Assembly (NCBI GenBank): GCA_050633305.1
Contig: JBOEGF010000032.1
Coordinates: forward strand, 128,001 to 192,000
Reading direction: 5' to 3'
Length of the DNA: 64,000 nucleotides
Origin: Nannocystales bacterium
GTDB lineage: Bacteria > Myxococcota_A > Polyangia > Nannocystales > Nannocystaceae
Every line of letters starts with the position of its first letter. Position 1 is the stretch's first letter. Below are positions 1 through 64,000 of the stretch, piece after piece. The notes beneath the pieces are model-generated. The model was not told where the DNA came from. It saw only the letters and a list, made by a program, of their open reading frames with translations, and ran no database searches. Made by a program: the position numbers and the translations under genes.

Positions 1-398
1 CCATGGTCCTTGGCGTGTTGGTAGCCCGCCTTGACCTGGCCGAGGATCTGCGGCTCCCCGATGACGATCGACTCCAGACTCGAGGCAACACGGAAGATGT
101 GGCGTGCCGCATCGAAGGACTCACGGACGAACGCGGCGGTCCGCAGCTCCCCGATCGGGACGTTCTTGCACCGCGCGAGAACATCCAAAGCCGCCGTGCC
201 GCTGCTCTTCGCGTCGTCCGAGACCCCGTAGATCTCAACCCGGTTGCAGGTGGAGACGACCATCGCCTCGCGGAGGTTGGCGTCGTGCTCCAGTGCGTCG
301 AGCAACGAGGCACGCTCTTCTTCGGACACGGCCAGCCGCTCCCGCAGCTCGACCGCGGCACCGTTGTGGTTGATCCCCAACGCGACGAGATCGGTCAC
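1..398 (-). CDS. hemA: Glutamyl-tRNA reductase, N-terminal part (runs off the left edge)
   Basis: Minus-strand translation MTDLVALGINH...ELRERLA...VVSTCNRVEIY...HIFRVASSLESIVIGEPQILGQVK contains the GluTR STCNR catalytic motif and the GEPQILGQVK signature. The GTG start overlaps the upstream stop (GTGA). Not in the ORF track because it is truncated. Confidence 0.95.
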   Translation of the reverse strand, partial: MTDLVALGINHNGAAVELRERLAVSEEERASLLDALEHDANLREAMVVSTCNRVEIYGVSDDAKSSGTAALDVLARCKNVPIGELRTAAFVRESFDAARHIFRVASSLESIVIGEPQILGQVKAGYQHAKDH

Positions 399-1198
399 GA
401 TGCGTTCACTCCGTACCAGATGACGATGCCAAGGATTGCAGAGAACGCGATGAGCGTGAGCATCGCAGCTCGTCTGCCCCGGGTACCCCGAGCTGCTCGT
501 GCGATGAGCAGACCGACCGACGCGACCCAGGCAACGCCCGCGGCCGCCAGTTCAAACGCGCGTCCCTCGAGCGAGTCGGGTCCTCCCAGCTCCAGGATCC
601 ACAACACGCCGGTCACGATCGCGAGCGTGAAGATCGGGGTGACCACCAGCACCAGGCGATGATGCAGCCGATCGAGGCCGGTGAGGGACATGCCGCCGCG
701 TCCGGGCCGGAACACTTTGTTGCGAAGCCGGCGTTCAGCGAGCAGGTACAGCGATGCAACGCCGGCGGCGAGGGCGAAGCCAGCAAGGCCCAGCGAGGCC
801 AGCCCAACGTGCGCGGACGCCAACCCCTTCGCGCCAGGCACCGCGCCCTCGCCAAGTCCGCTGAACACCACCCCCAGGACCAGACCGATGAGCCCGAGCG
901 GAGCAAGCACCGCACCAAGCGGGACCAATCGGCCGCGTCGTGACAGCGGCAAGTAGCAGCCGACGGCGATCATTGTGCCGAAGCTGGTCGCGAGAAAGAT
1001 GTTCTTGAACGGGTGGTCGCCCTCGACACACTGAGCCCCGATCGCCCCCACGTGCAGAGCGCCGGCGACCGCGAGGGCGAGACGACCCCAGCGGTGCGGG
1101 CCCGCATCACGGCTGCGGTCTTCGCTGCGTTCCGCCCCGTAGGCGAACGTCGCCGCGCCATAGGCGAGCGCGGAAAGGATGAACAGGACAAGCGTCAT
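395..1198 (-). CDS. CcsA/HemX-like (cytochrome c assembly family) inner membrane protein
   Basis: About 8 hydrophobic segments with His residues (ALHVG, SAHVG) and ERRLRNK...SLTGLDRL...TLAIVTG typical of CcsA/YpjD/HemX. Coupled to hemA. Confidence 0.8.
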   Translation of the reverse strand: MTLVLFILSALAYGAATFAYGAERSEDRSRDAGPHRWGRLALAVAGALHVGAIGAQCVEGDHPFKNIFLATSFGTMIAVGCYLPLSRRGRLVPLGAVLAPLGLIGLVLGVVFSGLGEGAVPGAKGLASAHVGLASLGLAGFALAAGVASLYLLAERRLRNKVFRPGRGGMSLTGLDRLHHRLVLVVTPIFTLAIVTGVLWILELGGPDSLEGRAFELAAAGVAWVASVGLLIARAARGTRGRRAAMLTLIAFSAILGIVIWYGVNAS

Positions 1199-1314
1199 CG
1201 CGGACCCCTTGAGCGTATCTCACAACCCCGACTCGGAGCTGAACTCGTACGCCACAGACTCTAGATCGTCAGCACGCGCACCGCAGCGCAGGCGGCCAAG
1301 GCGCAACGGGGAGG

Positions 1315-1692
1315 TCACAACTCCAAGGGGAAGACCGTCGCGATCGCCCACCCTGCCTCGGGGTCGATCAACGTGTAGCTGAGGCCGAACGACGGGAGTT
1401 CTTGGCCGTCTTCGGTCGAGAACGTCCACTGGACATCCGCGCGCGTGATCCGAGGAGCGAGCCGGCGGGTCGCGAGGACATCGAAACTCGCCTCGCCGAC
1501 CTTCAATTCACGATGGCGGGCGAACTGTCGCTCGAAACGAGACCGAAGTTCGGCCTCGGACTGCAGCGCGATGACCTCGGGGCCGGAGGCCACCAAGCAC
1601 GGACGGTGGACGAGCTTGACCACCGCGTCCACATCGTACGCGGCGAAAGCCTTGGAGTAGCGCTCGAAGAACGCATGCAGGGTTGTCGCCAC
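1315..1692 (-). CDS. NTF2-like/SnoaL-like domain protein
   Basis: FFERYSKAFAAYDVDAV...ADVQWTF...YTL...GWAIA pattern. GTG start chosen 6 nt after TGgTACCGT. Confidence 0.65.
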   Translation of the reverse strand: MATTLHAFFERYSKAFAAYDVDAVVKLVHRPCLVASGPEVIALQSEAELRSRFERQFARHRELKVGEASFDVLATRRLAPRITRADVQWTFSTEDGQELPSFGLSYTLIDPEAGWAIATVFPLEL

Positions 1693-1779
1693 GAGTTCAC
1701 GGTACCAGGACAGCCACAAGCATCAACCCGGGATGAACCCCGGCCCGACGTGGGATCTGCTGAGGACCTGAAGTCGTAC

Positions 1780-2286
1780 TCAGTCGTAGGACCCGGCGAA
1801 CTGGTCGAAGGCCCGAGTCCACGCGTCGGCATCGACCTCGAGTTCGGCAGTGTGGTTGACGAAGAACTCGACCGTTTCCCGGGCACTCGCCGTCACCCCA
1901 AGCACAGAGCGATCCCGTAGGTGCATCATCAACTCCGAGAGCTGCTTGCGGTTGAGCGCACCGGTGAAGCCACGGTTGCGGACCCACATGACACCGGCCG
2001 AGGATTGTGCCTGCACCTTCGGCCACAGCTCGGCGACACGTCGCTGCACGTCGGGGTCAACCGAGGGGTTCTTGGCCCCCGGAATGATCACGTAGAGCAC
2101 CCGAGGCCCATACTCTCGCAGGAGCGAGGTCGTCGCGCGGAACAAGGCGTCGAGCGACGCGGCTTCCATCGGCTTGCGAGTCCGAAGCAGTGCGACCTGA
2201 CCAAGCACGCCGACCGCGAAGCCTTCGGACTCTTCCACCACATCGACCCAGGGCCCATCCCCTGCGAGCAACTCGTCTACCACCAC
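1780..2286 (-). CDS. Hypothetical small alpha/beta protein (STAS/SpoIIAA-like type common in myxobacteria)
   Basis: Coherent ORF with normal composition. LYVII...P...VQRRVAE...GFTGA pattern resembles 42492..43007. Confidence 0.55.
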   Translation of the reverse strand: MVVDELLAGDGPWVDVVEESEGFAVGVLGQVALLRTRKPMEAASLDALFRATTSLLREYGPRVLYVIIPGAKNPSVDPDVQRRVAELWPKVQAQSSAGVMWVRNRGFTGALNRKQLSELMMHLRDRSVLGVTASARETVEFFVNHTAELEVDADAWTRAFDQFAGSYD

Positions 2287-2659
2287 GGACTGCGGAGCAT
2301 ACCGGCAAACGGTCACGGGGCTGAAAGTGGTGTCCCCAAATGGACACTCACCGGCCCGAGTGCCGGTTCGAGGACGGGTACAAGCGCGGTCGAAGAACGG
2401 CGTTTCTCATTTTCGTCCGTCGGGCCGACTTGGTCGTCGGGGGCCCGGGCCGGCGCTCGAGCTCGACGCTGCACGGGGCTCCGGATGTCCCCGAGCGGGC
2501 GCAAACCGAGAGTGTCTCCGCGTCGGACTCCGACGGCGCTGGTGTCTCCGCCGAACGAACGCTCGGGCGCGGGGCACATGCCCCTAAAGGACAGAACCAC
2601 GAAGAAGCGCCTCCCGGGCACAGGCCACAGGAGACGCGATCAGCGATGGGGTCCGCGAG

Positions 2660-3937
2660 CTAGAAGCGGAAGCTCGCGCCGACCCCCTGAGTGTCGCGTG
2701 TGAGGATCGGCGAGACCCGGACGTCCGACACCGCGCGAAGCGACTTCTCTTGTTGGATGAAGTTCTTCGCGTCCCGACGGTCCTGCCAGATGATGATCCC
2801 GAGCACGGCCCCGAGCACCACGGTCCCCCCGAGGAATGCATCTCCGAAGACGGCGCGACGGCGCATGGTACTGCCGGTCGAGCTGACCTCGGTCGCAAGC
2901 GCGACGTACCGGCCGTCGTTCTCTAACCGGGGGTCAAGCGAAGGGTCACCGCCGAGTCCGTCGGTGTAGTCGTCAACGCTCTTGACGGCATCCTTGTACG
3001 GACCACGAGCGGCAAGCGCGGCGCTGTAGAACGCGATCGTTCCGATGGCAGCACCGCCGGTCAGGGTGAGCGCGACCCAGGCACGAGGCTGCCAGTAGCC
3101 CCAGAACGCGCCACGCTGGCACTTGGGTCGGAGATCTTTGGGGTCGTCCCGGCTCTCCCGCTTCTTGCGCTTGCCCTCGCGGCAGAAGTCCTTGAAGTCG
3201 GCCTTGAGGTCGACCTCAGCGTCGGCGACGGCGGCGGCAGCACCCGCGGCCTCATCCTCGGCAGCAGCCTCGGCGTCCGCGAGTGCCTTCTCCTCAGCGG
3301 CGATCTCCTCCGGGGTCTTCTCCGGCTCGTCGAGCGTGGCGATGATGTTGAGTTCTTCCTCGGTCGCGGCCGCCGGAGGCTCGCGGTGTTCATCGAGGGT
3401 GCGTCCCATCGCGCCGCCCAGGACGATAGGCAGGATCAGGTCGCCGACGCCCAACATCGGGCGGAGCGTCTTGACGCGCTTGTTCTCCGCGACGGCGTAG
3501 ACGACGATCTCGGCCTGCTTCTGCGGGCCTGGGTCGACGTTGCCGAACACGATGAAGTCGGCCGCCGTCTTCGGGCTGTTGTTGAGCCACTTGCCGAGCG
3601 CTTCCAAGCAGCCGTCGCTGGTCGGATCGTCCTTACACTTGATGCGCTTGGCCGCATCCGCGACGTCGAGCGCAACGGTCGTGACGGTGTAGCCGGCTTC
3701 GGTCAGGGCGGTCTGCGTATCGACACGCAGCTCGGTCGACTTGGGGTCACCGGTGAACCGCATCAACGCGACGGTCTTTCCGTCGGTACTCGGCGCATCT
3801 TTGGCAGGCGCGACGACGAGGTTGAGGGCTTCGGCGGCCGAAGCCGGAGCAACGGGAAGCGCAGCCACGCCAACCGCCGCGGTGACGGCGATGCTGAGGA
3901 TGCGGGACGCGAACGGGGCTGAAGTCTTGGCGGACAT
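2660..3937 (-). CDS. Hypothetical exported/membrane protein
   Basis: Signal peptide (…ALPVAPASA-AE), acidic Ala/Glu linker, two hydrophobic helices, and a C-terminal VSPIL...GVGASFRF beta-strand ending in Phe. Confidence 0.75.
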   Translation of the reverse strand: MSAKTSAPFASRILSIAVTAAVGVAALPVAPASAAEALNLVVAPAKDAPSTDGKTVALMRFTGDPKSTELRVDTQTALTEAGYTVTTVALDVADAAKRIKCKDDPTSDGCLEALGKWLNNSPKTAADFIVFGNVDPGPQKQAEIVVYAVAENKRVKTLRPMLGVGDLILPIVLGGAMGRTLDEHREPPAAATEEELNIIATLDEPEKTPEEIAAEEKALADAEAAAEDEAAGAAAAVADAEVDLKADFKDFCREGKRKKRESRDDPKDLRPKCQRGAFWGYWQPRAWVALTLTGGAAIGTIAFYSAALAARGPYKDAVKSVDDYTDGLGGDPSLDPRLENDGRYVALATEVSSTGSTMRRRAVFGDAFLGGTVVLGAVLGIIIWQDRRDAKNFIQQEKSLRAVSDVRVSPILTRDTQGVGASFRF

Positions 3938-4320
3938 CACGGAAACGGGGTTTCGAGAACAGGTGCGCGGTCCGCTCCGGTCTCTTGGGCCGCGGCATGA
4001 TAGCGGCCCCCTCCACCCCACTCAAGCGCTGCGTTGGCAGGGCGTAGAACTGGCTCACGGTGGAGATCAATCGAGCGTGCACCGCACGGCGGCGACGTTG
4101 AAACGGCGCGGGAGGAGCACCACGAACGGCCCCCGCAACCGACTGTACAGATGGATGCGGTCCAATCACACCGCTTCGAGGGCCATCGCACCTGCCATCA
4201 ACGTCGGACTCCGGCTGGACTTACGGATCAACCGACACGAACCGGCACGCGGCGCGACCCGCAGCAACCACACGACATGTCGACGCGCGGGGCCTCACAC
4301 CGGAAGATCGCTCCAAGCGA

Positions 4321-6249
4321 TCACGGCTTGGGCCGTGGCAGCAGAAACAGAAAACCGGACAGCGAGACGAGTACGCCCAAACCAGAGACCACGAGGACAT
4401 ATCCGTTGCTCGGATGCGTCGCGTTCTGCACCGCGGCGACCCAAAGCCAGGCCGAGAGGATCGTCGAGCCGACGAGCAACACCCCGCGAAGCGGACTGCG
4501 GCTCCGCGCCCAGGCCAGCCCGCTATGCAACACGACGGTCAGCCCGATCGCGCCAGGCAACAACGTCGCGCCACCCAGCGTTTTTCGGCTCCAGATGAAC
4601 GAAGCTGCGGCCGCGACGATCGCGACGACCGCGACGGGGACACGAACCCGCTGCGGAGCGGACCGCAGCGGTGGCGAGTGCTGGGCGACCGAGACCCCGG
4701 CCCGCGCGACGATGGCGAGACTCCCGCCAGCGAGCACCGCCACAACCATCGAAGCGATGCCATGCTCGGCCTCGAACACGTCGAGCCCGCGAGCCATCGA
4801 CAGGACATCCGCGGCCCCCAGAATCCAGCGCTCGAGCGGTTGACCGGAGCCCGCACCGATCTGAGGAACGATCCATGCCGAGTGCGCGACCGTTGCAGCC
4901 ACAGCAGCGGTCGCGACCACAAGCACAGCGACCGTCCAGCTGGTCCCCGCGCCCGCCGCCCGAGCCCGGATCTCGGGCATGCCGGCGAGGAGAAGAAGGG
5001 CCGGCCACCATGCGCTCCACGGGCCCGCGCCACCGGTTTCCCAAATGCGTGCTCCGCCAACGCCCGGCGTCGTTTCGAACGCCAGCACGACCGCGGCGGT
5101 CAGCCCCGCGACCGCGACCGCCGCGGTGAAACGCGGCGCCCCGCGTTCGAGCAGGCTCCGGCCCTTGGGGACGAACAGGACCAGCAGGCCCAGCCCCAGC
5201 CAGACCAGCGCCCCGGTCCGTCGCTCAGCGCGGACCACCGACACATCAGACCGCGTCTGCGCGTTCGCCGGCGCGATGCCGACCCGCGGCTGCCCTCGCC
5301 CCTCCGTGTAGCCAGGCCAGCGTCCGGTCACCCCAAGCCCCGCGCTCGCCTCCGACGCGTACTTGTTCGGGCACATCCGACTGAGCAGCTTATCCGGCTC
5401 GGGGCCGCCGGGCTCATCCCGTTTTCCCGGACAGAGGAATTCGACCCGGGAGTGCTGCCCCCACCCCCCGGAGCGCACGATGATCCGGGGCTGAGTCTCC
5501 GCCCCGGGCGAGACGCCCAACGTCTCCTGCACCGCCGGGAGCGTGATCGCTTCGACGGTGGCGTTCGCATAGGCGGCTTGGGCCCGGGCAGGCCCCTTTG
5601 CGTAGTGCACCTCCGCGATGTCGTGCAGCGCTCGCTCGAGCGCATCGGCGAACGTCTCGGGGTTGTAGCCGCGACCGGCCTCCGGCTCGACGTAGTCGTT
5701 GATCGGGACGTCGAAGGGCCCGTAGCCATCGATGCGGATCGCCGTCATTTGGAAAGGGTGGATCCCGTGGATCGGGCCGCTGTGCGCCCAGCCCGACGCG
5801 TCGGAACCGGCGGCTTCGTGCCGCGCTCCGAGGACCCCCGCCGCGGGGACGAGCAGGGCCATGCCGATCGCGACGGGAAGCCGCGCGCGAGGTCCGACCC
5901 ACCCGGCGATCGCCGCTCCGGTCAGGATCACCGGAACGGCCCAAATCGAGCCGGGAAACGCGACCGTCACCCCCACCGCGACGCTGGCTGCGATGGCAGC
6001 GAGCGCGGCGGCCGAGAGCCATACCAACAAGGTCGCGGAGTGAGCACCCCGTCCCAGCGCCGGGACCGAGTGATACGCCCCGCCCGCATCCCGCCAGACC
6101 GACACCAAGCCGAGGATCGCGACCGCAGCCACGGGCAGGCCCCAGCCCTGCGATACGGGGAGGGCCGGGCCCATCAGCACCACCCCAACCGCCGCGAGCG
6201 CGACTGCGGCGGCCTTCGAGGTGCGAGCGGCATCGGTCGAGGCGATCAC
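4321..6249 (-). CDS. Hypothetical polytopic membrane protein with a central soluble domain
   Basis: Two clusters of TM helices flank an about 220-aa hydrophilic domain (HSGPIHGIHPFQ...DYVEP...). Start uncertain. Confidence 0.7.
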   Translation of the reverse strand: MIASTDAARTSKAAAVALAAVGVVLMGPALPVSQGWGLPVAAVAILGLVSVWRDAGGAYHSVPALGRGAHSATLLVWLSAAALAAIAASVAVGVTVAFPGSIWAVPVILTGAAIAGWVGPRARLPVAIGMALLVPAAGVLGARHEAAGSDASGWAHSGPIHGIHPFQMTAIRIDGYGPFDVPINDYVEPEAGRGYNPETFADALERALHDIAEVHYAKGPARAQAAYANATVEAITLPAVQETLGVSPGAETQPRIIVRSGGWGQHSRVEFLCPGKRDEPGGPEPDKLLSRMCPNKYASEASAGLGVTGRWPGYTEGRGQPRVGIAPANAQTRSDVSVVRAERRTGALVWLGLGLLVLFVPKGRSLLERGAPRFTAAVAVAGLTAAVVLAFETTPGVGGARIWETGGAGPWSAWWPALLLLAGMPEIRARAAGAGTSWTVAVLVVATAAVAATVAHSAWIVPQIGAGSGQPLERWILGAADVLSMARGLDVFEAEHGIASMVVAVLAGGSLAIVARAGVSVAQHSPPLRSAPQRVRVPVAVVAIVAAAASFIWSRKTLGGATLLPGAIGLTVVLHSGLAWARSRSPLRGVLLVGSTILSAWLWVAAVQNATHPSNGYVLVVSGLGVLVSLSGFLFLLPRPKP

Positions 6250-6326
6250 AGACGCCCCTTTTACCAGCTCGCGTAGGTGATGCACCGCCAATGACGCCCT
6301 GCGCCCGCGCCTGCTACTGTCCCGCC

Positions 6327-8738
6327 ATGGTCGCGCGCTCGCCGTCCCGCCCCGCATCTGGAGAGTTGCCGCTGCTCCCGCTGCGATCGATGTCGCTGCT
6401 GCCAGGGCTGCCGCAACCGATCGAGCTCGGCCGTTCGACCTCTGTGGGCGCGATCGAAAAGGCGCGCAGCCTTCGAGAAGGCGACCCGTTTTCCAAGCTC
6501 GTGATCGTCGCCACCCAGCGCGACCCGCTGGTCGAGCGTCCCGAACTCGAGGATCTCTACCCGGTCGGTCTCCTCGCCGAGGTCACCCAAGCGCTCCACG
6601 GTGTCCCCGGGCGCATGACCGCGATCGTCCGCGGCTTGCATCGTGTTCGGTTGCTCGGTCTCAACCGCGGTCCGGACATCAGCACCATCCAATACCAGCT
6701 CGCACACGAGACGATGGGCGACCCGACGCTCGCCTACGCGCTCGCAGGTGCCCTCCAGGACCTCGTCCGCTTGCACGACGAGTCGCTGCCCGCGGCGGCG
6801 AAGAACCGCAACCGAGCACAAACCCTCGCGGTGCTCACGGCCGAGCGTAGCCCCGGTCCGATCTGCGACCTCGCCGCGACCCATGTCGACCTGGAAGCCG
6901 AGCAGTCGGTGGAAGTGCTCATGGAGCTGCAGATCACAGAACGTCTTCGCAAGATGCTCGAGCAGGTGAGCCAGCGAATCAACGTCCTCAACGTCAAGCG
7001 CGACCTCGACAAGCACGTCCGAGACCACCTCAGCCAGCACGAGCAGGAGGCCTTGCTCCGCCACAAGCTTCGGGCGATCCAGTCACAGCTCTCGAGCGAC
7101 AGTAACGACGAGGAGGCCTGGCTCGACGCGTTGGCTGACCGGCTGGAGAAGAAGGCCCTGACCGAACACGCGCAAGGCGAGGTTGCGCGGGAGCTCGATC
7201 GCCTTCGGCGCATGAACCCACAGAGCCAAGAGGCCAACATCGCCCGGACTTACGTCGAGTTGATGGCCGATCTGCCGTGGGGTGAAGAGGACGCAACCGA
7301 GGACAAGCTGGACCTCAAGGCCGCCCGAGAGCTACTCGAGCGCGAGCATTTCGGCCTCGACAAGGTCAAGAAACGCATCATCGAGTACCTCAGTGTTCGC
7401 AAACTCGCCCCGGGCAAGCGCGGGCCGCTTCTGTGTCTCGCGGGCCCACCGGGGGTGGGCAAGACCTCGCTCGCGCGCTCGATCGCAGAGTCGTTGGACC
7501 GCAGCTTCGTCCGGATGTCGCTGGGCGGCGTCCGTGACGATGCAGAGGTTCGTGGACACCGACGCACCTACGTGGGCGCCCTGCCCGGCCGCCTCATCCA
7601 GCTCATGCGGAAAGGTGGCACCACCAACCCGGTGTTCTTGCTCGACGAGATCGACAAGCTGGGCGGCGACGCCAACCGAGGTGACCCCGCATCGGCGTTC
7701 CTCGAAGCACTCGACCCCGAGCAGAACGACGAGTTCGAGGACCACTACCTCGGCACGCCGTACGACCTCTCGAAGGTGATCTTCATCTGCACCGCGAACG
7801 ACGTCTCGAAGATCCCCCTCGTACTGCGGGACCGGCTCGAGTTCATCGACCTCACCGGCTACACGCTCCACGAGAAGGTCTCGATCGCGCGCGAGTATCT
7901 GGTGCCCCGTGCCCTCGCCGAGCACGGTATGAGCCCGGCGGCCGTGGAGTTCGAAGAGGCTGCGTTCGACCTGCTCGCCACCCGCTACACCCGCGAGTCC
8001 GGGGTTCGAAACCTCCAAAGGCAGATCGAGGCCATGCTACGCGACGTGGCCATGGGCCTGGTCGAGGCCGAGGACAAGGAAGGCGCCGCCCCGGTGCGAA
8101 TCACCGCCGAAGAGGTCGAGCGTGTGTTGGGGCCACCGCGGTACACCGAAGACCACCTCGAACGCGGCCCCGCCGTCGGCGTCGTGACGGGACTCGGCTG
8201 GACCTCCACGGGCGGACGACTGCTCGTCGTCGAAGCGGCGACCACCCCCGGTGAAGGGCGGCTGCGCCTCACCGGACGCTTGGGCGAGGTGATGAAGGAG
8301 TCCGGCCAAGCCGCGGTCAGTCTGATCCGAAGTCGTGCACGCACGTTTGGCATCGACCCCGCCGGGATCCGAAAGCTGGACCTGCATGTGCACTTCCCCG
8401 CCGGCGCTGTGCCCAAAGATGGCCCCAGCGCGGGCGTCACGGTCACCACCGCCCTCGTCTCCAGACTCACAGGGCGGCGGGTTCGGCACGACGTCGCGAT
8501 GACCGGCGAGATCACCCTGCATGGGCGCGTGCTCGCGATCGGTGGTGTGCGGGAGAAGGTCCTGGCGGCTCACCGCGCCGGGGCGAAGACCGTGATCCTC
8601 CCCGCGCAGAACCGCAAGGATGAGCCCGAGATCCCCGACGCGGTCCTCGGAGACATCGAGCTTCGCTACGTCGAGCGGATCGACGAGGTTCTCGAGATTG
8701 CGCTGCTTGAGGCGGACCCCGTCGTGGCCGCGAGCTAG
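6327..8738 (+). CDS. lon: ATP-dependent Lon protease
   Basis: N-domain LPLLPLR, Walker A GPPGVGKT, RGHRRTYVGALPG, Walker B LLDEIDK, catalytic PKDGPSAG Ser and REKVLAA Lys. Confidence 0.97.
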   Translation: MVARSPSRPASGELPLLPLRSMSLLPGLPQPIELGRSTSVGAIEKARSLREGDPFSKLVIVATQRDPLVERPELEDLYPVGLLAEVTQALHGVPGRMTAIVRGLHRVRLLGLNRGPDISTIQYQLAHETMGDPTLAYALAGALQDLVRLHDESLPAAAKNRNRAQTLAVLTAERSPGPICDLAATHVDLEAEQSVEVLMELQITERLRKMLEQVSQRINVLNVKRDLDKHVRDHLSQHEQEALLRHKLRAIQSQLSSDSNDEEAWLDALADRLEKKALTEHAQGEVARELDRLRRMNPQSQEANIARTYVELMADLPWGEEDATEDKLDLKAARELLEREHFGLDKVKKRIIEYLSVRKLAPGKRGPLLCLAGPPGVGKTSLARSIAESLDRSFVRMSLGGVRDDAEVRGHRRTYVGALPGRLIQLMRKGGTTNPVFLLDEIDKLGGDANRGDPASAFLEALDPEQNDEFEDHYLGTPYDLSKVIFICTANDVSKIPLVLRDRLEFIDLTGYTLHEKVSIAREYLVPRALAEHGMSPAAVEFEEAAFDLLATRYTRESGVRNLQRQIEAMLRDVAMGLVEAEDKEGAAPVRITAEEVERVLGPPRYTEDHLERGPAVGVVTGLGWTSTGGRLLVVEAATTPGEGRLRLTGRLGEVMKESGQAAVSLIRSRARTFGIDPAGIRKLDLHVHFPAGAVPKDGPSAGVTVTTALVSRLTGRRVRHDVAMTGEITLHGRVLAIGGVREKVLAAHRAGAKTVILPAQNRKDEPEIPDAVLGDIELRYVERIDEVLEIALLEADPVVAAS

Positions 8739-8788
8739 CCCCTCGGCCGGGACATCCGGCCCCACCAGGCGATGCCTGGTACCGCCGC

Positions 8789-9424
8789 TTACATAGGCTT
8801 ACGCGCGACGAGGAAGTCCGTTTGCCGCGCAGCGCCAACATCAGGGGTTCGCAGGTCGGTGAATCCTACGTCCTTCACCTCTTGGTGGAGCGCCGCCTTG
8901 GACAACCGACTCGCCACCCACGGTGCTTTCCCGACCAGCCGCATCGCGAGGAGCAATGGTGAGTACGGAACCCACGACTCGCCCAAGCACACCGTAGAAG
9001 CGACAAAGTAGCCCCCCGGGCGCAACAGATCGAAAGCCCGCTGCAGGGCGGCGGTTCGGTCCGGGACGAGATGCAGCAGGCTGTACGCGAAAAGCCCATC
9101 GAGTTCACCGGGACCGAACGCCTCGAACGTCTCGTCGAAGGGCCCGATGTGGAAATGCACGTTCTCGGACGTCTCGGCTTTGGCCCGCGCAATACGGATC
9201 ATCTCGTCGGAGAGATCGAGCCCGTGTACCTGTGCGCCGGTCGCTGCCAGACGAAGGCAGAACGATCCAGTGCCGCAGCCGATGTCGAGAACCGTGTGCC
9301 CGCGCTCGATCAAACCAAGCGTAACCTCGGTCTTTCGGTCGAAGGCCTCGGGGTTGTCGACCGGCTTGGCGGCATAGGTTTCGGCGAGGTCGTTCCAGAA
9401 TCTTGCGTCTGCAGTGGCGGTCAT
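8789..9424 (-). CDS. Class I SAM-dependent methyltransferase
   Basis: VLDIGCGTG motif I, GLDLSDEMI, LLHLV, LLRPGG. Confidence 0.9.
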   Translation of the reverse strand: MTATADARFWNDLAETYAAKPVDNPEAFDRKTEVTLGLIERGHTVLDIGCGTGSFCLRLAATGAQVHGLDLSDEMIRIARAKAETSENVHFHIGPFDETFEAFGPGELDGLFAYSLLHLVPDRTAALQRAFDLLRPGGYFVASTVCLGESWVPYSPLLLAMRLVGKAPWVASRLSKAALHQEVKDVGFTDLRTPDVGAARQTDFLVARKPM

Positions 9425-9435
9425 GGCGAACAGCC

Positions 9436-10380
9436 TCAAGGTAAGGGGCCGTCGCCTCCGGCGCCCGGTGCGAGTTCAGGACCGTGCGTTGCATCCGCGG
9501 GACACGTTCCCTGAAACCGCCCTACGTGTGACGTGATGGCCGTCTCGACGCAGCTTCGGGTCGCCCGCACGCGGGCGTTGAGACGTAGGTCAGGGTGGTA
9601 GAGCAGCCAAAGATCAGCAACATGCCGCAGGTCCGGCTTGGCCAGTCGACACAAGCGAGGGTCGGTATCGCCCACGTACGTCGGCAGCATGATGAGGCCC
9701 AGCCCGGCATAGGCGGCTTGTGCGATTGCCTCGATGGATCCGAACGCCCCCCACACCGGCAGCGTCGCGTAGCTGGATCCGTCCACCATCATCTGGCTGC
9801 TCTTGCGGTCGTCGAAGGCGATCCAGCGCGTGCCAGCGTTGGCCGGGTCGAGACGTTCGGCGTGTTCGAGCGCGACGTAGCTGCAGACGGTGATCGGCGC
9901 GAGGACTCGGCCGATCAGCGTCTCAGGGGGAGACGCCCCACGAGCCAGAATCCGAAGCGCGATGTCGGCCTCACGCTTGGAGAGGTCGAACGACCGCGAG
10001 TCCGTGAAGAAGGCGACCTCGAGACCAGAATGCTCCTCGCACAGCTCCGCGACCGCAGGAATGACGATGCTCGACACGAAGGCATCGCAGCATGTGAGCG
10101 ACACGGTCCCGTCCATTCGGGCATCTCCGCCGGCCAGTCCTCGCTCGATCTGGTCCAGCTCCTGTTCGACCCGCTCAGCGCCTGGGAGCATCTCCCGACC
10201 CGCTTCGGTCAGTAGGTACCCATCGCGATTTCGATCGAAGAGGCGGGTGGACAGACGGGATTCGAGCCCTTCGACGCGCCTGGCGACCGTGGAATGGCTG
10301 ACGCCCAACCTGGCCCCGGCGGCGCGTACAGAACCTGTGCGGGCCAAAGCCAAGAAGTGCCGGACGTCGTCCCAGTCCAC
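9436..10380 (-). CDS. LysR family transcriptional regulator
   Basis: MDWDDVRHFLALARTGSVRAAGARLGVSHSTVARRV...LFDR HTH and DLSKREADIALR substrate-binding domain. GTG start at 10380. Confidence 0.93.
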   Translation of the reverse strand: MDWDDVRHFLALARTGSVRAAGARLGVSHSTVARRVEGLESRLSTRLFDRNRDGYLLTEAGREMLPGAERVEQELDQIERGLAGGDARMDGTVSLTCCDAFVSSIVIPAVAELCEEHSGLEVAFFTDSRSFDLSKREADIALRILARGASPPETLIGRVLAPITVCSYVALEHAERLDPANAGTRWIAFDDRKSSQMMVDGSSYATLPVWGAFGSIEAIAQAAYAGLGLIMLPTYVGDTDPRLCRLAKPDLRHVADLWLLYHPDLRLNARVRATRSCVETAITSHVGRFQGTCPADATHGPELAPGAGGDGPLP

Positions 10381-10509
10381 CTGCTCGTTGTAGCACCCTG
10401 CTGCCGACCCCGTACCGATCGCGCAGACCGGAAACCGGAACCCCCTGCCACCGTGACCTTGCTCGAGGCTCAGCGCCTCCCTCGGGCCCCGGAGAGCCGC
10501 CCTCCCCAA

Positions 10510-11673
10510 CTAACGGACGTAGTACTCGATCGCATTTGCGCCCCGAAAGGCACTGCCGTTGATGGTCGGCTCCGCCGCAGCGGAGCAGACGTCGGGCTCG
10601 AGGTTTCCGAAGCCATCCGCGGTCGCGTTCACGTACGAGACCATCGGGTGCGGCTCGTTCCAGTAGCCGCCCTGGTACCGCGGGCAGGTCGAGCAACACG
10701 AGCCGAAGAACCAGGGGATGGAGTCTCCGTCGTTCACGCACGTGGTCGAGGGACCCACGTCGGTCGCGGAGAAGTCCGTCGCGCTGACGATCGAAACCTC
10801 GCTGACCATGCCCGTGATCGTGGTTCCTGCGTCGGTCACATCGAGAACACCGTTGCTGCCGAAGTAGAATAACGGCATACACGACGTGCCGTCATCCGAC
10901 CGGCGAAGCTCGACACGCAGCAGGTGATCGTAGAGGTCCTGCAGGTCGTCCCAGAGGTCCCCTCGCATCCGGTACGCGCCCGCGCCTGGTTCTCCGATAC
11001 TCAGCGTTCGCCACTGTAAGTATGTGGTCTGCAACGCGTCGGTCAGCGCGGGATCCCAGACGGTCCGCTGGACCAGCGTCCAGCCACCACCGGATGTGCT
11101 CTGGTCGCAGTACACCTGAAGCGGAGACTCGGGCCCGTCCTCCGTGTCGATGTCGATCGTGTAGACGCCGTCCCGCAGCCCGTTACCGCTGGTGAGCAGG
11201 TCTGCGCAGGAGCTACACAGGGCGGGGAGGACGTCGTCGCAGTCGAGATCCACGGTGCCGCCGCACCGCTCGGGCGCGCCGGGGTAGGCATCGGGATCGT
11301 CGTCATCGCAATCCCCCGGTTGATCCGTGTAACCGTCTCGGTTCGTGCACGTGAGCATTGGCTCCGAGTCATCACCAAACCCATCCTCGTCCTCGTCGCG
11401 AAACAACATCATCGGGGCCTCGCACGATGGTTCCCCGGTCGTCTCCAACACCGGCGCCGTCGTTGAAGAACCGGGCGCCGTGGAGGACCCAGGGGTGGTG
11501 AACCCGGCGCTCGTCGACGACTCGACCGGGCCCGACGTCGAGTTCCCAGAGGCTGGCTCGGGCCCGGTCGATGCCCCCCCCAAACCCGCCGTGTCCGTGT
11601 CCGAGGATTGAATCTCGCCTTGACCGCATGCGCTCACGGCGAGCGCTACGCCAAAACACAGTCCCCACCGCAT
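10510..11673 (-). CDS. Lipoprotein with Cys/Asp metal-binding (MopE-like) repeat and fibrinogen C-terminal-like domain
   Basis: Lipobox VSAC, Ser/Thr stalk, DEDEDGFG...DCDDDDPDAYPGAPERC...DLDCD, then SCADL...DGVYTI...VYCDQSTSGGGWTLVQR (fibrinogen-related motif). Confidence 0.8.
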   Translation of the reverse strand: MRWGLCFGVALAVSACGQGEIQSSDTDTAGLGGASTGPEPASGNSTSGPVESSTSAGFTTPGSSTAPGSSTTAPVLETTGEPSCEAPMMLFRDEDEDGFGDDSEPMLTCTNRDGYTDQPGDCDDDDPDAYPGAPERCGGTVDLDCDDVLPALCSSCADLLTSGNGLRDGVYTIDIDTEDGPESPLQVYCDQSTSGGGWTLVQRTVWDPALTDALQTTYLQWRTLSIGEPGAGAYRMRGDLWDDLQDLYDHLLRVELRRSDDGTSCMPLFYFGSNGVLDVTDAGTTITGMVSEVSIVSATDFSATDVGPSTTCVNDGDSIPWFFGSCCSTCPRYQGGYWNEPHPMVSYVNATADGFGNLEPDVCSAAAEPTINGSAFRGANAIEYYVR

Positions 11674-12182
11674 GGTTCAGGATACCTGGCGCGGGGCCCC
11701 CGAGGATAGCGACCAGCCGGTCTCGCCGGAGCACCCAGCACAGCCTGCACACCGACGCCGCCCACCGTTGTCCGAGTCCGGAGGTTGCCCAAGGATACGG
11801 GCCAACCGGAGAGCAGTGCGGATGAGACTGGCCACAGGGGTCCGTTCTTCGGCGTCGCCGCTCGACATGTCGACTCCACCCCGGAGCTTCCGCAACGAAG
11901 GCCGCTCCCCACCCACGAGAAGTCCATACACATCGCGCTCCGCGACCCGAGGCAGCCCATGCCTCTGTCCGGCGCCATCGAATCCCGTGTTTCGTCATCA
12001 TGGGCGCGATGGCCGAAGAACGCCGAGCCGGACAGACGACGTGGCGCGACGGCCAGCGACCCGCTTGGGGTGAGCTCCCGGCTCCGTGGGTCGGGCTTCC
12101 GTGCGCCGCGAAGGGCAGCGGTGCTAGGGGTTGAGGGGTGTTGTTTTGCGTCGTCGGATGGCTGGTAGCTGCGCGGGCTCCG

Positions 12183-13379
12183 ATGCGCGCCACCTCATTG
12201 GGATGTGCCGCGTTCCTGTACGGCTGTGCGTCGCGACCGGTCACCGAGCCGGCCAGGACTGCCTCCCCCCACGTTTTGCCGACAACCGTTCAAACCTCGG
12301 AGGAGCGTTCGTTCGACGAGTTCCTCGAACAGGTCGAGCACCTCCCGGCTCCACCACCCTCCCCTCCCTACACCGGAGCAGAGGCTCTCGCAGTGGACGC
12401 CCGGGGCATCCCGGCATTCGCCCGCCTCGACTTCGATCCCAGCCGCCTTCCGCTGCGCGCCCGGGTCGCCGCCCCGACACATGTCTACACGCCGCACGGA
12501 CTCGACGTCTTCGCCCGACCCCACCGGCCGTCGCCACTCTCCCGGACATACGCGGTGCTCAATCCCGACACCGATGTCCCCGCCCGGCGTCCGCGCCTCC
12601 TGTGCGAACACGAGGGACCCTATCGAGTCGGGATGGCGTTCGACGAAGCCGGCCTCGAGACGGTCGTTGCGTCCCCCGCGCTCCTTCGACCCTCCCCATC
12701 CGCCCAAGACGACGCGGAGATGACCCCGGGCGTCACGTTGGTGCCGGGCCTGAGCATCAGGGTTCTGAGCTCCGAGGGCGGCATGGCTCGGGTCGAAGTC
12801 CAGGGCGACTCCTACGTCGCGGAGGGACAGGTGGCCCAGGACCGACTCGACATCACCTTCGAGTACGCGAACGGCCCGACCATCGAGCAGGAGGTGAACG
12901 CAACGCTCCTTCGCAGCATCGACTTTCGCACCTCGCCAGGGGGAACCGTGTTCGCGAGTTCGTCACCCGAGCCGCGGAACGTGGCTCGAGCGGTGGGGCC
13001 CGTGCGTGACGGCTACGTGTTCGTTCGGCACGAGGTCGACGCTTCTGTGACCGTCGCGGGTTGGGTGGACGCCAAAGCGGTCGCCCCCGGCCTGCCGGTG
13101 GTCGTGGCCGGAGTTCGATCCCCTGGCGTGTGCGGTGGAGTCGCGGGCGGGCGACCCCTCCCCGAGCCACGCCGCGTCCTGCTCGATCGCGGAACGTTGC
13201 TGCGATCCGTCCGGAGTCACGAAGTCGTCGGCGTCGTGACCTCCAAGCACAACGCCGAGTGCGTGAGACGCTGCAACAGCGCAACCCCAAGGGTCACACT
13301 GACAGCGTGCGGCGTTGAGTTGACTCTGGAGGCGCTGTCCCCGCACGGGGCCGCCGGCGGCGTCCCGCCATCACGCTGA
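12183..13379 (+). CDS. Hypothetical lipoprotein
   Basis: Lipobox LYGC. Beta-rich segments such as VAGWVDAKAV are reminiscent of SH3-like repeats. Confidence 0.6.
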   Translation: MRATSLGCAAFLYGCASRPVTEPARTASPHVLPTTVQTSEERSFDEFLEQVEHLPAPPPSPPYTGAEALAVDARGIPAFARLDFDPSRLPLRARVAAPTHVYTPHGLDVFARPHRPSPLSRTYAVLNPDTDVPARRPRLLCEHEGPYRVGMAFDEAGLETVVASPALLRPSPSAQDDAEMTPGVTLVPGLSIRVLSSEGGMARVEVQGDSYVAEGQVAQDRLDITFEYANGPTIEQEVNATLLRSIDFRTSPGGTVFASSSPEPRNVARAVGPVRDGYVFVRHEVDASVTVAGWVDAKAVAPGLPVVVAGVRSPGVCGGVAGGRPLPEPRRVLLDRGTLLRSVRSHEVVGVVTSKHNAECVRRCNSATPRVTLTACGVELTLEALSPHGAAGGVPPSR

Positions 13380-13477
13380 ACCGGCGTGGGACAAACCCAG
13401 AGCGCGGTCCGACGCGGAAACCCGCGGGTCCGCACAGGTCCTCCGCGGGGGCTTTAGCTCCGGGGCCGGATTTGGCC

Positions 13478-15724
13478 TCAACGACGGCGCCGGCGAAGCG
13501 CGCCCGCGACGAAGAAGAACAGGAGCGCCGCACCGGGGGACCCCTCGCCAGAGGTGCAACCACAGCCCGACTCACCGTCGGAGGCCATGTCCGACTCTCC
13601 TCCACCGATGTCGTCGAACGAGCCGTCCTCGGCCGTGATGCCAGGGACAACCGGAGAGAAGCACTCGGGCCCGCGATGGGCCAACCCCGGCGGGAAGGAG
13701 AATGAGTAGCTCCCCAGATGCCCTTCCTCAGGGGCGAGGACCTCATCGAAACCGCGAATGACACACTGCGCCGGGTTCGGGTCGTCGACCCAGTCAATCC
13801 CGTCGCCGTCGTGGCACTCGACATGCGGCTCCATCTCGGGCGTCACGATTTCGACCTTCTCGCAGGCCTCGTAGTTGCCCTGGAGCACTTCGATGGCCGA
13901 AGTTCCGCAGGGATAGAACACCTCTGCAAGATCGTCGCACGTCGAGAGCTGGGTGTAGCCGACCTGGAAGCTCGCATCGAAGCTGACCGGGCCTCCACCG
14001 AAGAAGCTGGTGGGAGCCGTGGAGAAGACAACTTCTTGGTTCGCCAACGCGCCCGCGATGGAGTTGAACGTGTTCATGTACAACACGCTCGTATCGAACT
14101 TCGCCAGAGCCGCGTCTGCGTCGTCGAGTTCGAGGCCGAGCGCGTCGAGCCGGGCTTGGTCGATCTGAGCGACCGCGATGTCCTTGAGTTCTTGGGCCTT
14201 CCGGTTGAGGCCGGTGTCGACCTGGGGCGCCAGGGCGATCAGCTGGTCCTTGAGTTCCTCCGTGAACGCGGACATCCGCGCGACGATCTGCGCCTTGAAC
14301 TCGTCGGTGATGAGCCGAACGGTGCCTTCGAGGAAGTCGCGAAGAGGGCCCACGGAGTCGATGACGTCAGCGGCCCACTCCGGAAAGAGGACCTCGTACG
14401 GGAAGTCCGTCACCGAGTCGATCGCCGTCTCGAGCGGTTCGAAGGCACGTTCGATGTCCTGCGCGGTGAGTTCTTCGGGTCCCTTGGTGACCAACAGGTT
14501 ACTCAGCGCTTCGGTGGTCTGAAGATAGCTGTCGACCACGGTGTCGAGTTCGGCCTTCTTGAGGTCCACCGCCTGCTGGAACCGGCTGGCATTGCCGCCT
14601 TCCTCGGCAAACAGATGCTCGTAGAGCGCCTTGCGCGTTCGGAGCAGCGGGCAGCTGATCGAGCACTCTCCCTCATCTCGCCACTGGGTCAGCGTTTCAT
14701 CGAGCTTTGCTTCACCGTTCACCTGCGCGATGTCGAGCAACCGCTTGACGTCCTCAATCATCTCGGGAAGCAACAGGATGTAGTCGTGCGTTGCGAGGCC
14801 CGCTCCGGGGTTGAGCACCTGGACGTTTCCCCCGGTAGATAGGAACTCGATGTACGCGTCCATCACGCGACCATCGAGCTCGATCGTCCGCCCCGACTCG
14901 CGGATCTCCTCAATGGAGAGTTCCAAGTCGCCACTGGGGTCGAAGCCCTCCAGCTGTGCGGCTCGTAGCGCATCGTTCTTGCGCTCGACGAGTTGGCCGG
15001 TCAAGTAGTGAAACAGACCCCGCCCTTCGGTCGAAGGGTCGAAGTAGACCCGTCGGACGAGGTCCCGCGGGATCGCATGTCGCAGGCGATCGTCGGTGAA
15101 TTCCTCTGGACGGGCGGCCCGAAATGCCTTGTCGATCTTCGACTCCACCGTCATGTGTCGCACGACGTTGAGCAGGCTGAACTCGTGCTGTCCATCCGCA
15201 ACCGCGTCCTTGGGATACATCGTGAACGTCTCCCCCGTGAAGTAGTTGACGACGTGATGGACGTTGTTGTCCATGATGCCGTGGACGAAACAGCCAAGCG
15301 CGTAGGCCCGCTCCGGTCCGTCCGCCGCCTCGTCGAGCAGTGCTTGGCATTGCGAGAATGGGAAGAAGTGCCCTCCGTGCGATGGCTCGGTCAGTCCGAC
15401 GCCCGGCGTATTGTCCGGGCCTACGATGCCTCCCCGGAATTCCAAGGGGTTGTCCATGATCGCCCGGGCGTTCTCATCGGTGAGCACGACGAACCGGGTC
15501 TCCGTGGAGGGACCGAGCAGGCGAATGGCGGGCTGACCACACCACTCTTGCTCCTCTGGGTCACACCCCTCCGCCCTCCAGTTCCGCATCATCTCGTCAG
15601 CGATCAGGTTGCCGACGGCGATGTGACTCGTGGGCTTATAGGCGGTCGCGGACTCCGGAATGAGCGCGATGGCGGCCGCAGCCATGACCGGTGCAATGAC
15701 AAGCTTCTTGGATCCCCATCCCAT
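13478..15724 (-). CDS. Secreted zinc-dependent phospholipase C/S1-P1 superfamily protein with MYXO-CTERM anchor
   Basis: Signal peptide then YKPTSH, GIVGPD, AYALGCFVHGIMDNNVHH and RHMTVE (Zn ligands). C-terminal GCGC...AALLFFFVAGALRRRRR. Confidence 0.8.
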   Translation of the reverse strand: MGWGSKKLVIAPVMAAAAIALIPESATAYKPTSHIAVGNLIADEMMRNWRAEGCDPEEQEWCGQPAIRLLGPSTETRFVVLTDENARAIMDNPLEFRGGIVGPDNTPGVGLTEPSHGGHFFPFSQCQALLDEAADGPERAYALGCFVHGIMDNNVHHVVNYFTGETFTMYPKDAVADGQHEFSLLNVVRHMTVESKIDKAFRAARPEEFTDDRLRHAIPRDLVRRVYFDPSTEGRGLFHYLTGQLVERKNDALRAAQLEGFDPSGDLELSIEEIRESGRTIELDGRVMDAYIEFLSTGGNVQVLNPGAGLATHDYILLLPEMIEDVKRLLDIAQVNGEAKLDETLTQWRDEGECSISCPLLRTRKALYEHLFAEEGGNASRFQQAVDLKKAELDTVVDSYLQTTEALSNLLVTKGPEELTAQDIERAFEPLETAIDSVTDFPYEVLFPEWAADVIDSVGPLRDFLEGTVRLITDEFKAQIVARMSAFTEELKDQLIALAPQVDTGLNRKAQELKDIAVAQIDQARLDALGLELDDADAALAKFDTSVLYMNTFNSIAGALANQEVVFSTAPTSFFGGGPVSFDASFQVGYTQLSTCDDLAEVFYPCGTSAIEVLQGNYEACEKVEIVTPEMEPHVECHDGDGIDWVDDPNPAQCVIRGFDEVLAPEEGHLGSYSFSFPPGLAHRGPECFSPVVPGITAEDGSFDDIGGGESDMASDGESGCGCTSGEGSPGAALLFFFVAGALRRRRR

Positions 15725-15764
15725 GCCCCCTTGTAACCCAATGCCCTACACTCGCAACAGCATC

Positions 15765-15789
15765 GCGTAACAACCTGCAATCGTTACGC
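15765..15789. promoter_or_regulatory. Perfect 7-bp inverted repeat, possible operator
   Basis: GCGTAAC-N11-GTTACGC in the AT-richer spacer about 40 nt upstream of the PLC-like gene. Confidence 0.4.
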
Positions 15790-15853
15790 TTTGCATCCAC
15801 ACGTCGCGCGGTGGAACTCGCGACCGCGCTTTCGGCGGACTCCTGACCCCCGC

Positions 15854-17083
15854 TTAGCCCTCCGGGGGCACGAAGTCTTCGCAGGTCGTGTCGATGATGT
15901 CGACGGCCGACTGGAAGAACTCGTTGTAGCTGCCCGCACATACGCTGCCGGAGATCCCACGCGTCCCCCACGACTCGACGAAGTTGCGCAGGTTGACGCT
16001 GGGCTCCGCACCGCCGTTGGAGTCGGGGTCCAAGGGAGGACAGATCGCGCCTGGCTGGTCGTTGTCGCCGTACAGTCCCAAGACGACGACCGCAGATTCG
16101 TCGCCTCCCTTGGCGGTGACCAGCGCCTGTCGCCACTGGTCGACGTTCCCGGAGGAGTCACCGCTGTCATCCTCGTCGGTGACGAACGTGACGACGAGGA
16201 TCGCGTCGTCGCGAACGAACCCCGCGTTGCATGCCGCGGCGGTCGTACCGGCGGTGACCGCTTGAACCATCGACTCCATCGGCCGCTCGGTCCCCTGTGT
16301 CGAGCCTACGCCCACGTTCGCCGCGCAGGCGAACGTCGCTGGGAGATCCGGCTCGGCGCTGTCCATGTAGCGCAGCCCGTTGGCGAAGTTGCAGTCCTGG
16401 TTCGACGCTCGTGTGCCGCGCGGATGCACAACCCCAGCACCAAGCACAGCCTCACAGACCAGCGGTGTCGTGCCGCCGTTGCAGTCGTATCCTTCGCAGG
16501 TCTCGTTGACGAGGAGGCAGCCGATTCCGCACGGAATGCTGGCAAACGGATTGCAGGTCCCATCCGCCTCGTAGCATTCCGCAGGCGCCGCGGCACACAG
16601 ACCGCCACAGCCCGCGTAGACCCACTCGTCGGTGTCGACGACCATCAAGTGGTAGTCCTGCGCTTCATCGAGCGTGTTCTGAATCGTGTCGATGAACCCG
16701 GGGAAACTGGCGATCAGGTTGTCCTGCTCGTCTCCCATCGACCCGGAGTTGTCGATGACGAACAAGAAGTCGACCTTCTTGCAGCCGATGTCTCCGTCGG
16801 GGTCGGCGGTGGTGACTCCGGTGGTCTCGACGGGCCCGACGTCGAGCTTGATGTCGTCGTCCTCGCCGGTCGAGTCGTCGGCGCCGCCAGATCCTGGCCC
16901 CGAGGTCGAATCAGGGGTCGAGGTACTGGCCGAGGACGGGGTCCCCGTGGCGGCGTCATTCCCAGTCGGCTGCTGCGCGGCCTCCTCTTCACGCGGCGGT
17001 TCACTGCACCCGGCGACCACGAGTCCCGCGCCGAGCACGAGAACTCGGGGAACACCGCCCCATGATCCAACTCTCCAATCCAT
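15854..17083 (-). CDS. vWA-like domain lipoprotein
   Basis: Lipobox VVAGC, Ser/Thr/Gly stalk, MIDAS-like VDFLFVIDNSGSM, FVRDDAILVVTFVTDEDD, Cys-rich insert. Confidence 0.8.
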   Translation of the reverse strand: MDWRVGSWGGVPRVLVLGAGLVVAGCSEPPREEEAAQQPTGNDAATGTPSSASTSTPDSTSGPGSGGADDSTGEDDDIKLDVGPVETTGVTTADPDGDIGCKKVDFLFVIDNSGSMGDEQDNLIASFPGFIDTIQNTLDEAQDYHLMVVDTDEWVYAGCGGLCAAAPAECYEADGTCNPFASIPCGIGCLLVNETCEGYDCNGGTTPLVCEAVLGAGVVHPRGTRASNQDCNFANGLRYMDSAEPDLPATFACAANVGVGSTQGTERPMESMVQAVTAGTTAAACNAGFVRDDAILVVTFVTDEDDSGDSSGNVDQWRQALVTAKGGDESAVVVLGLYGDNDQPGAICPPLDPDSNGGAEPSVNLRNFVESWGTRGISGSVCAGSYNEFFQSAVDIIDTTCEDFVPPEG

Positions 17084-17138
17084 CGGGCTACGCTACCACT
17101 GACCGCGTCCGACCGGCGGACGCGGCCGTAGCGCCCGC

Positions 17139-18131
17139 TCACACGCCGAGAAGCTCGCGAACGCTTCCTGTGACCGCGGCGGTCGGCAGGCACATTCGGG
17201 CGCCAGCCTTGCGGGCGGTGGCACGAATGTCGTCGGTCGGCGCATCGTGCACGGCGATGAGCTGCGCGCCGCCTTTGCCTTTCCCAGCCAAGGTCTCGAT
17301 GACCTTGGAGGTCGCAACGTCCGGAACGGTCAGGCTCAGGATGACGTACCGCGGCGGCGCCGATTGGGCGACCAGCAGCGCATCTGCACCCGTTTGCGCA
17401 GTCATGACCTCAACCGGTGGCTGAGCTTGCGCCAGTTCCTCTTTCACCCGAGCGCGGAAGTCCGCGTTTTGGGTGATGACCAAGACCCGTGAGACCTCGT
17501 CCGCAGGCGTGGCAGCTCCACCCTCCCCGTCCACGGTGTCCTCCTTGAGGTGGAACGCCTCGATGACCTTGCGGCGAACCTCGAGCACATCGAGCGGCTT
17601 GCGCAAGCAAGCAGCAGCGCCGGCGGCAAGGATGCGCTCGGTGTTCGCCTCGGTGTAGTAGCCGGTGATCGCGATGACCTCGGTGTCCTTGGTCGCCGAG
17701 TCCTTCTTGAGCCGAGTACAGACCTCGAACCCATCGACGCCGGGCATCATCAAGTCGAGGAAGATGAGCTGGGGTCGGAAGGACACCACGAGTCGCCCGG
17801 CATCAAAGGCGTCTTTGGCGACCTCGGCCTCGAACTGATGGTTGAGTTCCTTGACGACGTCGCGCACCAGGTCGAGGACGACCGGCTCATCGTCGACGAC
17901 GAGGATGCGACCGACCTCCGTACCGGTCGGCACGTTGAACGGAATGTTGCGCTCTCTGCAGACCCGCTCGAGGTCTTCGCGGCGGACTCGGCGGTGACCG
18001 CCGACCGTCTTGAACGCGGGGATGAGCCCGTCTTCGATCCAACGAATGACGGTCGTGGGCGTGACGCAGCAGATCTTCGCGACGTCGTGCGTGGAGTAGG
18101 TGTCTTTGACAGGTGGGCGTCCGCGGGCCAT
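17139..18131 (-). CDS. Response regulator: excisionase/MerR-like HTH + receiver + degenerate receiver
   Basis: YSTHDVAKICCVTPTTVIRWIEDGLIPAFKTVGGHRR, then ILVVDDE...FLDLMMP...KP. The second REC-like domain lacks the acidic residues. Start ATG 18131. Confidence 0.9.
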   Translation of the reverse strand: MARGRPPVKDTYSTHDVAKICCVTPTTVIRWIEDGLIPAFKTVGGHRRVRREDLERVCRERNIPFNVPTGTEVGRILVVDDEPVVLDLVRDVVKELNHQFEAEVAKDAFDAGRLVVSFRPQLIFLDLMMPGVDGFEVCTRLKKDSATKDTEVIAITGYYTEANTERILAAGAAACLRKPLDVLEVRRKVIEAFHLKEDTVDGEGGAATPADEVSRVLVITQNADFRARVKEELAQAQPPVEVMTAQTGADALLVAQSAPPRYVILSLTVPDVATSKVIETLAGKGKGGAQLIAVHDAPTDDIRATARKAGARMCLPTAAVTGSVRELLGV

Positions 18132-18139
18132 TGGGAGTC

Positions 18140-20467
18140 CTAGGTCGGCAGGTCGGTGGGACTGGATGCGACAGCAGGGCGAGCAGGAAGGATGACCGTA
18201 AACCGGGCGCCCCTTCCATCGGATTCGACCACGATGTCGCCGCCGTGGTCTTGCACGATGCCATAGGAGATCGCCAGGCCCAGTCCGGTGCCTTTGCCGA
18301 TCTCTTTTGTAGAGAAGAAGGGGTCGAAGATGCGCGGGAGGACCTCGGGCGGAATGCCGTGCCCTTCGTCCGCGACACTCAGCCGTACTTCGTCCCCCTC
18401 GCGCGCGAGGTTGATGCGGACCGTGCCCCCCCGTGGCATGGCGTCGACGGCGTTGGAGAGCAGGTTGAGCGCGACTTGCTCGAGCTGGTCGGGATCGGCG
18501 TGCACCACCGCGGCGTCGTTGCGCTCTCGCATGACTCGCACGTTGTGCATTTTCCACTGATACTCGCCAATGCCAACCACCCGGTCGATGAGGGACCCCA
18601 AGTCGATCGGGGCGCGCTGGCCCCCCTCACGTTGGCGGGAGAACAGCAGCACGCCTTCGACGATCTTCCGGCAACGCTCCCCACTTTGGGCGATCTTCTC
18701 GACCTTTCGGCGGACGCCCTCGGGAAGGGTGCGTTGCTCGAGCAGAAGCTTGGAGTAGCCCACGACCCCTGACAGAGGGTTGTTGATCTCGTGGGCGATG
18801 CCAGCGGCCAGAAGCCCGACCGCGGCGAGCTTTTGGCTGCGCAGGATCTGGGTCTCGAGCGCTCTTCGGTCGCGCAGGTCGAGGCCGACGAACACAGCTC
18901 CGGCCGTCTCGCCCCCGGAGTCGAGACGACGGCCTTCGAGGTGCAGAGGAATCTCGTCGCCGCCGCGATGCCGCAGCGTGATCTCGCGGGCGACCTCCCC
19001 TTCGCGGAGCACGGTGTCCCAGAAGTCGGCCCACTGGTCGGGGACCTGTGCGACGCCAACCTCAACGCCGAAGCGCCGGCCTTCCGCCTCACCGCTGGGA
19101 ATCCCCAACAGCGCTTCGCTGGCCCGGTTCCAGGTCACCACGCGCCCCGCGGCATCGACCGAGCCCAAGAGCACGGTCGTCTGGTTGAGCAGCATCGACT
19201 GGTAGGCGGCGAGCTCGCGAGTCTCGAGGGTGAGCAAACCCGACGCGAGGCCAAGTGCGATCTGAGCCGCCACCGTTCCGAGCAAGGCCCGATCACGATC
19301 GTCCCAAGCGGCCCCGTCCTTGCGGCCGAGCAGCAGATGCCCCACGACGCCCGAGGGTCCGCGCAGCGGGACGCGGGCCACGTGCGAAAGCTGGGCTCGG
19401 GCTCCGAACGCAGCGGCGAGGGCGTTCCCCTCCTCGCTCGAAGCCAACACCACATCCCGGCCTTGCGCCCAGCTGTCCGGAGGAACTTCGTCTCCAGAGA
19501 GCTCCACGGCGGGTTGCGGCTGATCCCCGACGAGCCCCCATCGCTGCCATCCGTCCGCGGTCCGGGCGAGCACACAGACCCGATCGGACTCCAGCGCGGT
19601 TCCCAGGGCTGCACATGCAGCCAACACCGATTGAAGGGGGTCATCGGCCTGAACGAGGCAACGATCGACCTGTGCCACGAGGCGCTCTTCGAAGGCTCGC
19701 CGCCGTCGCTCGCTGAGATCGCGGATCAGCATCACCGCCGGGCCGGTCCCCGCGGCGAGCGAGAGCTCGGTCGGGACGGTCTCCCCGTCTCGGCGACGCA
19801 ACGTCATCTCGCCTTGCCAGCTCCCCGTCCGCGCAACCGTCAGCGCCCGCGACAAGGCCGGCACATCCCCGCGACTGGCGAGTTCCAGGACGCTCCGGCC
19901 GACGATGCCTTCGCCGAGCAGCGTGGTCGCCGAAGGGTTCGCGTGGACGACCCGGCCATCATTGTCGACGAGCAACACGCCCTGATCGAGAGCGTCGAGA
20001 CTGCGGGTCACCGCCACGCCCAACTCCGCTTCAGGACCCAAGCGCGAGGGACTGGTGGGATGACAGGTCACGACGACCGCCCCTGCCGGCAGGCTGGCGC
20101 TGCGCACGAGGATGTCCACGCGTGGTCCAAGTCGCGGCAACAGCCCGACCTCGAGCGCAAAACCTCGACCGCTGTCGCGCTCACGAAGCGCCCGGAATGC
20201 ACGACCGAACCCCTCACGCTCGCTGGCGCGGGAGAGCCACAACAAGAACGGCTCCCCCAAGCACGCGGGGGCCGTGAGGTGCAGGAGATCCGCGAAGGCC
20301 TTGTTTGCCTCCACCACCAAGCCCGCAGCATCGAGGACGACCGTCGCCACGGGAAGCGCTGCGACCACGTCGCGATGCAGCTCCGGCGAACCACCGGCCA
20401 ACGCCGCGGCGCGAAATCCGAGGGTCCCCTCTTCGTCTTCGGGATCGATATGCGGGTGCTTGTCCAT
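18140..20467 (-). CDS. PAS-PAS-GAF-PAS sensor histidine kinase
   Basis: H-box AGIAHEINNPL, N-box NLLSNAVDA, DEGHGI, FDPFFSTK, GTGLGL. No TM segments evident. Confidence 0.95.
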   Translation of the reverse strand: MDKHPHIDPEDEEGTLGFRAAALAGGSPELHRDVVAALPVATVVLDAAGLVVEANKAFADLLHLTAPACLGEPFLLWLSRASEREGFGRAFRALRERDSGRGFALEVGLLPRLGPRVDILVRSASLPAGAVVVTCHPTSPSRLGPEAELGVAVTRSLDALDQGVLLVDNDGRVVHANPSATTLLGEGIVGRSVLELASRGDVPALSRALTVARTGSWQGEMTLRRRDGETVPTELSLAAGTGPAVMLIRDLSERRRRAFEERLVAQVDRCLVQADDPLQSVLAACAALGTALESDRVCVLARTADGWQRWGLVGDQPQPAVELSGDEVPPDSWAQGRDVVLASSEEGNALAAAFGARAQLSHVARVPLRGPSGVVGHLLLGRKDGAAWDDRDRALLGTVAAQIALGLASGLLTLETRELAAYQSMLLNQTTVLLGSVDAAGRVVTWNRASEALLGIPSGEAEGRRFGVEVGVAQVPDQWADFWDTVLREGEVAREITLRHRGGDEIPLHLEGRRLDSGGETAGAVFVGLDLRDRRALETQILRSQKLAAVGLLAAGIAHEINNPLSGVVGYSKLLLEQRTLPEGVRRKVEKIAQSGERCRKIVEGVLLFSRQREGGQRAPIDLGSLIDRVVGIGEYQWKMHNVRVMRERNDAAVVHADPDQLEQVALNLLSNAVDAMPRGGTVRINLAREGDEVRLSVADEGHGIPPEVLPRIFDPFFSTKEIGKGTGLGLAISYGIVQDHGGDIVVESDGRGARFTVILPARPAVASSPTDLPT

Positions 20468-20591
20468 CGCGGGGACACCGTCCGTCTGGGGCGCGGCAGA
20501 GGCTCGATTCGCCCCATCTCGCCGCCGCTCTCGGTCTCACACGAGCGTACCGTACCCATGCGCAGGCCGCACGTGGTACTGCGGAGCCGCC

Positions 20592-21308
20592 ATGGCCGAC
20601 GATCAGCCCGCCCTGCCCCGGCACGCCGCCACCGTCGTCGTCACCCGCCCGACCCCACGCGGCGACGATGCGGAGATCTTCATGGTGCGGCGGTCGGCCA
20701 AGAGCCCGTTCATGCCCTCCACGCTGGTGTTTCCCGGAGGACGGCTCGATCCGGAGGACGGATCCCCGCAGCAGGACGACAGCTGGGATCGTGCGGCACG
20801 TCGGGAAACCGCTGAGGAGATCGGCGTCGCCTTGGATGTGGACCTCCTGTGGTTCGACACTTGGCTCACACCGTCCGCCGAGAGCCGGCGGCGCTACCTC
20901 ACGCGGTTCTACTGGGCCTGCATCGACCGTGGCGCGGGGGAACACGCAGAGGCCGATGGGCACGAAACCCACGAGGGGCGGTGGGCCACGGCGGCCACCC
21001 ACCTCGAGCGCTGGAAAGCCCAAGAGGTGGATCTCCCCCCACCGACCCTGGCGACTCTGCTCCGTTTGGCCCCTTTGGGCCTGGACGCCGCCACCAGCTT
21101 GCGTACCCTGGCACCGCAAGACGTCATTCTCCCGAAGGTCTTCGCAGCCCAGGGCGCCGTGCAGATCGTCATGCCCCATGATCCCGAGTACGCAGGCCTT
21201 CCCGGGGAGGCCGCCCCCGCTCCCGCCCGCGCGCACTCGCTGCCCACCCGCTTCTCTCGCCTCGAACGCGTATGGACGCCCGTCTCCCAGCCCTCCTCCT
21301 CGGACTGA
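20592..21308 (+). CDS. NUDIX hydrolase
   Basis: VFPGGRLDPED...AARRETAEEIG Nudix box, WLTP...RRYLTRFY and LPPPT typical of the Nudt19-like subfamily. Confidence 0.88.
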   Translation: MADDQPALPRHAATVVVTRPTPRGDDAEIFMVRRSAKSPFMPSTLVFPGGRLDPEDGSPQQDDSWDRAARRETAEEIGVALDVDLLWFDTWLTPSAESRRRYLTRFYWACIDRGAGEHAEADGHETHEGRWATAATHLERWKAQEVDLPPPTLATLLRLAPLGLDAATSLRTLAPQDVILPKVFAAQGAVQIVMPHDPEYAGLPGEAAPAPARAHSLPTRFSRLERVWTPVSQPSSSD

Positions 21309-22246
21309 CCCTCGCCGTCGCGTGCGACGACTCGAAGTCCAAGCCTGACCCCGGCACGCCCAGCGGCTCGACGCCCGCGGAGCCCGCAGCCGACACCAAG
21401 GCCGAGCCGGACACGCCAACCACGGGCGGCAACCCCCTGCTGGAGTGGCTCGACCCCGAAGCGGTCGCCATCGTCTATCTCAAGCGGGACGTGGACATCG
21501 ACCCGGAGTCGTTCGCGACCGCGTTCGCCGTTCCGCCCAAGCTCGCCCGCATGCTCCGCGACGTGCCGGCGGTGGTCGAAGGGCTCGATGCGATCCGCGA
21601 CGCCGCAGACCCACAGCCGCAGACGTGGTTTGGCCCGGAGGCGCTCGCATCGACCTCGATCGTCGCGTCGGGGACCTACGTCCTGCACACGCTCGACAAG
21701 CCCCGTGCCGACGTCGAGGGTTACCTCGAGCGCGCCTCCATGCGGGCCGACGAGATCGAGGGGTTCCGCGTGTTCCTGCCGCAAGGGCCGTTTCCGTGGA
21801 AGGTCGCCTTCCTCAACGATCGTGTCGTGGCGTTCGTCCCCGTCAAGGAGATCGGCTCCGGCCTCAGCCCGCTCACCGCGGGACGCGACCTACCAGCCTC
21901 CCGAGCGGAGCAAGAGCTCGAAGACGTCCTCAAACAAGACCCCTCTACGGTGCTCGAGGCCGTCGCGGCTGGACCCCTGCTCCACCTCGAACTCCACCAA
22001 GACCTCGCCCAGTACTCGGTGCGGGCCCGGCCGTTTCAGAAGAAGGGCTTGGAGGTCGAGGTCCAACTCGCCCCGATCGAAAACCCGACCCAGGCGGTCG
22101 CATCACTCGCTGAGCGCGATCTATCTCTGGAGACCGACGCCCTCGCTGCGCTTGCCAAGCGGGTCGCCTTCAGCGTCGAAGGCCCGATCGTCGTGGGACG
22201 GCTGCAGGCCAGCGGCGACGACGTGCGCACCCTCGGAGACGAGTGA
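21272..22246 (+). CDS. Hypothetical lipoprotein
   Basis: Lipobox LAVAC, Pro-rich linker, globular domain. Overlaps the NUDIX gene by 37 bp. Confidence 0.75.
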   Translation: MDARLPALLLGLTLAVACDDSKSKPDPGTPSGSTPAEPAADTKAEPDTPTTGGNPLLEWLDPEAVAIVYLKRDVDIDPESFATAFAVPPKLARMLRDVPAVVEGLDAIRDAADPQPQTWFGPEALASTSIVASGTYVLHTLDKPRADVEGYLERASMRADEIEGFRVFLPQGPFPWKVAFLNDRVVAFVPVKEIGSGLSPLTAGRDLPASRAEQELEDVLKQDPSTVLEAVAAGPLLHLELHQDLAQYSVRARPFQKKGLEVEVQLAPIENPTQAVASLAERDLSLETDALAALAKRVAFSVEGPIVVGRLQASGDDVRTLGDE

Positions 22247-23034
22247 TGCGTCGATTGGGGTGCCTGCTCGCGCTCGGCCTCAGCGCCTGCCCAGGACCCC
22301 GGACTGATCCGCCTCCCAGTCGACCGACACCCGAGCCCGCGCCAACCAAGGGGCTGCGCTCCTGTCCGGCGTCCCCCTCCTTCGAAACGCTGTCGTGGGT
22401 GCCGCCCGCGGCCGAAGCCGTGACGCTGATCGATCTGTCCAGCGACGCGCTGCCCGAGGCGCTCAAGAACCTCTCGGACGGAGTGCGGACGCCGCAGCGA
22501 CAACTTCCGATCCGCGTCTCGTTCGCGCTGGGGCAGTGGACCTGGCAGGTCCCGCTGCTGCGCACCACGCTTCGCCAAGCCGGCTTCGAACCGCAACAGC
22601 TCGTCCATGTCGCGCTGCCGGACGGCACGTCCGCGTGGGGCTGGTCGCCGAGTTGCGAGCTGGAAACGCTGAGCACCAACCTTGAGCAGGGCTGGCAGCT
22701 CCCGCTGCGCGCAACACCCTACGGGGCCGTCGCGATCGCCGGTTTGACCGAGGATGGGGATCCGGAGTTTCCCTACGACTTCCTCGTATACGGGGCGTCC
22801 GCGTACCTCCTGGTTCCCGCAGGGCGGGCCCACGCCGTGGCCCAACGTTTCGCCGAGCGTTCGAACGACCCTTCAGAGCCAGGCCTCGGCGAGCTCGCCG
22901 ACGGTCTCGAGGCAGCGCCGATTCGCCTGGTGGTGCGGACCGGCTCTCTGCTGACGCCCGGGGCGGACGCGAGCGCCCCATCCTCCACGACGACGCATCG
23001 CATCGATGCCCAGTCGTGGAACACCGGGCCGTGA
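22246..23034 (+). CDS. Hypothetical lipoprotein
   Basis: MRRLGCLLALGLSAC lipobox. TGATG coupling with the upstream gene. Confidence 0.7.
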   Translation: MRRLGCLLALGLSACPGPRTDPPPSRPTPEPAPTKGLRSCPASPSFETLSWVPPAAEAVTLIDLSSDALPEALKNLSDGVRTPQRQLPIRVSFALGQWTWQVPLLRTTLRQAGFEPQQLVHVALPDGTSAWGWSPSCELETLSTNLEQGWQLPLRATPYGAVAIAGLTEDGDPEFPYDFLVYGASAYLLVPAGRAHAVAQRFAERSNDPSEPGLGELADGLEAAPIRLVVRTGSLLTPGADASAPSSTTTHRIDAQSWNTGP

Positions 23035-23132
23035 GTCGGCGACCCTGCCCCGTGCGGCGACGACCCATCTCCCGGCGGATTCGGCCTCACTTTTGCTGGA
23101 ACCTACGGATGCGGGACATTACGCTCGCGCCC

Positions 23133-23645
23133 ATGTCTGCCGAACGCGTGATGGCACTCCTCCCTCCGATGCTCGCCAAGGTGGCGGAGCTCGACCCAGC
23201 CGCCGCCACCGACCCACAGCGGGCCTCGGGTGTCCTGGCAGCCCTACGCGAGGCGTTCCCCGAAGACGGAGAGGCTGTTCGGGAGCTTGGCGCAGCACTG
23301 AATGCAGGTGTGGCCGACGGAACGATCTGCAACCGAGGTGACGAAAACGCCCGGTTCTGTCGGCTGGCCAAAGCCACCGAGGCCACGCACGGGCTGTCGA
23401 TCGACGTCGTCTCCCTCAAGGGTGCCGCGCTGGAACACACCCACCCAAACGGCGAGGTCACGCTCGGGTTTGCCGCAACCGACCAAGACGGCGCCGCGCG
23501 CTTCGACGGACACGCCCCCGGCTGGGTATTCATGCCTCCTGGGTCCAGGCACGTCCCCACGGTGGATGGGGGCCGCATGTTCCTGATCTACTTCCTTCCG
23601 GACGGAGCGGTGACCTGGCACCCCGAATCGTCGACCTCGGGGTGA
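23133..23645 (+). CDS. DUF4863 family (PnbB hydroxylaminobenzoate lyase-like) cupin-type protein
   Basis: SIDVV...HTHPNGEV...FDGHAPGWVFMPPGSRHVPTVDGG...YFLPDGA matches the family as I recall it. Confidence 0.8.
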   Translation: MSAERVMALLPPMLAKVAELDPAAATDPQRASGVLAALREAFPEDGEAVRELGAALNAGVADGTICNRGDENARFCRLAKATEATHGLSIDVVSLKGAALEHTHPNGEVTLGFAATDQDGAARFDGHAPGWVFMPPGSRHVPTVDGGRMFLIYFLPDGAVTWHPESSTSG

Positions 23646-23715
23646 AAACGGGCGCGCACGTGGCTGCAGGAGGCTTGCGCGCCGACGACGGTCGTGGGAT
23701 AGCTTCGGCGAAATC

Positions 23716-24438
23716 ATGCCCGTGATGCGCAACGGATCCTTCACCAGCATCGTCCTCTGCCTTGGCCTTCTCGCGCCCCTCAGCGGCTGCGACAAGAACA
23801 GGCCTGACGGGGCGGCTCAGCCTCCCGGAGGCGATGGTGCTGTCGCTGCCACCACCGACGGCGCGAGCGATGGCTCGGGCGACGACTCGGGCGGTGCGTC
23901 CGACGGTGGCGATTCCGGTGGCGACACCGGTGCGGAGCCGGCTCCCGCTGCCTGCGACGCCAAGGTGGCCGACACCCCCACCGCCCTGTTCGGCGACAAG
24001 GTCCTCATCCGCCCGCCGCTGAATGTCGAGCTGGTCGAAGAGAACCCCACAATGGCCCAAACCTACGCTTCGGGCGGGTTTGTGAGCGCTTGCGACGCGA
24101 CCGTCGACAAGATGTACCTGCTGGTCTTTCCCAACGACAAGAAGAAAGACGCGGCAACCTACATGGTCGAGACCATCGACGGAGCCCTGGTCGCGGCGGG
24201 CTACGCCAACGGCACCCGGGGCAAGAACTTCGTCGAGTCGGCGACTCAGGTCGACACGGCGGTCGAGTACCCCGCGGGGGAAGGCGCGCCTCCTGCCAAG
24301 CTCTACGTCTCGGTCAAGAAGCTCTACGACAACACCCTCGTGACCGTGTTCGTCACGCGCCCCGCTGAGTTCGACACCTTGGCTCCGACGTTCCAAGAGT
24401 CGGCGGCAAGCCTCATCGTCCTGCCCCCGGACGCCTGA
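23716..24438 (+). CDS. Hypothetical lipoprotein
   Basis: Lipobox LSGC, Gly/Asp stalk, beta-rich C-terminal domain (PsbP/Mog1-like end: VTVFVTRPAEFDTLAPTFQESAASL). Confidence 0.75.
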   Translation: MPVMRNGSFTSIVLCLGLLAPLSGCDKNRPDGAAQPPGGDGAVAATTDGASDGSGDDSGGASDGGDSGGDTGAEPAPAACDAKVADTPTALFGDKVLIRPPLNVELVEENPTMAQTYASGGFVSACDATVDKMYLLVFPNDKKKDAATYMVETIDGALVAAGYANGTRGKNFVESATQVDTAVEYPAGEGAPPAKLYVSVKKLYDNTLVTVFVTRPAEFDTLAPTFQESAASLIVLPPDA

Positions 24439-24581
24439 GTTGCACGCTGACAGCTGCGCGACCTCCACGTCGCGCGGCTCTTCGGGCTGATCGCTCGATC
24501 CACGGGAGATCTCTGTTTCGACAGGATCTCCCGTTTCGCGTTCGAGGCTCCCAACAACATGCCGACGCCCGACCGGAGATC

Positions 24582-24610
24582 TTGCTGATCCGGCCGGTTT
24601 CGGCTACACA
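24582..24610 (+). promoter_or_regulatory. Putative sigma70-type promoter for the first tRNA
   Basis: TTGCTG-N17-TACACA, about 40 nt upstream of the tRNA 5' end. Confidence 0.45.
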
Positions 24611-24651
24611 CCACGCTCGCGAAACACCCATACGGGCTTCGCGCTCCCCCT

Positions 24652-24726
24652 GACCCCATCGTCTAGCGGCCAAGGACGCCGGCTTTATTCAAGTCGGAAA
24701 CAGAGGTTCGAGTCCTCTTGGGGTCG
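24652..24726 (+). tRNA. tRNA-Glu-like gene with a 9-nt anticodon loop (atypical or pseudo)
   Basis: Full cloverleaf: acceptor GACCCCA/TGGGGTC, D-stem GTCT/GGAC, anticodon stem CCGGC/GTCGG with loop TTTATTCAA, 4-nt variable loop AAAC, T-arm AGAGG-TTCGAGT-CCTCT. Confidence 0.85.
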
Positions 24727-24763
24727 TCCAGCCGGGTTTTTCATCCTCGACTCATTTTTCTGC

Positions 24764-24792
24764 TTGCATCCCGGGGAGCTGGCGCGTAAAAG
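24764..24792 (+). promoter_or_regulatory. Putative sigma70-type promoter for tRNA-Glu/tRNA-Lys
   Basis: TTGCAT-N17-TAAAAG preceded by a T-rich tract, about 40 nt upstream of tRNA-Glu. Confidence 0.5.
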
Positions 24793-24832
24793 CTCCCCCA
24801 CTTCAACGGCTGCCCCTTCGGAGGCATCCTTT

Positions 24833-24904
24833 GGCCCCATCGTTCAGCGGTTAGGACGCGAGGTTTTCATCCTCGAAACCAGGGTTCGATTCCCTGTGGG
24901 GTCA
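24833..24904 (+). tRNA. tRNA-Glu (TTC)
   Basis: Cloverleaf GGCCCCA/TGGGGTC, anticodon arm CGAGG-TTTTCAT-CCTCG, T-arm CAGGG-TTCGATT-CCCTG. CCA not encoded. Confidence 0.97.
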
Positions 24905-24912
24905 CTAGATTC

Positions 24913-24985
24913 GGGCTAGTAGCTCAGCTGGCAGAGCAGCTGACTTTTAATCAGCGGGTCGTAGGTTCGAACCCTACCTGGCTCA
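24913..24985 (+). tRNA. tRNA-Lys (TTT)
   Basis: GGGCTAG/CTGGCTC acceptor, anticodon arm GCTGA-CTTTTAA-TCAGC, T-arm GTAGG-TTCGAAC-CCTAC. Confidence 0.97.
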
Positions 24986-24989
24986 CTCC

Positions 24990-25028
24990 AAGGGTCTCGG
25001 CGCTACGGCGCCGGGGCCCTTTTCATTT
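24990..25028 (+). terminator. Rho-independent terminator of the tRNA operon
   Basis: AAGGGTCTCGGCGC-TACG-GCGCCGGGGCCCTT hairpin (with G-U pairs) followed by TTCATTT. Confidence 0.85.
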
Positions 25029-25048
25029 GCCCACGGTCTCGCGACACT

Positions 25049-25672
25049 GTGTTCGTGGTGCCCATCGATGAAGCCGCCGCGCCGACGCCCGAGAGTGTCG
25101 AACTGAGCATTCGGCGCAGCTGGGACGCCGGGGACATGGAGACCGCGGCGACCCTCGCGATTCGCGGCTATGGACCTGAGCTGCTCGGGTACCTGCACGC
25201 GATGGTCCACGCGACCGACCCCGACGAGCTGTTCTCACGACTGTGCGAGCAGCTGTGGAAACATCTCCCCTCGTTTCGCTGGGAGAGCAGCGTACGGACC
25301 TGGACGTACACCGTGGCCCGGAACCTCGCGCGGGGGGAGGCTCGTGCGGCCGCGGGCCCACGCGGCAAGGTCGAGGGCTTGCGCGAGACCCACGCATCGC
25401 GCATCGCTGCGGACGTCCGCAGCACCACCGCCTTGCACCTGCGAACCGACTCCAAGGACGCCCTGCAGCAGATCCGCGATGAACTCGACCCCGACGATCG
25501 CACGCTGCTCATCCTGCGGGTTGACCGCGGCATGGCCTGGCGCGAGATCGTCGAGGTCTTGGACGACGGCGGGCATGAACATGACCCAGCCAAGGCCGCT
25601 GCCGCCCTCCGCAAGCGCTTCGAGCGGCTCAAGGAGAGGCTCAGGCGCGAGATGGCGGCGCTTCGCTCATGA
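25049..25672 (+). CDS. ECF-type sigma-70 factor
   Basis: Region 2 FRWESSVRTWTYTVARN and region 4 LDPDDRTLLILRVDRGMAWREI...LRKRFERLKERLR. Confidence 0.88.
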   Translation: MFVVPIDEAAAPTPESVELSIRRSWDAGDMETAATLAIRGYGPELLGYLHAMVHATDPDELFSRLCEQLWKHLPSFRWESSVRTWTYTVARNLARGEARAAAGPRGKVEGLRETHASRIAADVRSTTALHLRTDSKDALQQIRDELDPDDRTLLILRVDRGMAWREIVEVLDDGGHEHDPAKAAAALRKRFERLKERLRREMAALRS

Positions 25673-27470
25673 GCCTCGTGTCGCCTTCCAACGCCCGGCG
25701 GTAGGCAAGCTCCAACGGCACGCGGCTTCGCGCTCCAGGACCGCGTATCGCGTCGTGCAGTGTGAGCGCGGCATCGAGCTCATCAAGGGCCGCCGCAGGA
25801 GCACCCCCATGCAGCAGCCACGCGGCACGCTCGAACCGGAGATCGATCTGGAGACCGTGGCCTTCGAGCGTCCCGAGCTCTCCGACCGCCTCGTCGATCG
25901 CGAACTCTGCGGAGACGCGGTCTCCAGAGCACCGAGCCAGGAACGCACGGGCAAGCCACGACGATGCCCGTTCCGACGCGGTCGTGCTGTGCGCGTCGGC
26001 CCGGTCAAGCGCACTGGACGCGTCATCCAGGCGGCCGAGCGGGATGGCCAGATGCGCACTCGCCACAGCGAGCTCGAACTGGATCCACGCCGGCTGAGCT
26101 CTGGGGACGCCTGTCACCGCGGAGAGTTGCGTCAACGCCATTGCACGGAAGCCCTGGGCGGCCCACACGTTGCCAAGCAGGATGCGCAGGGCCACTCGCT
26201 CCAGGCTGGGTGATACGAGCCGTTCGGAGGCCCGCATCACCTCGGGCGCCCGGACCGATGACACCCGGGCGGCGTTGTCGACCGTCCACGACAGCCGCCG
26301 GAGCGGTCGTCTCGACGCACCGCCAACCCACGTGGTCCAACGGCGCGCCCGCGACAGGTGGGCCTGAGCCTCGAGCAGTGCCCCTCGGTCCAACGCCTCC
26401 TCGGCTTGGACCAAAGCGGTCGAGAACCGGACCCCCGGAGCCTGCGTTTGCTCGGCGGCCGCCACGGCCCGTTGGATCGCTGCATGCCGTCCCGCGGCAT
26501 CGTCCGCCAGGTGCACGCGCAGAAGCGCGACCCGGGCCCGCACCACGGGGTCCCGATGGCCGTCGTGTTCGAACGCATCGACGAGCGAGGCTGCGTCGAC
26601 ATCACCGGCGTCGATGCGGCTTGCGATCACGGTCCACGTCTCTGCGGTCCTGGGCGCCTGCAGGAGCGGTGCATCGTCGTAGGTGCGGGAGCGGGGTTCG
26701 TGGAGTGCCACCGCGAACAACACCGAGACTGCAACGCTCGTCGCGAGGCCTGCCCAACGCAGCCTTCGACGTCGGGCCAGGCCGAAGCCCCGCGCCAGCG
26801 TCCGGGTCGGCTTCGGATCTCCGGGCCGGTCCGAACGCATGGTCGAGGGAAGCGACCCGCTGTCCCCCAGCGCCGCACGAGCGAGAGCGCGAAGGTTGTC
26901 CCGGTCCCGTGCCGGAGTGCCCGAAGGCTCCGGGAGCGTCAGCAAGGCGCGGCCATCGAGGCTCAGCCAAAGGCTGTCGGGGTCGAACGAGAACCCGTAC
27001 ACGTCAACGTCATGGGCCGCAGCCAACGCACTCGCGACCGGGCCCAGTCTCGCGCACACGGCCGACCACGGATGGGGACCCTCCTTCAGCCATGCCCGCA
27101 GCGTCCCCGCCGGAACGGGGTCACACGCGACGACCACCTCCTCGTGTCCGCTCGAACCAGCCCACAACAGCGCAACCCGCCCCGAAGCCTCCCCCTCGGA
27201 CCAGCGATCCAGCAGCTCAAGATACGCCGCCACATCGCGCACGCCCATCCGGCGAAGAAGGGCAACGTCTCCATCCTCCCCACCGGCGAGGTAGACCTTG
27301 CTGTCCTCGGAATTCCGGGGCAGACGCCGAGAGATACGGTAGCCAGGACCGACCTCAGCTCCGGTGGCAAATCCCCGCTCGGGAGGAGGAGCGGCCGCGA
27401 CCGCATGCAAGAACGCCGAGAAGCCACCGTCGTCCACCTCGGACGTGATCGGTGGACCCTCCTCGCTCAC
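25641..27470 (-). CDS. Membrane pseudokinase-like protein with C-terminal TPR-like helical region
   Basis: The N-terminus follows Ser/Thr kinase order (YRISRRL...VYLA...DVAL...GTLRAWL...ALAAAHD) but the catalytic motifs are replaced. One TM helix, then Ala/Arg-rich helical repeats. Confidence 0.6.
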   Translation of the reverse strand: MSEEGPPITSEVDDGGFSAFLHAVAAAPPPERGFATGAEVGPGYRISRRLPRNSEDSKVYLAGGEDGDVALLRRMGVRDVAAYLELLDRWSEGEASGRVALLWAGSSGHEEVVVACDPVPAGTLRAWLKEGPHPWSAVCARLGPVASALAAAHDVDVYGFSFDPDSLWLSLDGRALLTLPEPSGTPARDRDNLRALARAALGDSGSLPSTMRSDRPGDPKPTRTLARGFGLARRRRLRWAGLATSVAVSVLFAVALHEPRSRTYDDAPLLQAPRTAETWTVIASRIDAGDVDAASLVDAFEHDGHRDPVVRARVALLRVHLADDAAGRHAAIQRAVAAAEQTQAPGVRFSTALVQAEEALDRGALLEAQAHLSRARRWTTWVGGASRRPLRRLSWTVDNAARVSSVRAPEVMRASERLVSPSLERVALRILLGNVWAAQGFRAMALTQLSAVTGVPRAQPAWIQFELAVASAHLAIPLGRLDDASSALDRADAHSTTASERASSWLARAFLARCSGDRVSAEFAIDEAVGELGTLEGHGLQIDLRFERAAWLLHGGAPAAALDELDAALTLHDAIRGPGARSRVPLELAYRRALEGDTRLMSEAPPSRA

Positions 27471-27706
27471 CCAACCACGATCGCATAGTCCGAGACCGGG
27501 TCGCGACCACCCCACCGCTCCCTGGGACGCGCAGGGTTTTCCGGCCCCACGTCCTCACAGGGTCACGGGGCGGCCGACCGCCGCTTGCCCCACTCAGCCC
27601 GCTCCACGGCGGCCGACAAGCTCGAAGGGACGGACGAACACAGCCGACCAGCTCTGGCTCCACCGCGGCCGGCTCCGCAGCGGCCGACGAGCGCGAAGGG
27701 GAGGCT

Positions 27707-28924
27707 CTAAAGGTCGAAGCGCTCGCAGTAGTCCGCGAGTCGCTCACGCATCGCGGCGGGCCGCAGACCGAACGCTTCGGGCGAGTGCTCGTGCTTGTGG
27801 TCCGGTCGTGGCCGGGCCGCGTGTTCCCGCACCGCGGCCTCCCCCGGAGCACTCCACCCGATGTCCAGCGTCTCATAGACGGCACGTGCCGAGGCGACGG
27901 GGTCGGCACAGAAGTCTTGGTGGCGCACATGAGCGACCCTGCCCGCCCCGAGGCTGTCGCAGCACGCCACCCCTGCGGCGTGCGCGTCCAACAGTGGGTC
28001 GTCGAACAGCTCGGGGCCGATCGTTTTTGGGTCGATGTCTCGGCTGAAGATCGCGCGGGTGTAGGCGTACATGCTGCTCATCGAACTGAAGACGTCGACC
28101 GGGTCGCGATGGATGAAGACGAACTTGGCGGACGGAAAACGCTCGAGCAATGCGGGGAGGTACCCGATGTGTGTCGGGTCCTTGAGCACCATTCGTGAGC
28201 CCCCGCCACGACGGCGTCGGAGGATCCCAAGCTCCTCCACGTAGCGCCCGTACGCGATGTTTGGATCCTGCCCTTGCAACCATCGCAAGTACGATGGCAC
28301 TCGAAACTGCACCGCGAACTGCGGGGTTCGAAACGAGTGGGCGAACAGGTTGAGGCACTCCTCGGGGTTGTCCGGGCGCATCGGGTGAATCGCCTGGTAG
28401 TTCGGAGAGACGCGGCGCAGCTCCGCGAGCACCGCAGCAACCTGCTCCCACCGAGGGTCCTCCGCCCCGGCGTGTGTGGAGACCGGGAACATCGTCTCGT
28501 AGTGCCGTGGGGACCAGTGCTCGGGGTCTGCAGCGAGGAGTTGATGCAGTGCAGTGGTCCCCGAACGCATCCAGCCCAACACGTAGATCGGAGACGGCAT
28601 GGACGCCGGGGCATCGAGCTGGGCCGCGCGCACGACCGGCCGCGCCTTGAGGTGCTCGAGGAGCCTCCGGGTACAGTCCTCGCGGGCCGCCACCTTGCCA
28701 ATCACCCCCAGGCCACTGTCGGCCTCGAGCGAATGGACGAGCGACTCAAATGCGTCTCGAACGTCCGCCTCGGGCTCCTCTCCCGCGGCGTCGACGGCCG
28801 CGCGCACCCATGCCGATGCGTCGAACTTCCCCGCCGGCAGGATGGCCGAGATCGTATTCAGAGCCGCGTACCACCACGGCTGAGTTCGAGCAGAGGTCGT
28901 GAACTGTCGCGCGTGAATCGTCAC
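27707..28924 (-). CDS. Sulfotransferase family protein
   Basis: PIYVLGWMRSGTTALHQLL (5'-PSB loop), VLKDPTH, FPSAKFVFIHRDPVDVFSSMSS (3'-PB). Start uncertain. Confidence 0.9.
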   Translation of the reverse strand: MTIHARQFTTSARTQPWWYAALNTISAILPAGKFDASAWVRAAVDAAGEEPEADVRDAFESLVHSLEADSGLGVIGKVAAREDCTRRLLEHLKARPVVRAAQLDAPASMPSPIYVLGWMRSGTTALHQLLAADPEHWSPRHYETMFPVSTHAGAEDPRWEQVAAVLAELRRVSPNYQAIHPMRPDNPEECLNLFAHSFRTPQFAVQFRVPSYLRWLQGQDPNIAYGRYVEELGILRRRRGGGSRMVLKDPTHIGYLPALLERFPSAKFVFIHRDPVDVFSSMSSMYAYTRAIFSRDIDPKTIGPELFDDPLLDAHAAGVACCDSLGAGRVAHVRHQDFCADPVASARAVYETLDIGWSAPGEAAVREHAARPRPDHKHEHSPEAFGLRPAAMRERLADYCERFDL

Positions 28925-29069
28925 AGGAAACCCAAGCCTCGATGCGTCCGCACTCGCGCCCTCTGCGACGAGGCTGCCACGTCGAGGCGCTCGGAGCATC
29001 CACGGCACGCCACGGCTCCCTGCGGAAGGCGCGCTCCCCCCAAGTCCGCCGGGTGCACGCCGTGGAGTT

Positions 29070-31802
29070 TCAGAGTTTCAGGCCCACCGGGAGACCCTCG
29101 CCGAACACCCGCTTCATGTCCGAGGCCGCCATGTCGCTCCCGCGAAGCACCATGTCGATCCAACTTGCGGGGGACTTGGCTGCCGTCAATCGCTCGGCAA
29201 TGGTCTTTCTCAGCGGCGCAGACAGATCGCGACGCGCATCACCGGTCAGCCGGCCGAGTGAGGCCGCCGCGAAGGCAGCACCCTCGGCCGCATCCCAGTC
29301 GAGCTCGAGGAGCGCCGTGACCCACCGCTGTGCCACGGCACTGTCGACCGCGTCTTCGGGGTCGGCCCGCACGGGCACACGCGCTCCCACGCGGGCGAGC
29401 GGCCAATACGAACAGATCTTTTTGGCGCGCTCCAAGAAGAGGTCGCCGCACCTCGCCTTGGCCTCGCGGGGGATCCGTTCGAGGCCTGCGACCAGCTGCA
29501 TCATCTCGACCGGACCATGCTTGTGCGGCGTCCCAGCTGGTGGCGTGCCGTCGCGCCACAACCAGGGCTCGAGTTCCTCGAACACCTGCAACTGCCGCTT
29601 GGCGTCGAGGCCCGCAGCAACGCGCCGCCACAGGATCCACCATTGGGGCCAGCTCGCCTTGTTGGCGCGGCGCAATCCAGCCTCGCGAAGACCCCACAGC
29701 GTATCGATACGCGCGTCGTCTTCGGGGGCCCCATAGCCTGGCCGCAATGCCCAGCCCGCGAGGCCGAGCCAGCTGAGTTCATGTTGGTCCGAGGCTGCAC
29801 GGCGAGGCTCGTGGGTGAGACACACCGCCCACAACGCGCGACACGTGGCCGCCGACCATTGCCCACGAGGACCGATCGCCTTCTCAATCCCGCGCCGAAG
29901 CCCGCGTGCGAGCTTGGGGTCATCCGAACCCATCGCCTTGGCAAACGCGGCCTGAGCCGACGCGAAGTTTTCGTGAACGGGGTCGGCCTCGAGACTGGCC
30001 TGAGCCTCGCGCGCGTTCGCCTCGGACAACGACTCGCGACCCAGCACGAACTCGAGCTTCCATTTGCGTGGCGGTAACTCCACCGTCGCGAGGAAGATTT
30101 CGAGCGCTCCGGTCGGGGTCATCGAGGACGACAACGTCACGGGAACATCGCTGCCCGAACGGCCGCGATCTCGCAGCACGGTTTCCAAGGCGGGAAGCGG
30201 ATCGAGGTCGGCGTCGGGGTCGACGACAACACCCGGAGCATCGGCCCGGTCGCCCGTGTAGACGTACAGCGGGAACGCGACCGGAGCGTCGAGGCGAAGG
30301 TCGAACACACGGTCGGGGACCGACGCAGAAGCACCGTCTTCCATGCCCTTGGGCGCGACGCACAGCGCCTGTCGACGTCCGGCGTCCCCCTCGACACCGA
30401 TGTAGTACGCGCGGGCCGTTCCGCCGCCGATTGCCTCACCGACGCCTCGACGAGACAAGCCGTAGACGACCGCTCCGCGTGCAACCGCGGTGTCGAGCGA
30501 GGTGTGTTCGAGAAAACGGACCCCATCGCCGAACCATCCCTCGAAGACCTGACGGAGGCGCTCGATGAGCGCATGGCCGTTGAACACGCCACCGTTGAGG
30601 AGCACCAGGTCAGGCCGGGGCAATCCCTGCACGAGCGCGGCCCCTGCGTCGACGGCCGCGTCGACATGACGCCGTAGGAAACTGCAAACATGCCGGGAAA
30701 CGGCAGCATCGGATGCGAACGGAAGGCCGAGCGTGGTGAGTCCGGCGCGAGAGGCTTTTTCGGCAACCTCGTCGGGGCCCGAGCGTGGCAGGAAACCGTC
30801 GAGAAGGACCTGCTGCACCTCTTCCCGAGTCACCGCGATGCTCCGGGTGCTGGCGAGCAGTCGTGAGCCCCGACCCTGGTACGAGATCACCGCCTCTTCG
30901 GGGCCATCCGCGGCGAGCAGGCGCTCCTTGGCGGCCCGGGCAGATTGCACGATCGCGGACCATACCGTCGCGTCGGAGGGCCGGTCGAGCTCCGCCTTGT
31001 CCAGGGCGAACATGGCCAACGCGGCATCCATGTTGTCGCCGCCGAGCATGAGGTGCCCGCCGACGGCAACCCGCTCGAGACGGCTCTCGTCGGGCCCAAG
31101 TCCCTCCGCAGCGCGGACCCGGACCAAGGTGAGGTCGGTGGTTCCACCGCCCACGTCGACGACGAGGATGAGCTTGGCGTCGCCCAGCTGCGTCTCGAGG
31201 TCTTCGGTGTGCGCGCCCAGGTAGTCGTAGAACGCGGCTTGCGGCTCCTCGATCAACCGCACCTCGCCCAGCCCGGCTTCGGCGGCCGCATCGGTGGTCA
31301 GCTCGCGAGCACCTTCGTCAAACGAGGCGGGGACAGTGACCACCACGTCCTGCGTCGCCAGCGGAGCATCGGGATACCGGTGCTCCCACACCTGTCGAAG
31401 GTGATCGAGGTAGGCGACCTGAGCCTCGAACGGCGAGACGTGGGGCTCGTCGTCCGGAGAGTTCCACGGCAGGATCGGGGCTCGCCGATTGACGCCGCCG
31501 TGGCACACCCAGCTTTTGGCCGAGGCCACCAGCCGACTGGGGACCTTGGCGCCCAGCCGTCGCGCAAACTCGCCCACGACCTGCGGGGACGGCCCCCACG
31601 GCAGACACCTGTCGTCGTCGCTGAGTTCGCCAGGGGCCGGCAGGTACATGAACGAGGGAAACAACGGCCTCTCGGCGGTCTCTCCAGCCGCAACGAGCTG
31701 CGGCACGTCCATGAGAAACACCTTGGGATCGGTGAGCTGGGAGGCTGCCAGCGCGCAGTGGGTCGTCCCCAGGTCGATTCCGACGACGAACCGCGCGCTC
31801 AC
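29070..31802 (-). CDS. Hsp70 family (DnaK-related) protein with DUF3731-like C-terminal domain
   Basis: GIDLGTTH, TVPASFD, EEPQAA, DVGGGTTD, LGGDNMD. Trp-rich tail GWALRPGYG...WWILWRRVAAGL...VFGEGLPVGLKL. GTG start overlaps the upstream stop. Confidence 0.9.
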   Translation of the reverse strand: MSARFVVGIDLGTTHCALAASQLTDPKVFLMDVPQLVAAGETAERPLFPSFMYLPAPGELSDDDRCLPWGPSPQVVGEFARRLGAKVPSRLVASAKSWVCHGGVNRRAPILPWNSPDDEPHVSPFEAQVAYLDHLRQVWEHRYPDAPLATQDVVVTVPASFDEGARELTTDAAAEAGLGEVRLIEEPQAAFYDYLGAHTEDLETQLGDAKLILVVDVGGGTTDLTLVRVRAAEGLGPDESRLERVAVGGHLMLGGDNMDAALAMFALDKAELDRPSDATVWSAIVQSARAAKERLLAADGPEEAVISYQGRGSRLLASTRSIAVTREEVQQVLLDGFLPRSGPDEVAEKASRAGLTTLGLPFASDAAVSRHVCSFLRRHVDAAVDAGAALVQGLPRPDLVLLNGGVFNGHALIERLRQVFEGWFGDGVRFLEHTSLDTAVARGAVVYGLSRRGVGEAIGGGTARAYYIGVEGDAGRRQALCVAPKGMEDGASASVPDRVFDLRLDAPVAFPLYVYTGDRADAPGVVVDPDADLDPLPALETVLRDRGRSGSDVPVTLSSSMTPTGALEIFLATVELPPRKWKLEFVLGRESLSEANAREAQASLEADPVHENFASAQAAFAKAMGSDDPKLARGLRRGIEKAIGPRGQWSAATCRALWAVCLTHEPRRAASDQHELSWLGLAGWALRPGYGAPEDDARIDTLWGLREAGLRRANKASWPQWWILWRRVAAGLDAKRQLQVFEELEPWLWRDGTPPAGTPHKHGPVEMMQLVAGLERIPREAKARCGDLFLERAKKICSYWPLARVGARVPVRADPEDAVDSAVAQRWVTALLELDWDAAEGAAFAAASLGRLTGDARRDLSAPLRKTIAERLTAAKSPASWIDMVLRGSDMAASDMKRVFGEGLPVGLKL

Positions 31803-33595
31803 GCATCCCCCCGAACGTCGAAGCTGAGGCTCCAGCTGGGAACGCCCGCGGCATGTGGGTCGGTTGGCACGGCCGCGACCTCGAGCGTTCCGACCTCGGT
31901 CGCGCGGACCCGAAGCCGAACCTCCACCACGTCTCCGGGCTCTCCGGGCAGCGTGGTCTGGATCGGCGCAAGCTCGGTGACATCGCGCAGGCGAGTCTTG
32001 TCCCCCACCTCGTCGTGACGAGACGACGAGCCGAAGAATCGGAACGAGACGGGCTCGCCCAGCACGATGCCGAAGGGGCGCTGAAGCTGGACCTCGCTGC
32101 CTTCCTCGAGGCCAAACGGCGCGACACACACGGCGTCCATTCGAGGTGGCATGCCGGGGACAGCCAGCTCGGCCCGCTCGATGCCGATGTAGTAGGACTG
32201 CGCCAATCCGCCGCGGATCCGAAGGCCACCGGTTCGTCGAGCCCGCGCGTAGTAGGCCGCACCTCGGGCCACCGCGAGTTCGGGATCGACCCCCTCGAGC
32301 ACGGTGGGGCGAGCACCGCCCTCGGCTTCGGTCCACGCGGCGAGCACATCGAGCAGCTTCTGCCGAACCGCAGGCGCTCGGGTCACGCCCCCGTTGAAGA
32401 GCACCGCGGTGGGGTGCACAAACGAGTGTCCGGCGGGCAGCGTTTCCCGAGCCCGCGCCAGGAATGCGGCCAGATGCCGCGTCACCCCTGCATCGGCGGC
32501 GTACGGCAACCCCAACGTGGTGAGTCCGGCGCGCTCGGCCTGCTCGGGGCGTGCGTCCGCGGTGGTCATGGGAAAGAACCCATCGAGGACCATCGACCAG
32601 GTCTCGTCTTTGGTGAGCGTGGCCCGCAGCGTCCCACCGACCAACTTGCTCCCCCGACTGGGGATCGACAGGGCCACCTCGTCCTGCGTCCCGGCCAGAA
32701 GGGTTTCCTTGGCCCCACGGGTGGCATGGGTCAGGGCCCGCAGCTGCCACGCGTCGAGGTCCTTGCCCTCGTCCTCCAACCGCGCCTGGACGACGTAGGC
32801 CAACGCGAGGTCCATGTTGTCGCCACCGAGCAGGATGTGATCTCCAACGGCGATGCGTTCGAGCGCGAGGGCACCGTCGCGGTCGCACACCTCGATGAGC
32901 GAGAAGTCTGTGGTGCCGCCACCGATGTCGACGACGAGGATGATGTCCCCCACCGACACGTCGTCGCGCCACGCGTCGCCGCGCTGCGCGACCCAGTCGT
33001 AGAGTGCAGCCTGAGGCTCCTCGAGGAGGACCGGCGGCTCCTCGAAGCCTGCGAGTTCCGCGGCCTCGACCGTCAGCTCCCGCGCGACAGCGTCGAACGA
33101 GGCGGGAACTGTGAGCACGACCTCCTGCTCTTCGAGAGGATCGTCGGGATGGGCCAAGTCCCACGCGGCGCGCAAGTGCGCCAGGTACCGGGCCGATGCT
33201 TGCAGCGGGGAAACCCGGGGAACGTCGTCGGGCTCGGAGTCCGTCGCCACGGGAAGAATCTCGGCCCGGCGGTCGACACCGGGATGAGACAGCCAACTCT
33301 TGGCTGACGCCACGAGTCGTCCCGGCGTACTCGCCCCCTGCCCTCGCGCGAACGACCCGACGACGTCGCGTGCGCTTGGATACCAAGGCAGGCCCAACGC
33401 GTCCTTGGCGAACTGCGACGGCGCCGGAAAGAACAGGAACGAGGGCAACAGCGGACGCGTGTCGACCTCGGCCGGCGCAACGATCTGAGGCAGCGGCAGC
33501 GCGACCGGCGCGTCGTCGCCGTCGGCCGCGGCCGTGGCCAGGGCGCAGTGCGTGGTGCCCAGATCGATGCCGACCGAAAACCGCGGCGCGCTCAC
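31799..33595 (-). CDS. Hsp70 family (DnaK-related) protein
   Basis: GIDLGTTH, ASAKSW, TVPASFD, EEPQAA, DIGGGTTD, GGDNMD. Ends WSLSFDVR. Confidence 0.92.
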   Translation of the reverse strand: MSAPRFSVGIDLGTTHCALATAAADGDDAPVALPLPQIVAPAEVDTRPLLPSFLFFPAPSQFAKDALGLPWYPSARDVVGSFARGQGASTPGRLVASAKSWLSHPGVDRRAEILPVATDSEPDDVPRVSPLQASARYLAHLRAAWDLAHPDDPLEEQEVVLTVPASFDAVARELTVEAAELAGFEEPPVLLEEPQAALYDWVAQRGDAWRDDVSVGDIILVVDIGGGTTDFSLIEVCDRDGALALERIAVGDHILLGGDNMDLALAYVVQARLEDEGKDLDAWQLRALTHATRGAKETLLAGTQDEVALSIPSRGSKLVGGTLRATLTKDETWSMVLDGFFPMTTADARPEQAERAGLTTLGLPYAADAGVTRHLAAFLARARETLPAGHSFVHPTAVLFNGGVTRAPAVRQKLLDVLAAWTEAEGGARPTVLEGVDPELAVARGAAYYARARRTGGLRIRGGLAQSYYIGIERAELAVPGMPPRMDAVCVAPFGLEEGSEVQLQRPFGIVLGEPVSFRFFGSSSRHDEVGDKTRLRDVTELAPIQTTLPGEPGDVVEVRLRVRATEVGTLEVAAVPTDPHAAGVPSWSLSFDVRGDA

Positions 33596-34134
33596 AGCTC
33601 AACCTCGGCAGCAGCCACGACCATGGGGTCGTGCGCATCGGAGAGCTTGGGCAACGAGAACCGCGATGCCTGCCATCCGTGATGTGCCAGCGTGCCCGTG
33701 TACGGAGGCTCGCCTTTGACGTTCCCGGTGACGCGGTGTCGCACCGCATCGAAGCCCTCGGCGAGTTCAACCTTTGCGCCCTCGTCCTCGGTGCGGACAG
33801 GCTCGAACTCCACGTAGTCCTGCAGCCCCTTGCGGCAGCCCTCGTGCACGACGCGAGCCGCGGCTCCAATGTCCGCATCGGACGCGCCGGAGAGGTCCTC
33901 TTGGACGAAGTCCACGAATCGGCCCTCGCGCTGAAGGATGGCCAGCAGCTGGAGCGCGGGCGCAAGGTCGCGCTCGGCTTCTTTTTCCTCGACCTCGCGA
34001 ACGGGGGCCAGCGCGGGCTCGGGCGTCGCGGAGTCAGCCGCGCGGACCTTGGCCGCAAAGGCGCCATCGAAGAGCACCTTCCAGGGGAGAACGAACGCGA
34101 GCCAAAGTCGAGCGCCGAAGCCGAGCGATTCCAT
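33592..34134 (-). CDS. DUF2760 domain protein
   Basis: ALQLLAILQREGRFVDFVQED...IGAAARVVHEGC...GTLAHHGW...AAEVEL. First gene of the operon with two Hsp70s. Confidence 0.88.
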   Translation of the reverse strand: MESLGFGARLWLAFVLPWKVLFDGAFAAKVRAADSATPEPALAPVREVEEKEAERDLAPALQLLAILQREGRFVDFVQEDLSGASDADIGAAARVVHEGCRKGLQDYVEFEPVRTEDEGAKVELAEGFDAVRHRVTGNVKGEPPYTGTLAHHGWQASRFSLPKLSDAHDPMVVAAAEVEL

Positions 34135-34210
34135 GAGGTTTGCCTCCCGCACCCAAGCGCGGGACGCCGAATTGCCACCACAGACGCCGCATTGCAAGGA
34201 CACCGGGGGC

Positions 34211-34996
34211 TCACCGAGGCCCTCCCCGCCGCCCGTGCCTTTGCGAGGCCGCGTGGCGCCGCGGAGGGTCCGGCTCCGCGAGGGGGCGCGAGGTCGCTGG
34301 AGGCTGCGGGAACCCCCGCAAACGAGGGTCAAGCGCGCAACGCAAGGCTGCCTCGATCCAACCCCGGGGCACCGGTCCCACCGGAGCCCCCCGCACGCGC
34401 GCCCTCACGCCGCCGACGAGGCCGGCGACCGTCGGCGCGGTGGGATGGAGCCAGGGAGCGCGAAGCGCCGCACGGGACGGGTCGAGCCATGGACCCCGCG
34501 GGATTCCGATCGCGTCCAGCGACACTGGCTCCCAGGTGCCGCCGTCGCCCCAGGTGAGACGGCGGTGCACTTCGGGGTGCACCCACGGGTCGACGACCCC
34601 ACCGAGCAGGTCCCGTGCGGTCGACCAGCCGGGCAACGCCGCACAGGGCATGAGTTCAGCGGAGCCCGAACCGTGCACTTGCCGGGCAGTCGCCCCCACA
34701 CGAGGTGGCGGGACTTCGCGAACCTCGACGTCGATGCGAGGCCAGCCCAACCGGCGCCGGGTCGGTGACAGAACGCGCTCCATCGTACGCTGCGCGACGA
34801 CGGGTGTCGGCACGCGTCCGAGCCACACAATGCTTCTCGCGCGCAGGACGGCCGCGACCGTCCACGGAAAGCCCCGTCTGAGTCGCTGCCAAACCGCAGC
34901 CGCAGGCGGCCCCGCCCCAACGACAACAGGGGTGTGCAGGCGAACCTGGACGAGCACGACGACCATGACGGGTCCGAGGAGCAAGGCGCGGGCCAA
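34211..34996 (-). CDS. Hypothetical protein, possibly a degenerate RAYT/IS200-like (HUH) transposase homologue
   Basis: WQRLRRGFP and WSTARDLLGGVVDPWV resemble myxobacterial REP-associated transposase-like proteins from memory. No HUH His pair or catalytic Tyr. Start uncertain. Confidence 0.4.
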   Translation of the reverse strand: MARALLLGPVMVVVLVQVRLHTPVVVGAGPPAAAVWQRLRRGFPWTVAAVLRARSIVWLGRVPTPVVAQRTMERVLSPTRRRLGWPRIDVEVREVPPPRVGATARQVHGSGSAELMPCAALPGWSTARDLLGGVVDPWVHPEVHRRLTWGDGGTWEPVSLDAIGIPRGPWLDPSRAALRAPWLHPTAPTVAGLVGGVRARVRGAPVGPVPRGWIEAALRCALDPRLRGFPQPPATSRPLAEPDPPRRHAASQRHGRRGGPR

Positions 34997-35087
34997 GCCG
35001 ACCGCACCCGTCTTCTGCGCTCGTGGCCGGCGCGCATGGCCCGAGTCCGGGCCAAACCGGGGGCGGTCTGGCCAGCTTGGCGCCGCC

Positions 35088-37205
35088 CTACTGCGCCATC
35101 ATCTGTCCGAACTTCGCGTTGAGGCTCGGGTCCTGCTGAAGCGCCTGCCCCCACACCTGCATGAGCTGAGCGTACGAGCCCATGTCCAAGCCATATCGCC
35201 CCAGCGCCCCCATCATGTCGCCGGTCTGAACCTGCTTCATCATTCCCACGTAATCCGAGAGCCGAGCCAGCGGCTGTCCGGGAAACACAGTGGGATCCGG
35301 GGTACCGCCCTCACCCGCCGCCGCTGCGGCCGCTGCGGCTTGGGCCTTGCTCACCTCCTCGGCGTGATCGAACGCCTTCGCTTTGATCTCGACCGAGTGA
35401 GTTGTGGAGGACCCCGTGTTTCCGGTGAGGATCCGATCGAGGTAGCCCTTGAGCCACTCCTCCCGCGCGGGCTCGTGTCCCCCTAGCGAGAGCCAGGTGG
35501 AGATCAACGGATACTCGAAGCAGGTGTAACCGGCCGAGGGGATCTGACCGACAAGCCAGCCAAAGAGTTCTTCAACCCGCGCTCGGACGACCGCGTCTTT
35601 GCGCGCGAGCGCTCCCATCGCGATGATCGCCGCGTCGACCACCCAGTCCACGGGCCCCAGGATCAGGGATTCCAGCGCCTGCTTGCGGGCACTCCCCTCC
35701 CAACCGGTATCGACATGTGCAATGAGCAGCGCCGCCGCGATCTGCACCCGCTGCACCCACATCAGCACGCGCCAGTCCGGAGACGGAGGTCGCGGGGGGT
35801 TGACCATCACCGCCAGCAGCGAGCTGACCGCACCGGGATTGAGTTTCGTCGCCGCCTCGGCGGCAGCCTCTGTCCACGCCTCCAACAAGAAGTCGGTCTC
35901 TGCGATCTCGAACACCATCTGCGCGATGTTGGGATCCCCCGGCCCCATCGTTGGCCTGGGCTGCACCCCTTCGTAGACCCACAAGCAAAACGGCACCTGA
36001 GCCTTGGGGACGCGAGGGTCGGGTGTAGAGACCTCCTCGACCGACACGTCCAGTCCAACCTGCGGTCCCCACATCTCCATCTGAAGGTTGAAAGCTGCGA
36101 CCACGCTGGGCGACTCGATGTGGCTGAGCTTGAGTTCGACCGTGCTGCCGTGGTGTTCGGCCGGATTGTGGAACATCCGCTCGAACACCCGCCGCATCGC
36201 GTTGGTGCTCGAATCTGCCGCACGCGGGAGAGACGTGACAAAGGCAAACGGAGGATCGATCTCGTTGGCGAGCGTCTCACCTCGCCCGTTGCCCTGCGCC
36301 CGAGCTCCCAGAAGCATCTTGCGGTCTTCCTCGCTCGGATGGAGCCGGTAGCGGGCATAGTGAAACGAAGGCAACGCCCACTCGTGTTCGGGCTCCTTGT
36401 CGAGGACGTGCTGGTACTGCCCCATCGCGTCTCGATAGCGCCCCGCGTCGATGAGCGCGTCGCCCCCGTCCAGGTAGGACGCGAGATCGTCAGCGTCGTA
36501 GGTCCGGGACTGTGCGTAGGCCTCGAGGGCTTCGTCGACGCGCCCCATGTCGCGAAGAACGTTGGCGACCGCAACGCAGGTTTGCCATGAGGGGTCGAGT
36601 TGTTTGGCCCTCTGGGCGTGGTGGAGCGCTTCGTCGGAGGTGCTCACCCGCCGTGCGGCCGCGGCTGCCGCGACGAATGCGAAGGGTTCCTGGGGGTGCA
36701 GCTCGCAGATCTGGCGGCACAGTCCGAGCCCCACCTCCAGGTTCGGCCTCCGCGCGTCGTCGGGCGTCAACGGCGTCGGGCAGCCGCTCGCGAGTTTCAT
36801 GACGGAAAGCAGCACGCTCGACTTGAGGTCCTCGATGGACACGGAGCGGGCCACACTCGGTGTCGCGAGCCACCACGCGGCCCATTGAAGGTAGGTCGCC
36901 GTGGGCCGCACCGCGACGACATCAGACAGCAGGGACAGCGCCTGCTTGACCTCGCCGCGACCTGCGAGAATGTAGGCTCGGCTGGCAGCCGTCACGAAGC
37001 TGGAGTCTTGCTCCGAGAGGACCACCAGCGACAGCGGGTCCGAACTGCGAGTGACGATCTCCCCCAGGACTTCCAACATCTCGCGGTTGGTCGGGTCCCC
37101 GGCGAGCGCGCATCCAACATGATGAATCGCGTGGGAGAGGTCGCCTTGGGCGAGGGCAGTCCGGGAGAGGCTCAGATCATCGGGGCGAGATTGCTGCTGG
37201 GACAT
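35088..37205 (-). CDS. Tetratricopeptide repeat protein with a small C-terminal helical domain
   Basis: TPR units (ANVLRDMGRVDEALEAYAQS, GDALIDAGRYRDAMGQYQHVL), poly-Ala linker, Met/Gln-rich 60-aa tail. Confidence 0.85.
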   Translation of the reverse strand: MSQQQSRPDDLSLSRTALAQGDLSHAIHHVGCALAGDPTNREMLEVLGEIVTRSSDPLSLVVLSEQDSSFVTAASRAYILAGRGEVKQALSLLSDVVAVRPTATYLQWAAWWLATPSVARSVSIEDLKSSVLLSVMKLASGCPTPLTPDDARRPNLEVGLGLCRQICELHPQEPFAFVAAAAAARRVSTSDEALHHAQRAKQLDPSWQTCVAVANVLRDMGRVDEALEAYAQSRTYDADDLASYLDGGDALIDAGRYRDAMGQYQHVLDKEPEHEWALPSFHYARYRLHPSEEDRKMLLGARAQGNGRGETLANEIDPPFAFVTSLPRAADSSTNAMRRVFERMFHNPAEHHGSTVELKLSHIESPSVVAAFNLQMEMWGPQVGLDVSVEEVSTPDPRVPKAQVPFCLWVYEGVQPRPTMGPGDPNIAQMVFEIAETDFLLEAWTEAAAEAATKLNPGAVSSLLAVMVNPPRPPSPDWRVLMWVQRVQIAAALLIAHVDTGWEGSARKQALESLILGPVDWVVDAAIIAMGALARKDAVVRARVEELFGWLVGQIPSAGYTCFEYPLISTWLSLGGHEPAREEWLKGYLDRILTGNTGSSTTHSVEIKAKAFDHAEEVSKAQAAAAAAAAGEGGTPDPTVFPGQPLARLSDYVGMMKQVQTGDMMGALGRYGLDMGSYAQLMQVWGQALQQDPSLNAKFGQMMAQ

Positions 37206-37217
37206 CGCAGGGAGACA

Positions 37218-37244
37218 GAGTCACACCGACACGAGATGTGACTC
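37218..37244. promoter_or_regulatory. Perfect 8-bp inverted repeat upstream of the TPR gene
   Basis: GAGTCACA-N11-TGTGACTC, 12 nt from the ATG at 37205. Confidence 0.45.
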
Positions 37245-37285
37245 CATTCGGGGTCTTTTTTAGATGTCGCGCGTGACACCTCGGA

Positions 37286-38467
37286 TCACGCGAAGCCCGA
37301 AGCCCGGTCCTGAAGCGCGTGAACGCTACGGATTCCGCCCTCGAGGTTCTGGATCCTCTCCTTCCATCCCTGATCGAGCGGCTGGTTGTGCACGAGCTTG
37401 TGGAAGCGCAGCATCACCATCGTCGTCAGCGTTGGTTGGATGAACGACTCCCGGACCGTTCGGACGGCCAGCCAGGCGATCACCCCACCCACCACCACCG
37501 CAGCCGCCAAGGCGACCAGGAACGGGATCGGAGCTGCCTTGATCACCTCGGGTGCATTGGCCTGAAGAACCGCGAGGTCTCCGCCCTGCGAGGCAAACGT
37601 CGCCGCGAAGACGCCTCCGACCGAGGCCACCGCGGCAACGATCCAAAGCGGAGCGATCATCAGTTTCTCGAGGACGATGACCCCGATCGCGGTCCGGAAC
37701 ATCTTGCCGCTGTTCTGGGCGCAGTAGGTCAACCCGTCGAGGGCCGGCCCCGCAAACTCGCGGTCTCCTCGCGCGAGCCCATACGAAAGCACGACAGCTT
37801 CGAGGTACCCAGCGGCGCCGTTGACCAATGCGTACAGACCCCGCTTGATGAAGGAGATGTCGATCGGCAACCACTTGTCGATGAAGTCCAGCGTCTCGGT
37901 CAGCTTGCGGAGACTGCGGTTGACCGACCGGTTGACCTCCCAAATGGACGTCATGTTTTCCAGACGGGTGCTGACAATGTGTTTGGCATAGGCCAGCTGT
38001 CCGTCGTTGCCCGCTCCAATGCTGCCCTTGGTGACCAACTCGGTGAGAATCGCGATGTGGGCACACTTTGCGCCGAACATCTTCCGCTCGACAAAGGGCA
38101 TCCAAAACCAGAAGACCGGAATGATCCCACCGAGGATCACCGCGACCCCGGCCCACTTGTTCACGCCAACCGCGAGAGCCGTCCCGATGCCCAGCGCAGC
38201 GAGGACCATCACGACGCTGAGCGTGGTGAACATGCTCCAATGGGCGAAGCGAAACAGCGCGTACGGAAGGACCTTCACGGACAAGCGCACGGCGGCAAAG
38301 AACCCTCCGCCGCTGCTCGCGACCGGATAGCTGTGCGGACAGCCAGCAGGGGGTCCGTGACCCACCGTGGCGTCGCCGGGCGGGGCTTGGGCTGGCGCTT
38401 GCCTCGGCGGCAGAGGAGGATGGATGAGATGCTGTTGAACCCCGGGATGCGGCTGGTGTGGATGCAT
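37286..38467 (-). CDS. Hypothetical integral membrane protein
   Basis: Pro/His-rich N-terminus, 4-5 TM helices, KCAHIAILTELV...G motif. Confidence 0.75.
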   Translation of the reverse strand: MHPHQPHPGVQQHLIHPPLPPRQAPAQAPPGDATVGHGPPAGCPHSYPVASSGGGFFAAVRLSVKVLPYALFRFAHWSMFTTLSVVMVLAALGIGTALAVGVNKWAGVAVILGGIIPVFWFWMPFVERKMFGAKCAHIAILTELVTKGSIGAGNDGQLAYAKHIVSTRLENMTSIWEVNRSVNRSLRKLTETLDFIDKWLPIDISFIKRGLYALVNGAAGYLEAVVLSYGLARGDREFAGPALDGLTYCAQNSGKMFRTAIGVIVLEKLMIAPLWIVAAVASVGGVFAATFASQGGDLAVLQANAPEVIKAAPIPFLVALAAAVVVGGVIAWLAVRTVRESFIQPTLTTMVMLRFHKLVHNQPLDQGWKERIQNLEGGIRSVHALQDRASGFA

Positions 38468-38531
38468 GGTCGTGGACCTTGCGGGGGTAGAGGACGCCGC
38501 CTCGGAGTTGTGACAGCCGATCGTCCGATTC

Positions 38532-39149
38532 TCACTCCGGTCGAATGCCACGCTTGAGCGCGAGCGCCCGTAAGCGCGTCTTGGTCCGCTCGAACCGCTT
38601 CCTCAAGGCCGCCACCAGCCGCTTGAGTTCCTCCTCCGTGGTGTCCTCGCTCGCGTCCTCACTGATCCAGGCGATCTCTCGCCAGCTCATCTGCCGGTCC
38701 ACACGAAGCGTGAGCAGGACCTGTTCGTCCACCGACAGCTCCTGCCGCAGCGCAGCCACACCACTGCGAACTTCGGTCCGCAGGATCGTGATCGTTTGCG
38801 TCCGGATCCTCTCTGCGAGGTTGTTGTAGGCTTCACTGCTCAGGGGGTCCACAGCCGGACCGCGTCCTCTAGCCTTCCGAGCGCGGTACAAAGCGCGCCG
38901 AGCGAGGGTATACGACCACGTTCTCAGGCTTGCTCGCCACTGAAAACCCTCGAGGCCACGCCAGAGGTCCTCGCTGAACATGGAAAACGCATCCAACGCA
39001 AGGTCGTCGTCGCGGGCTGCCCCGACCAAGAAACCGAGCAACTCGGGACCGTAGCCGCGGAGCGCGCGAGTCGCAGCATCATCGAAGCGCAGCTCCTCGG
39101 CCGCCTCGCGGACCTGGGCCTCCAGCTCTTGCCGCTGCTCCGGCGTCAT
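38532..39149 (-). CDS. ECF-type sigma-70 factor
   Basis: FQWRASLRTWSYTLARR and LSVDEQVLLTLRVDRQMSWREIA...LRKRFERTKTRLR. ATGA overlap with the kinase gene. Confidence 0.9.
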   Translation of the reverse strand: MTPEQRQELEAQVREAAEELRFDDAATRALRGYGPELLGFLVGAARDDDLALDAFSMFSEDLWRGLEGFQWRASLRTWSYTLARRALYRARKARGRGPAVDPLSSEAYNNLAERIRTQTITILRTEVRSGVAALRQELSVDEQVLLTLRVDRQMSWREIAWISEDASEDTTEEELKRLVAALRKRFERTKTRLRALALKRGIRPE

Positions 39150-42022
39150 GGAGTCACAGTATCAGCCCTCAACCATGCCCGGACCTCTTGCACCTGCTTG
39201 GCGTACCCCGGGCCGATATCTTCGTACAGCGCGGCGGCTTCCTCGGCGGTTTGGCGGGCCTTCGGGTTGGACGCTCCCTGGGCACGAGCGTGTACAAACT
39301 TCGCCTCTGCGAGCTGGCCTGGCGGACCGTCCGGGCCCAGCAGATCGAGAGCCCGCGAGCTAGACTCCTGCGCCCCCTGTGCGTCGCCGATCGCGAGCTG
39401 CGTCTTCCCGAGTTCGAGCAAGGGGTTGACCCGTGCGAGGTGATCGATGGGGAGGATTTCGTCGCAGAGTCCCTGCACTGCCCGCAGCCGCTCGAGCGAG
39501 CCCTCGAGATCCCCAAGGTCGCGACGCAAGCTTCCGAGCAGTGTCGAGATCGGAAGCATGTTGGGGTGGCGAGGCCCATACGCGACCTCAAACGCGGCGT
39601 GTGCCTCCTTCGCGAGGACTTCGGCCGCCGACCACTCTCCGAGGTTGGCACGCTGAACCGCGAGGTTTGCCGCCGCGCGTGCGAACGGGATCGGGGCGGA
39701 CTTCCGCTGCGTCCGTCGGTGGGCAAGCAGCGCTTCGAACACGGCAAGCGCTTCGTCGGATCGCCCGCGGGTCTGCAGCAGAACGCCGAGTTTCTGCTGC
39801 ACCTCGTAGGTCCGCTCGTCCGTCGGGCCATACGCCGCGGTCCGGATCGCGAGCGCTTCTTCGATGGTTCGCTGAGCGCACTCGTGGTCCCCCAGGGCGA
39901 TGCACGCGACCCCCCAGTTGGACAGCGTCGTGACGAGCGCGGGATGTTTGGCACCGAAAGCACGGTGCTGGATCTCGTAGGCGGCTTCGAGGTGGCGGAC
40001 CGCATCCGCATACCGTCGACGGGCGATGAGGGACGCTGCAAGGTTGATCCGTGTCGTGGCGACAATGAGGTGCGTTGACCCTCGCTCGCGAATCTGTTCG
40101 TCCAGCGCTTCGCTGGCCAAGTCGATCGCTTCGTCTTCCCGACCGCCGTCTCGAAGCACCGCGACTCGGCCCATGGCGACGTCAAATCGAAGGCGCGCGT
40201 CGGTGTGAGAGGCGGCGCTGGCCCACGCGAGTTCGGCCAGGTCCGCAGCCTCTTCGAACCGACCGCCAGCGTCGAGCAACGCGTGCGCGAGGCCCAGCCA
40301 TGCGCGTGCGCTCGTCTCGGCATCGCCGCTGGCCAAGCCGTGAAGAATCGCCTTTCGGTACAAGGGCTCCGCGCCTCGAAGTCCATCGCGCTGAACCGCC
40401 TCGTCTGCTTGGTACCGCGTCGCCTCGGAGGCGATATCCTCCCAGCCCCCCGCGACCGCGCGATCGGCAATCGAGGCGAGTTGACCGGAGATGTCCGCCC
40501 GAGGCGAGACCTGTCCCTGAATCCGAGAGGCTTCGAGTTCCTCCCGAAGCTCCACGGCCACGACGGGGAGCTCTGTCGACGGAGCATCGGGACATCCGAG
40601 CGGGTCGGGAAGCTCGGCGAAGGCGCGAAGAGCAGAGCTGGACGTGGTTCCCGGCCGATGGATCGACTCCATGAACGTGACGAGTCGGCCACGGGCGTGC
40701 TTGAGGCACAGGTGTGGTCCGTCCCGATGCGCCTGGGACTCGGCCGGACGATTCGCCGCGCTCAGGCACACTTCTCGAGACGTGGTCCGCCAGCGCTCGC
40801 CGTAGTCATCCAGCGATGCGCGAAGCCATCGCCACGCGTCCTGCTCGTAGGCTTGTGTTCCTTCCGCGAGCGAGTCGAACCGGGCTCGTTGCGTGTCGTC
40901 CCAGATTCCATCGAGCTTGGCGGTGGGGTCGCACGCGGCCGGTGGCGCAGCCTGGAGTGCGAGGCTCGACCCCCAAGCCGCGACGACACCAACCAGCGCG
41001 GCGGCACTCCACAACCGACGAGGCCGGCGACGCGCCGACGAGAGCGCGGCCAAGAGGGCCCCCATGCTTGGGTACCGTTCGCGTGGTTCCGCGGACAGAC
41101 CCTTGGTGACCACCCGAGCAATGGCCCGGGGGATGCCCGGCATCCCATCCAGCGGACCCGCCAGCACCGTCGCACGCCGCCGTTCTCCGGCCGAGGGGAG
41201 CGGGCCCGATTCGAGGACTGCCTCACCTTGATTCTTGAACGGTCGCGCTCCCGTGAGCGCCTCGAACAGCGTGACACAGAACGCGAACTGGTCCGCCCGG
41301 CCATCGATCACATCGAACCCGTACTGTTCCGGTGCCATGTAGGCGGGCGTTCCCACGGCCACGCCGGTGTTGGGGTCGTCGCCGCGCTGAGAGTGTTGAG
41401 TCTGAGTCCCGCTTCCCGATGCCGTGGTGCTCGGGCCTTCGTCCTGCGCCAAGCCGAAGTCGGCAACACGCGGCGCACCATCTTCCCCCAGAAGCACGTT
41501 CTCAGGCTTGAAGTCTCGATGGACGAGCCCGGCCGCATGCGCAGCACCGAGCCCTCGCCCAATGACCTCGAAGAGGTCGAGGACCTCGAGCGTGGAACGC
41601 CCCGGCTTCAACCACTCACGAAGTGTCCCCAGAGGACAATACTCCATGGCGATGAACAGCGCCCCGGCATGGGTGCCCACCATGTGTACGGAGACCACGT
41701 TCGTATGCACCACCTTGGCCATGGACTGGGCTTCGGCGAGCATCCGAGGCAGCGCTGACTCCGAATTGCCTCGACGGTGCAACTTGAGCGCCACGGGGCG
41801 GTCGAGGTCGCGGTCACGGGCGAGGTAGACCACGCCCATGCCCCCTTCCCCGAGCACCCGTTCGACAACGAACGAGTCGGCGACGACATCTCCTGGCCGC
41901 AGACGTGGCGGGCCGACCGAACCGAGTTCGATCTGAGGCGCCTGCGCAAGGGCTCCGAGAAGTCTCCCGGTCTGGGATCCCATCCCAGTATCGGCTTCGT
42001 CGTGGCGCCCGGACTGCCCCAT
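39146..42022 (-). CDS. Membrane Ser/Thr protein kinase with C-terminal TPR repeats
   Basis: LGEGGMGVVY, VALK, VHRDFKPEN, ADFGLA, GTPAYMAPE, ADQFAF. TM helix, then kinesin-light-chain-type TPRs (FGAKHP, YGPRHP). Confidence 0.95.
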   Translation of the reverse strand: MGQSGRHDEADTGMGSQTGRLLGALAQAPQIELGSVGPPRLRPGDVVADSFVVERVLGEGGMGVVYLARDRDLDRPVALKLHRRGNSESALPRMLAEAQSMAKVVHTNVVSVHMVGTHAGALFIAMEYCPLGTLREWLKPGRSTLEVLDLFEVIGRGLGAAHAAGLVHRDFKPENVLLGEDGAPRVADFGLAQDEGPSTTASGSGTQTQHSQRGDDPNTGVAVGTPAYMAPEQYGFDVIDGRADQFAFCVTLFEALTGARPFKNQGEAVLESGPLPSAGERRRATVLAGPLDGMPGIPRAIARVVTKGLSAEPRERYPSMGALLAALSSARRRPRRLWSAAALVGVVAAWGSSLALQAAPPAACDPTAKLDGIWDDTQRARFDSLAEGTQAYEQDAWRWLRASLDDYGERWRTTSREVCLSAANRPAESQAHRDGPHLCLKHARGRLVTFMESIHRPGTTSSSALRAFAELPDPLGCPDAPSTELPVVAVELREELEASRIQGQVSPRADISGQLASIADRAVAGGWEDIASEATRYQADEAVQRDGLRGAEPLYRKAILHGLASGDAETSARAWLGLAHALLDAGGRFEEAADLAELAWASAASHTDARLRFDVAMGRVAVLRDGGREDEAIDLASEALDEQIRERGSTHLIVATTRINLAASLIARRRYADAVRHLEAAYEIQHRAFGAKHPALVTTLSNWGVACIALGDHECAQRTIEEALAIRTAAYGPTDERTYEVQQKLGVLLQTRGRSDEALAVFEALLAHRRTQRKSAPIPFARAAANLAVQRANLGEWSAAEVLAKEAHAAFEVAYGPRHPNMLPISTLLGSLRRDLGDLEGSLERLRAVQGLCDEILPIDHLARVNPLLELGKTQLAIGDAQGAQESSSRALDLLGPDGPPGQLAEAKFVHARAQGASNPKARQTAEEAAALYEDIGPGYAKQVQEVRAWLRADTVTP

Positions 42023-42418
42023 ACGCCGGAGCGACATTAACACAGCGCCGATGCGCTCGCCTGCTGTCCACCAGCGAGCCGCCGCAAAGGCACCACAGCA
42101 TGGCTCGACGCGAAGCCCGGGGCCGGTGCCTCCGACTATCCAGCCACGTTTCCCCGGACACGCCGGACGTTTCGCGCCATCATGCGCTCGATGGGTTGAT
42201 CGCCTGCGCCATCAGTCGCTCGTAGCAACGGGACTCGCTCGCGGCGATGACAACGTCGAACGCCGAAGAATTCGGTTGCGGGCACCAAGGGCGCGAACCA
42301 ACCTACGTCGATTTTTGGGAGCACCTCGATCGCCAGTTTTTGTCGGCTCCTGGCGACGCGTGCGGCACAAACCCACGTCCCCCCACCGGTCTGCGACCGA
42401 TCCACGCTGCCCCGGTGC

Positions 42419-42444
42419 GGAACCGAGCGCCGTGGTGACCCGTT
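42419..42444 (+). promoter_or_regulatory. Putative ECF sigma promoter
   Basis: GGAACC-N16-CGTT, 47 nt upstream of ATG 42492. Confidence 0.5.
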
Positions 42445-42491
42445 TTTCGCGAGGCGCGTGCGTTGTGACGAGACAGCCGTATGAGGGGGCC

Positions 42492-43007
42492 ATGGAGGAG
42501 TTGCGCATCGTCGCGGCAACCCCCGAGTACGCCCTCGGCTGGGCGCCCTCGGTGATGTTGTACGTGTGGAGGGCGGCGACGACCATCGAGGCCGCCCGAG
42601 CGTCGACGGCCACGATCCTTTCCGCACGCGAGGCGAGCCCGACCGGCCGCGGCGTTCTGCTGGGCATCGTCGAAGAACGAACACCCCCACCCGCCGCCGC
42701 CGTACGGCGTGAGATCGCCGAAGCGATGTCGAGCAACGGCGACTTTGTGTTCGCCTCGGCCCTCGTCTTCGAGGGAGGCGGCTTTCAGGGATCGATGGTG
42801 AGGATGGTTGCCGCCGGCTTGTCGATGCTCAGTCGGCTTCCGTTTCCACACCATGTGTTCGACAGCGTCAGCGATGGTGCCCTGTGGCTCGAGCGCGCCA
42901 GCGCGAAAGAGCCTACCCATATCGAGGCCGCGACCCTGGAGGCCCTGATCGCCGGGGTCCGCCAGGCACCGATGACATCGGGCAGCGCACGGGCGGGGTC
43001 TGGATAA
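42492..43007 (+). CDS. Hypothetical STAS/SpoIIAA-like small protein
   Basis: GAGGGGG RBS, then LLGIVEERTPPPAAAVRREIA...ALVFEGGGFQGSMVR...VFDSVSDGALWL. Confidence 0.7.
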   Translation: MEELRIVAATPEYALGWAPSVMLYVWRAATTIEAARASTATILSAREASPTGRGVLLGIVEERTPPPAAAVRREIAEAMSSNGDFVFASALVFEGGGFQGSMVRMVAAGLSMLSRLPFPHHVFDSVSDGALWLERASAKEPTHIEAATLEALIAGVRQAPMTSGSARAGSG

Positions 43008-43135
43008 CCAACCCCGGGCCCCCGGCCCAGAGTCCCCCGGGATGCAACTTGCTCGGTCACCCATCGTTGAATACCGTGCGCGGGTGCGAATGGTTCGACG
43101 GCGACAGCATGCGCAACGCACCCGCGGGGTCGAAC

Positions 43136-43717
43136 ATGTCTGAGCACACTCCGACCTTCTTCCCCACCCCCGCCGACTTCCGAGCGTGGCTCGAACAGCA
43201 CCACGCAACGACCGATCACCTTTGGGTGGGCTACTACAAAAAGGCGACGAACAAACCCTCGGTCACCTGGGAAGACACCGTCGACGAAGCCTTGTGCTTC
43301 GGCTGGATCGACGGCGTCCGAAAAACTCGCGACCCCGAGAGCTACACGATTCGTTTCACACCTCGGAAGTCCAAGAGCGTCTGGAGCCAGCGGAACATCG
43401 ACCTCGTCGAACGGCTCAACGCCGAAGGCCGCATGAAACCCGAAGGTCTCGCGGCCTTTGCTCTCAAGGATGAGCACCCCGACAGTGGCTACGCGACGGC
43501 CAACTTCGACGGTTCGTTGCCCGAGTCGATGGTTGCGCAGTTCAAGCAGACTCCCGGCGCATGGGAGTTCTACGAAGCGCAACCGCCGGGCTACCGCAAA
43601 CATGCGGGGCGGTGGGTGACGAGCGCGAAGCGTGAGGAGACTCGAACACGGCGGCTCGCGACATTGATCGAAGACTCGGGGAATCAACTGCGCATCAAGC
43701 AGCTCCGCAAGAGCTGA
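43136..43717 (+). CDS. YdeI/OmpD-associated family protein
   Basis: FRAWLEQHH...VDEALCFGWIDG...FTPRK.KSVWS..N...SAKREETRTRRL. Confidence 0.92.
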   Translation: MSEHTPTFFPTPADFRAWLEQHHATTDHLWVGYYKKATNKPSVTWEDTVDEALCFGWIDGVRKTRDPESYTIRFTPRKSKSVWSQRNIDLVERLNAEGRMKPEGLAAFALKDEHPDSGYATANFDGSLPESMVAQFKQTPGAWEFYEAQPPGYRKHAGRWVTSAKREETRTRRLATLIEDSGNQLRIKQLRKS

Positions 43718-43826
43718 AGACCGGCGCTCGCACCGTCGAGGAACACGACAGGTCCGTGGCGGGGGCTGTGCCGGCCCACCTCCGCCATAGGCTGCCCCGG
43801 GTTCGAACGCAAAGACGGGCCGACCG

Positions 43827-44534
43827 CTACCGCGGAACCCCGTCGATGAGCGCCGCGATGACCTCTGCATTGGGCACGAACGTCAGCGTGCTCCGGCGTG
43901 CGTGCGTGATCCGGTCCATGCGAAACATTCGGGCGACGGCAAGTTCGGTGTCCAGCGCGAGCACGTACCAGACCGGGGTCTGCACGAGGATGCCATGCGG
44001 CTCGACAATACGTGTGCTCGTCTTGCCGCGGCGGTCTGCGTAGCGAAAGCACAAGCAGAGCCTCCGACTAAAACACCCTTCAAACACCGGGAGGAGGTCT
44101 GAGCTGATGGGCGCGACAGAGGCTCTGACCTTTGCCGTCGCGGGCGATGCAACGACGATCCGTCGGACGAATGCCTTGAGCTGACGACGTCTGTCCTCGG
44201 GCAGCGAGGCCACGACCTTGGTGACCGCTGCGCCGCTGCGCCCCGTAAACGGCAGTCCGCATGCTCGCCGCCCGACCTGCGCCGAAAGCCACAATGCCAC
44301 CGCCTCGGCCTCCGACAGACGCACCATCGGCAGCGCGGCATGCCGCGCCAGCCGGACCCCGCCCCCACGACCACGAGCCCCTTCGAGGTCGACCCCCTGC
44401 GAACGCAGCGACTCGACATCCCGGCGAATCGTGCGGACAGAGACGTTCAGCGCGGCCGACAACGTACCCATCGTGCATCCGTCATGCGCCCTCAGGTGTG
44501 AGAGCAAGGCATCGAGTCGTTCTTGCTTGGTCAT
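43827..44534 (-). CDS. YafY-like HTH-WYL transcriptional regulator
   Basis: LNVSVRTIRRDVESLR...GRGGG HTH and Y...RIVEPHG...WYVLA...RMFRMDRI WYL domain. No WCX tail. Confidence 0.92.
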   Translation of the reverse strand: MTKQERLDALLSHLRAHDGCTMGTLSAALNVSVRTIRRDVESLRSQGVDLEGARGRGGGVRLARHAALPMVRLSEAEAVALWLSAQVGRRACGLPFTGRSGAAVTKVVASLPEDRRRQLKAFVRRIVVASPATAKVRASVAPISSDLLPVFEGCFSRRLCLCFRYADRRGKTSTRIVEPHGILVQTPVWYVLALDTELAVARMFRMDRITHARRSTLTFVPNAEVIAALIDGVPR

Positions 44535-44567
44535 GTCGCCTGTTCCGACGCCCAAACATCCGGCAGA

Positions 44568-44602
44568 AATAGGCCAGAAGTTGTCCTATTCGAACGTAGC
44601 GT
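44568..44602 (+). promoter_or_regulatory. Palindromic candidate WYL operator plus -10 element
   Basis: AATAGGCCA-N5-TGTCCTATT (8/9 inverted repeat) followed by TAGCGT at 44597-44602, in the divergent spacer. Confidence 0.6.
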
Positions 44603-44628
44603 GGAAGTCGAACAAGGCCAAGACTTCC

Positions 44629-44919
44629 ATGATCAAGGAAATCGTCATCTACAAGATCAAACCCGACCAAGCCCCGGGGTTCTCCATCGCTCGAAGCGCC
44701 CTCGCCGAGGAACTCGCGGAGCTTCCAGGGTTTCACAGCATCACCACCGAAGTCAGCACCGACGATGAGCACATGTTCATCGACATCGCGTTGTGGCGGA
44801 CAGCGGACGATGCCAAGCGAGCATTCGAAGGATTCCCAAAACTGAAGTCCGCTCCGGCTCTCATGGCGGCGCTCGAGGGCGACCCTGTGTTCGCAGGGCA
44901 TTTCGAGGCGAACGCGTAG
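44629..44919 (+). CDS. Antibiotic biosynthesis monooxygenase-like (dimeric alpha-beta barrel) protein
   Basis: MIKEIVIYKIKP...LPGF...FIDIALWRTADDA...AGHF, 96 aa. Confidence 0.75.
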   Translation: MIKEIVIYKIKPDQAPGFSIARSALAEELAELPGFHSITTEVSTDDEHMFIDIALWRTADDAKRAFEGFPKLKSAPALMAALEGDPVFAGHFEANA

Positions 44920-44946
44920 GCCTGCACCACGCCCCCCTGGGACTTC

Positions 44947-45297
44947 ATGCCCAACAAGAGTACAAAGAACGCATTGGTCATCGGAGGGCTGTTTGCGCTC
45001 ATCGAGACACTGCTGGTCTACGGCGTCGACCCCGACGGGGAGGGATGGGTGCTGCTGCAGGGAGCCACGTTCTGGTTCTCCTGCGGCGTCCTGGTCGCCC
45101 TTTCCAAAACCGACCTACACCCGTTCGTCAACAGCATGTTTGTCGTCGTCCTCATGAACGTGCCTTGGTACATCGCACTGGCAGTCGTTCCGCATCAACT
45201 CGAGCTCCTTCCCCCGCTCGTCCTCGCAAGCGTGGTTCTCGGAGGTGTGGGCGGGGGCGTGAAGACCTGGCTCGACCGGGACCGAAGGAAGGCCTGA
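44947..45297 (+). CDS. Small 4-TM membrane protein
   Basis: Four hydrophobic segments in 116 aa, downstream of the ABM gene. Confidence 0.7.
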   Translation: MPNKSTKNALVIGGLFALIETLLVYGVDPDGEGWVLLQGATFWFSCGVLVALSKTDLHPFVNSMFVVVLMNVPWYIALAVVPHQLELLPPLVLASVVLGGVGGGVKTWLDRDRRKA

Positions 45298-45514
45298 GTC
45301 CGCCGAACGCGCCCCCGCCATCGGACCGGGCACGGCTGGAGTGAACCCGCCCGCCACGGTAATGCGTTGCCGCGTCGCTGTGGATGAGCGTAACGGACGT
45401 GGTCGCGCACACACGAACTCCAGAGTGAAACGTTTGCGGATGAACCCCGGTCCCAGCCGACACTCATATCGGCATGCAAACGGCGGGTCGCGGTCATCAG
45501 GCGGGGAATCGAGA

Positions 45515-47212
45515 GTGAAGAGGGTCGAATCCTCCGCCGCACTGCTCGCGTACGGACTCCTCATGGGGTGCTACGCAGGCACAGACGCAAACCGAGGACC
45601 CGGCACGGGGACCGACGGTCAGGGGACGGACGGTGAAACAACCGGGTCCAGCCAGGGGGAGACCGATGGGAGTGACAGCGGCGAGGAGCCTCCAGGGACC
45701 GCGGACTGTTCTCTTGGCGCGGAGCCCATCCGCCGACTCGGCCGTCTCGAATACGCCAACACTCTCGCGACGCTGTTTCCTGGCGTCGCGCTTCCTCTGG
45801 ACCTGCCTATCGAGGATGGTCGTGTCGACGGGTTCGTCGGCCACGCCAGCGGCCAGACGGCCTCAACGCTGAGCGTCGCTCGCTACGAAGGGCTCGCCAG
45901 CGATGTCGCCGAGTCCGCGGCCCAGAACCTGGGGTCGTGGGCGCCGTGCACCGACGACTCTGCAACGTGCACCGAAGACATCGCCGCCGAGCTGGCGATG
46001 CGCGCCTACCGACGGCCGCTCGATGCCGAAGAGGAAGCCGCAGCGCGCGCTCTGGCCACCGCGGCATACTCGGATTTTGGCCAAGTTGAAGCCGTGCAGG
46101 TCACCGTGGAGGCGATCCTTCAGTCGCCGTTCTTCCTGTACCGCCCCCAGTTTGGTGTCGCCGGCGATGGGGCCACCGTGCCCCTGGGCGACTTCGAGAT
46201 GGCCAGCCAACTCTCGTACTTCTTCCTCGACGACATGCCCGATGCAGAGCTTTGGGCGGCAGCCCAGGCGGGTGAGCTCACAGACCCAGACGGCCTCGAA
46301 GCTCAGGCGCGACGGCTCCTGGTCGACCCACGGGCCGAGGATGTGCTGACCGGTTTCCTCAGCGAATGGCTTCGGTTGTACAAGCTCGAGGAGGTCAGCT
46401 TGGACGAAGGAGCCTTCCCACAGTGGGATGAGACCCTCCAGGCGGACCTCGACGAGTCCGCGCGACTCTTTCTGCACGAGGCGCTTTGGGAAGCCGACTC
46501 CTGGGAAGCCCTCATGAGCGGAAGCTACGGCTACGTCAATGACCGGCTCGCACCGATCTTCGGCGTGGCTGCACCCGGGTCTGCCGACTTCGTGCGGGTC
46601 GAACTCGACCCGACCCAGCGCCGCGGCATCCTCACGCAGCCCGGCATCCTGGCCTCGACGTCCCACGGCATCTCCCACTCGCCGATTTTTCGCGGCGTGA
46701 CCGTGCTGGACAACATCATGTGTAATCCGGTCCCGGCGGCCCCTCCAGGCTTCGCAGATGAGGACCCGAACGACGTCTCGCCGGAAGACATCTGCACAAC
46801 TCGGGACCAGGTTTGGCTCACGCATACCAACCGCTCGGAATGTCTCGTCTGCCACAACGCGATCGACAACGTCGGGTTCACCTTCGAAAACTACGACGCG
46901 CTCGGTCGGTTCCGCACCGACGAGAACGGTTGCAGTATCGACGCAAGCGGTGCCTTCCCCGGAGAGATCGGCGAGGTAAGCGGGCCGATCGAGGCAGCAG
47001 AGGCACTGGCGAACAGCACACAAACCGTACGCTGCGCAGGGGAGCACGTCGTGCGATTCACGATGGGCCGCAGCACCCGAGAGGGCGACGACTGCGAGCT
47101 CGAAGCACTGGCCGACGCGGTTCAGGCTGGTGGAAGCCTACAAGAGATGTTCATTCAGATGACACTGTCGCCCACGTTCCGTCGGCGAGCCAACACCGGA
47201 GAGTCGCCATGA
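45515..47212 (+). CDS. DUF1587/1595/1592/1588/1585 (PSD-type) lipoprotein with CxxCH
   Basis: Lipobox LMGC, IRRLGRLEYANTL, AYRRPL, ILQSPFFLYR, EMASQLSYF...PD, RRGILTQ...SPIFRG, CLVCH...GFTFENYDALGRFR. Confidence 0.92.
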   Translation: MKRVESSAALLAYGLLMGCYAGTDANRGPGTGTDGQGTDGETTGSSQGETDGSDSGEEPPGTADCSLGAEPIRRLGRLEYANTLATLFPGVALPLDLPIEDGRVDGFVGHASGQTASTLSVARYEGLASDVAESAAQNLGSWAPCTDDSATCTEDIAAELAMRAYRRPLDAEEEAAARALATAAYSDFGQVEAVQVTVEAILQSPFFLYRPQFGVAGDGATVPLGDFEMASQLSYFFLDDMPDAELWAAAQAGELTDPDGLEAQARRLLVDPRAEDVLTGFLSEWLRLYKLEEVSLDEGAFPQWDETLQADLDESARLFLHEALWEADSWEALMSGSYGYVNDRLAPIFGVAAPGSADFVRVELDPTQRRGILTQPGILASTSHGISHSPIFRGVTVLDNIMCNPVPAAPPGFADEDPNDVSPEDICTTRDQVWLTHTNRSECLVCHNAIDNVGFTFENYDALGRFRTDENGCSIDASGAFPGEIGEVSGPIEAAEALANSTQTVRCAGEHVVRFTMGRSTREGDDCELEALADAVQAGGSLQEMFIQMTLSPTFRRRANTGESP

Positions 47213-48726
47213 GCCGTAGCTTCGATCGTCGATCCCTCTTCAAGCTCTTGGCTGCCAGTTCGGTGGGCAGCATGCTCCCATGGCTGCACTCTCCACAGGC
47301 ACGGGGCGGCGGTGCTGACAGCGTGCCGCTACGGATCCTCTTCGTCGAACTTGGCCATGGGTTTCGGCGCGGCACGTGGGAGCCCACGGTGAGCGGTGCC
47401 CTCGATCCCCTCGCCACGGAGACGACGACGGACTGGACGCTGCGGCCCAAGCTCTCCGCGCTCGAGCCCTACCGCGAGCGGATCAACATGTTCTACAACC
47501 TCGACATGGTCTCGTCGAAGGTTGACCCGACCGCGGCCGCAAATGCACACATCGACGGCCAGACCCACTACATGACCTCGGAAGACAGGATCGCGGCAGA
47601 CCTGGGAGGGGGCGTGTCGATCGACCAGTTGATCGCCCAGGGGATCGCGGACAGCGGCGTTCAAACCCGCCTGCGCTCGTTGGAGCTTCTCGCGGACGAG
47701 AACAGCATCGCGCTCTACAACGAGACCTCGGACGTGGGGCGCTACGCCATTCCCGGGGAGAGGCTGCCTGCGATTTCACACCCACCGTTGGGGTGGGACC
47801 ACATCTTCCCCAAGCCCCTGAGCACCGACCTCGCGGCGCAACAGCGCCACGTCGCCAAGAAGACCAGCGCCTACAACTACATCCGCGGGGACTACGAGCG
47901 CCTCGTGGCACGGCTGGGCGGTGAAGATCGGACCAAGATCGAGTCGATGCTCGACCTGCGCTCCGACTTGCACAACGCCCTGACCCTCTTCAATGACCGC
48001 GACGCGAACCGGCCCGATAGGGGGGACGTGCTCGCCCCCTACGAGGCGCTCGATGACGGGGCCGACGGGTCGCCGGGCAACCCCAAGTGGTCCGTGAAAT
48101 CGCGAGTGCAGTCCCAGCTGATGGCCGCTGCACTCCATACAGACACAACCCGGGTCGGCAACCTCATTTTTCGCTGGGCCCCCTACTACCAGACGGGCTA
48201 CGCCGATGGGATGTCGTTCGGCGGCGTCTCCACGCTCGACTTCCACGACCTCGTGCACAAGGCGAGCGGCGACGTTGCGGACATCTCCGACCCCACAGGC
48301 CTCGCGGTGGTGGACGATGCGGAGGTTCTCGAGGTGGATCTGTTGCGGAACGTGCTCGACACCCTCGCCACCCTCCCGGAGACGGACGGTCAAACGATGC
48401 TCGAGCACACGCTGGTGGTCGTCGTCCACCATATCGGGGAAGGCTCCCATGACCTCACCCGAATTCCGTTCTTCACGATCGGGGATGCGCACGGCTCGTT
48501 GAGCACGGGGAACTACGTTCGTTTCCCGGCGACGTGGCACGACGACCCCACGCAGGTCGGCCAGTTCAACTACCCCGAGGACTGGGGCGACCGACTGTTC
48601 AACCACAAAGGACGCCCCCACGGGGACCTGTTCGCGACTCTCGCCCAAGCCATGGGCCTCGACGTATCGACGTTTGGTCGGCAGATGCCGGAGTCCCGCG
48701 GCTTGATCTCCGAGATTCTCGCCTAG
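47209..48726 (+). CDS. DUF1552 domain protein with Tat signal
   Basis: MSRSFDRRSLFK twin-Arg leader, SIDQLIA, RLGGEDRTKIE, FHDLVH, TMLEHTLV, SHD...P. ATGA overlap with the upstream gene. Confidence 0.9.
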   Translation: MSRSFDRRSLFKLLAASSVGSMLPWLHSPQARGGGADSVPLRILFVELGHGFRRGTWEPTVSGALDPLATETTTDWTLRPKLSALEPYRERINMFYNLDMVSSKVDPTAAANAHIDGQTHYMTSEDRIAADLGGGVSIDQLIAQGIADSGVQTRLRSLELLADENSIALYNETSDVGRYAIPGERLPAISHPPLGWDHIFPKPLSTDLAAQQRHVAKKTSAYNYIRGDYERLVARLGGEDRTKIESMLDLRSDLHNALTLFNDRDANRPDRGDVLAPYEALDDGADGSPGNPKWSVKSRVQSQLMAAALHTDTTRVGNLIFRWAPYYQTGYADGMSFGGVSTLDFHDLVHKASGDVADISDPTGLAVVDDAEVLEVDLLRNVLDTLATLPETDGQTMLEHTLVVVVHHIGEGSHDLTRIPFFTIGDAHGSLSTGNYVRFPATWHDDPTQVGQFNYPEDWGDRLFNHKGRPHGDLFATLAQAMGLDVSTFGRQMPESRGLISEILA

Positions 48727-48834
48727 CGCCGCGGCGGGGGTCAAAGCGACGACAGCGGGCACGTCCCCGGTACGAGACCGGACTGGTCGCACACGACCCC
48801 GACACGAACGAGTGAGAATCCATGCCGAGTGACA

Positions 48835-48850
48835 TGGCCCTGACATTGCT
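48835..48850 (+). promoter_or_regulatory. Putative sigma54 (-24/-12) promoter
   Basis: TGGCCC-TGACA-TTGCT with exact GG-N10-GC spacing, about 90 nt upstream of ATG 48940. Confidence 0.6.
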
Positions 48851-48939
48851 CTGGCCCGCATCGGAGTCACGGCTCTGGGGCTCGTCGATTTTCCCAGGTT
48901 GGGCCTCGTGGAAACAGTGACTTATCGAGTCAAGCGACT

Positions 48940-49725
48940 ATGGACAATAGCGTGAAGCTCGTTCCCAGCATTCTAATCCCAGCCATCTACATCGCCACCG
49001 CTGCGCTCACGGCATGCAGCGAACCCGCGGACACTGAGCCCGGAACCCTGCGAATGGGTCTGGCGGGCCAAGACGCAGACGGTCACTATTATCGGCTCCG
49101 TTCCGGCTTCATCGACGTTTCGGGGCCCACGTTCGTGTCCCTGGACACCGAGATGGACCCGAATACGACCGAGTACCTCACGGTCGATGTCCCGACGGGT
49201 GACTACAGCCTCACGCTCCAGCCCGGCTGGTGGGTCGAGCAATGGGACCCGTTCTCGGACCAAAGCTTCGCGATCGAGGCACGGCTCATCTCGGAGAACC
49301 CCGCGAGCGCCACGGTCACTCAACTCTCGACGTCCATCGTCACTTACACGTTCTACGTGGAAGGCGTTGGACCGATCAGCCTCGGCGATGGAGACCTCGC
49401 GGTGGACGTGGACTTCGATACCGAGCCGCCGATCTGCGACCCCGACATCCAGGACTGCGCCAACGGACTCACATGTTCTCTCACCGACTTCGCGACCCCA
49501 CAGTTCGAGTGCGGACCGGAGGGATTCGCAGCGGCGTACCAAGACTGCTACACCGCGTTCGACTGCGAGATGGACCACGCATGCGCTCCGGCCACAGAGA
49601 ACCTCAACTGTGCGTTCGGCCCCGATTGCTGCGTGCCAACATGTGACCTCGCGGCACCGGCTTGTCCGAACGGAGAGGCTTGCGTGCCGCTGGATGGCAC
49701 GACCGGAATCTGTTCGACCAACTAA
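48940..49725 (+). CDS. Lipoprotein with beta-sandwich domain and Cys-rich C-terminal region
   Basis: Lipobox LTAC, YRLRSG motif, CDPDIQDC...CCVPTCDL...C Cys-rich tail. Confidence 0.8.
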   Translation: MDNSVKLVPSILIPAIYIATAALTACSEPADTEPGTLRMGLAGQDADGHYYRLRSGFIDVSGPTFVSLDTEMDPNTTEYLTVDVPTGDYSLTLQPGWWVEQWDPFSDQSFAIEARLISENPASATVTQLSTSIVTYTFYVEGVGPISLGDGDLAVDVDFDTEPPICDPDIQDCANGLTCSLTDFATPQFECGPEGFAAAYQDCYTAFDCEMDHACAPATENLNCAFGPDCCVPTCDLAAPACPNGEACVPLDGTTGICSTN

Positions 49726-50060
49726 GAGCGCCCCCGCAGAGACCCGCGGAGTCTCCGCCCCGGGTGTTTCGCCCCCCAGGACCCGCTCTGTGGACCCGGA
49801 GACGCGCCCGTGTGGCAGCCCGAGCTCGCATCGATGCAGCAGGGGTGGAGGAGATGACCCGTCCACGAGCGTGGCTGTGCGCCCTCGGGCGGGGACCCGG
49901 TCGGCGATGCTCTCCCGACCGGAGACGTCACCGTGTGCTGTCGAACTTGGCAGGACTCCGTGTACCGAAGGCTCACGCAGCGGACGACGACCTCCGACAA
50001 CGGATGCACACAGGCCCGTGCTCCGCGGCTCGGCTTTGTGTCAGACTCCATCCGCCGCCG

Positions 50061-51461
50061 ATGACAGAGCTTCCCCCCGGGCCTCGAGCCCCCAAGATCG
50101 TGCAAGCGCTTTCGTTTGGCCGCGACCCCACGCGGTACCTGCTCCAATGTGCGGCCGCGTACGGCGACATGTTTACGCTCCGCATGCCCAACGATCCGCC
50201 CAGGGTCGTGCTCAGCAATCCGGTCGCCGTCAAGAAGGTGTTCTCGTTACGGCCCGACGCGTACCGCTCCGACAACCTGGCGATTCATCTCAACCTTGGG
50301 TCCCGCTCGATCCTGTTTCGAGATGGTGAGCAGCACAAGCAGCTGCGCCGCCTCACCGCTCCATCCCTGCAGGCCAAACAGGTGCGTGGGTATGCAGACG
50401 CCATGTTGGAGGTTACGCGAGAGACAGTCGCGCGTTGGCCCACCGACACCGCGTTTCCATTGCTCCCGGAGATGAACCGAATCGCGCTCGACGTCGTGCT
50501 CCGATGTGTATTCGGCGTCGAAGGCTCGGAGCGAGATGCGCTACGAGTTCAGGTGCTGACATGGCTACAGGGCACGCTGTCTCCTGCGCTCTTCGTCACC
50601 GGAATGGTGGTCAACGCCTACCGACTCCGACGCGTTCTCGACCGCGCCGTCGACCGAGCTCGAACCCGGCTTGGGCGACGTCCGCTGCTGTTTCGCGGGC
50701 TCGCCGATGCCAAGGTGGGTATCTTGGCGGCGCTCCAACAACGCATCGAGCACTGTCGTCACGCGCCGGCAGGGGCTCACAACAACGTCCTGTCGCTCCT
50801 CGTCGGCGCCCGCTACGAAGACGGATCGCCACTGGACGACGAAGACATTCTCGACCAGCTCGTCACTTTTCTCGTCGGAGGGCACGAGACAACCGCCAAC
50901 ACCCTCGCGTGGGCGCTCTCGATGATCGTGCGCCGGCCCGCTGTGCTCGCCCGTGTTCAAGCCGAGCTGTACGACCACTTCGGGGATGGAGACATCGATG
51001 CAAGCCGCGCAGGCGAGCTGAGCTACCTCGATGCGTGCCTCAAGGAGTCGATGAGGTTGTCTCCGATCTCCCCGGGACCCATCCGGACACTCACCCAAGA
51101 ATGCCAGCTACCCGGCTACCGCCTATCTCCCGGCACGGCCGTGTGGGCTTCGACCTATCTCACGCACCGACGCGCTGACGTCTGGAAGAACTCGGACAGA
51201 TTCAACCCCGAGCGCTTCTTGGAAGGGGCTGGACCGGGAGCCCACGAGTTCTTTCCCTTCGGTGGAGGCGCACGGCGATGCCTCGGAGCACTCTTCGCAG
51301 AGTTCGAGATGCGGATCGTGTTGGCCGAGATTCTCCACCGATTCGAGCTCCTGCCCTGCGCCGATCCCCCTCAGGCAGTCTTTGCAGGCATCTCGATGTC
51401 ACCGGCCGACGGAGTCCCGGTCCGGACGCGGCGTCGCGACGTTGCGAAGCCGGACGCATGA
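50061..51461 (+). CDS. Cytochrome P450
   Basis: LPPGP, I-helix GGHETT, KESMR (ExxR), FNPERF, heme motif PFGGGARRCLG. Confidence 0.96.
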   Translation: MTELPPGPRAPKIVQALSFGRDPTRYLLQCAAAYGDMFTLRMPNDPPRVVLSNPVAVKKVFSLRPDAYRSDNLAIHLNLGSRSILFRDGEQHKQLRRLTAPSLQAKQVRGYADAMLEVTRETVARWPTDTAFPLLPEMNRIALDVVLRCVFGVEGSERDALRVQVLTWLQGTLSPALFVTGMVVNAYRLRRVLDRAVDRARTRLGRRPLLFRGLADAKVGILAALQQRIEHCRHAPAGAHNNVLSLLVGARYEDGSPLDDEDILDQLVTFLVGGHETTANTLAWALSMIVRRPAVLARVQAELYDHFGDGDIDASRAGELSYLDACLKESMRLSPISPGPIRTLTQECQLPGYRLSPGTAVWASTYLTHRRADVWKNSDRFNPERFLEGAGPGAHEFFPFGGGARRCLGALFAEFEMRIVLAEILHRFELLPCADPPQAVFAGISMSPADGVPVRTRRRDVAKPDA

Positions 51462-51494
51462 TCCGGCTCCGGGATCCCCGGTCACGCTCAACGC

Positions 51495-52469
51495 CTACCC
51501 GACCACCAGGCGCTTCGCCGACCATGGCCCCCACAGACAGCCTTGGCTTCCGAACGCACACATCGACCATAGTCCGGGCGCATGCTCGGCCACCCAGGGT
51601 GTTCGCGTGCGCGTGTCGATGAGCCGTGTCGCGGTCCATCGCTGGGCCTGGGCCAAGGGGGGCAACGGAACCCCGATCGCTCTGAGTCGAGCATCGATGT
51701 CGAGCATCGCCTGCTCGGGGTCGCGGCGGTCTCCCTCCAGCATGCGATACGAAGCACCCCAAGCCATCCGGGACGGCGCACCGCTGGCGTGCCCACCATG
51801 AATCCGGAACGGCCCCAGTAGAACGCCGTGGGACCAGGCGAGCGACCCTTCTGCGCGCGCAAGGTTCGAGACATCGACGAACGGTCGAAGCAATCCCCGC
51901 GTCGCTGCTCCTGCGGCCACAACCACGCGGCTGGCCATCCAGACCCCACCTCCGTGAAGCTTCACCGACCACCCCTCCGACGCGGGCGAGAGGCATTCGA
52001 CGCGGCCGGCATACCAGCCGATGCCTGCCCCGCCCTGCTCTGCACGTTCCGTCTCGAGCAGCCCGCGGAGATCGACCGCGAGGACCGGGCCGTACTCCAC
52101 GAAGCGGGATGCGGTCGGGGGGACGACGTGCTCGAACAAGCGCCGTGCCAACGGTTCCACCTGCGGCCACGAGCGAAGCAGTCGCTCGCCCGCCTTGGTC
52201 TCGGGAAGGTGCCGCCGCACGATGTCGGAGCGAACGAAACGGCCCCGTGCGCCAAACCAAGACACCGCCGCGCCCCAGGCATCCTCGACGCCGGCCCGCG
52301 GTGCGAAGGAGCCGCCGACGAACGGATGCACCAACGCGCAGGGAGCATCCGAGGCGCGACGGCCCCCGCCATCGATGACTCGGACGCTCCAGCCCTCTCG
52401 GTGCAGCACCTCCGCCGCGAGCACCCCGGCGAGGCCTCCCCCAACGACAACCACATCACGCAGGGACAT
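51495..52469 (-). CDS. FAD-dependent oxidoreductase, MnmC C-terminal-like (DAO family)
   Basis: VVVVGGGLAG, AS, VVVAAG, WGASY, R...RTP, AFGSQG. Overlaps an mnmD-like gene. Confidence 0.75.
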   Translation of the reverse strand: MSLRDVVVVGGGLAGVLAAEVLHREGWSVRVIDGGGRRASDAPCALVHPFVGGSFAPRAGVEDAWGAAVSWFGARGRFVRSDIVRRHLPETKAGERLLRSWPQVEPLARRLFEHVVPPTASRFVEYGPVLAVDLRGLLETERAEQGGAGIGWYAGRVECLSPASEGWSVKLHGGGVWMASRVVVAAGAATRGLLRPFVDVSNLARAEGSLAWSHGVLLGPFRIHGGHASGAPSRMAWGASYRMLEGDRRDPEQAMLDIDARLRAIGVPLPPLAQAQRWTATRLIDTRTRTPWVAEHAPGLWSMCAFGSQGCLWGPWSAKRLVVG

Positions 52470-53148
52470 TGCGAACCCTCGCTGGCCCCAGTCGCTCTCG
52501 GGCATGGGCTGCGATGGTGAACTCCCGCTTGCCCTCGGTCGGTCCCGGGAGCGTCCCGACGAACAAGCCGACCGCGGCGAGGTTGCGCCGGATCCACCCC
52601 GCCGAGCTGTAGGTGACCAAACGGCCCCCCGGTGCCAGGGCCTTCGCGGCGACTCGGCTCACCTCGACGCTCCAGCTCTCGGGCTCCGCTTCGGGGCCGA
52701 AGGGGTCCAGCCACACCGCATCGAACGTCCCCGGAGGTGCAAAGTCCTCGAACTCGCCACGATGAATCGTCAGCGAGACCCGCTCCTGGTCGGCGGACCC
52801 GTGTTCCGTCGCGCCGACCGCGAGCCCGTGGGCGACCGGGTCGAAACTGGGGAGCATCGAGGCAGGCACCCTCGCACGCTCCACGGCGTGGACTTCGAGC
52901 TCCTGCACGCCCGCAGACCTAGCCGCGGACACCAAAGCCGCGAAGTTCGTTCCGACCCCAAAGCCGAACTCGAGCACGCGAATCCGCGCCTGGCCGAGCA
53001 CATCCGCCCCCCGTACGAAGACGTGCTCAGCCTCGCACAGCGCCCCCCGGTCGGATCGATAGGTCCAACCGGTGTCCGCTCGCGCCAGCGTAGGCGATCC
53101 GTCCCCGGTGGTGAGGACCCGCAGCGCGTGAGGTGCCAGCGTGGTCAC
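52456..53148 (-). CDS. mnmD: tRNA (5-methylaminomethyl-2-thiouridine(34))-methyltransferase (MnmC N-terminal domain)
   Basis: TGDGSPTL...YRS..GALCEAEHVF...VLEFGFGVGTN...DAVWLDPFGP...PESW...TYS...RRNL...PG...KRE. Confidence 0.88.
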   Translation of the reverse strand: MTTLAPHALRVLTTGDGSPTLARADTGWTYRSDRGALCEAEHVFVRGADVLGQARIRVLEFGFGVGTNFAALVSAARSAGVQELEVHAVERARVPASMLPSFDPVAHGLAVGATEHGSADQERVSLTIHRGEFEDFAPPGTFDAVWLDPFGPEAEPESWSVEVSRVAAKALAPGGRLVTYSSAGWIRRNLAAVGLFVGTLPGPTEGKREFTIAAHARERLGPARVRNVPA

Positions 53149-53324
53149 GGGAGCGCACCAAGCTAGCAGCCTGCCGCAAAACCCGCGAGACCGGGAGACG
53201 CCGCCTGGCTCACATCTGGTACGGGCGCAACACGCACGGTGACGTCGACGTGACAGCCTCCCGCACCGCTTGACAGCGATGGGCGCCGACCGGAGGCTGC
53301 GTCCGTTGGGAGGGCTCACGCCCC

Positions 53325-56300
53325 ATGCTTCGTCGCTCTGTTGCCATTACCACTTCGCTTCTCGCACTCACTGCAGGCCCCATCGGCTGCGGTGATGACA
53401 CCGCCTCCGCCTCCGAAGGCTCGACCGGGTCGACCACGGACGGCCCGTCAACCGACCCGACCATGGGAACGACCGGCGTCGACACGACGTCGGGTCCAGA
53501 CACGACGGGTTCAACAGACCCCGACACGGGTAGCTCCGGCGAGACGGGGAACGACACCGACACCGGCATCGACCCCCCGGAGCCACCCGAAGGCATCGTG
53601 GTCGAATGCGACAATGACATCCCCGCGGCACCGCGCGGCGAGGTCTGCGTTGGCACCGCCGGCTCGGGCAACGCGACCCTGATTCGCGGCACCGTGCTCG
53701 CCGGTCAGACCATCTACGAGACCGGGACGATGCTGCTCGAAGGGGATCGCATCACCTGCGTCGGCTGCGACTGTGCCGATGAGGCGCCGCAAGACGCAGC
53801 AACCCTGGACTGTGCCGAGGGCGTCGTCTCGCCCGGGTTGGTCAACCCGCACGACCACATCACGTTCTCCCTCTCGCAGCCTCAACCCCACGGGGACGAG
53901 CGCTACGACCACCGCCACGAGTGGCGCCGCGGCTTCAACGGCCACACCGAGATCGACACCTACCCCGGCTCGAACAACTCGACCGAGGGCGTCTTGTACG
54001 GCGAGCTTCGGATGTTGTTTGGCGCGGCCACCAGCATCTCGGGCTCTGGTTCAGCCTCGGGCCTGCTGCGGAACCTGGACCGCGGGAACGACACGGAAGG
54101 TCTCTCCGGCGTCGATGTCGAGTACTCGACGTTCCCGCTCGGCGACAGCGACGGCACCCTGCTGAGTCAGGGCTGTGCGTACCCGTTCATCGAGGGCGTC
54201 GGCGCCCTCAATGCATCGGCCTACATGCCGCACATCGCCGAAGGCATCACCGACGACGCGAACAACGAGTTCACGTGCCTGAGCGGACAGCCTGGCAACG
54301 ACCTCATCGAGTCGAACACCGCCGTGATTCACGGCATCGGCGTCCGCCCCACCGACATCCGCGAGATGGCCGATGTGGGCGCCAAGCTGGTGTGGTCGCC
54401 CCGGTCCAACATCGACCTCTACGGCATCACCGCCGACGTCCTCGCCTACCACCACCAAGGTGTCGGCATCGCTCTGGGCACCGACTGGTCGGCCTCGGGT
54501 TCGATGAACGTCATGCGCGAGCTCGCGTGCGCCGCCTACCTCAACGAGAACCACTACGACGGCGCGTTCTCGGACTACGAGTTGTGGATGATGTCCACCT
54601 ACTGGGCGGCCGCCTCCCAAGGTGCCGGTTCCCAGATCGGTCTGCTCGCCCCCGGCTTCGTCGCCGATGTCTCCATCTTCGATGGCAGCGAGAACCCGGA
54701 CTACCGAGCGATCATTGAAGGGCAGCCCAGCGACGTTGCGTTGGTGCTCCGCGGCGGCATGCCCCTGTTTGGCTCCGCGGCGGTCGTCGAGTCCCTCGTC
54801 GCAGCCGAAGACCTCGGCGGCTGTGAGACGCTCGACATGTGCGGCACCGACAAGCGCGTCTGCGTCGAGCTGGACACGGGCCTCACGCTCGCGCAGATCA
54901 CCGGCGCGGTGAACCCGGACAGCTACGACCTGTTCGCCTGCGATACGCCGGATCTGGAGCCCAGCTGCAACCCGTTCCGCGAGATGGAGTTCCCCGCGCG
55001 TGCCGGCGTGACCGACGCAGACGGCGACGGGATCGCCGACGCCGACGACAACTGCCCCAGCGTCTTCAACCCGCTTCGTCCCATGGATGGTGGACAGCAG
55101 GCTGACGAAGACCAGGACAACATCGGTGATGCATGCGACCTGTGTGCACTCGAGCCCGGTGATGACTGCGAGGTTCCCGACCCGCTCGACGCTGACGGCG
55201 ACGGCGTGGGCGCAACCGAGGACAACTGCCCGGTCGACGAAAACCCCGACCAGGCCGACGGAGACGAGGACGGCGTAGGCGACGAATGTGACGCCTGCCC
55301 AGACGTCCCCAACCCCGGCAATGGTCCCTGCCCGGCGGGTATCTACGAGATCAAGGACGGCACGCTGCCCGAAGGCACCGCGGTGCTGCTCCAAGACAAG
55401 GTCGTGACCGCAGCCGCACCAGGGTTCGGCTTCTTCATGCAAGCGCACCCCGACGATGCCGACTACGTGGGCGTCGACTACAGCGCGGTCTTCGTCTACG
55501 TCGGTGGTGATTTCACCGCGACCGAAGGCGACCGCGTGACCGTGAGCGGAGCCGTTCAGGGCTTCTTCGGCCAAACCCAGCTCGTCCTCTCCGGGACCGA
55601 AACGATCGAGTCTTCGGGCAACGACCTGCCGGACTTCGAGCCCGCGACGGTCGCGGACCTCGTCGAGGGAGGCACCCGCCAAGAGGAGCTGGAAGGAGCC
55701 CTCGTTGTGATCACCGACCTCGAGGTCACCGACATCGACCCGGCGCCCGGGCCCGGTGACGGCGCGCCGACTCAAGAGTTCGAGGTCGAAGGCGGTCTGC
55801 GGGTCAACGACCTGTTCTTCTTGTTCGACCCCTTCCCCACCGTTGGGCAAAACTACCCGCAGCTCTCCGGCGTCGTCCGTTGGGCCAACGACTACAGCAA
55901 GCTCGAGCCCCGCGGTCCTGCGGACCTTCCGATCACCCTCGCCGGCTTCGGCCCCGACGGGTTCATCGAAGTTGGTCAGACGGCTGTGCCGACCCCAGGG
56001 CTCAGCGTTCAGCTGACCACCAACGCGGCGGTGGATACCGTCGTCGCCCTCACCTACGAAGACGCCGCGATCGTCACCGGTCCGGTCTCGGTCACGGTCC
56101 CAATGGGCAGCTCCAGCGTCGACGTGGCACTCACCGGGGTCGCCAGCGGCACCGCGGGGGTCACCGCGTCCCTCGACGGGACCATGCTCACGGCCTCGAT
56201 TCAGGCCTACTCCGACGCGGATCCCCGTATCCCGACCCTCGACCCGTCAAACCTCGACGTGTCGATCTCCGCCACCGGCACTCTCACGGTCAACCTGAAC

Positions 56301-57050
56301 CTGCCCGCCCCGGCGGGCGGTCAAACGGTCGACCTCTCGAGCGCACCGGGGACCTTCGCCACCGTTCCGGCCAACGTGGTCGTGCCTGTGGGTACCCTGT
56401 CGACGACGTTCTCAGTGACCGCAGGGGACACCGCAGGCACGGAGACCGTAACCGCCGACATCGCGGGTGCGACCTCCGACGCGACGATCAACGTGGTGGA
56501 CACGCCCTCAGTCGGGCTCGTCATCGCCGAGTTCTACTACGACCATCCGGGCGGCGACGACGGCTTCGAATGGGTCAAGCTGTTCAACGGAACCGGGTCC
56601 ACCGTGGACCTCTCCGGGTACTCGCTCGCGTGGGGCGGCAACGACTACACCTACGGCCAACTGCAACTGGTCGGAACCATCGATCCGGGCGCGTGTTTCC
56701 TGGTCGGGGGTCCCAGCGGTGATGCCGACAGTGGCTTTGCAGGGGTTCCGGCCTTCGATCAAGCCGAGGTCTTTACGCCGAACGCCCAGAACTCCGGCGA
56801 CACCGCCGATGCGATGGCACTCTTCGACGTGCCCGCAGCCTCGATCAACGGCGCCACCGTGCCGCTCGACGCTGTCATCTACGGCGGTAACAATGCCAGC
56901 GGGCTCCTCGACGAGACCGGAGTCGCCGGGCTTGTCGACGTTGCCGATGCCGGCTCGGGTGAGTCGGTCGTGCTTCAAGACGACCTGAGCTGGGGCATCC
57001 TATTGGACCCCACGCCCACGCAGTGCCTGCCGTTCCCCTCCGCGGGATGA
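53325..57050 (+). CDS. Multidomain surface lipoprotein: amidohydrolase + TSP3 Ca-binding repeats + OB folds + Ig-like + lamin-tail domain
   Basis: Lipobox PIGC. PGLVNPHDH, PHIAEG, VIHG, LGTDW (metal ligands). DADGDGIADADDNCP repeats. VVTA...GFFMQ...GDRVTVSG...FFGQTQL. LVIAEFYYD...EWVKLFNGTGSTVDLSGYSL. Confidence 0.88.
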   Translation: MLRRSVAITTSLLALTAGPIGCGDDTASASEGSTGSTTDGPSTDPTMGTTGVDTTSGPDTTGSTDPDTGSSGETGNDTDTGIDPPEPPEGIVVECDNDIPAAPRGEVCVGTAGSGNATLIRGTVLAGQTIYETGTMLLEGDRITCVGCDCADEAPQDAATLDCAEGVVSPGLVNPHDHITFSLSQPQPHGDERYDHRHEWRRGFNGHTEIDTYPGSNNSTEGVLYGELRMLFGAATSISGSGSASGLLRNLDRGNDTEGLSGVDVEYSTFPLGDSDGTLLSQGCAYPFIEGVGALNASAYMPHIAEGITDDANNEFTCLSGQPGNDLIESNTAVIHGIGVRPTDIREMADVGAKLVWSPRSNIDLYGITADVLAYHHQGVGIALGTDWSASGSMNVMRELACAAYLNENHYDGAFSDYELWMMSTYWAAASQGAGSQIGLLAPGFVADVSIFDGSENPDYRAIIEGQPSDVALVLRGGMPLFGSAAVVESLVAAEDLGGCETLDMCGTDKRVCVELDTGLTLAQITGAVNPDSYDLFACDTPDLEPSCNPFREMEFPARAGVTDADGDGIADADDNCPSVFNPLRPMDGGQQADEDQDNIGDACDLCALEPGDDCEVPDPLDADGDGVGATEDNCPVDENPDQADGDEDGVGDECDACPDVPNPGNGPCPAGIYEIKDGTLPEGTAVLLQDKVVTAAAPGFGFFMQAHPDDADYVGVDYSAVFVYVGGDFTATEGDRVTVSGAVQGFFGQTQLVLSGTETIESSGNDLPDFEPATVADLVEGGTRQEELEGALVVITDLEVTDIDPAPGPGDGAPTQEFEVEGGLRVNDLFFLFDPFPTVGQNYPQLSGVVRWANDYSKLEPRGPADLPITLAGFGPDGFIEVGQTAVPTPGLSVQLTTNAAVDTVVALTYEDAAIVTGPVSVTVPMGSSSVDVALTGVASGTAGVTASLDGTMLTASIQAYSDADPRIPTLDPSNLDVSISATGTLTVNLNLPAPAGGQTVDLSSAPGTFATVPANVVVPVGTLSTTFSVTAGDTAGTETVTADIAGATSDATINVVDTPSVGLVIAEFYYDHPGGDDGFEWVKLFNGTGSTVDLSGYSLAWGGNDYTYGQLQLVGTIDPGACFLVGGPSGDADSGFAGVPAFDQAEVFTPNAQNSGDTADAMALFDVPAASINGATVPLDAVIYGGNNASGLLDETGVAGLVDVADAGSGESVVLQDDLSWGILLDPTPTQCLPFPSAG

Positions 57051-57601
57051 CGGTCGGCACAGACACGCTCCGAGCGTTCGAGCGCGCCCGCTGGGCCCGG
57101 CAGGTTGAAGTCCTGCGGGCCTGGCTGGCGTCGCTGCCCGACGTGGAGCCACACGCAGACGCACTTCGTTGCGCCTTCGCAGGATCCGACACACCCAATG
57201 CAGCGACCGCGCAGATGCGGTTCGACCTCGCGCGCGACCGACACCGGCTGCATGCCGCGATCGGCGGGAAGACCCCCTCAGCGGTCGACCCGGCGCATGC
57301 CTACCCGTCCCCCGAAGCGTTCGCGCGGGACGAGGCCGCACATACGCTGGACAACGCCGTGGTGTTCTCCCACCGAGCTCTTGCAGCACAGACGCGGGTC
57401 GATTGCGGTGCCCAAGTGGAGCGGGCTCAGCGGTGGATTCAGCGTCTGCGCTGGGAGTTGGTCGACACGGGACTCGACGTGGCGCTCCCGCTGAGTCTCA
57501 GCGCCGATGTTGTTGCCACAGATCTCCTGGGCGCGAAACGGATCATCGAGCGTGTTCAGACCACGCTCGCGGACGTCCGCGAACGGCTCACGGCCGTGTA
57601 A
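57047..57601 (+). CDS. Hypothetical protein
   Basis: ATGA overlap with the upstream stop and helical, protein-like composition. Confidence 0.55.
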   Translation: MTVGTDTLRAFERARWARQVEVLRAWLASLPDVEPHADALRCAFAGSDTPNAATAQMRFDLARDRHRLHAAIGGKTPSAVDPAHAYPSPEAFARDEAAHTLDNAVVFSHRALAAQTRVDCGAQVERAQRWIQRLRWELVDTGLDVALPLSLSADVVATDLLGAKRIIERVQTTLADVRERLTAV

Positions 57602-57716
57602 GCCCACGGGCCAGATCGACACCACCGAGTTCCCAGATCGGGAAGTCGGCACCCAGCACGATCGCTGGATCACGGGTTCCGGACTTGGCGCGATTCCTGC
57701 TTTGTCGGTCGGCAGG

Positions 57717-59468
57717 ATGCAACAAGCGACGCACTCATCCCAGTTCTGCGGCAGCTGCGGCGGGGAAAACCCAGCCGAGGCGATCCGGTGCGTGCACTGT
57801 TCCGACGTCCTCGACCCCACGTTCGAGACGCCCGCCGCGGCAGCACCTCCAATGGAAAACCGCATCATCGCGGTCGTGGGCGCCGTCGCGGTTGTGCTCG
57901 TTCTGCTCCTCCATACCGTGGGTCTCGGCTTCTCGATGCGGCTGCTGCCAGCGGCAGCGTTGGACGGCGAGCTCGAATCGCGGATGACCGCGCTGGTCGA
58001 CGACGGCGTCCTTGAGCCGTCGCAGGCCCAGCTGCTGACCGCCGAGCTCGCAATCGAGTGGGCCGCACGCGCGGAGCTGGAGCGCGGCAACCTCACCGAG
58101 ATGGAAGCGATCGCCTTGCGCGAACGACTTCCACCCGAGGACCAGAGCACGGTCATCGGTGTGCACGGCATTTTCGGGCTCCTCCCGATCTTCGTCTCGT
58201 TTCTCGTGGCAGGGGTCGCGGGTACGGCGGTCGCGCGCGGCCGTCGGGTTCGCGAGGTTGCTCTGGGGCTGCTCGCTGCGTCGGTGCTGCAGTTCATCCT
58301 GTGGATGTGGAGCGTGGAGTTCGATGTTGCCGCGCTGGTCGGCGGACGGTTGCTCATGGCTGGGCCCGGTCCGGCCTTCACCGGTGGCCCGGTGTTGCTG
58401 CTCGCGGTGTCGGTCATCGGCTCGCTCGCGGCGGCCTCGGGCTTGGGCTACGCGGTCGGACTGGGCCTCGACCAGGCGCAAGGCAAAGCAGACTGCCCCC
58501 ACTGTGGGCATGTTTTCGTGCGCGCCAAGGGGCAGCTTCAGTGCCCGTCGTGTACGCGGCCGTTGGATGCCCAGCCCCAGGGTGCCGTGGTTGGGCCCGG
58601 AGGCATGACACGCGCCGAGACCGGGGCGGCTGAGCTGCTGTGCATCCAATGCGCCAAAACCTACGCAGCAGACACCTGCCCGGTTCACACCGATGAGCCG
58701 CTGTTGGATCCCAGACGCGATGCGGTTCGTTTTCAGCTCCTCGACCTCGACACCCAGGCCGGCACCACTCGCTTCGCACGCTGGACCGAAGGACTCGGTG
58801 CCGCGGGCGGGGCCGAGGCGGCGCGTCCCGAGGGGGGAGTGTGTATGGAGTGCGCCAAAGCCTATCCGAGCGCGGCTTGCCCGTTGCACCCCGACGAGCC
58901 GTTGCTCGACCCCTCACGCGAAGAGGTCCGCCTGGAGATGGAAGAAGCCGACGATCGCCGACGCCGTCAGGTGGGGTCGCGGTTGATGTTCGGCGCGTTC
59001 GGCCTCGCGGCGTCGGCCATGGTGGGTTTGGCGAGCCTCATCGACCTGGACGGCTCGCTGATGATCTCCGGGTTCGCCGGGAGTCTCGTCGGGCTCATCG
59101 CCGTGGCCCGAGTCCTCACCCCCGCCCTGAGTCCTCCGCGCTTCGGGGCTTGGACCGGCTCCGCCCCCATCGACGGCGACGCGTTGGCCCACAGCGCACG
59201 GCAGGAGTTGCTCGAGCCCCTACGCCGCGGGCTTCAGCGCGTGCTCGCCAGGATGAAGTGGCTGGCCATCGCGAGCATCGTTGGCGGTGCCCTTGGAGCC
59301 GGACTCGCGTTCGGTCTCACGTGGCCCGTGGGCCTGGGTGCACTCTTGGGCGTGCTGGTCGGCGCCCTCGGATTCGTCGTGTACTCGACCGTTGTCGACA
59401 CGGGCGCCGAGCTTCGAGATGCAGCGGCGAGCGCTGCCAAGGAGTGGCGCGACCCCTACTCGTCCTGA
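57717..59468 (+). CDS. Polytopic membrane protein with multiple zinc-ribbon motifs
   Basis: FCGSCG...CVHC, CPHCG...CPSC, two CxxCAKxY-x4-CPxH repeats, about 9 TM helices. Confidence 0.8.
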   Translation: MQQATHSSQFCGSCGGENPAEAIRCVHCSDVLDPTFETPAAAAPPMENRIIAVVGAVAVVLVLLLHTVGLGFSMRLLPAAALDGELESRMTALVDDGVLEPSQAQLLTAELAIEWAARAELERGNLTEMEAIALRERLPPEDQSTVIGVHGIFGLLPIFVSFLVAGVAGTAVARGRRVREVALGLLAASVLQFILWMWSVEFDVAALVGGRLLMAGPGPAFTGGPVLLLAVSVIGSLAAASGLGYAVGLGLDQAQGKADCPHCGHVFVRAKGQLQCPSCTRPLDAQPQGAVVGPGGMTRAETGAAELLCIQCAKTYAADTCPVHTDEPLLDPRRDAVRFQLLDLDTQAGTTRFARWTEGLGAAGGAEAARPEGGVCMECAKAYPSAACPLHPDEPLLDPSREEVRLEMEEADDRRRRQVGSRLMFGAFGLAASAMVGLASLIDLDGSLMISGFAGSLVGLIAVARVLTPALSPPRFGAWTGSAPIDGDALAHSARQELLEPLRRGLQRVLARMKWLAIASIVGGALGAGLAFGLTWPVGLGALLGVLVGALGFVVYSTVVDTGAELRDAAASAAKEWRDPYSS

Positions 59469-59475
59469 CCCGTTC

Positions 59476-59685
59476 TCAGCCGCCGACCAAGGCCGCAGCC
59501 ACCGGGATCTGATCCGTGAGTCGTCCACGCGGATAGCGGTAGAGCGTATCCGGCGTCATCGGCCGGGCCCGAGCGCGGGCGTAGTGGCGCACGTAGTTCT
59601 CGGCCAGCCGCTCCGTATCGACCGGAGCCCAGAGGCCGGCTTCAAGGGCAGCGAACGAGGGGAGTTCCGCGAAGGAGCGAGCCAT
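59476..59685 (-). CDS. Possible small protein (69 aa)
   Basis: Fills the gap and has protein-like composition (MARSFAELPSFAALEAGLW...). No recognisable motif. Confidence 0.3.
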   Translation of the reverse strand: MARSFAELPSFAALEAGLWAPVDTERLAENYVRHYARARARPMTPDTLYRYPRGRLTDQIPVAAALVGG

Positions 59686-59799
59686 GTCCCGACCATGGCA
59701 GGCCAAGATCAGGCGTCCAAAAAAGCGACAGTGGTGTCAGACCCATTGACCCGAAACGGAACGCAGTCCGGATCGGGGCTTCCGGAGTTCCGGACAGAC

Positions 59800-61212
59800 T
59801 CAGCCCGGCGGGTTGATCACCAGGTCGAGACCCGACCCCGAGAAGTCCGAATATGTATAGGGCGACGTGAGGCCCGTAACCGTGGCGGCGATCGTGTATG
59901 TGTCCGGATCGACCTTCCACGCGACCGACGCGCCGCGGTCGACGACCCACACGAAACCATCACGGTCGATCGTCACGCCAACGGGGTCATTGCAACCAGG
60001 CAGCTCAATCGCATCATTGAGGACGTTGTCGTTGAGGCGATCGAACACGGCAAGGCGGCAGGGCTGGTTGCCCGCGACCCAGATCCGGTCCTCGCGGTCG
60101 ATGGCCAAGCCACGGTATCGGCCTGTGACGCCCCCGGCGTCGTGCCAGGTTTCGGTGACAGGATCGAAGCGATGCACGAAGTCGACGCCCGCCCCCGAAG
60201 TGTACGTCGCGATCCAGGGCTGCCCCTCTCCGTCCACACCCATCCCGTAGGCGTTGCTGCCGGGCACGTCCCAGGTGTCAACTTGCAGCGTCACCGCGTC
60301 GACCCGGCTCATCGTGCGTCCGGTACGGTCGGAGACCCAGAAGTCCCCCTCGGCGTTGACCGCCCCTCCATAGACGAAGCCCGTGGATGCGATGGTTGTT
60401 TCGTCGAGCACCGCTCCGGTCGCGCCATCGAGGCGCTTCACCTGCAAGGGGTTGCTGCCGTACGCGACCCAGAGCCTTGGGTTTGGGTTCGTGTTCTCGC
60501 ACGTCGACGGATCGATCGTGCCGCCCTCCCACGCGACCGCCCGTGTTCCTTGGGCAGCGGCCGGCAGCAGGTCGGCCTCCCAGAGCAAGCACTCGTCCGT
60601 GGTCCAGTCTCGAATGTCGTCGGGACCACTCGAGGTATCGATGACGCCGTTGCCGTTGCTGTCGACGCAGTCCTCCATCTCGGCGGCGATCTTCACCACC
60701 CGTGCGGCGTAGCGGAAGCCCGCCGCGATGTCCCCGAACTGGTTCACCGAAGTGCGAGAGGGCTGATCGGCTGCGGTCGGAGTGGTTCGGTAGCGCGCAA
60801 CTTCGACCGCAGTCTCGGTGTCGATCTTTGAGACCGTGCCCTCCGGTGCGTTGGCGACCCAGATGTTGCTGAAGGTCGTCCCGCCTCCGCCTCCGCCTCC
60901 GCCTCCGCCTCCGCAACCCGCGTTGCCGGCGTCGAGGGAGTGTGGCACGTCGAACTTCGGCCCATTGTCGGTGTCGTCGTCGGTGTCGTCCCCCGTGACA
61001 CCGGGCATCGTCGTCGAGGGGGTGGTCGGGTTGGCGGGGCCGGAGCCACCGTCCGTGTCGAGGGTCGTCGCCCCGTCGGTCCCCGACGAGGACTCCGTCG
61101 CACTGATCGTCCCGATGCTCGCGGTCCCCGTGTTGGAGTCATCCGCGTTTGGGTCGGAAGTGCCGCACGCAGTAAGCGCGACGGACAAGACGATGAAAGT
61201 TGAACGACGCAT
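59800..61212 (-). CDS. Beta-propeller (Vgb/NHL-like) lipoprotein
   Basis: Lipobox LTAC, Thr/Ser stalk, IWVAN..EGTVSKIDT, PSRTSV, DCVDSNGNGVIDTS, repeated G.AVD..G.VW blades, PYTYSDFSG. Confidence 0.85.
   Translation of the reverse strand: MRRSTFIVLSVALTACGTSDPNADDSNTGTASIGTISATESSSGTDGATTLDTDGGSGPANPTTPSTTMPGVTGDDTDDDTDNGPKFDVPHSLDAGNAGCGGGGGGGGGGGTTFSNIWVANAPEGTVSKIDTETAVEVARYRTTPTAADQPSRTSVNQFGDIAAGFRYAARVVKIAAEMEDCVDSNGNGVIDTSSGPDDIRDWTTDECLLWEADLLPAAAQGTRAVAWEGGTIDPSTCENTNPNPRLWVAYGSNPLQVKRLDGATGAVLDETTIASTGFVYGGAVNAEGDFWVSDRTGRTMSRVDAVTLQVDTWDVPGSNAYGMGVDGEGQPWIATYTSGAGVDFVHRFDPVTETWHDAGGVTGRYRGLAIDREDRIWVAGNQPCRLAVFDRLNDNVLNDAIELPGCNDPVGVTIDRDGFVWVVDRGASVAWKVDPDTYTIAATVTGLTSPYTYSDFSGSGLDLVINPPG
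60881..60914. repeat. (CCGCCT)5+ hexamer microsatellite encoding poly-Gly
   Basis: ccgcct repeated five times plus ccgc. Encodes GGGGGGGGGGG on the minus strand. Confidence 0.9.
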
Positions 61213-61339
61213 GACCACGCGATTCTGAGACACCACAATCGCGCATCTTCCCGGCCCTTCTCAAAAAAAACGAAGTCTCCGCGCGTCACGCGCTACTCGG
61301 AGAATTCCAGATGCAGCCCTGTTCGATGCCCACCGCGCC

Positions 61340-64000
61340 TCACCGGTCCAACACATCCCGGGTCGAGACCTCGACGAGGGGTCCGTAGGATCGAAGCCGG
61401 TCCCGTTTCACCTTGCGCGGGTCGCCCACCACGATGATCGAGACCGGCCGCCCTTGCACGTGGCGCGCGTAGAAGCGCTCGATGTCTGCAAAGCCCAACT
61501 CCGCATACGCGGCGAGTCGGTCGGGTCTGGGGTCGGCGGAGTAGCCCCGCTGCCGCCACAGAGCCACCGTCTGCGCGCGCTCGCGAAACCCGGGGCTCGA
61601 GGTCTCGAGTCCTCGGGACAGCGATGCTCTCACGACGCTCATCCGATCCTCGTACCGCGGCATCTCCCGAATCAGCCCCAGCATCACGTCCAGCGCATCG
61701 AACGTCTTGTCGGCCTGGCAGCCCACGTAGCCTTGCAGCACCCCCGCCCCGTTTGGCTCTTCATCTCGGCCGAGCCTAGCGGCGGCGCTGTAGGCCAGCG
61801 CCCGGAACTCCCGAATCTCCTGGAACACCAAGCCCGCCATCGACCCGCCGAAATACTCGGCAAACGCATCCGCAGCGGCCGCCTCGGCGGGCGTGATGGC
61901 GTCTCCCTCGACCACAAACCACAGGTGGGTTTGCACGGCATCGCGTCGCGGGAGGAAGTAGACGGTCGTCTTTTCAGCGTGACGACGGGGCAGCACGACC
62001 GCATCTACAGCGGTGGCCGGCCCCGTCCGGAACGCGAGGTTGCTACGCACCGAAGCGGTCACCTCTTGCAAGCTCGCAGGCCCCGCATACCGCACGGTCG
62101 CCGCATACCGTTGCGCAGCGACCCAGTGCGCCAGCAGATCCTCGGGAGAGAACCGCCGAGCACCCGCAGGCCCGTAGTCGCGATAGGCCTCAGAGAGATC
62201 GCCGTACAGGACGTGGTCTCGCAACGCCTCACTGAGCGCTCTGGGGTCCCGATGCGTCAGCCGCCGGAAGCCCCAACGCTCGCGACGGACCTTTCGCCAG
62301 ATGCCCGCATCCGGCTTGGAGGAAACCAGCACCTCCGAGAGCAAGCCCAAGGCTTCCTGCAGATGGGCTTGCGGGCCGTCGAGGCGGACGATGAACGTAT
62401 CGAGTTCCGACTCGATGGTGAGCGTCGTGTCGATGCCGGCCCATGCCTCTTGAAGGTCTTGCGCGGAGCGTCGGTACGTCCCCAGTCGCGGAACGAGCTC
62501 GGCGACCAGCGGCAGCGGTCGCATCCGGAGGTGGCCCACCCCGAAGCGGACCTCCAGCGAGAACAGATCGTTGAACGGGTTATCGACCGCCTCGACCGTG
62601 AGTCCACCGTCCACCGACGCCCGAGGAACGTCGGCCGAGAAGTCGATCGCCGCCAGCCGCGGCGGCTCGGAGGGGCGCGAGGTCAACCGCCGATAGAACT
62701 CCGAGTGAGCGCCAGGTGTGGCTTGGACGGGCGCGACGTCGGGCTTGTCGAGCCGGACCTTCTTGGGGAAGCCCATCCGGGAGCGAACCCGCAGCCGTCG
62801 TTCTCCGAAAAGCTCCCCGGCGACGCGAACGACATCCGGCTTCGTCAGGCGGCGCAGCGCGGCCAAGTAGTCGACGTGTCCCTGCCAGCCACGATCGCCG
62901 TGGGCCACAAACGCGTGCCCGATCGCCAGTGCCCGTTCCTCATTGCTCTCGAGTCGCCGCGCCTCATCGTTGAGCAGGCCCGCCTTGATGCCTTGAAACG
63001 TGGACTCGTCGAACTCTCCCGCCGCCACCGCCTCAAACGGGGCGGTGGCGACACGCTCCGCGCCCCGGAACGACTGCGTGACGATACGGGGCACGTAGAT
63101 GACCGCGTCCAAGTTGTGGTCCGCAAAGTCGGCCGGAAGGTGCACGGCGTACAGGAGTTTCCCCCCGTCCGAGGCTCGGTCGACGAGCCCACTGCGCTGT
63201 GGGTTGGACAGCAGCTGACGGATCACCGCGAGGGCAGCGAAGTCCGGATGACGTTCGGGGAGCGTCCGGTACGCGACGACGCCCGCACGGATCGGTGTGG
63301 CGCGCATCGAGAGTTTCTCGTTCGGCTCGAAGGGGTTGACCACACCCGGTGTCGGAGGCGGCTCGGCGCCACGCTCCCAGGACCCGAAGGTGCGGCGGGC
63401 GACCGCGAGTACAGCGTCGGTCTCAAAGTCTCCGCTGAGGACCAACGCCATGTTCTGCGGCACGTAGTACGTCTCGAAGTACGCTCGCATCGCGGACAAC
63501 GACGGCCGTTTGAGGTGTTCGATCTCGCCGAGAATGTCCGTCCCCCCGTACGGATGCTCGGGGAAGACGGCACGCAAGGCCTTGCGGAACCCGGCATACC
63601 CGGTCGTATCGAGCGCGATGTTTTTCTCTTCGTAGACGGCTTCGAGTTCGCTGGGGAACAGGCGAAACACGGGGTCGTCAAAGCGGTGCGCGTAGATCTC
63701 CAGCCACGGCTCCACTTGCGACGCGGGGAACGTGTTGTGATAGACGGTCTCGTCGTAGGACGTGAACGCGTTGACACCACGGCCACCGAGCAGACGCAGC
63801 ATCTGATCGAGCTCATTGGGCACGACATACGGGTACGTCTTGCGAACCTCGTCCTGAATCTGGGTCTGAATCCCCGCGCGGGCACTGTCGTCGGCTTGAC
63901 CAAGTTGGTCGTACAACGCCTCGATACGAGCCTGGTGGGGTTGCTCTGCCGCCCAATCCGTCGTCCCGAGTGCGGTCGTGCCCTTGAACAGCATGTGCTC
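61340..64000 (-). CDS. M16 family (insulinase/pitrilysin) zinc peptidase, N-terminus off the right edge
   Basis: The window ends in EHMLFKGT (end of HxxEH). NAFTSYDETVY, ELEAVYEE, YYVPQNMALVLSGD, C-terminal IREFRALAYS. Confidence 0.93.
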   Translation of the reverse strand, partial: EHMLFKGTTALGTTDWAAEQPHQARIEALYDQLGQADDSARAGIQTQIQDEVRKTYPYVVPNELDQMLRLLGGRGVNAFTSYDETVYHNTFPASQVEPWLEIYAHRFDDPVFRLFPSELEAVYEEKNIALDTTGYAGFRKALRAVFPEHPYGGTDILGEIEHLKRPSLSAMRAYFETYYVPQNMALVLSGDFETDAVLAVARRTFGSWERGAEPPPTPGVVNPFEPNEKLSMRATPIRAGVVAYRTLPERHPDFAALAVIRQLLSNPQRSGLVDRASDGGKLLYAVHLPADFADHNLDAVIYVPRIVTQSFRGAERVATAPFEAVAAGEFDESTFQGIKAGLLNDEARRLESNEERALAIGHAFVAHGDRGWQGHVDYLAALRRLTKPDVVRVAGELFGERRLRVRSRMGFPKKVRLDKPDVAPVQATPGAHSEFYRRLTSRPSEPPRLAAIDFSADVPRASVDGGLTVEAVDNPFNDLFSLEVRFGVGHLRMRPLPLVAELVPRLGTYRRSAQDLQEAWAGIDTTLTIESELDTFIVRLDGPQAHLQEALGLLSEVLVSSKPDAGIWRKVRRERWGFRRLTHRDPRALSEALRDHVLYGDLSEAYRDYGPAGARRFSPEDLLAHWVAAQRYAATVRYAGPASLQEVTASVRSNLAFRTGPATAVDAVVLPRRHAEKTTVYFLPRRDAVQTHLWFVVEGDAITPAEAAAADAFAEYFGGSMAGLVFQEIREFRALAYSAAARLGRDEEPNGAGVLQGYVGCQADKTFDALDVMLGLIREMPRYEDRMSVVRASLSRGLETSSPGFRERAQTVALWRQRGYSADPRPDRLAAYAELGFADIERFYARHVQGRPVSIIVVGDPRKVKRDRLRSYGPLVEVSTRDVLDR

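Follow-up and report, generated by a model that had tools for sequence, protein, structure and literature searches.

Organization of the tRNA cluster

The window, that is, the whole analysed stretch of 64,000 nucleotides, carries a cluster of three tRNA genes on the forward strand: a tRNA-Glu-derived gene with an enlarged anticodon loop (24652-24726), hereafter the odd tRNA gene, a normal tRNA-Glu(UUC) (24833..24905), whose body descends from the tRNA-Glu(CUC) isoacceptor of the family, and a normal tRNA-Lys(UUU) (24913..24986), whose position identifies the ancestral location of the odd gene. According to a terminator scan, the cluster ends in an intrinsic-terminator-like hairpin (24990..25031, +). 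An ECF sigma factor is encoded directly after it (25049-25672, +), and an open reading frame matching PnbB, of the 4-hydroxylaminobenzoate lyase family, is located at 23016-23645 (+).

The candidate sigma-70-type promoter of the odd tRNA (24582..24610, +) consists of a -35 box TTGCTG (24582-24587), a 17-nt spacer and a -10 box TACACA (24605-24610). Although a generic sigma-70 scan returned no site at this position, the boxes are kept at the 17-nt spacing and at a plausible distance in 13 of 16 orthologous loci, with a variable spacer sequence, namely in all ten loci with enlarged loops and in the related genomes G003, G005 and G014, which supports the original prediction that the gene has a candidate promoter of its own. 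They are absent from the metagenome loci L130 and L136 and too near the gene in G018. In L130, several tandem GC-rich units of about 29 nt stand in place of the usual promoter region. The 5' leader holds a hairpin (24618..24643, +; -11.5 kcal/mol, z -2.56), and similar inverted repeats were recognized by eye in the aligned leaders of relatives. A T run about 10 nt past the odd gene (24737..24741, +), kept in the ten enlarged-loop loci, is a possible processing or termination site. A second candidate promoter (TTGCAT, 17 nt, TAAAAG; 24764..24792, +), visible as conserved blocks when the intergenic spacers are aligned, precedes the normal tRNA-Glu and tRNA-Lys, which thus would need no transcription through the odd gene. 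Within the spacer between the two tRNA-Glu genes, 13 bases (24738-24750) duplicate a stretch of the normal tRNA-Glu (24864-24876) that covers its anticodon loop and 3' stem; a repeat of this kind was reached in 5 of 20,000 shuffles, is not common to relatives, and is possibly the product of a local template switch or of chance.

Structure of the odd tRNA gene

The odd gene extends from G1 to the discriminator G73, and no CCA is encoded directly after G73. All four stems pair, the anticodon stem with 5 bp, and the acceptor, D and T arms are intact. The gene matched the Rfam tRNA family (RF00005) with 49.5 bits (gathering cut-off 29), the insertion falling in the loop, and its cloverleaf folds with -30.6 kcal/mol (z -2.9). 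The U13.G22 pair, the 4-nt variable loop and the GG of the D loop (G18 G19) are retained. The anticodon loop, TTTATTCAA (24684-24692, +), was delimited from sequence, folding and orthologue alignment and has 9 nt; TTC at 24688-24690 is the sole triplet invariant among the ten enlarged-loop genes. According to RNAfold, two bases at either end of the loop can pair, leaving a 7-bp stem with a 5-nt loop. The T arm (24702..24718, +) contains A49-U65, G50-C64 and A51-U63, and the neighbouring tRNA-Glu has C49-G65, G51-C63 and also A50-U64. Loop length, paired stems, U13-G22, variable loop and T-stem pairs were all as the original prediction had described them.

The ARAGORN run proposed in that prediction returned Asn(ATT), by way of an alternative 6-bp stem, rather than tRNA-Glu. 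Identity as tRNA-Asn(ATT) was rejected: the triplet is ATT, CTT or TTT among the orthologues, in which both these bases and the loop length vary, and the body is of the Glu type. Annotation tools label the enlarged-loop genes wrongly, as Asn or Lys.

The 9-nt loop is real. An assembled contig of run X1, possibly the source sample itself, spans 24627-24822 with one mismatch and no gap, and an assembled X3 contig shows gaps solely outside the loop; contigs of runs X2 and X4 also cover the gene and bear on its presence only. The assembly indel considered earlier is excluded, since enlarged loops are found in the four closest species and in 5 of 7 metagenome loci and the X1 contig is gapless.

Distribution among relatives and in metagenomes

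The genus comprises seven genomes (G000, the source genome, to G006), and G014 and G018 are the nearest genomes outside it. In a search of 40 relatives, the three-gene cluster was present in all six other genomes of the genus, in G014 and in G018. Loops of 9 nt were found in G000, G001 (TTTCTTCGA), G002 (TTTATTCGA) and G006 (TTCATTCGA), and a loop of 8 nt in G004 (TTCTTCGA), so that the four closest species all have 8- or 9-nt loops and the orthologues are not all normal. G003 and G005 (TTCTCAG) and G014 (TTCTCAA) have 7-nt loops reading CUC. The G018 orthologue combines an 8-nt loop with a bulged T stem.

A tolerant pattern for Glu-type tRNAs with loops of 8-11 nt had matches in 5 of 72 family genomes, G000, G001, G002, G004 and G006, and in no others; G018 was missed owing to the bulge in its T stem. 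The exact pattern, run across all species genomes, gave five loci that repeat relatives already included and were not counted anew. The metagenome scan gave seven loci, five with 9-nt loops, including three new loop sequences, and two with a 7-nt CUC loop and a bulged T-stem base. This bulged base occurs in the orthologues of G018, L130 and L136. A viral origin was rejected, as no viral contig matched the odd tRNA pattern.

Conservation of the body and variation of the loop

Outside the loop, 66 of 66 positions are identical in the five enlarged-loop species, whose gltX genes differ among each other at 42-55% of fourfold sites (30 of 187 columns invariant). Across the ten enlarged-loop loci (five genomes and five metagenome loci) the body of the odd tRNA is invariant at 65/66 positions, the normal tRNA-Glu at 72/72 and the tRNA-Lys at 69/73, and 20 of 123 columns are invariant in the upstream 110 nt; the invariance of the metagenome loci is partly by construction, as the search pattern fixed about 40 of the body positions, while the five genomic loci came from BLAST and not from the pattern. 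The alignments show purifying selection acting on the body of the odd tRNA.

The loop behaves differently. Eight distinct loop sequences occur in the ten genes, and only the first U and the UUC at the 3' side are fixed. UUC is preceded by A in this genome and by A, C or U across the ten genes, with no fixed U, and is followed by A in three and by G in seven. A triplet counted from the 5' side of the loop would specify different amino acids from species to species. The conserved body and variable loop support the earlier suggestion of a functional, conserved tRNA-Glu derivative that has probably lost decoding.

Evolutionary origin

In 21 loci (of 39 matches) from four other genera this gene has the form of an ordinary tRNA-Glu(UUC) and immediately precedes tRNA-Lys(UUU), and in those genera a second body type carries CUC, beside tRNA-Gln(CUG). 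By this comparison, the odd gene is the ancestral tRNA-Glu(UUC) of the family, displaced by a copy of the other isoacceptor. The genus, G014 and G018 form one clade in the GluRS tree (support 93/94). Within it, a copy of the second body type acquired the UUC anticodon and lies between the old gene and tRNA-Lys, and the old gene switched to CUC and had its T stem altered. As G014 and G018 have kept the original CUC gene as well, decoding in these two genomes does not depend on the old gene, which is retained nevertheless. The claim that the odd gene is not a recent copy of its neighbour is borne out, the two bodies deriving from two ancestral isoacceptors.

The five enlarged-loop species group together on a single branch (100/98), with G003 plus G005 as its sister, and loop enlargement in them is thus a single event; G018 represents a probable second one. 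The series of 7-, 8- and 9-nt loops shows a stepwise exit of a tRNA from translation.

Predicted affinity for EF-Tu

Affinities were summed by hand from Table 2 of PMC3239215, which gives -0.5 for A49-U65, 0 for C49-G65, 0 for G50-C64, -0.2 for C50-G64 and +1.1 for A51-U63. The calculated values are -9.5 kcal/mol for the odd tRNA, -10.1 for its neighbour and -10.8 for the gene in its ordinary form. With a class mean of -10.4 kcal/mol (sd 0.48) and an outlier threshold of 1.3 in that source, the odd tRNA is 0.9 kcal/mol (1.9 sd) weaker than the mean, short of the threshold. The original prediction of weak EF-Tu determinants was right for A51-U63 (+1.1) and wrong for A49-U65, which is 0.5 kcal/mol tighter than C49-G65 of the neighbour; according to PMC4052509, A49-U65 is weak solely against G49-U65. 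Both pairs are already present in the orthologues with 7-nt loops, and about 1.3 kcal/mol of calculated affinity was lost at the displacement, before loop growth. Weakening or bulges of the T stem also occur in G014 and G018.

Determinants for GluRS

The source genome encodes one GluRS, a second class Ib match of GlnRS size and a GluQ-like protein, among which solely GluRS was scanned by name. Of the E. coli GluRS determinants U11-A24, U13-G22:A46, absence of base 47, G1-C72 and UUC (PMC9976931), the odd tRNA keeps every one; the weak U2-A71 pair is inverted. A37, a strong determinant in E. coli (PMC9976931), is retained here, where the 3' side of the enlarged loop reads UUC-A, and is G in seven of the ten enlarged loops. 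By analogy, the fixed UUC at the 3' side would be the part that GluRS reads.

The GluRS residues aligned to Thermus Arg358 and Arg435, whose roles are described in PMC2978374 and PMC12088422, are conserved. Position 435 (Thermus Arg417) is Lys in all five enlarged-loop species and in none of 57 others, and position 449 (Thermus Ala431, in the wobble-base pocket) is Tyr in the four species with 9-nt loops. In a comparison of 30 GluRS sequences, only K435 and A438, out of 208 conserved columns, are fixed for another residue in the five species; with 62 sequences, 5 of 205 columns qualify and their clustering is not beyond chance (permutation p 0.52). Co-evolution of GluRS with the enlarged loop is therefore a lead only, and the loss of any C34 tRNA-Glu in the five species would explain the change equally well.

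Proposed function

We propose, with a probability of about 0.7, that the odd tRNA is a non-ribosomal glutamyl donor, whatever its client. The old tRNA-Glu(UUC) was displaced, turned to CUC with a weaker T stem, and then had its loop enlarged in one sub-clade while the rest stayed fixed. The present tRNA would be expressed from a promoter of its own and, after maturation, would receive glutamate from the single GluRS, for which UUC on the 3' side of its loop and the core of its D arm would still be recognizable. Weak binding to EF-Tu and the malformed loop would keep it off the ribosome, and its glutamate would go to enzymes that read the acceptor end and the core alone. The most likely recipient would be glutamyl-tRNA reductase (GluTR), the enzyme of the first step of haem synthesis; that GluTR is the main client is nevertheless put at somewhat under even odds.

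GluTR is not known to read the anticodon. The gene was found in 7/7 genomes of the genus and in 67/72 of the family, with its catalytic motif intact, and on these searches GluTR would be the only such enzyme present throughout the lineage. In the source genome (92% complete) no ALA synthase scored over the cut-off, the best match being Kbl. The hemA gene to which the original prediction had drawn attention is in the window, as far as its first 398 bases are concerned (1..398, -; TIGR01035, 431.6 bits, cut-off 209.55), and the remainder lies left of the window. Its nearness to the odd tRNA gene (24 kb) carries no weight, being ancestral synteny: the distance is 10-19 kb in genomes with an ordinary tRNA-Glu(UUC). 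GluTR is nearly universal, and its presence does not discriminate. Co-evolution of GluTR with the enlarged loop was rejected, none of 132 conserved columns being changed specifically in the five species. Nothing was found that would prevent the normal tRNA-Glu from serving GluTR, and some genomes of the family have C13 in both isoacceptors. GluTR leads as a client because the departure from the norm began in genomes in which the gene of the alternative client, a Fem-fold enzyme, was not found.

This alternative, which we hold only tentatively and consider rather doubtful, is that the odd tRNA serves as the private glutamate source of a Fem-fold, aminoacyl-tRNA-dependent transferase. This enzyme would place an amino acid onto a 4-amino sugar of a surface polysaccharide, and an adjacent GNAT domain would acetylate it. 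The gene (G000:C10:753672-754724, 351 aa) is on another contig, between a PglC-GNAT fusion and a PglF-type dehydratase and after a DegT aminotransferase, in a cluster with the order DegT, PglC-GNAT, Fem, PglF, GT4 and O-antigen-ligase-like. The FemAB search matched all five enlarged-loop genomes, weakly, and orthologues with 58-82% identity are present in all five, where the cluster is syntenic. At E<=1e-20 there is no orthologue in G003, G005, G014 or G018 (completeness 84, 72, 71 and 92%), and in G018 a profile search gave no match either. In G005, which has a 7-nt loop, the cluster is uninterrupted, and what is missing from it is precisely the Fem gene and the GNAT extension. The protein profile matches FemX (E 4e-14) and the model has a pLDDT of 94; in fold it comes closest to Sba18 and Sbb17, two aminoacyl-tRNA-dependent enzymes whose structures were solved with streptothrisamine, an amino sugar, and next to FemA and FemX. 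The T-stem pairs of the odd tRNA equal those of the staphylococcal tRNA-Gly species that serve Fem enzymes (PMC4052509).

Several observations argue against this client. No Fem-type enzyme is known to us to use Glu-tRNA. The pattern represents one gain or loss (n = 1); the same subfamily (31-43% identity) is found in 13 other genomes of the family without an enlarged-loop tRNA-Glu, six of them at an equal profile score; none of 20 loci has tRNA genes near the Fem-subfamily gene; and the T-stem weakening or bulges extend to G014 and G018, two genomes in which the search gave no Fem gene. The family is, moreover, widespread (708 proteins among 8000 candidates scored). As judged from gene distribution, the Fem-fold enzyme fits the occurrence of enlarged loops better than GluTR. 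The two clients are not mutually exclusive, and both links rest on one evolutionary event. The complete scheme, in which a private tRNA-Glu, kept from the ribosome by its enlarged loop, feeds a Fem-fold enzyme that glutamylates a surface-polysaccharide amino sugar and GluRS was adjusted at its anticodon-binding helix so as to go on charging a tRNA with a loop unreadable to ribosomes, may be entertained with similar reserve.

Two further Fem-like proteins were observed. A second, more distant Fem-fold gene of G004 (G004:C26:167537-168541) lies beside another PglC and a GT4. A PF04339 FemAB-like protein (L285, G000:C18:268920-270101), encoded beside clpS and clpA, was set aside as a client, being common to normal-loop relatives; it occurs in G003, G005 and G018.

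A role on the ribosome is unlikely. The odd tRNA would then read GAA/GAG through a 3'-stacked UUC with the extra bases bulged, or cause +1 or +2 shifts. Enlarged anticodon loops can decode triplets and shift the frame. On its 3' side, every one of the ten loops has UUC followed by a purine, and the calculated weakening of EF-Tu binding is moderate. A canonical tRNA-Glu(CUC) is found in 63/72 genomes of the family and in none of the five enlarged-loop species, the only clade without it (the nine genomes lacking it are these five and four that are 63-90% complete), the orthologue of the odd gene is the sole CUC gene in G003 and G005, and gltX uses GAG 26-36 times against 3-6 for GAA; this lack of a CUC gene is the strongest argument for residual decoding. 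On the other hand, the loop has 8 nt in some species and 9 nt in others, the bases available for an extended anticodon are not the same in all of them, no U is fixed before UUC, and in one locus (L135) the second base of the loop is C; a 7-nt loop with U directly before the anticodon is absent from the odd tRNA, which has 9 nt and A before UUC. A normal tRNA-Glu(UUC) is encoded next door in 7/7 genomes of the genus, two such genes are present in the source genome, and mnmA is present. The tRNA-Gln(CUG) of the family is also missing from the genus, so that wobble reading of G-ending codons is tolerated: the pair tRNA-Gln(CUG)-tRNA-Glu(CUC) was not found in any of the seven genomes, though CAG and GAG dominate gltX. 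P. aeruginosa likewise has tRNA-Glu(UUC) alone (PMC12088422). A clear shift of gltX codon use away from GAG was not found in the five species. The frameshifting proposed originally, taken as a fixed role, is at odds with loops of 8 or 9 nt in eight different sequences among ten genes.

It is quite unlikely that the odd tRNA acts uncharged, as a ligand tuning GluRS or GluTR, as a stress signal, or as a decoy or resistant reserve against anticodon nucleases. G37 in 7/10 loops and the closed, enlarged loop may block charging, and rapid change restricted to the loop would likewise agree with escape from a nuclease. Against this, UUC does not vary, which is what a need for reading by GluRS would predict, a decoy should copy the loop of its target rather than depart from it, and no partner for an uncharged role was identified.

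LanB-type dehydratases, named as possible consumers in the original prediction, are very improbable clients. Full genes occur once in G004 and three times in G018, with a divergent one in G000; the N-terminal domain was not found in G001, G002 or G006 (77, 92 and 94% complete) and the C-terminal domain occurs in 2/7 genomes of the genus. So patchy a distribution cannot explain conservation in all five species, and LanB is largely refuted as a shared cause. The protein of G000 (L070, G000:C10:600960-603809) is a highly divergent LanB-like protein of 949 aa, with a clear C-terminal domain and an N-terminal domain barely over the cut-off. As for other clients, no CDPS was found in G000 and no MprF-type domain in any of the five enlarged-loop genomes.

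It is hardly credible that the gene is an assembly error, a pseudogene (the young pseudogene considered originally is excluded) or a structure kept merely for processing the downstream tRNAs, as ten independent loci have enlarged loops, the body is conserved like its working neighbours, and the odd gene and the downstream tRNAs each have their own conserved promoter boxes.

Comparison with known systems

As a non-ribosomal donor, the odd tRNA would work most like the plastid trnE of Balanophoraceae and the non-proteinogenic tRNA-Gly of staphylococci. In Balanophora and Rhopalocnemis (PMC13128298, bioRxiv 10.1101/2025.10.06.680833) trnE was interpreted as serving tetrapyrrole synthesis only, a role that is itself inferred. 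These sources describe a tRNA-Glu that, like the odd tRNA, is under purifying selection, with acceptor and T arms kept, a variable anticodon arm and conflicting identities from tRNA finders, decoding being left to another tRNA-Glu and GluTR being present. Traits of trnE found here are a conserved body with change in the anticodon arm and, in the source genome, the C5 pathway with no ALA synthase. Unlike the plastid case, the odd tRNA belongs to a free-living bacterium with a full tRNA set, its D arm is invariant, UUC is held and the T stem is weakened.

The S. aureus tRNA-Gly species NP1, NP2 and NEW (PMC4052509, PMC12256121) share A49-U65, A51-U63 and the calculated -9.5 kcal/mol, and in both systems a normal copy stands alongside and a Fem-fold enzyme is encoded in the genome. 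They have a normal UCC loop and have lost G18G19, whereas the odd tRNA, which would be charged with Glu, retains G18G19 in combination with an enlarged loop; it thus lacks a defining feature of the staphylococcal kind.

In Helicobacter pylori, too, an extra tRNA-Glu(UUC) with reduced affinity for EF-Tu occurs beside a normal copy (PMC3239215); it is much weaker (-8.0 calculated), and the available portion of that paper mentions no enlarged loop. Isoacceptors are likewise split between haem and protein synthesis in Acidithiobacillus ferrooxidans (PMC4284751), in the opposite direction, one isoacceptor being no substrate of GluTR and serving translation only, and with two GluRS against one here. 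The best sequence and fold matches of the Fem-fold candidate, Sba18/Sbb17 (PDB 9WQY, 9WQW, 9WQX) and FemX, are aminoacyl-tRNA-dependent; the candidate has 15-23% identity to them and belongs to a polysaccharide cluster, not to an antibiotic or cell-wall pathway.

Within the open-licence literature, a coverage that leaves most subscription papers outside, we found descriptions neither of this gene nor of any bacterial tRNA-Glu whose loop is enlarged by nature, and none of a haem-only tRNA-Glu in a free-living bacterium; for reduced plastids such a tRNA has been inferred. How translation and haem synthesis divide Glu-tRNA between them is a long-standing question (PMC4284751). The candidate, its neighbour, the sister forms with 7-nt loops, GluRS, GluTR and the Fem enzyme can all be made from sequence, so the proposal is directly testable in vitro. 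The odd tRNA offers a natural tRNA-Glu scaffold that would avoid the ribosome, and if the Fem-fold enzyme were truly its client, it would represent a new Glu-tRNA-dependent reaction and a new use of Glu-tRNA.

Other tRNA genes of the genus and family

The second normal tRNA-Glu(UUC) of the source genome (L103, G000:C27:150671-150743) differs by one base and has promoter-like boxes of its own; the other six genomes of the genus have one normal copy each. Additional tRNA-Glu(CUC) genes with unusual anticodon arms are present, besides the usual one, in two genomes of the family (G044:C45 and G045:C8). Small, divergent arrays of extra tRNA genes were also observed in the source genome on contigs C13, C27 and C47 (His-Gln-Pro; Tyr-Ser-Ser-Ser; Leu-Leu-Arg-Arg), the assignment to C27 resting on output order, and these arrays include two tRNA-Leu genes without the long variable arm.
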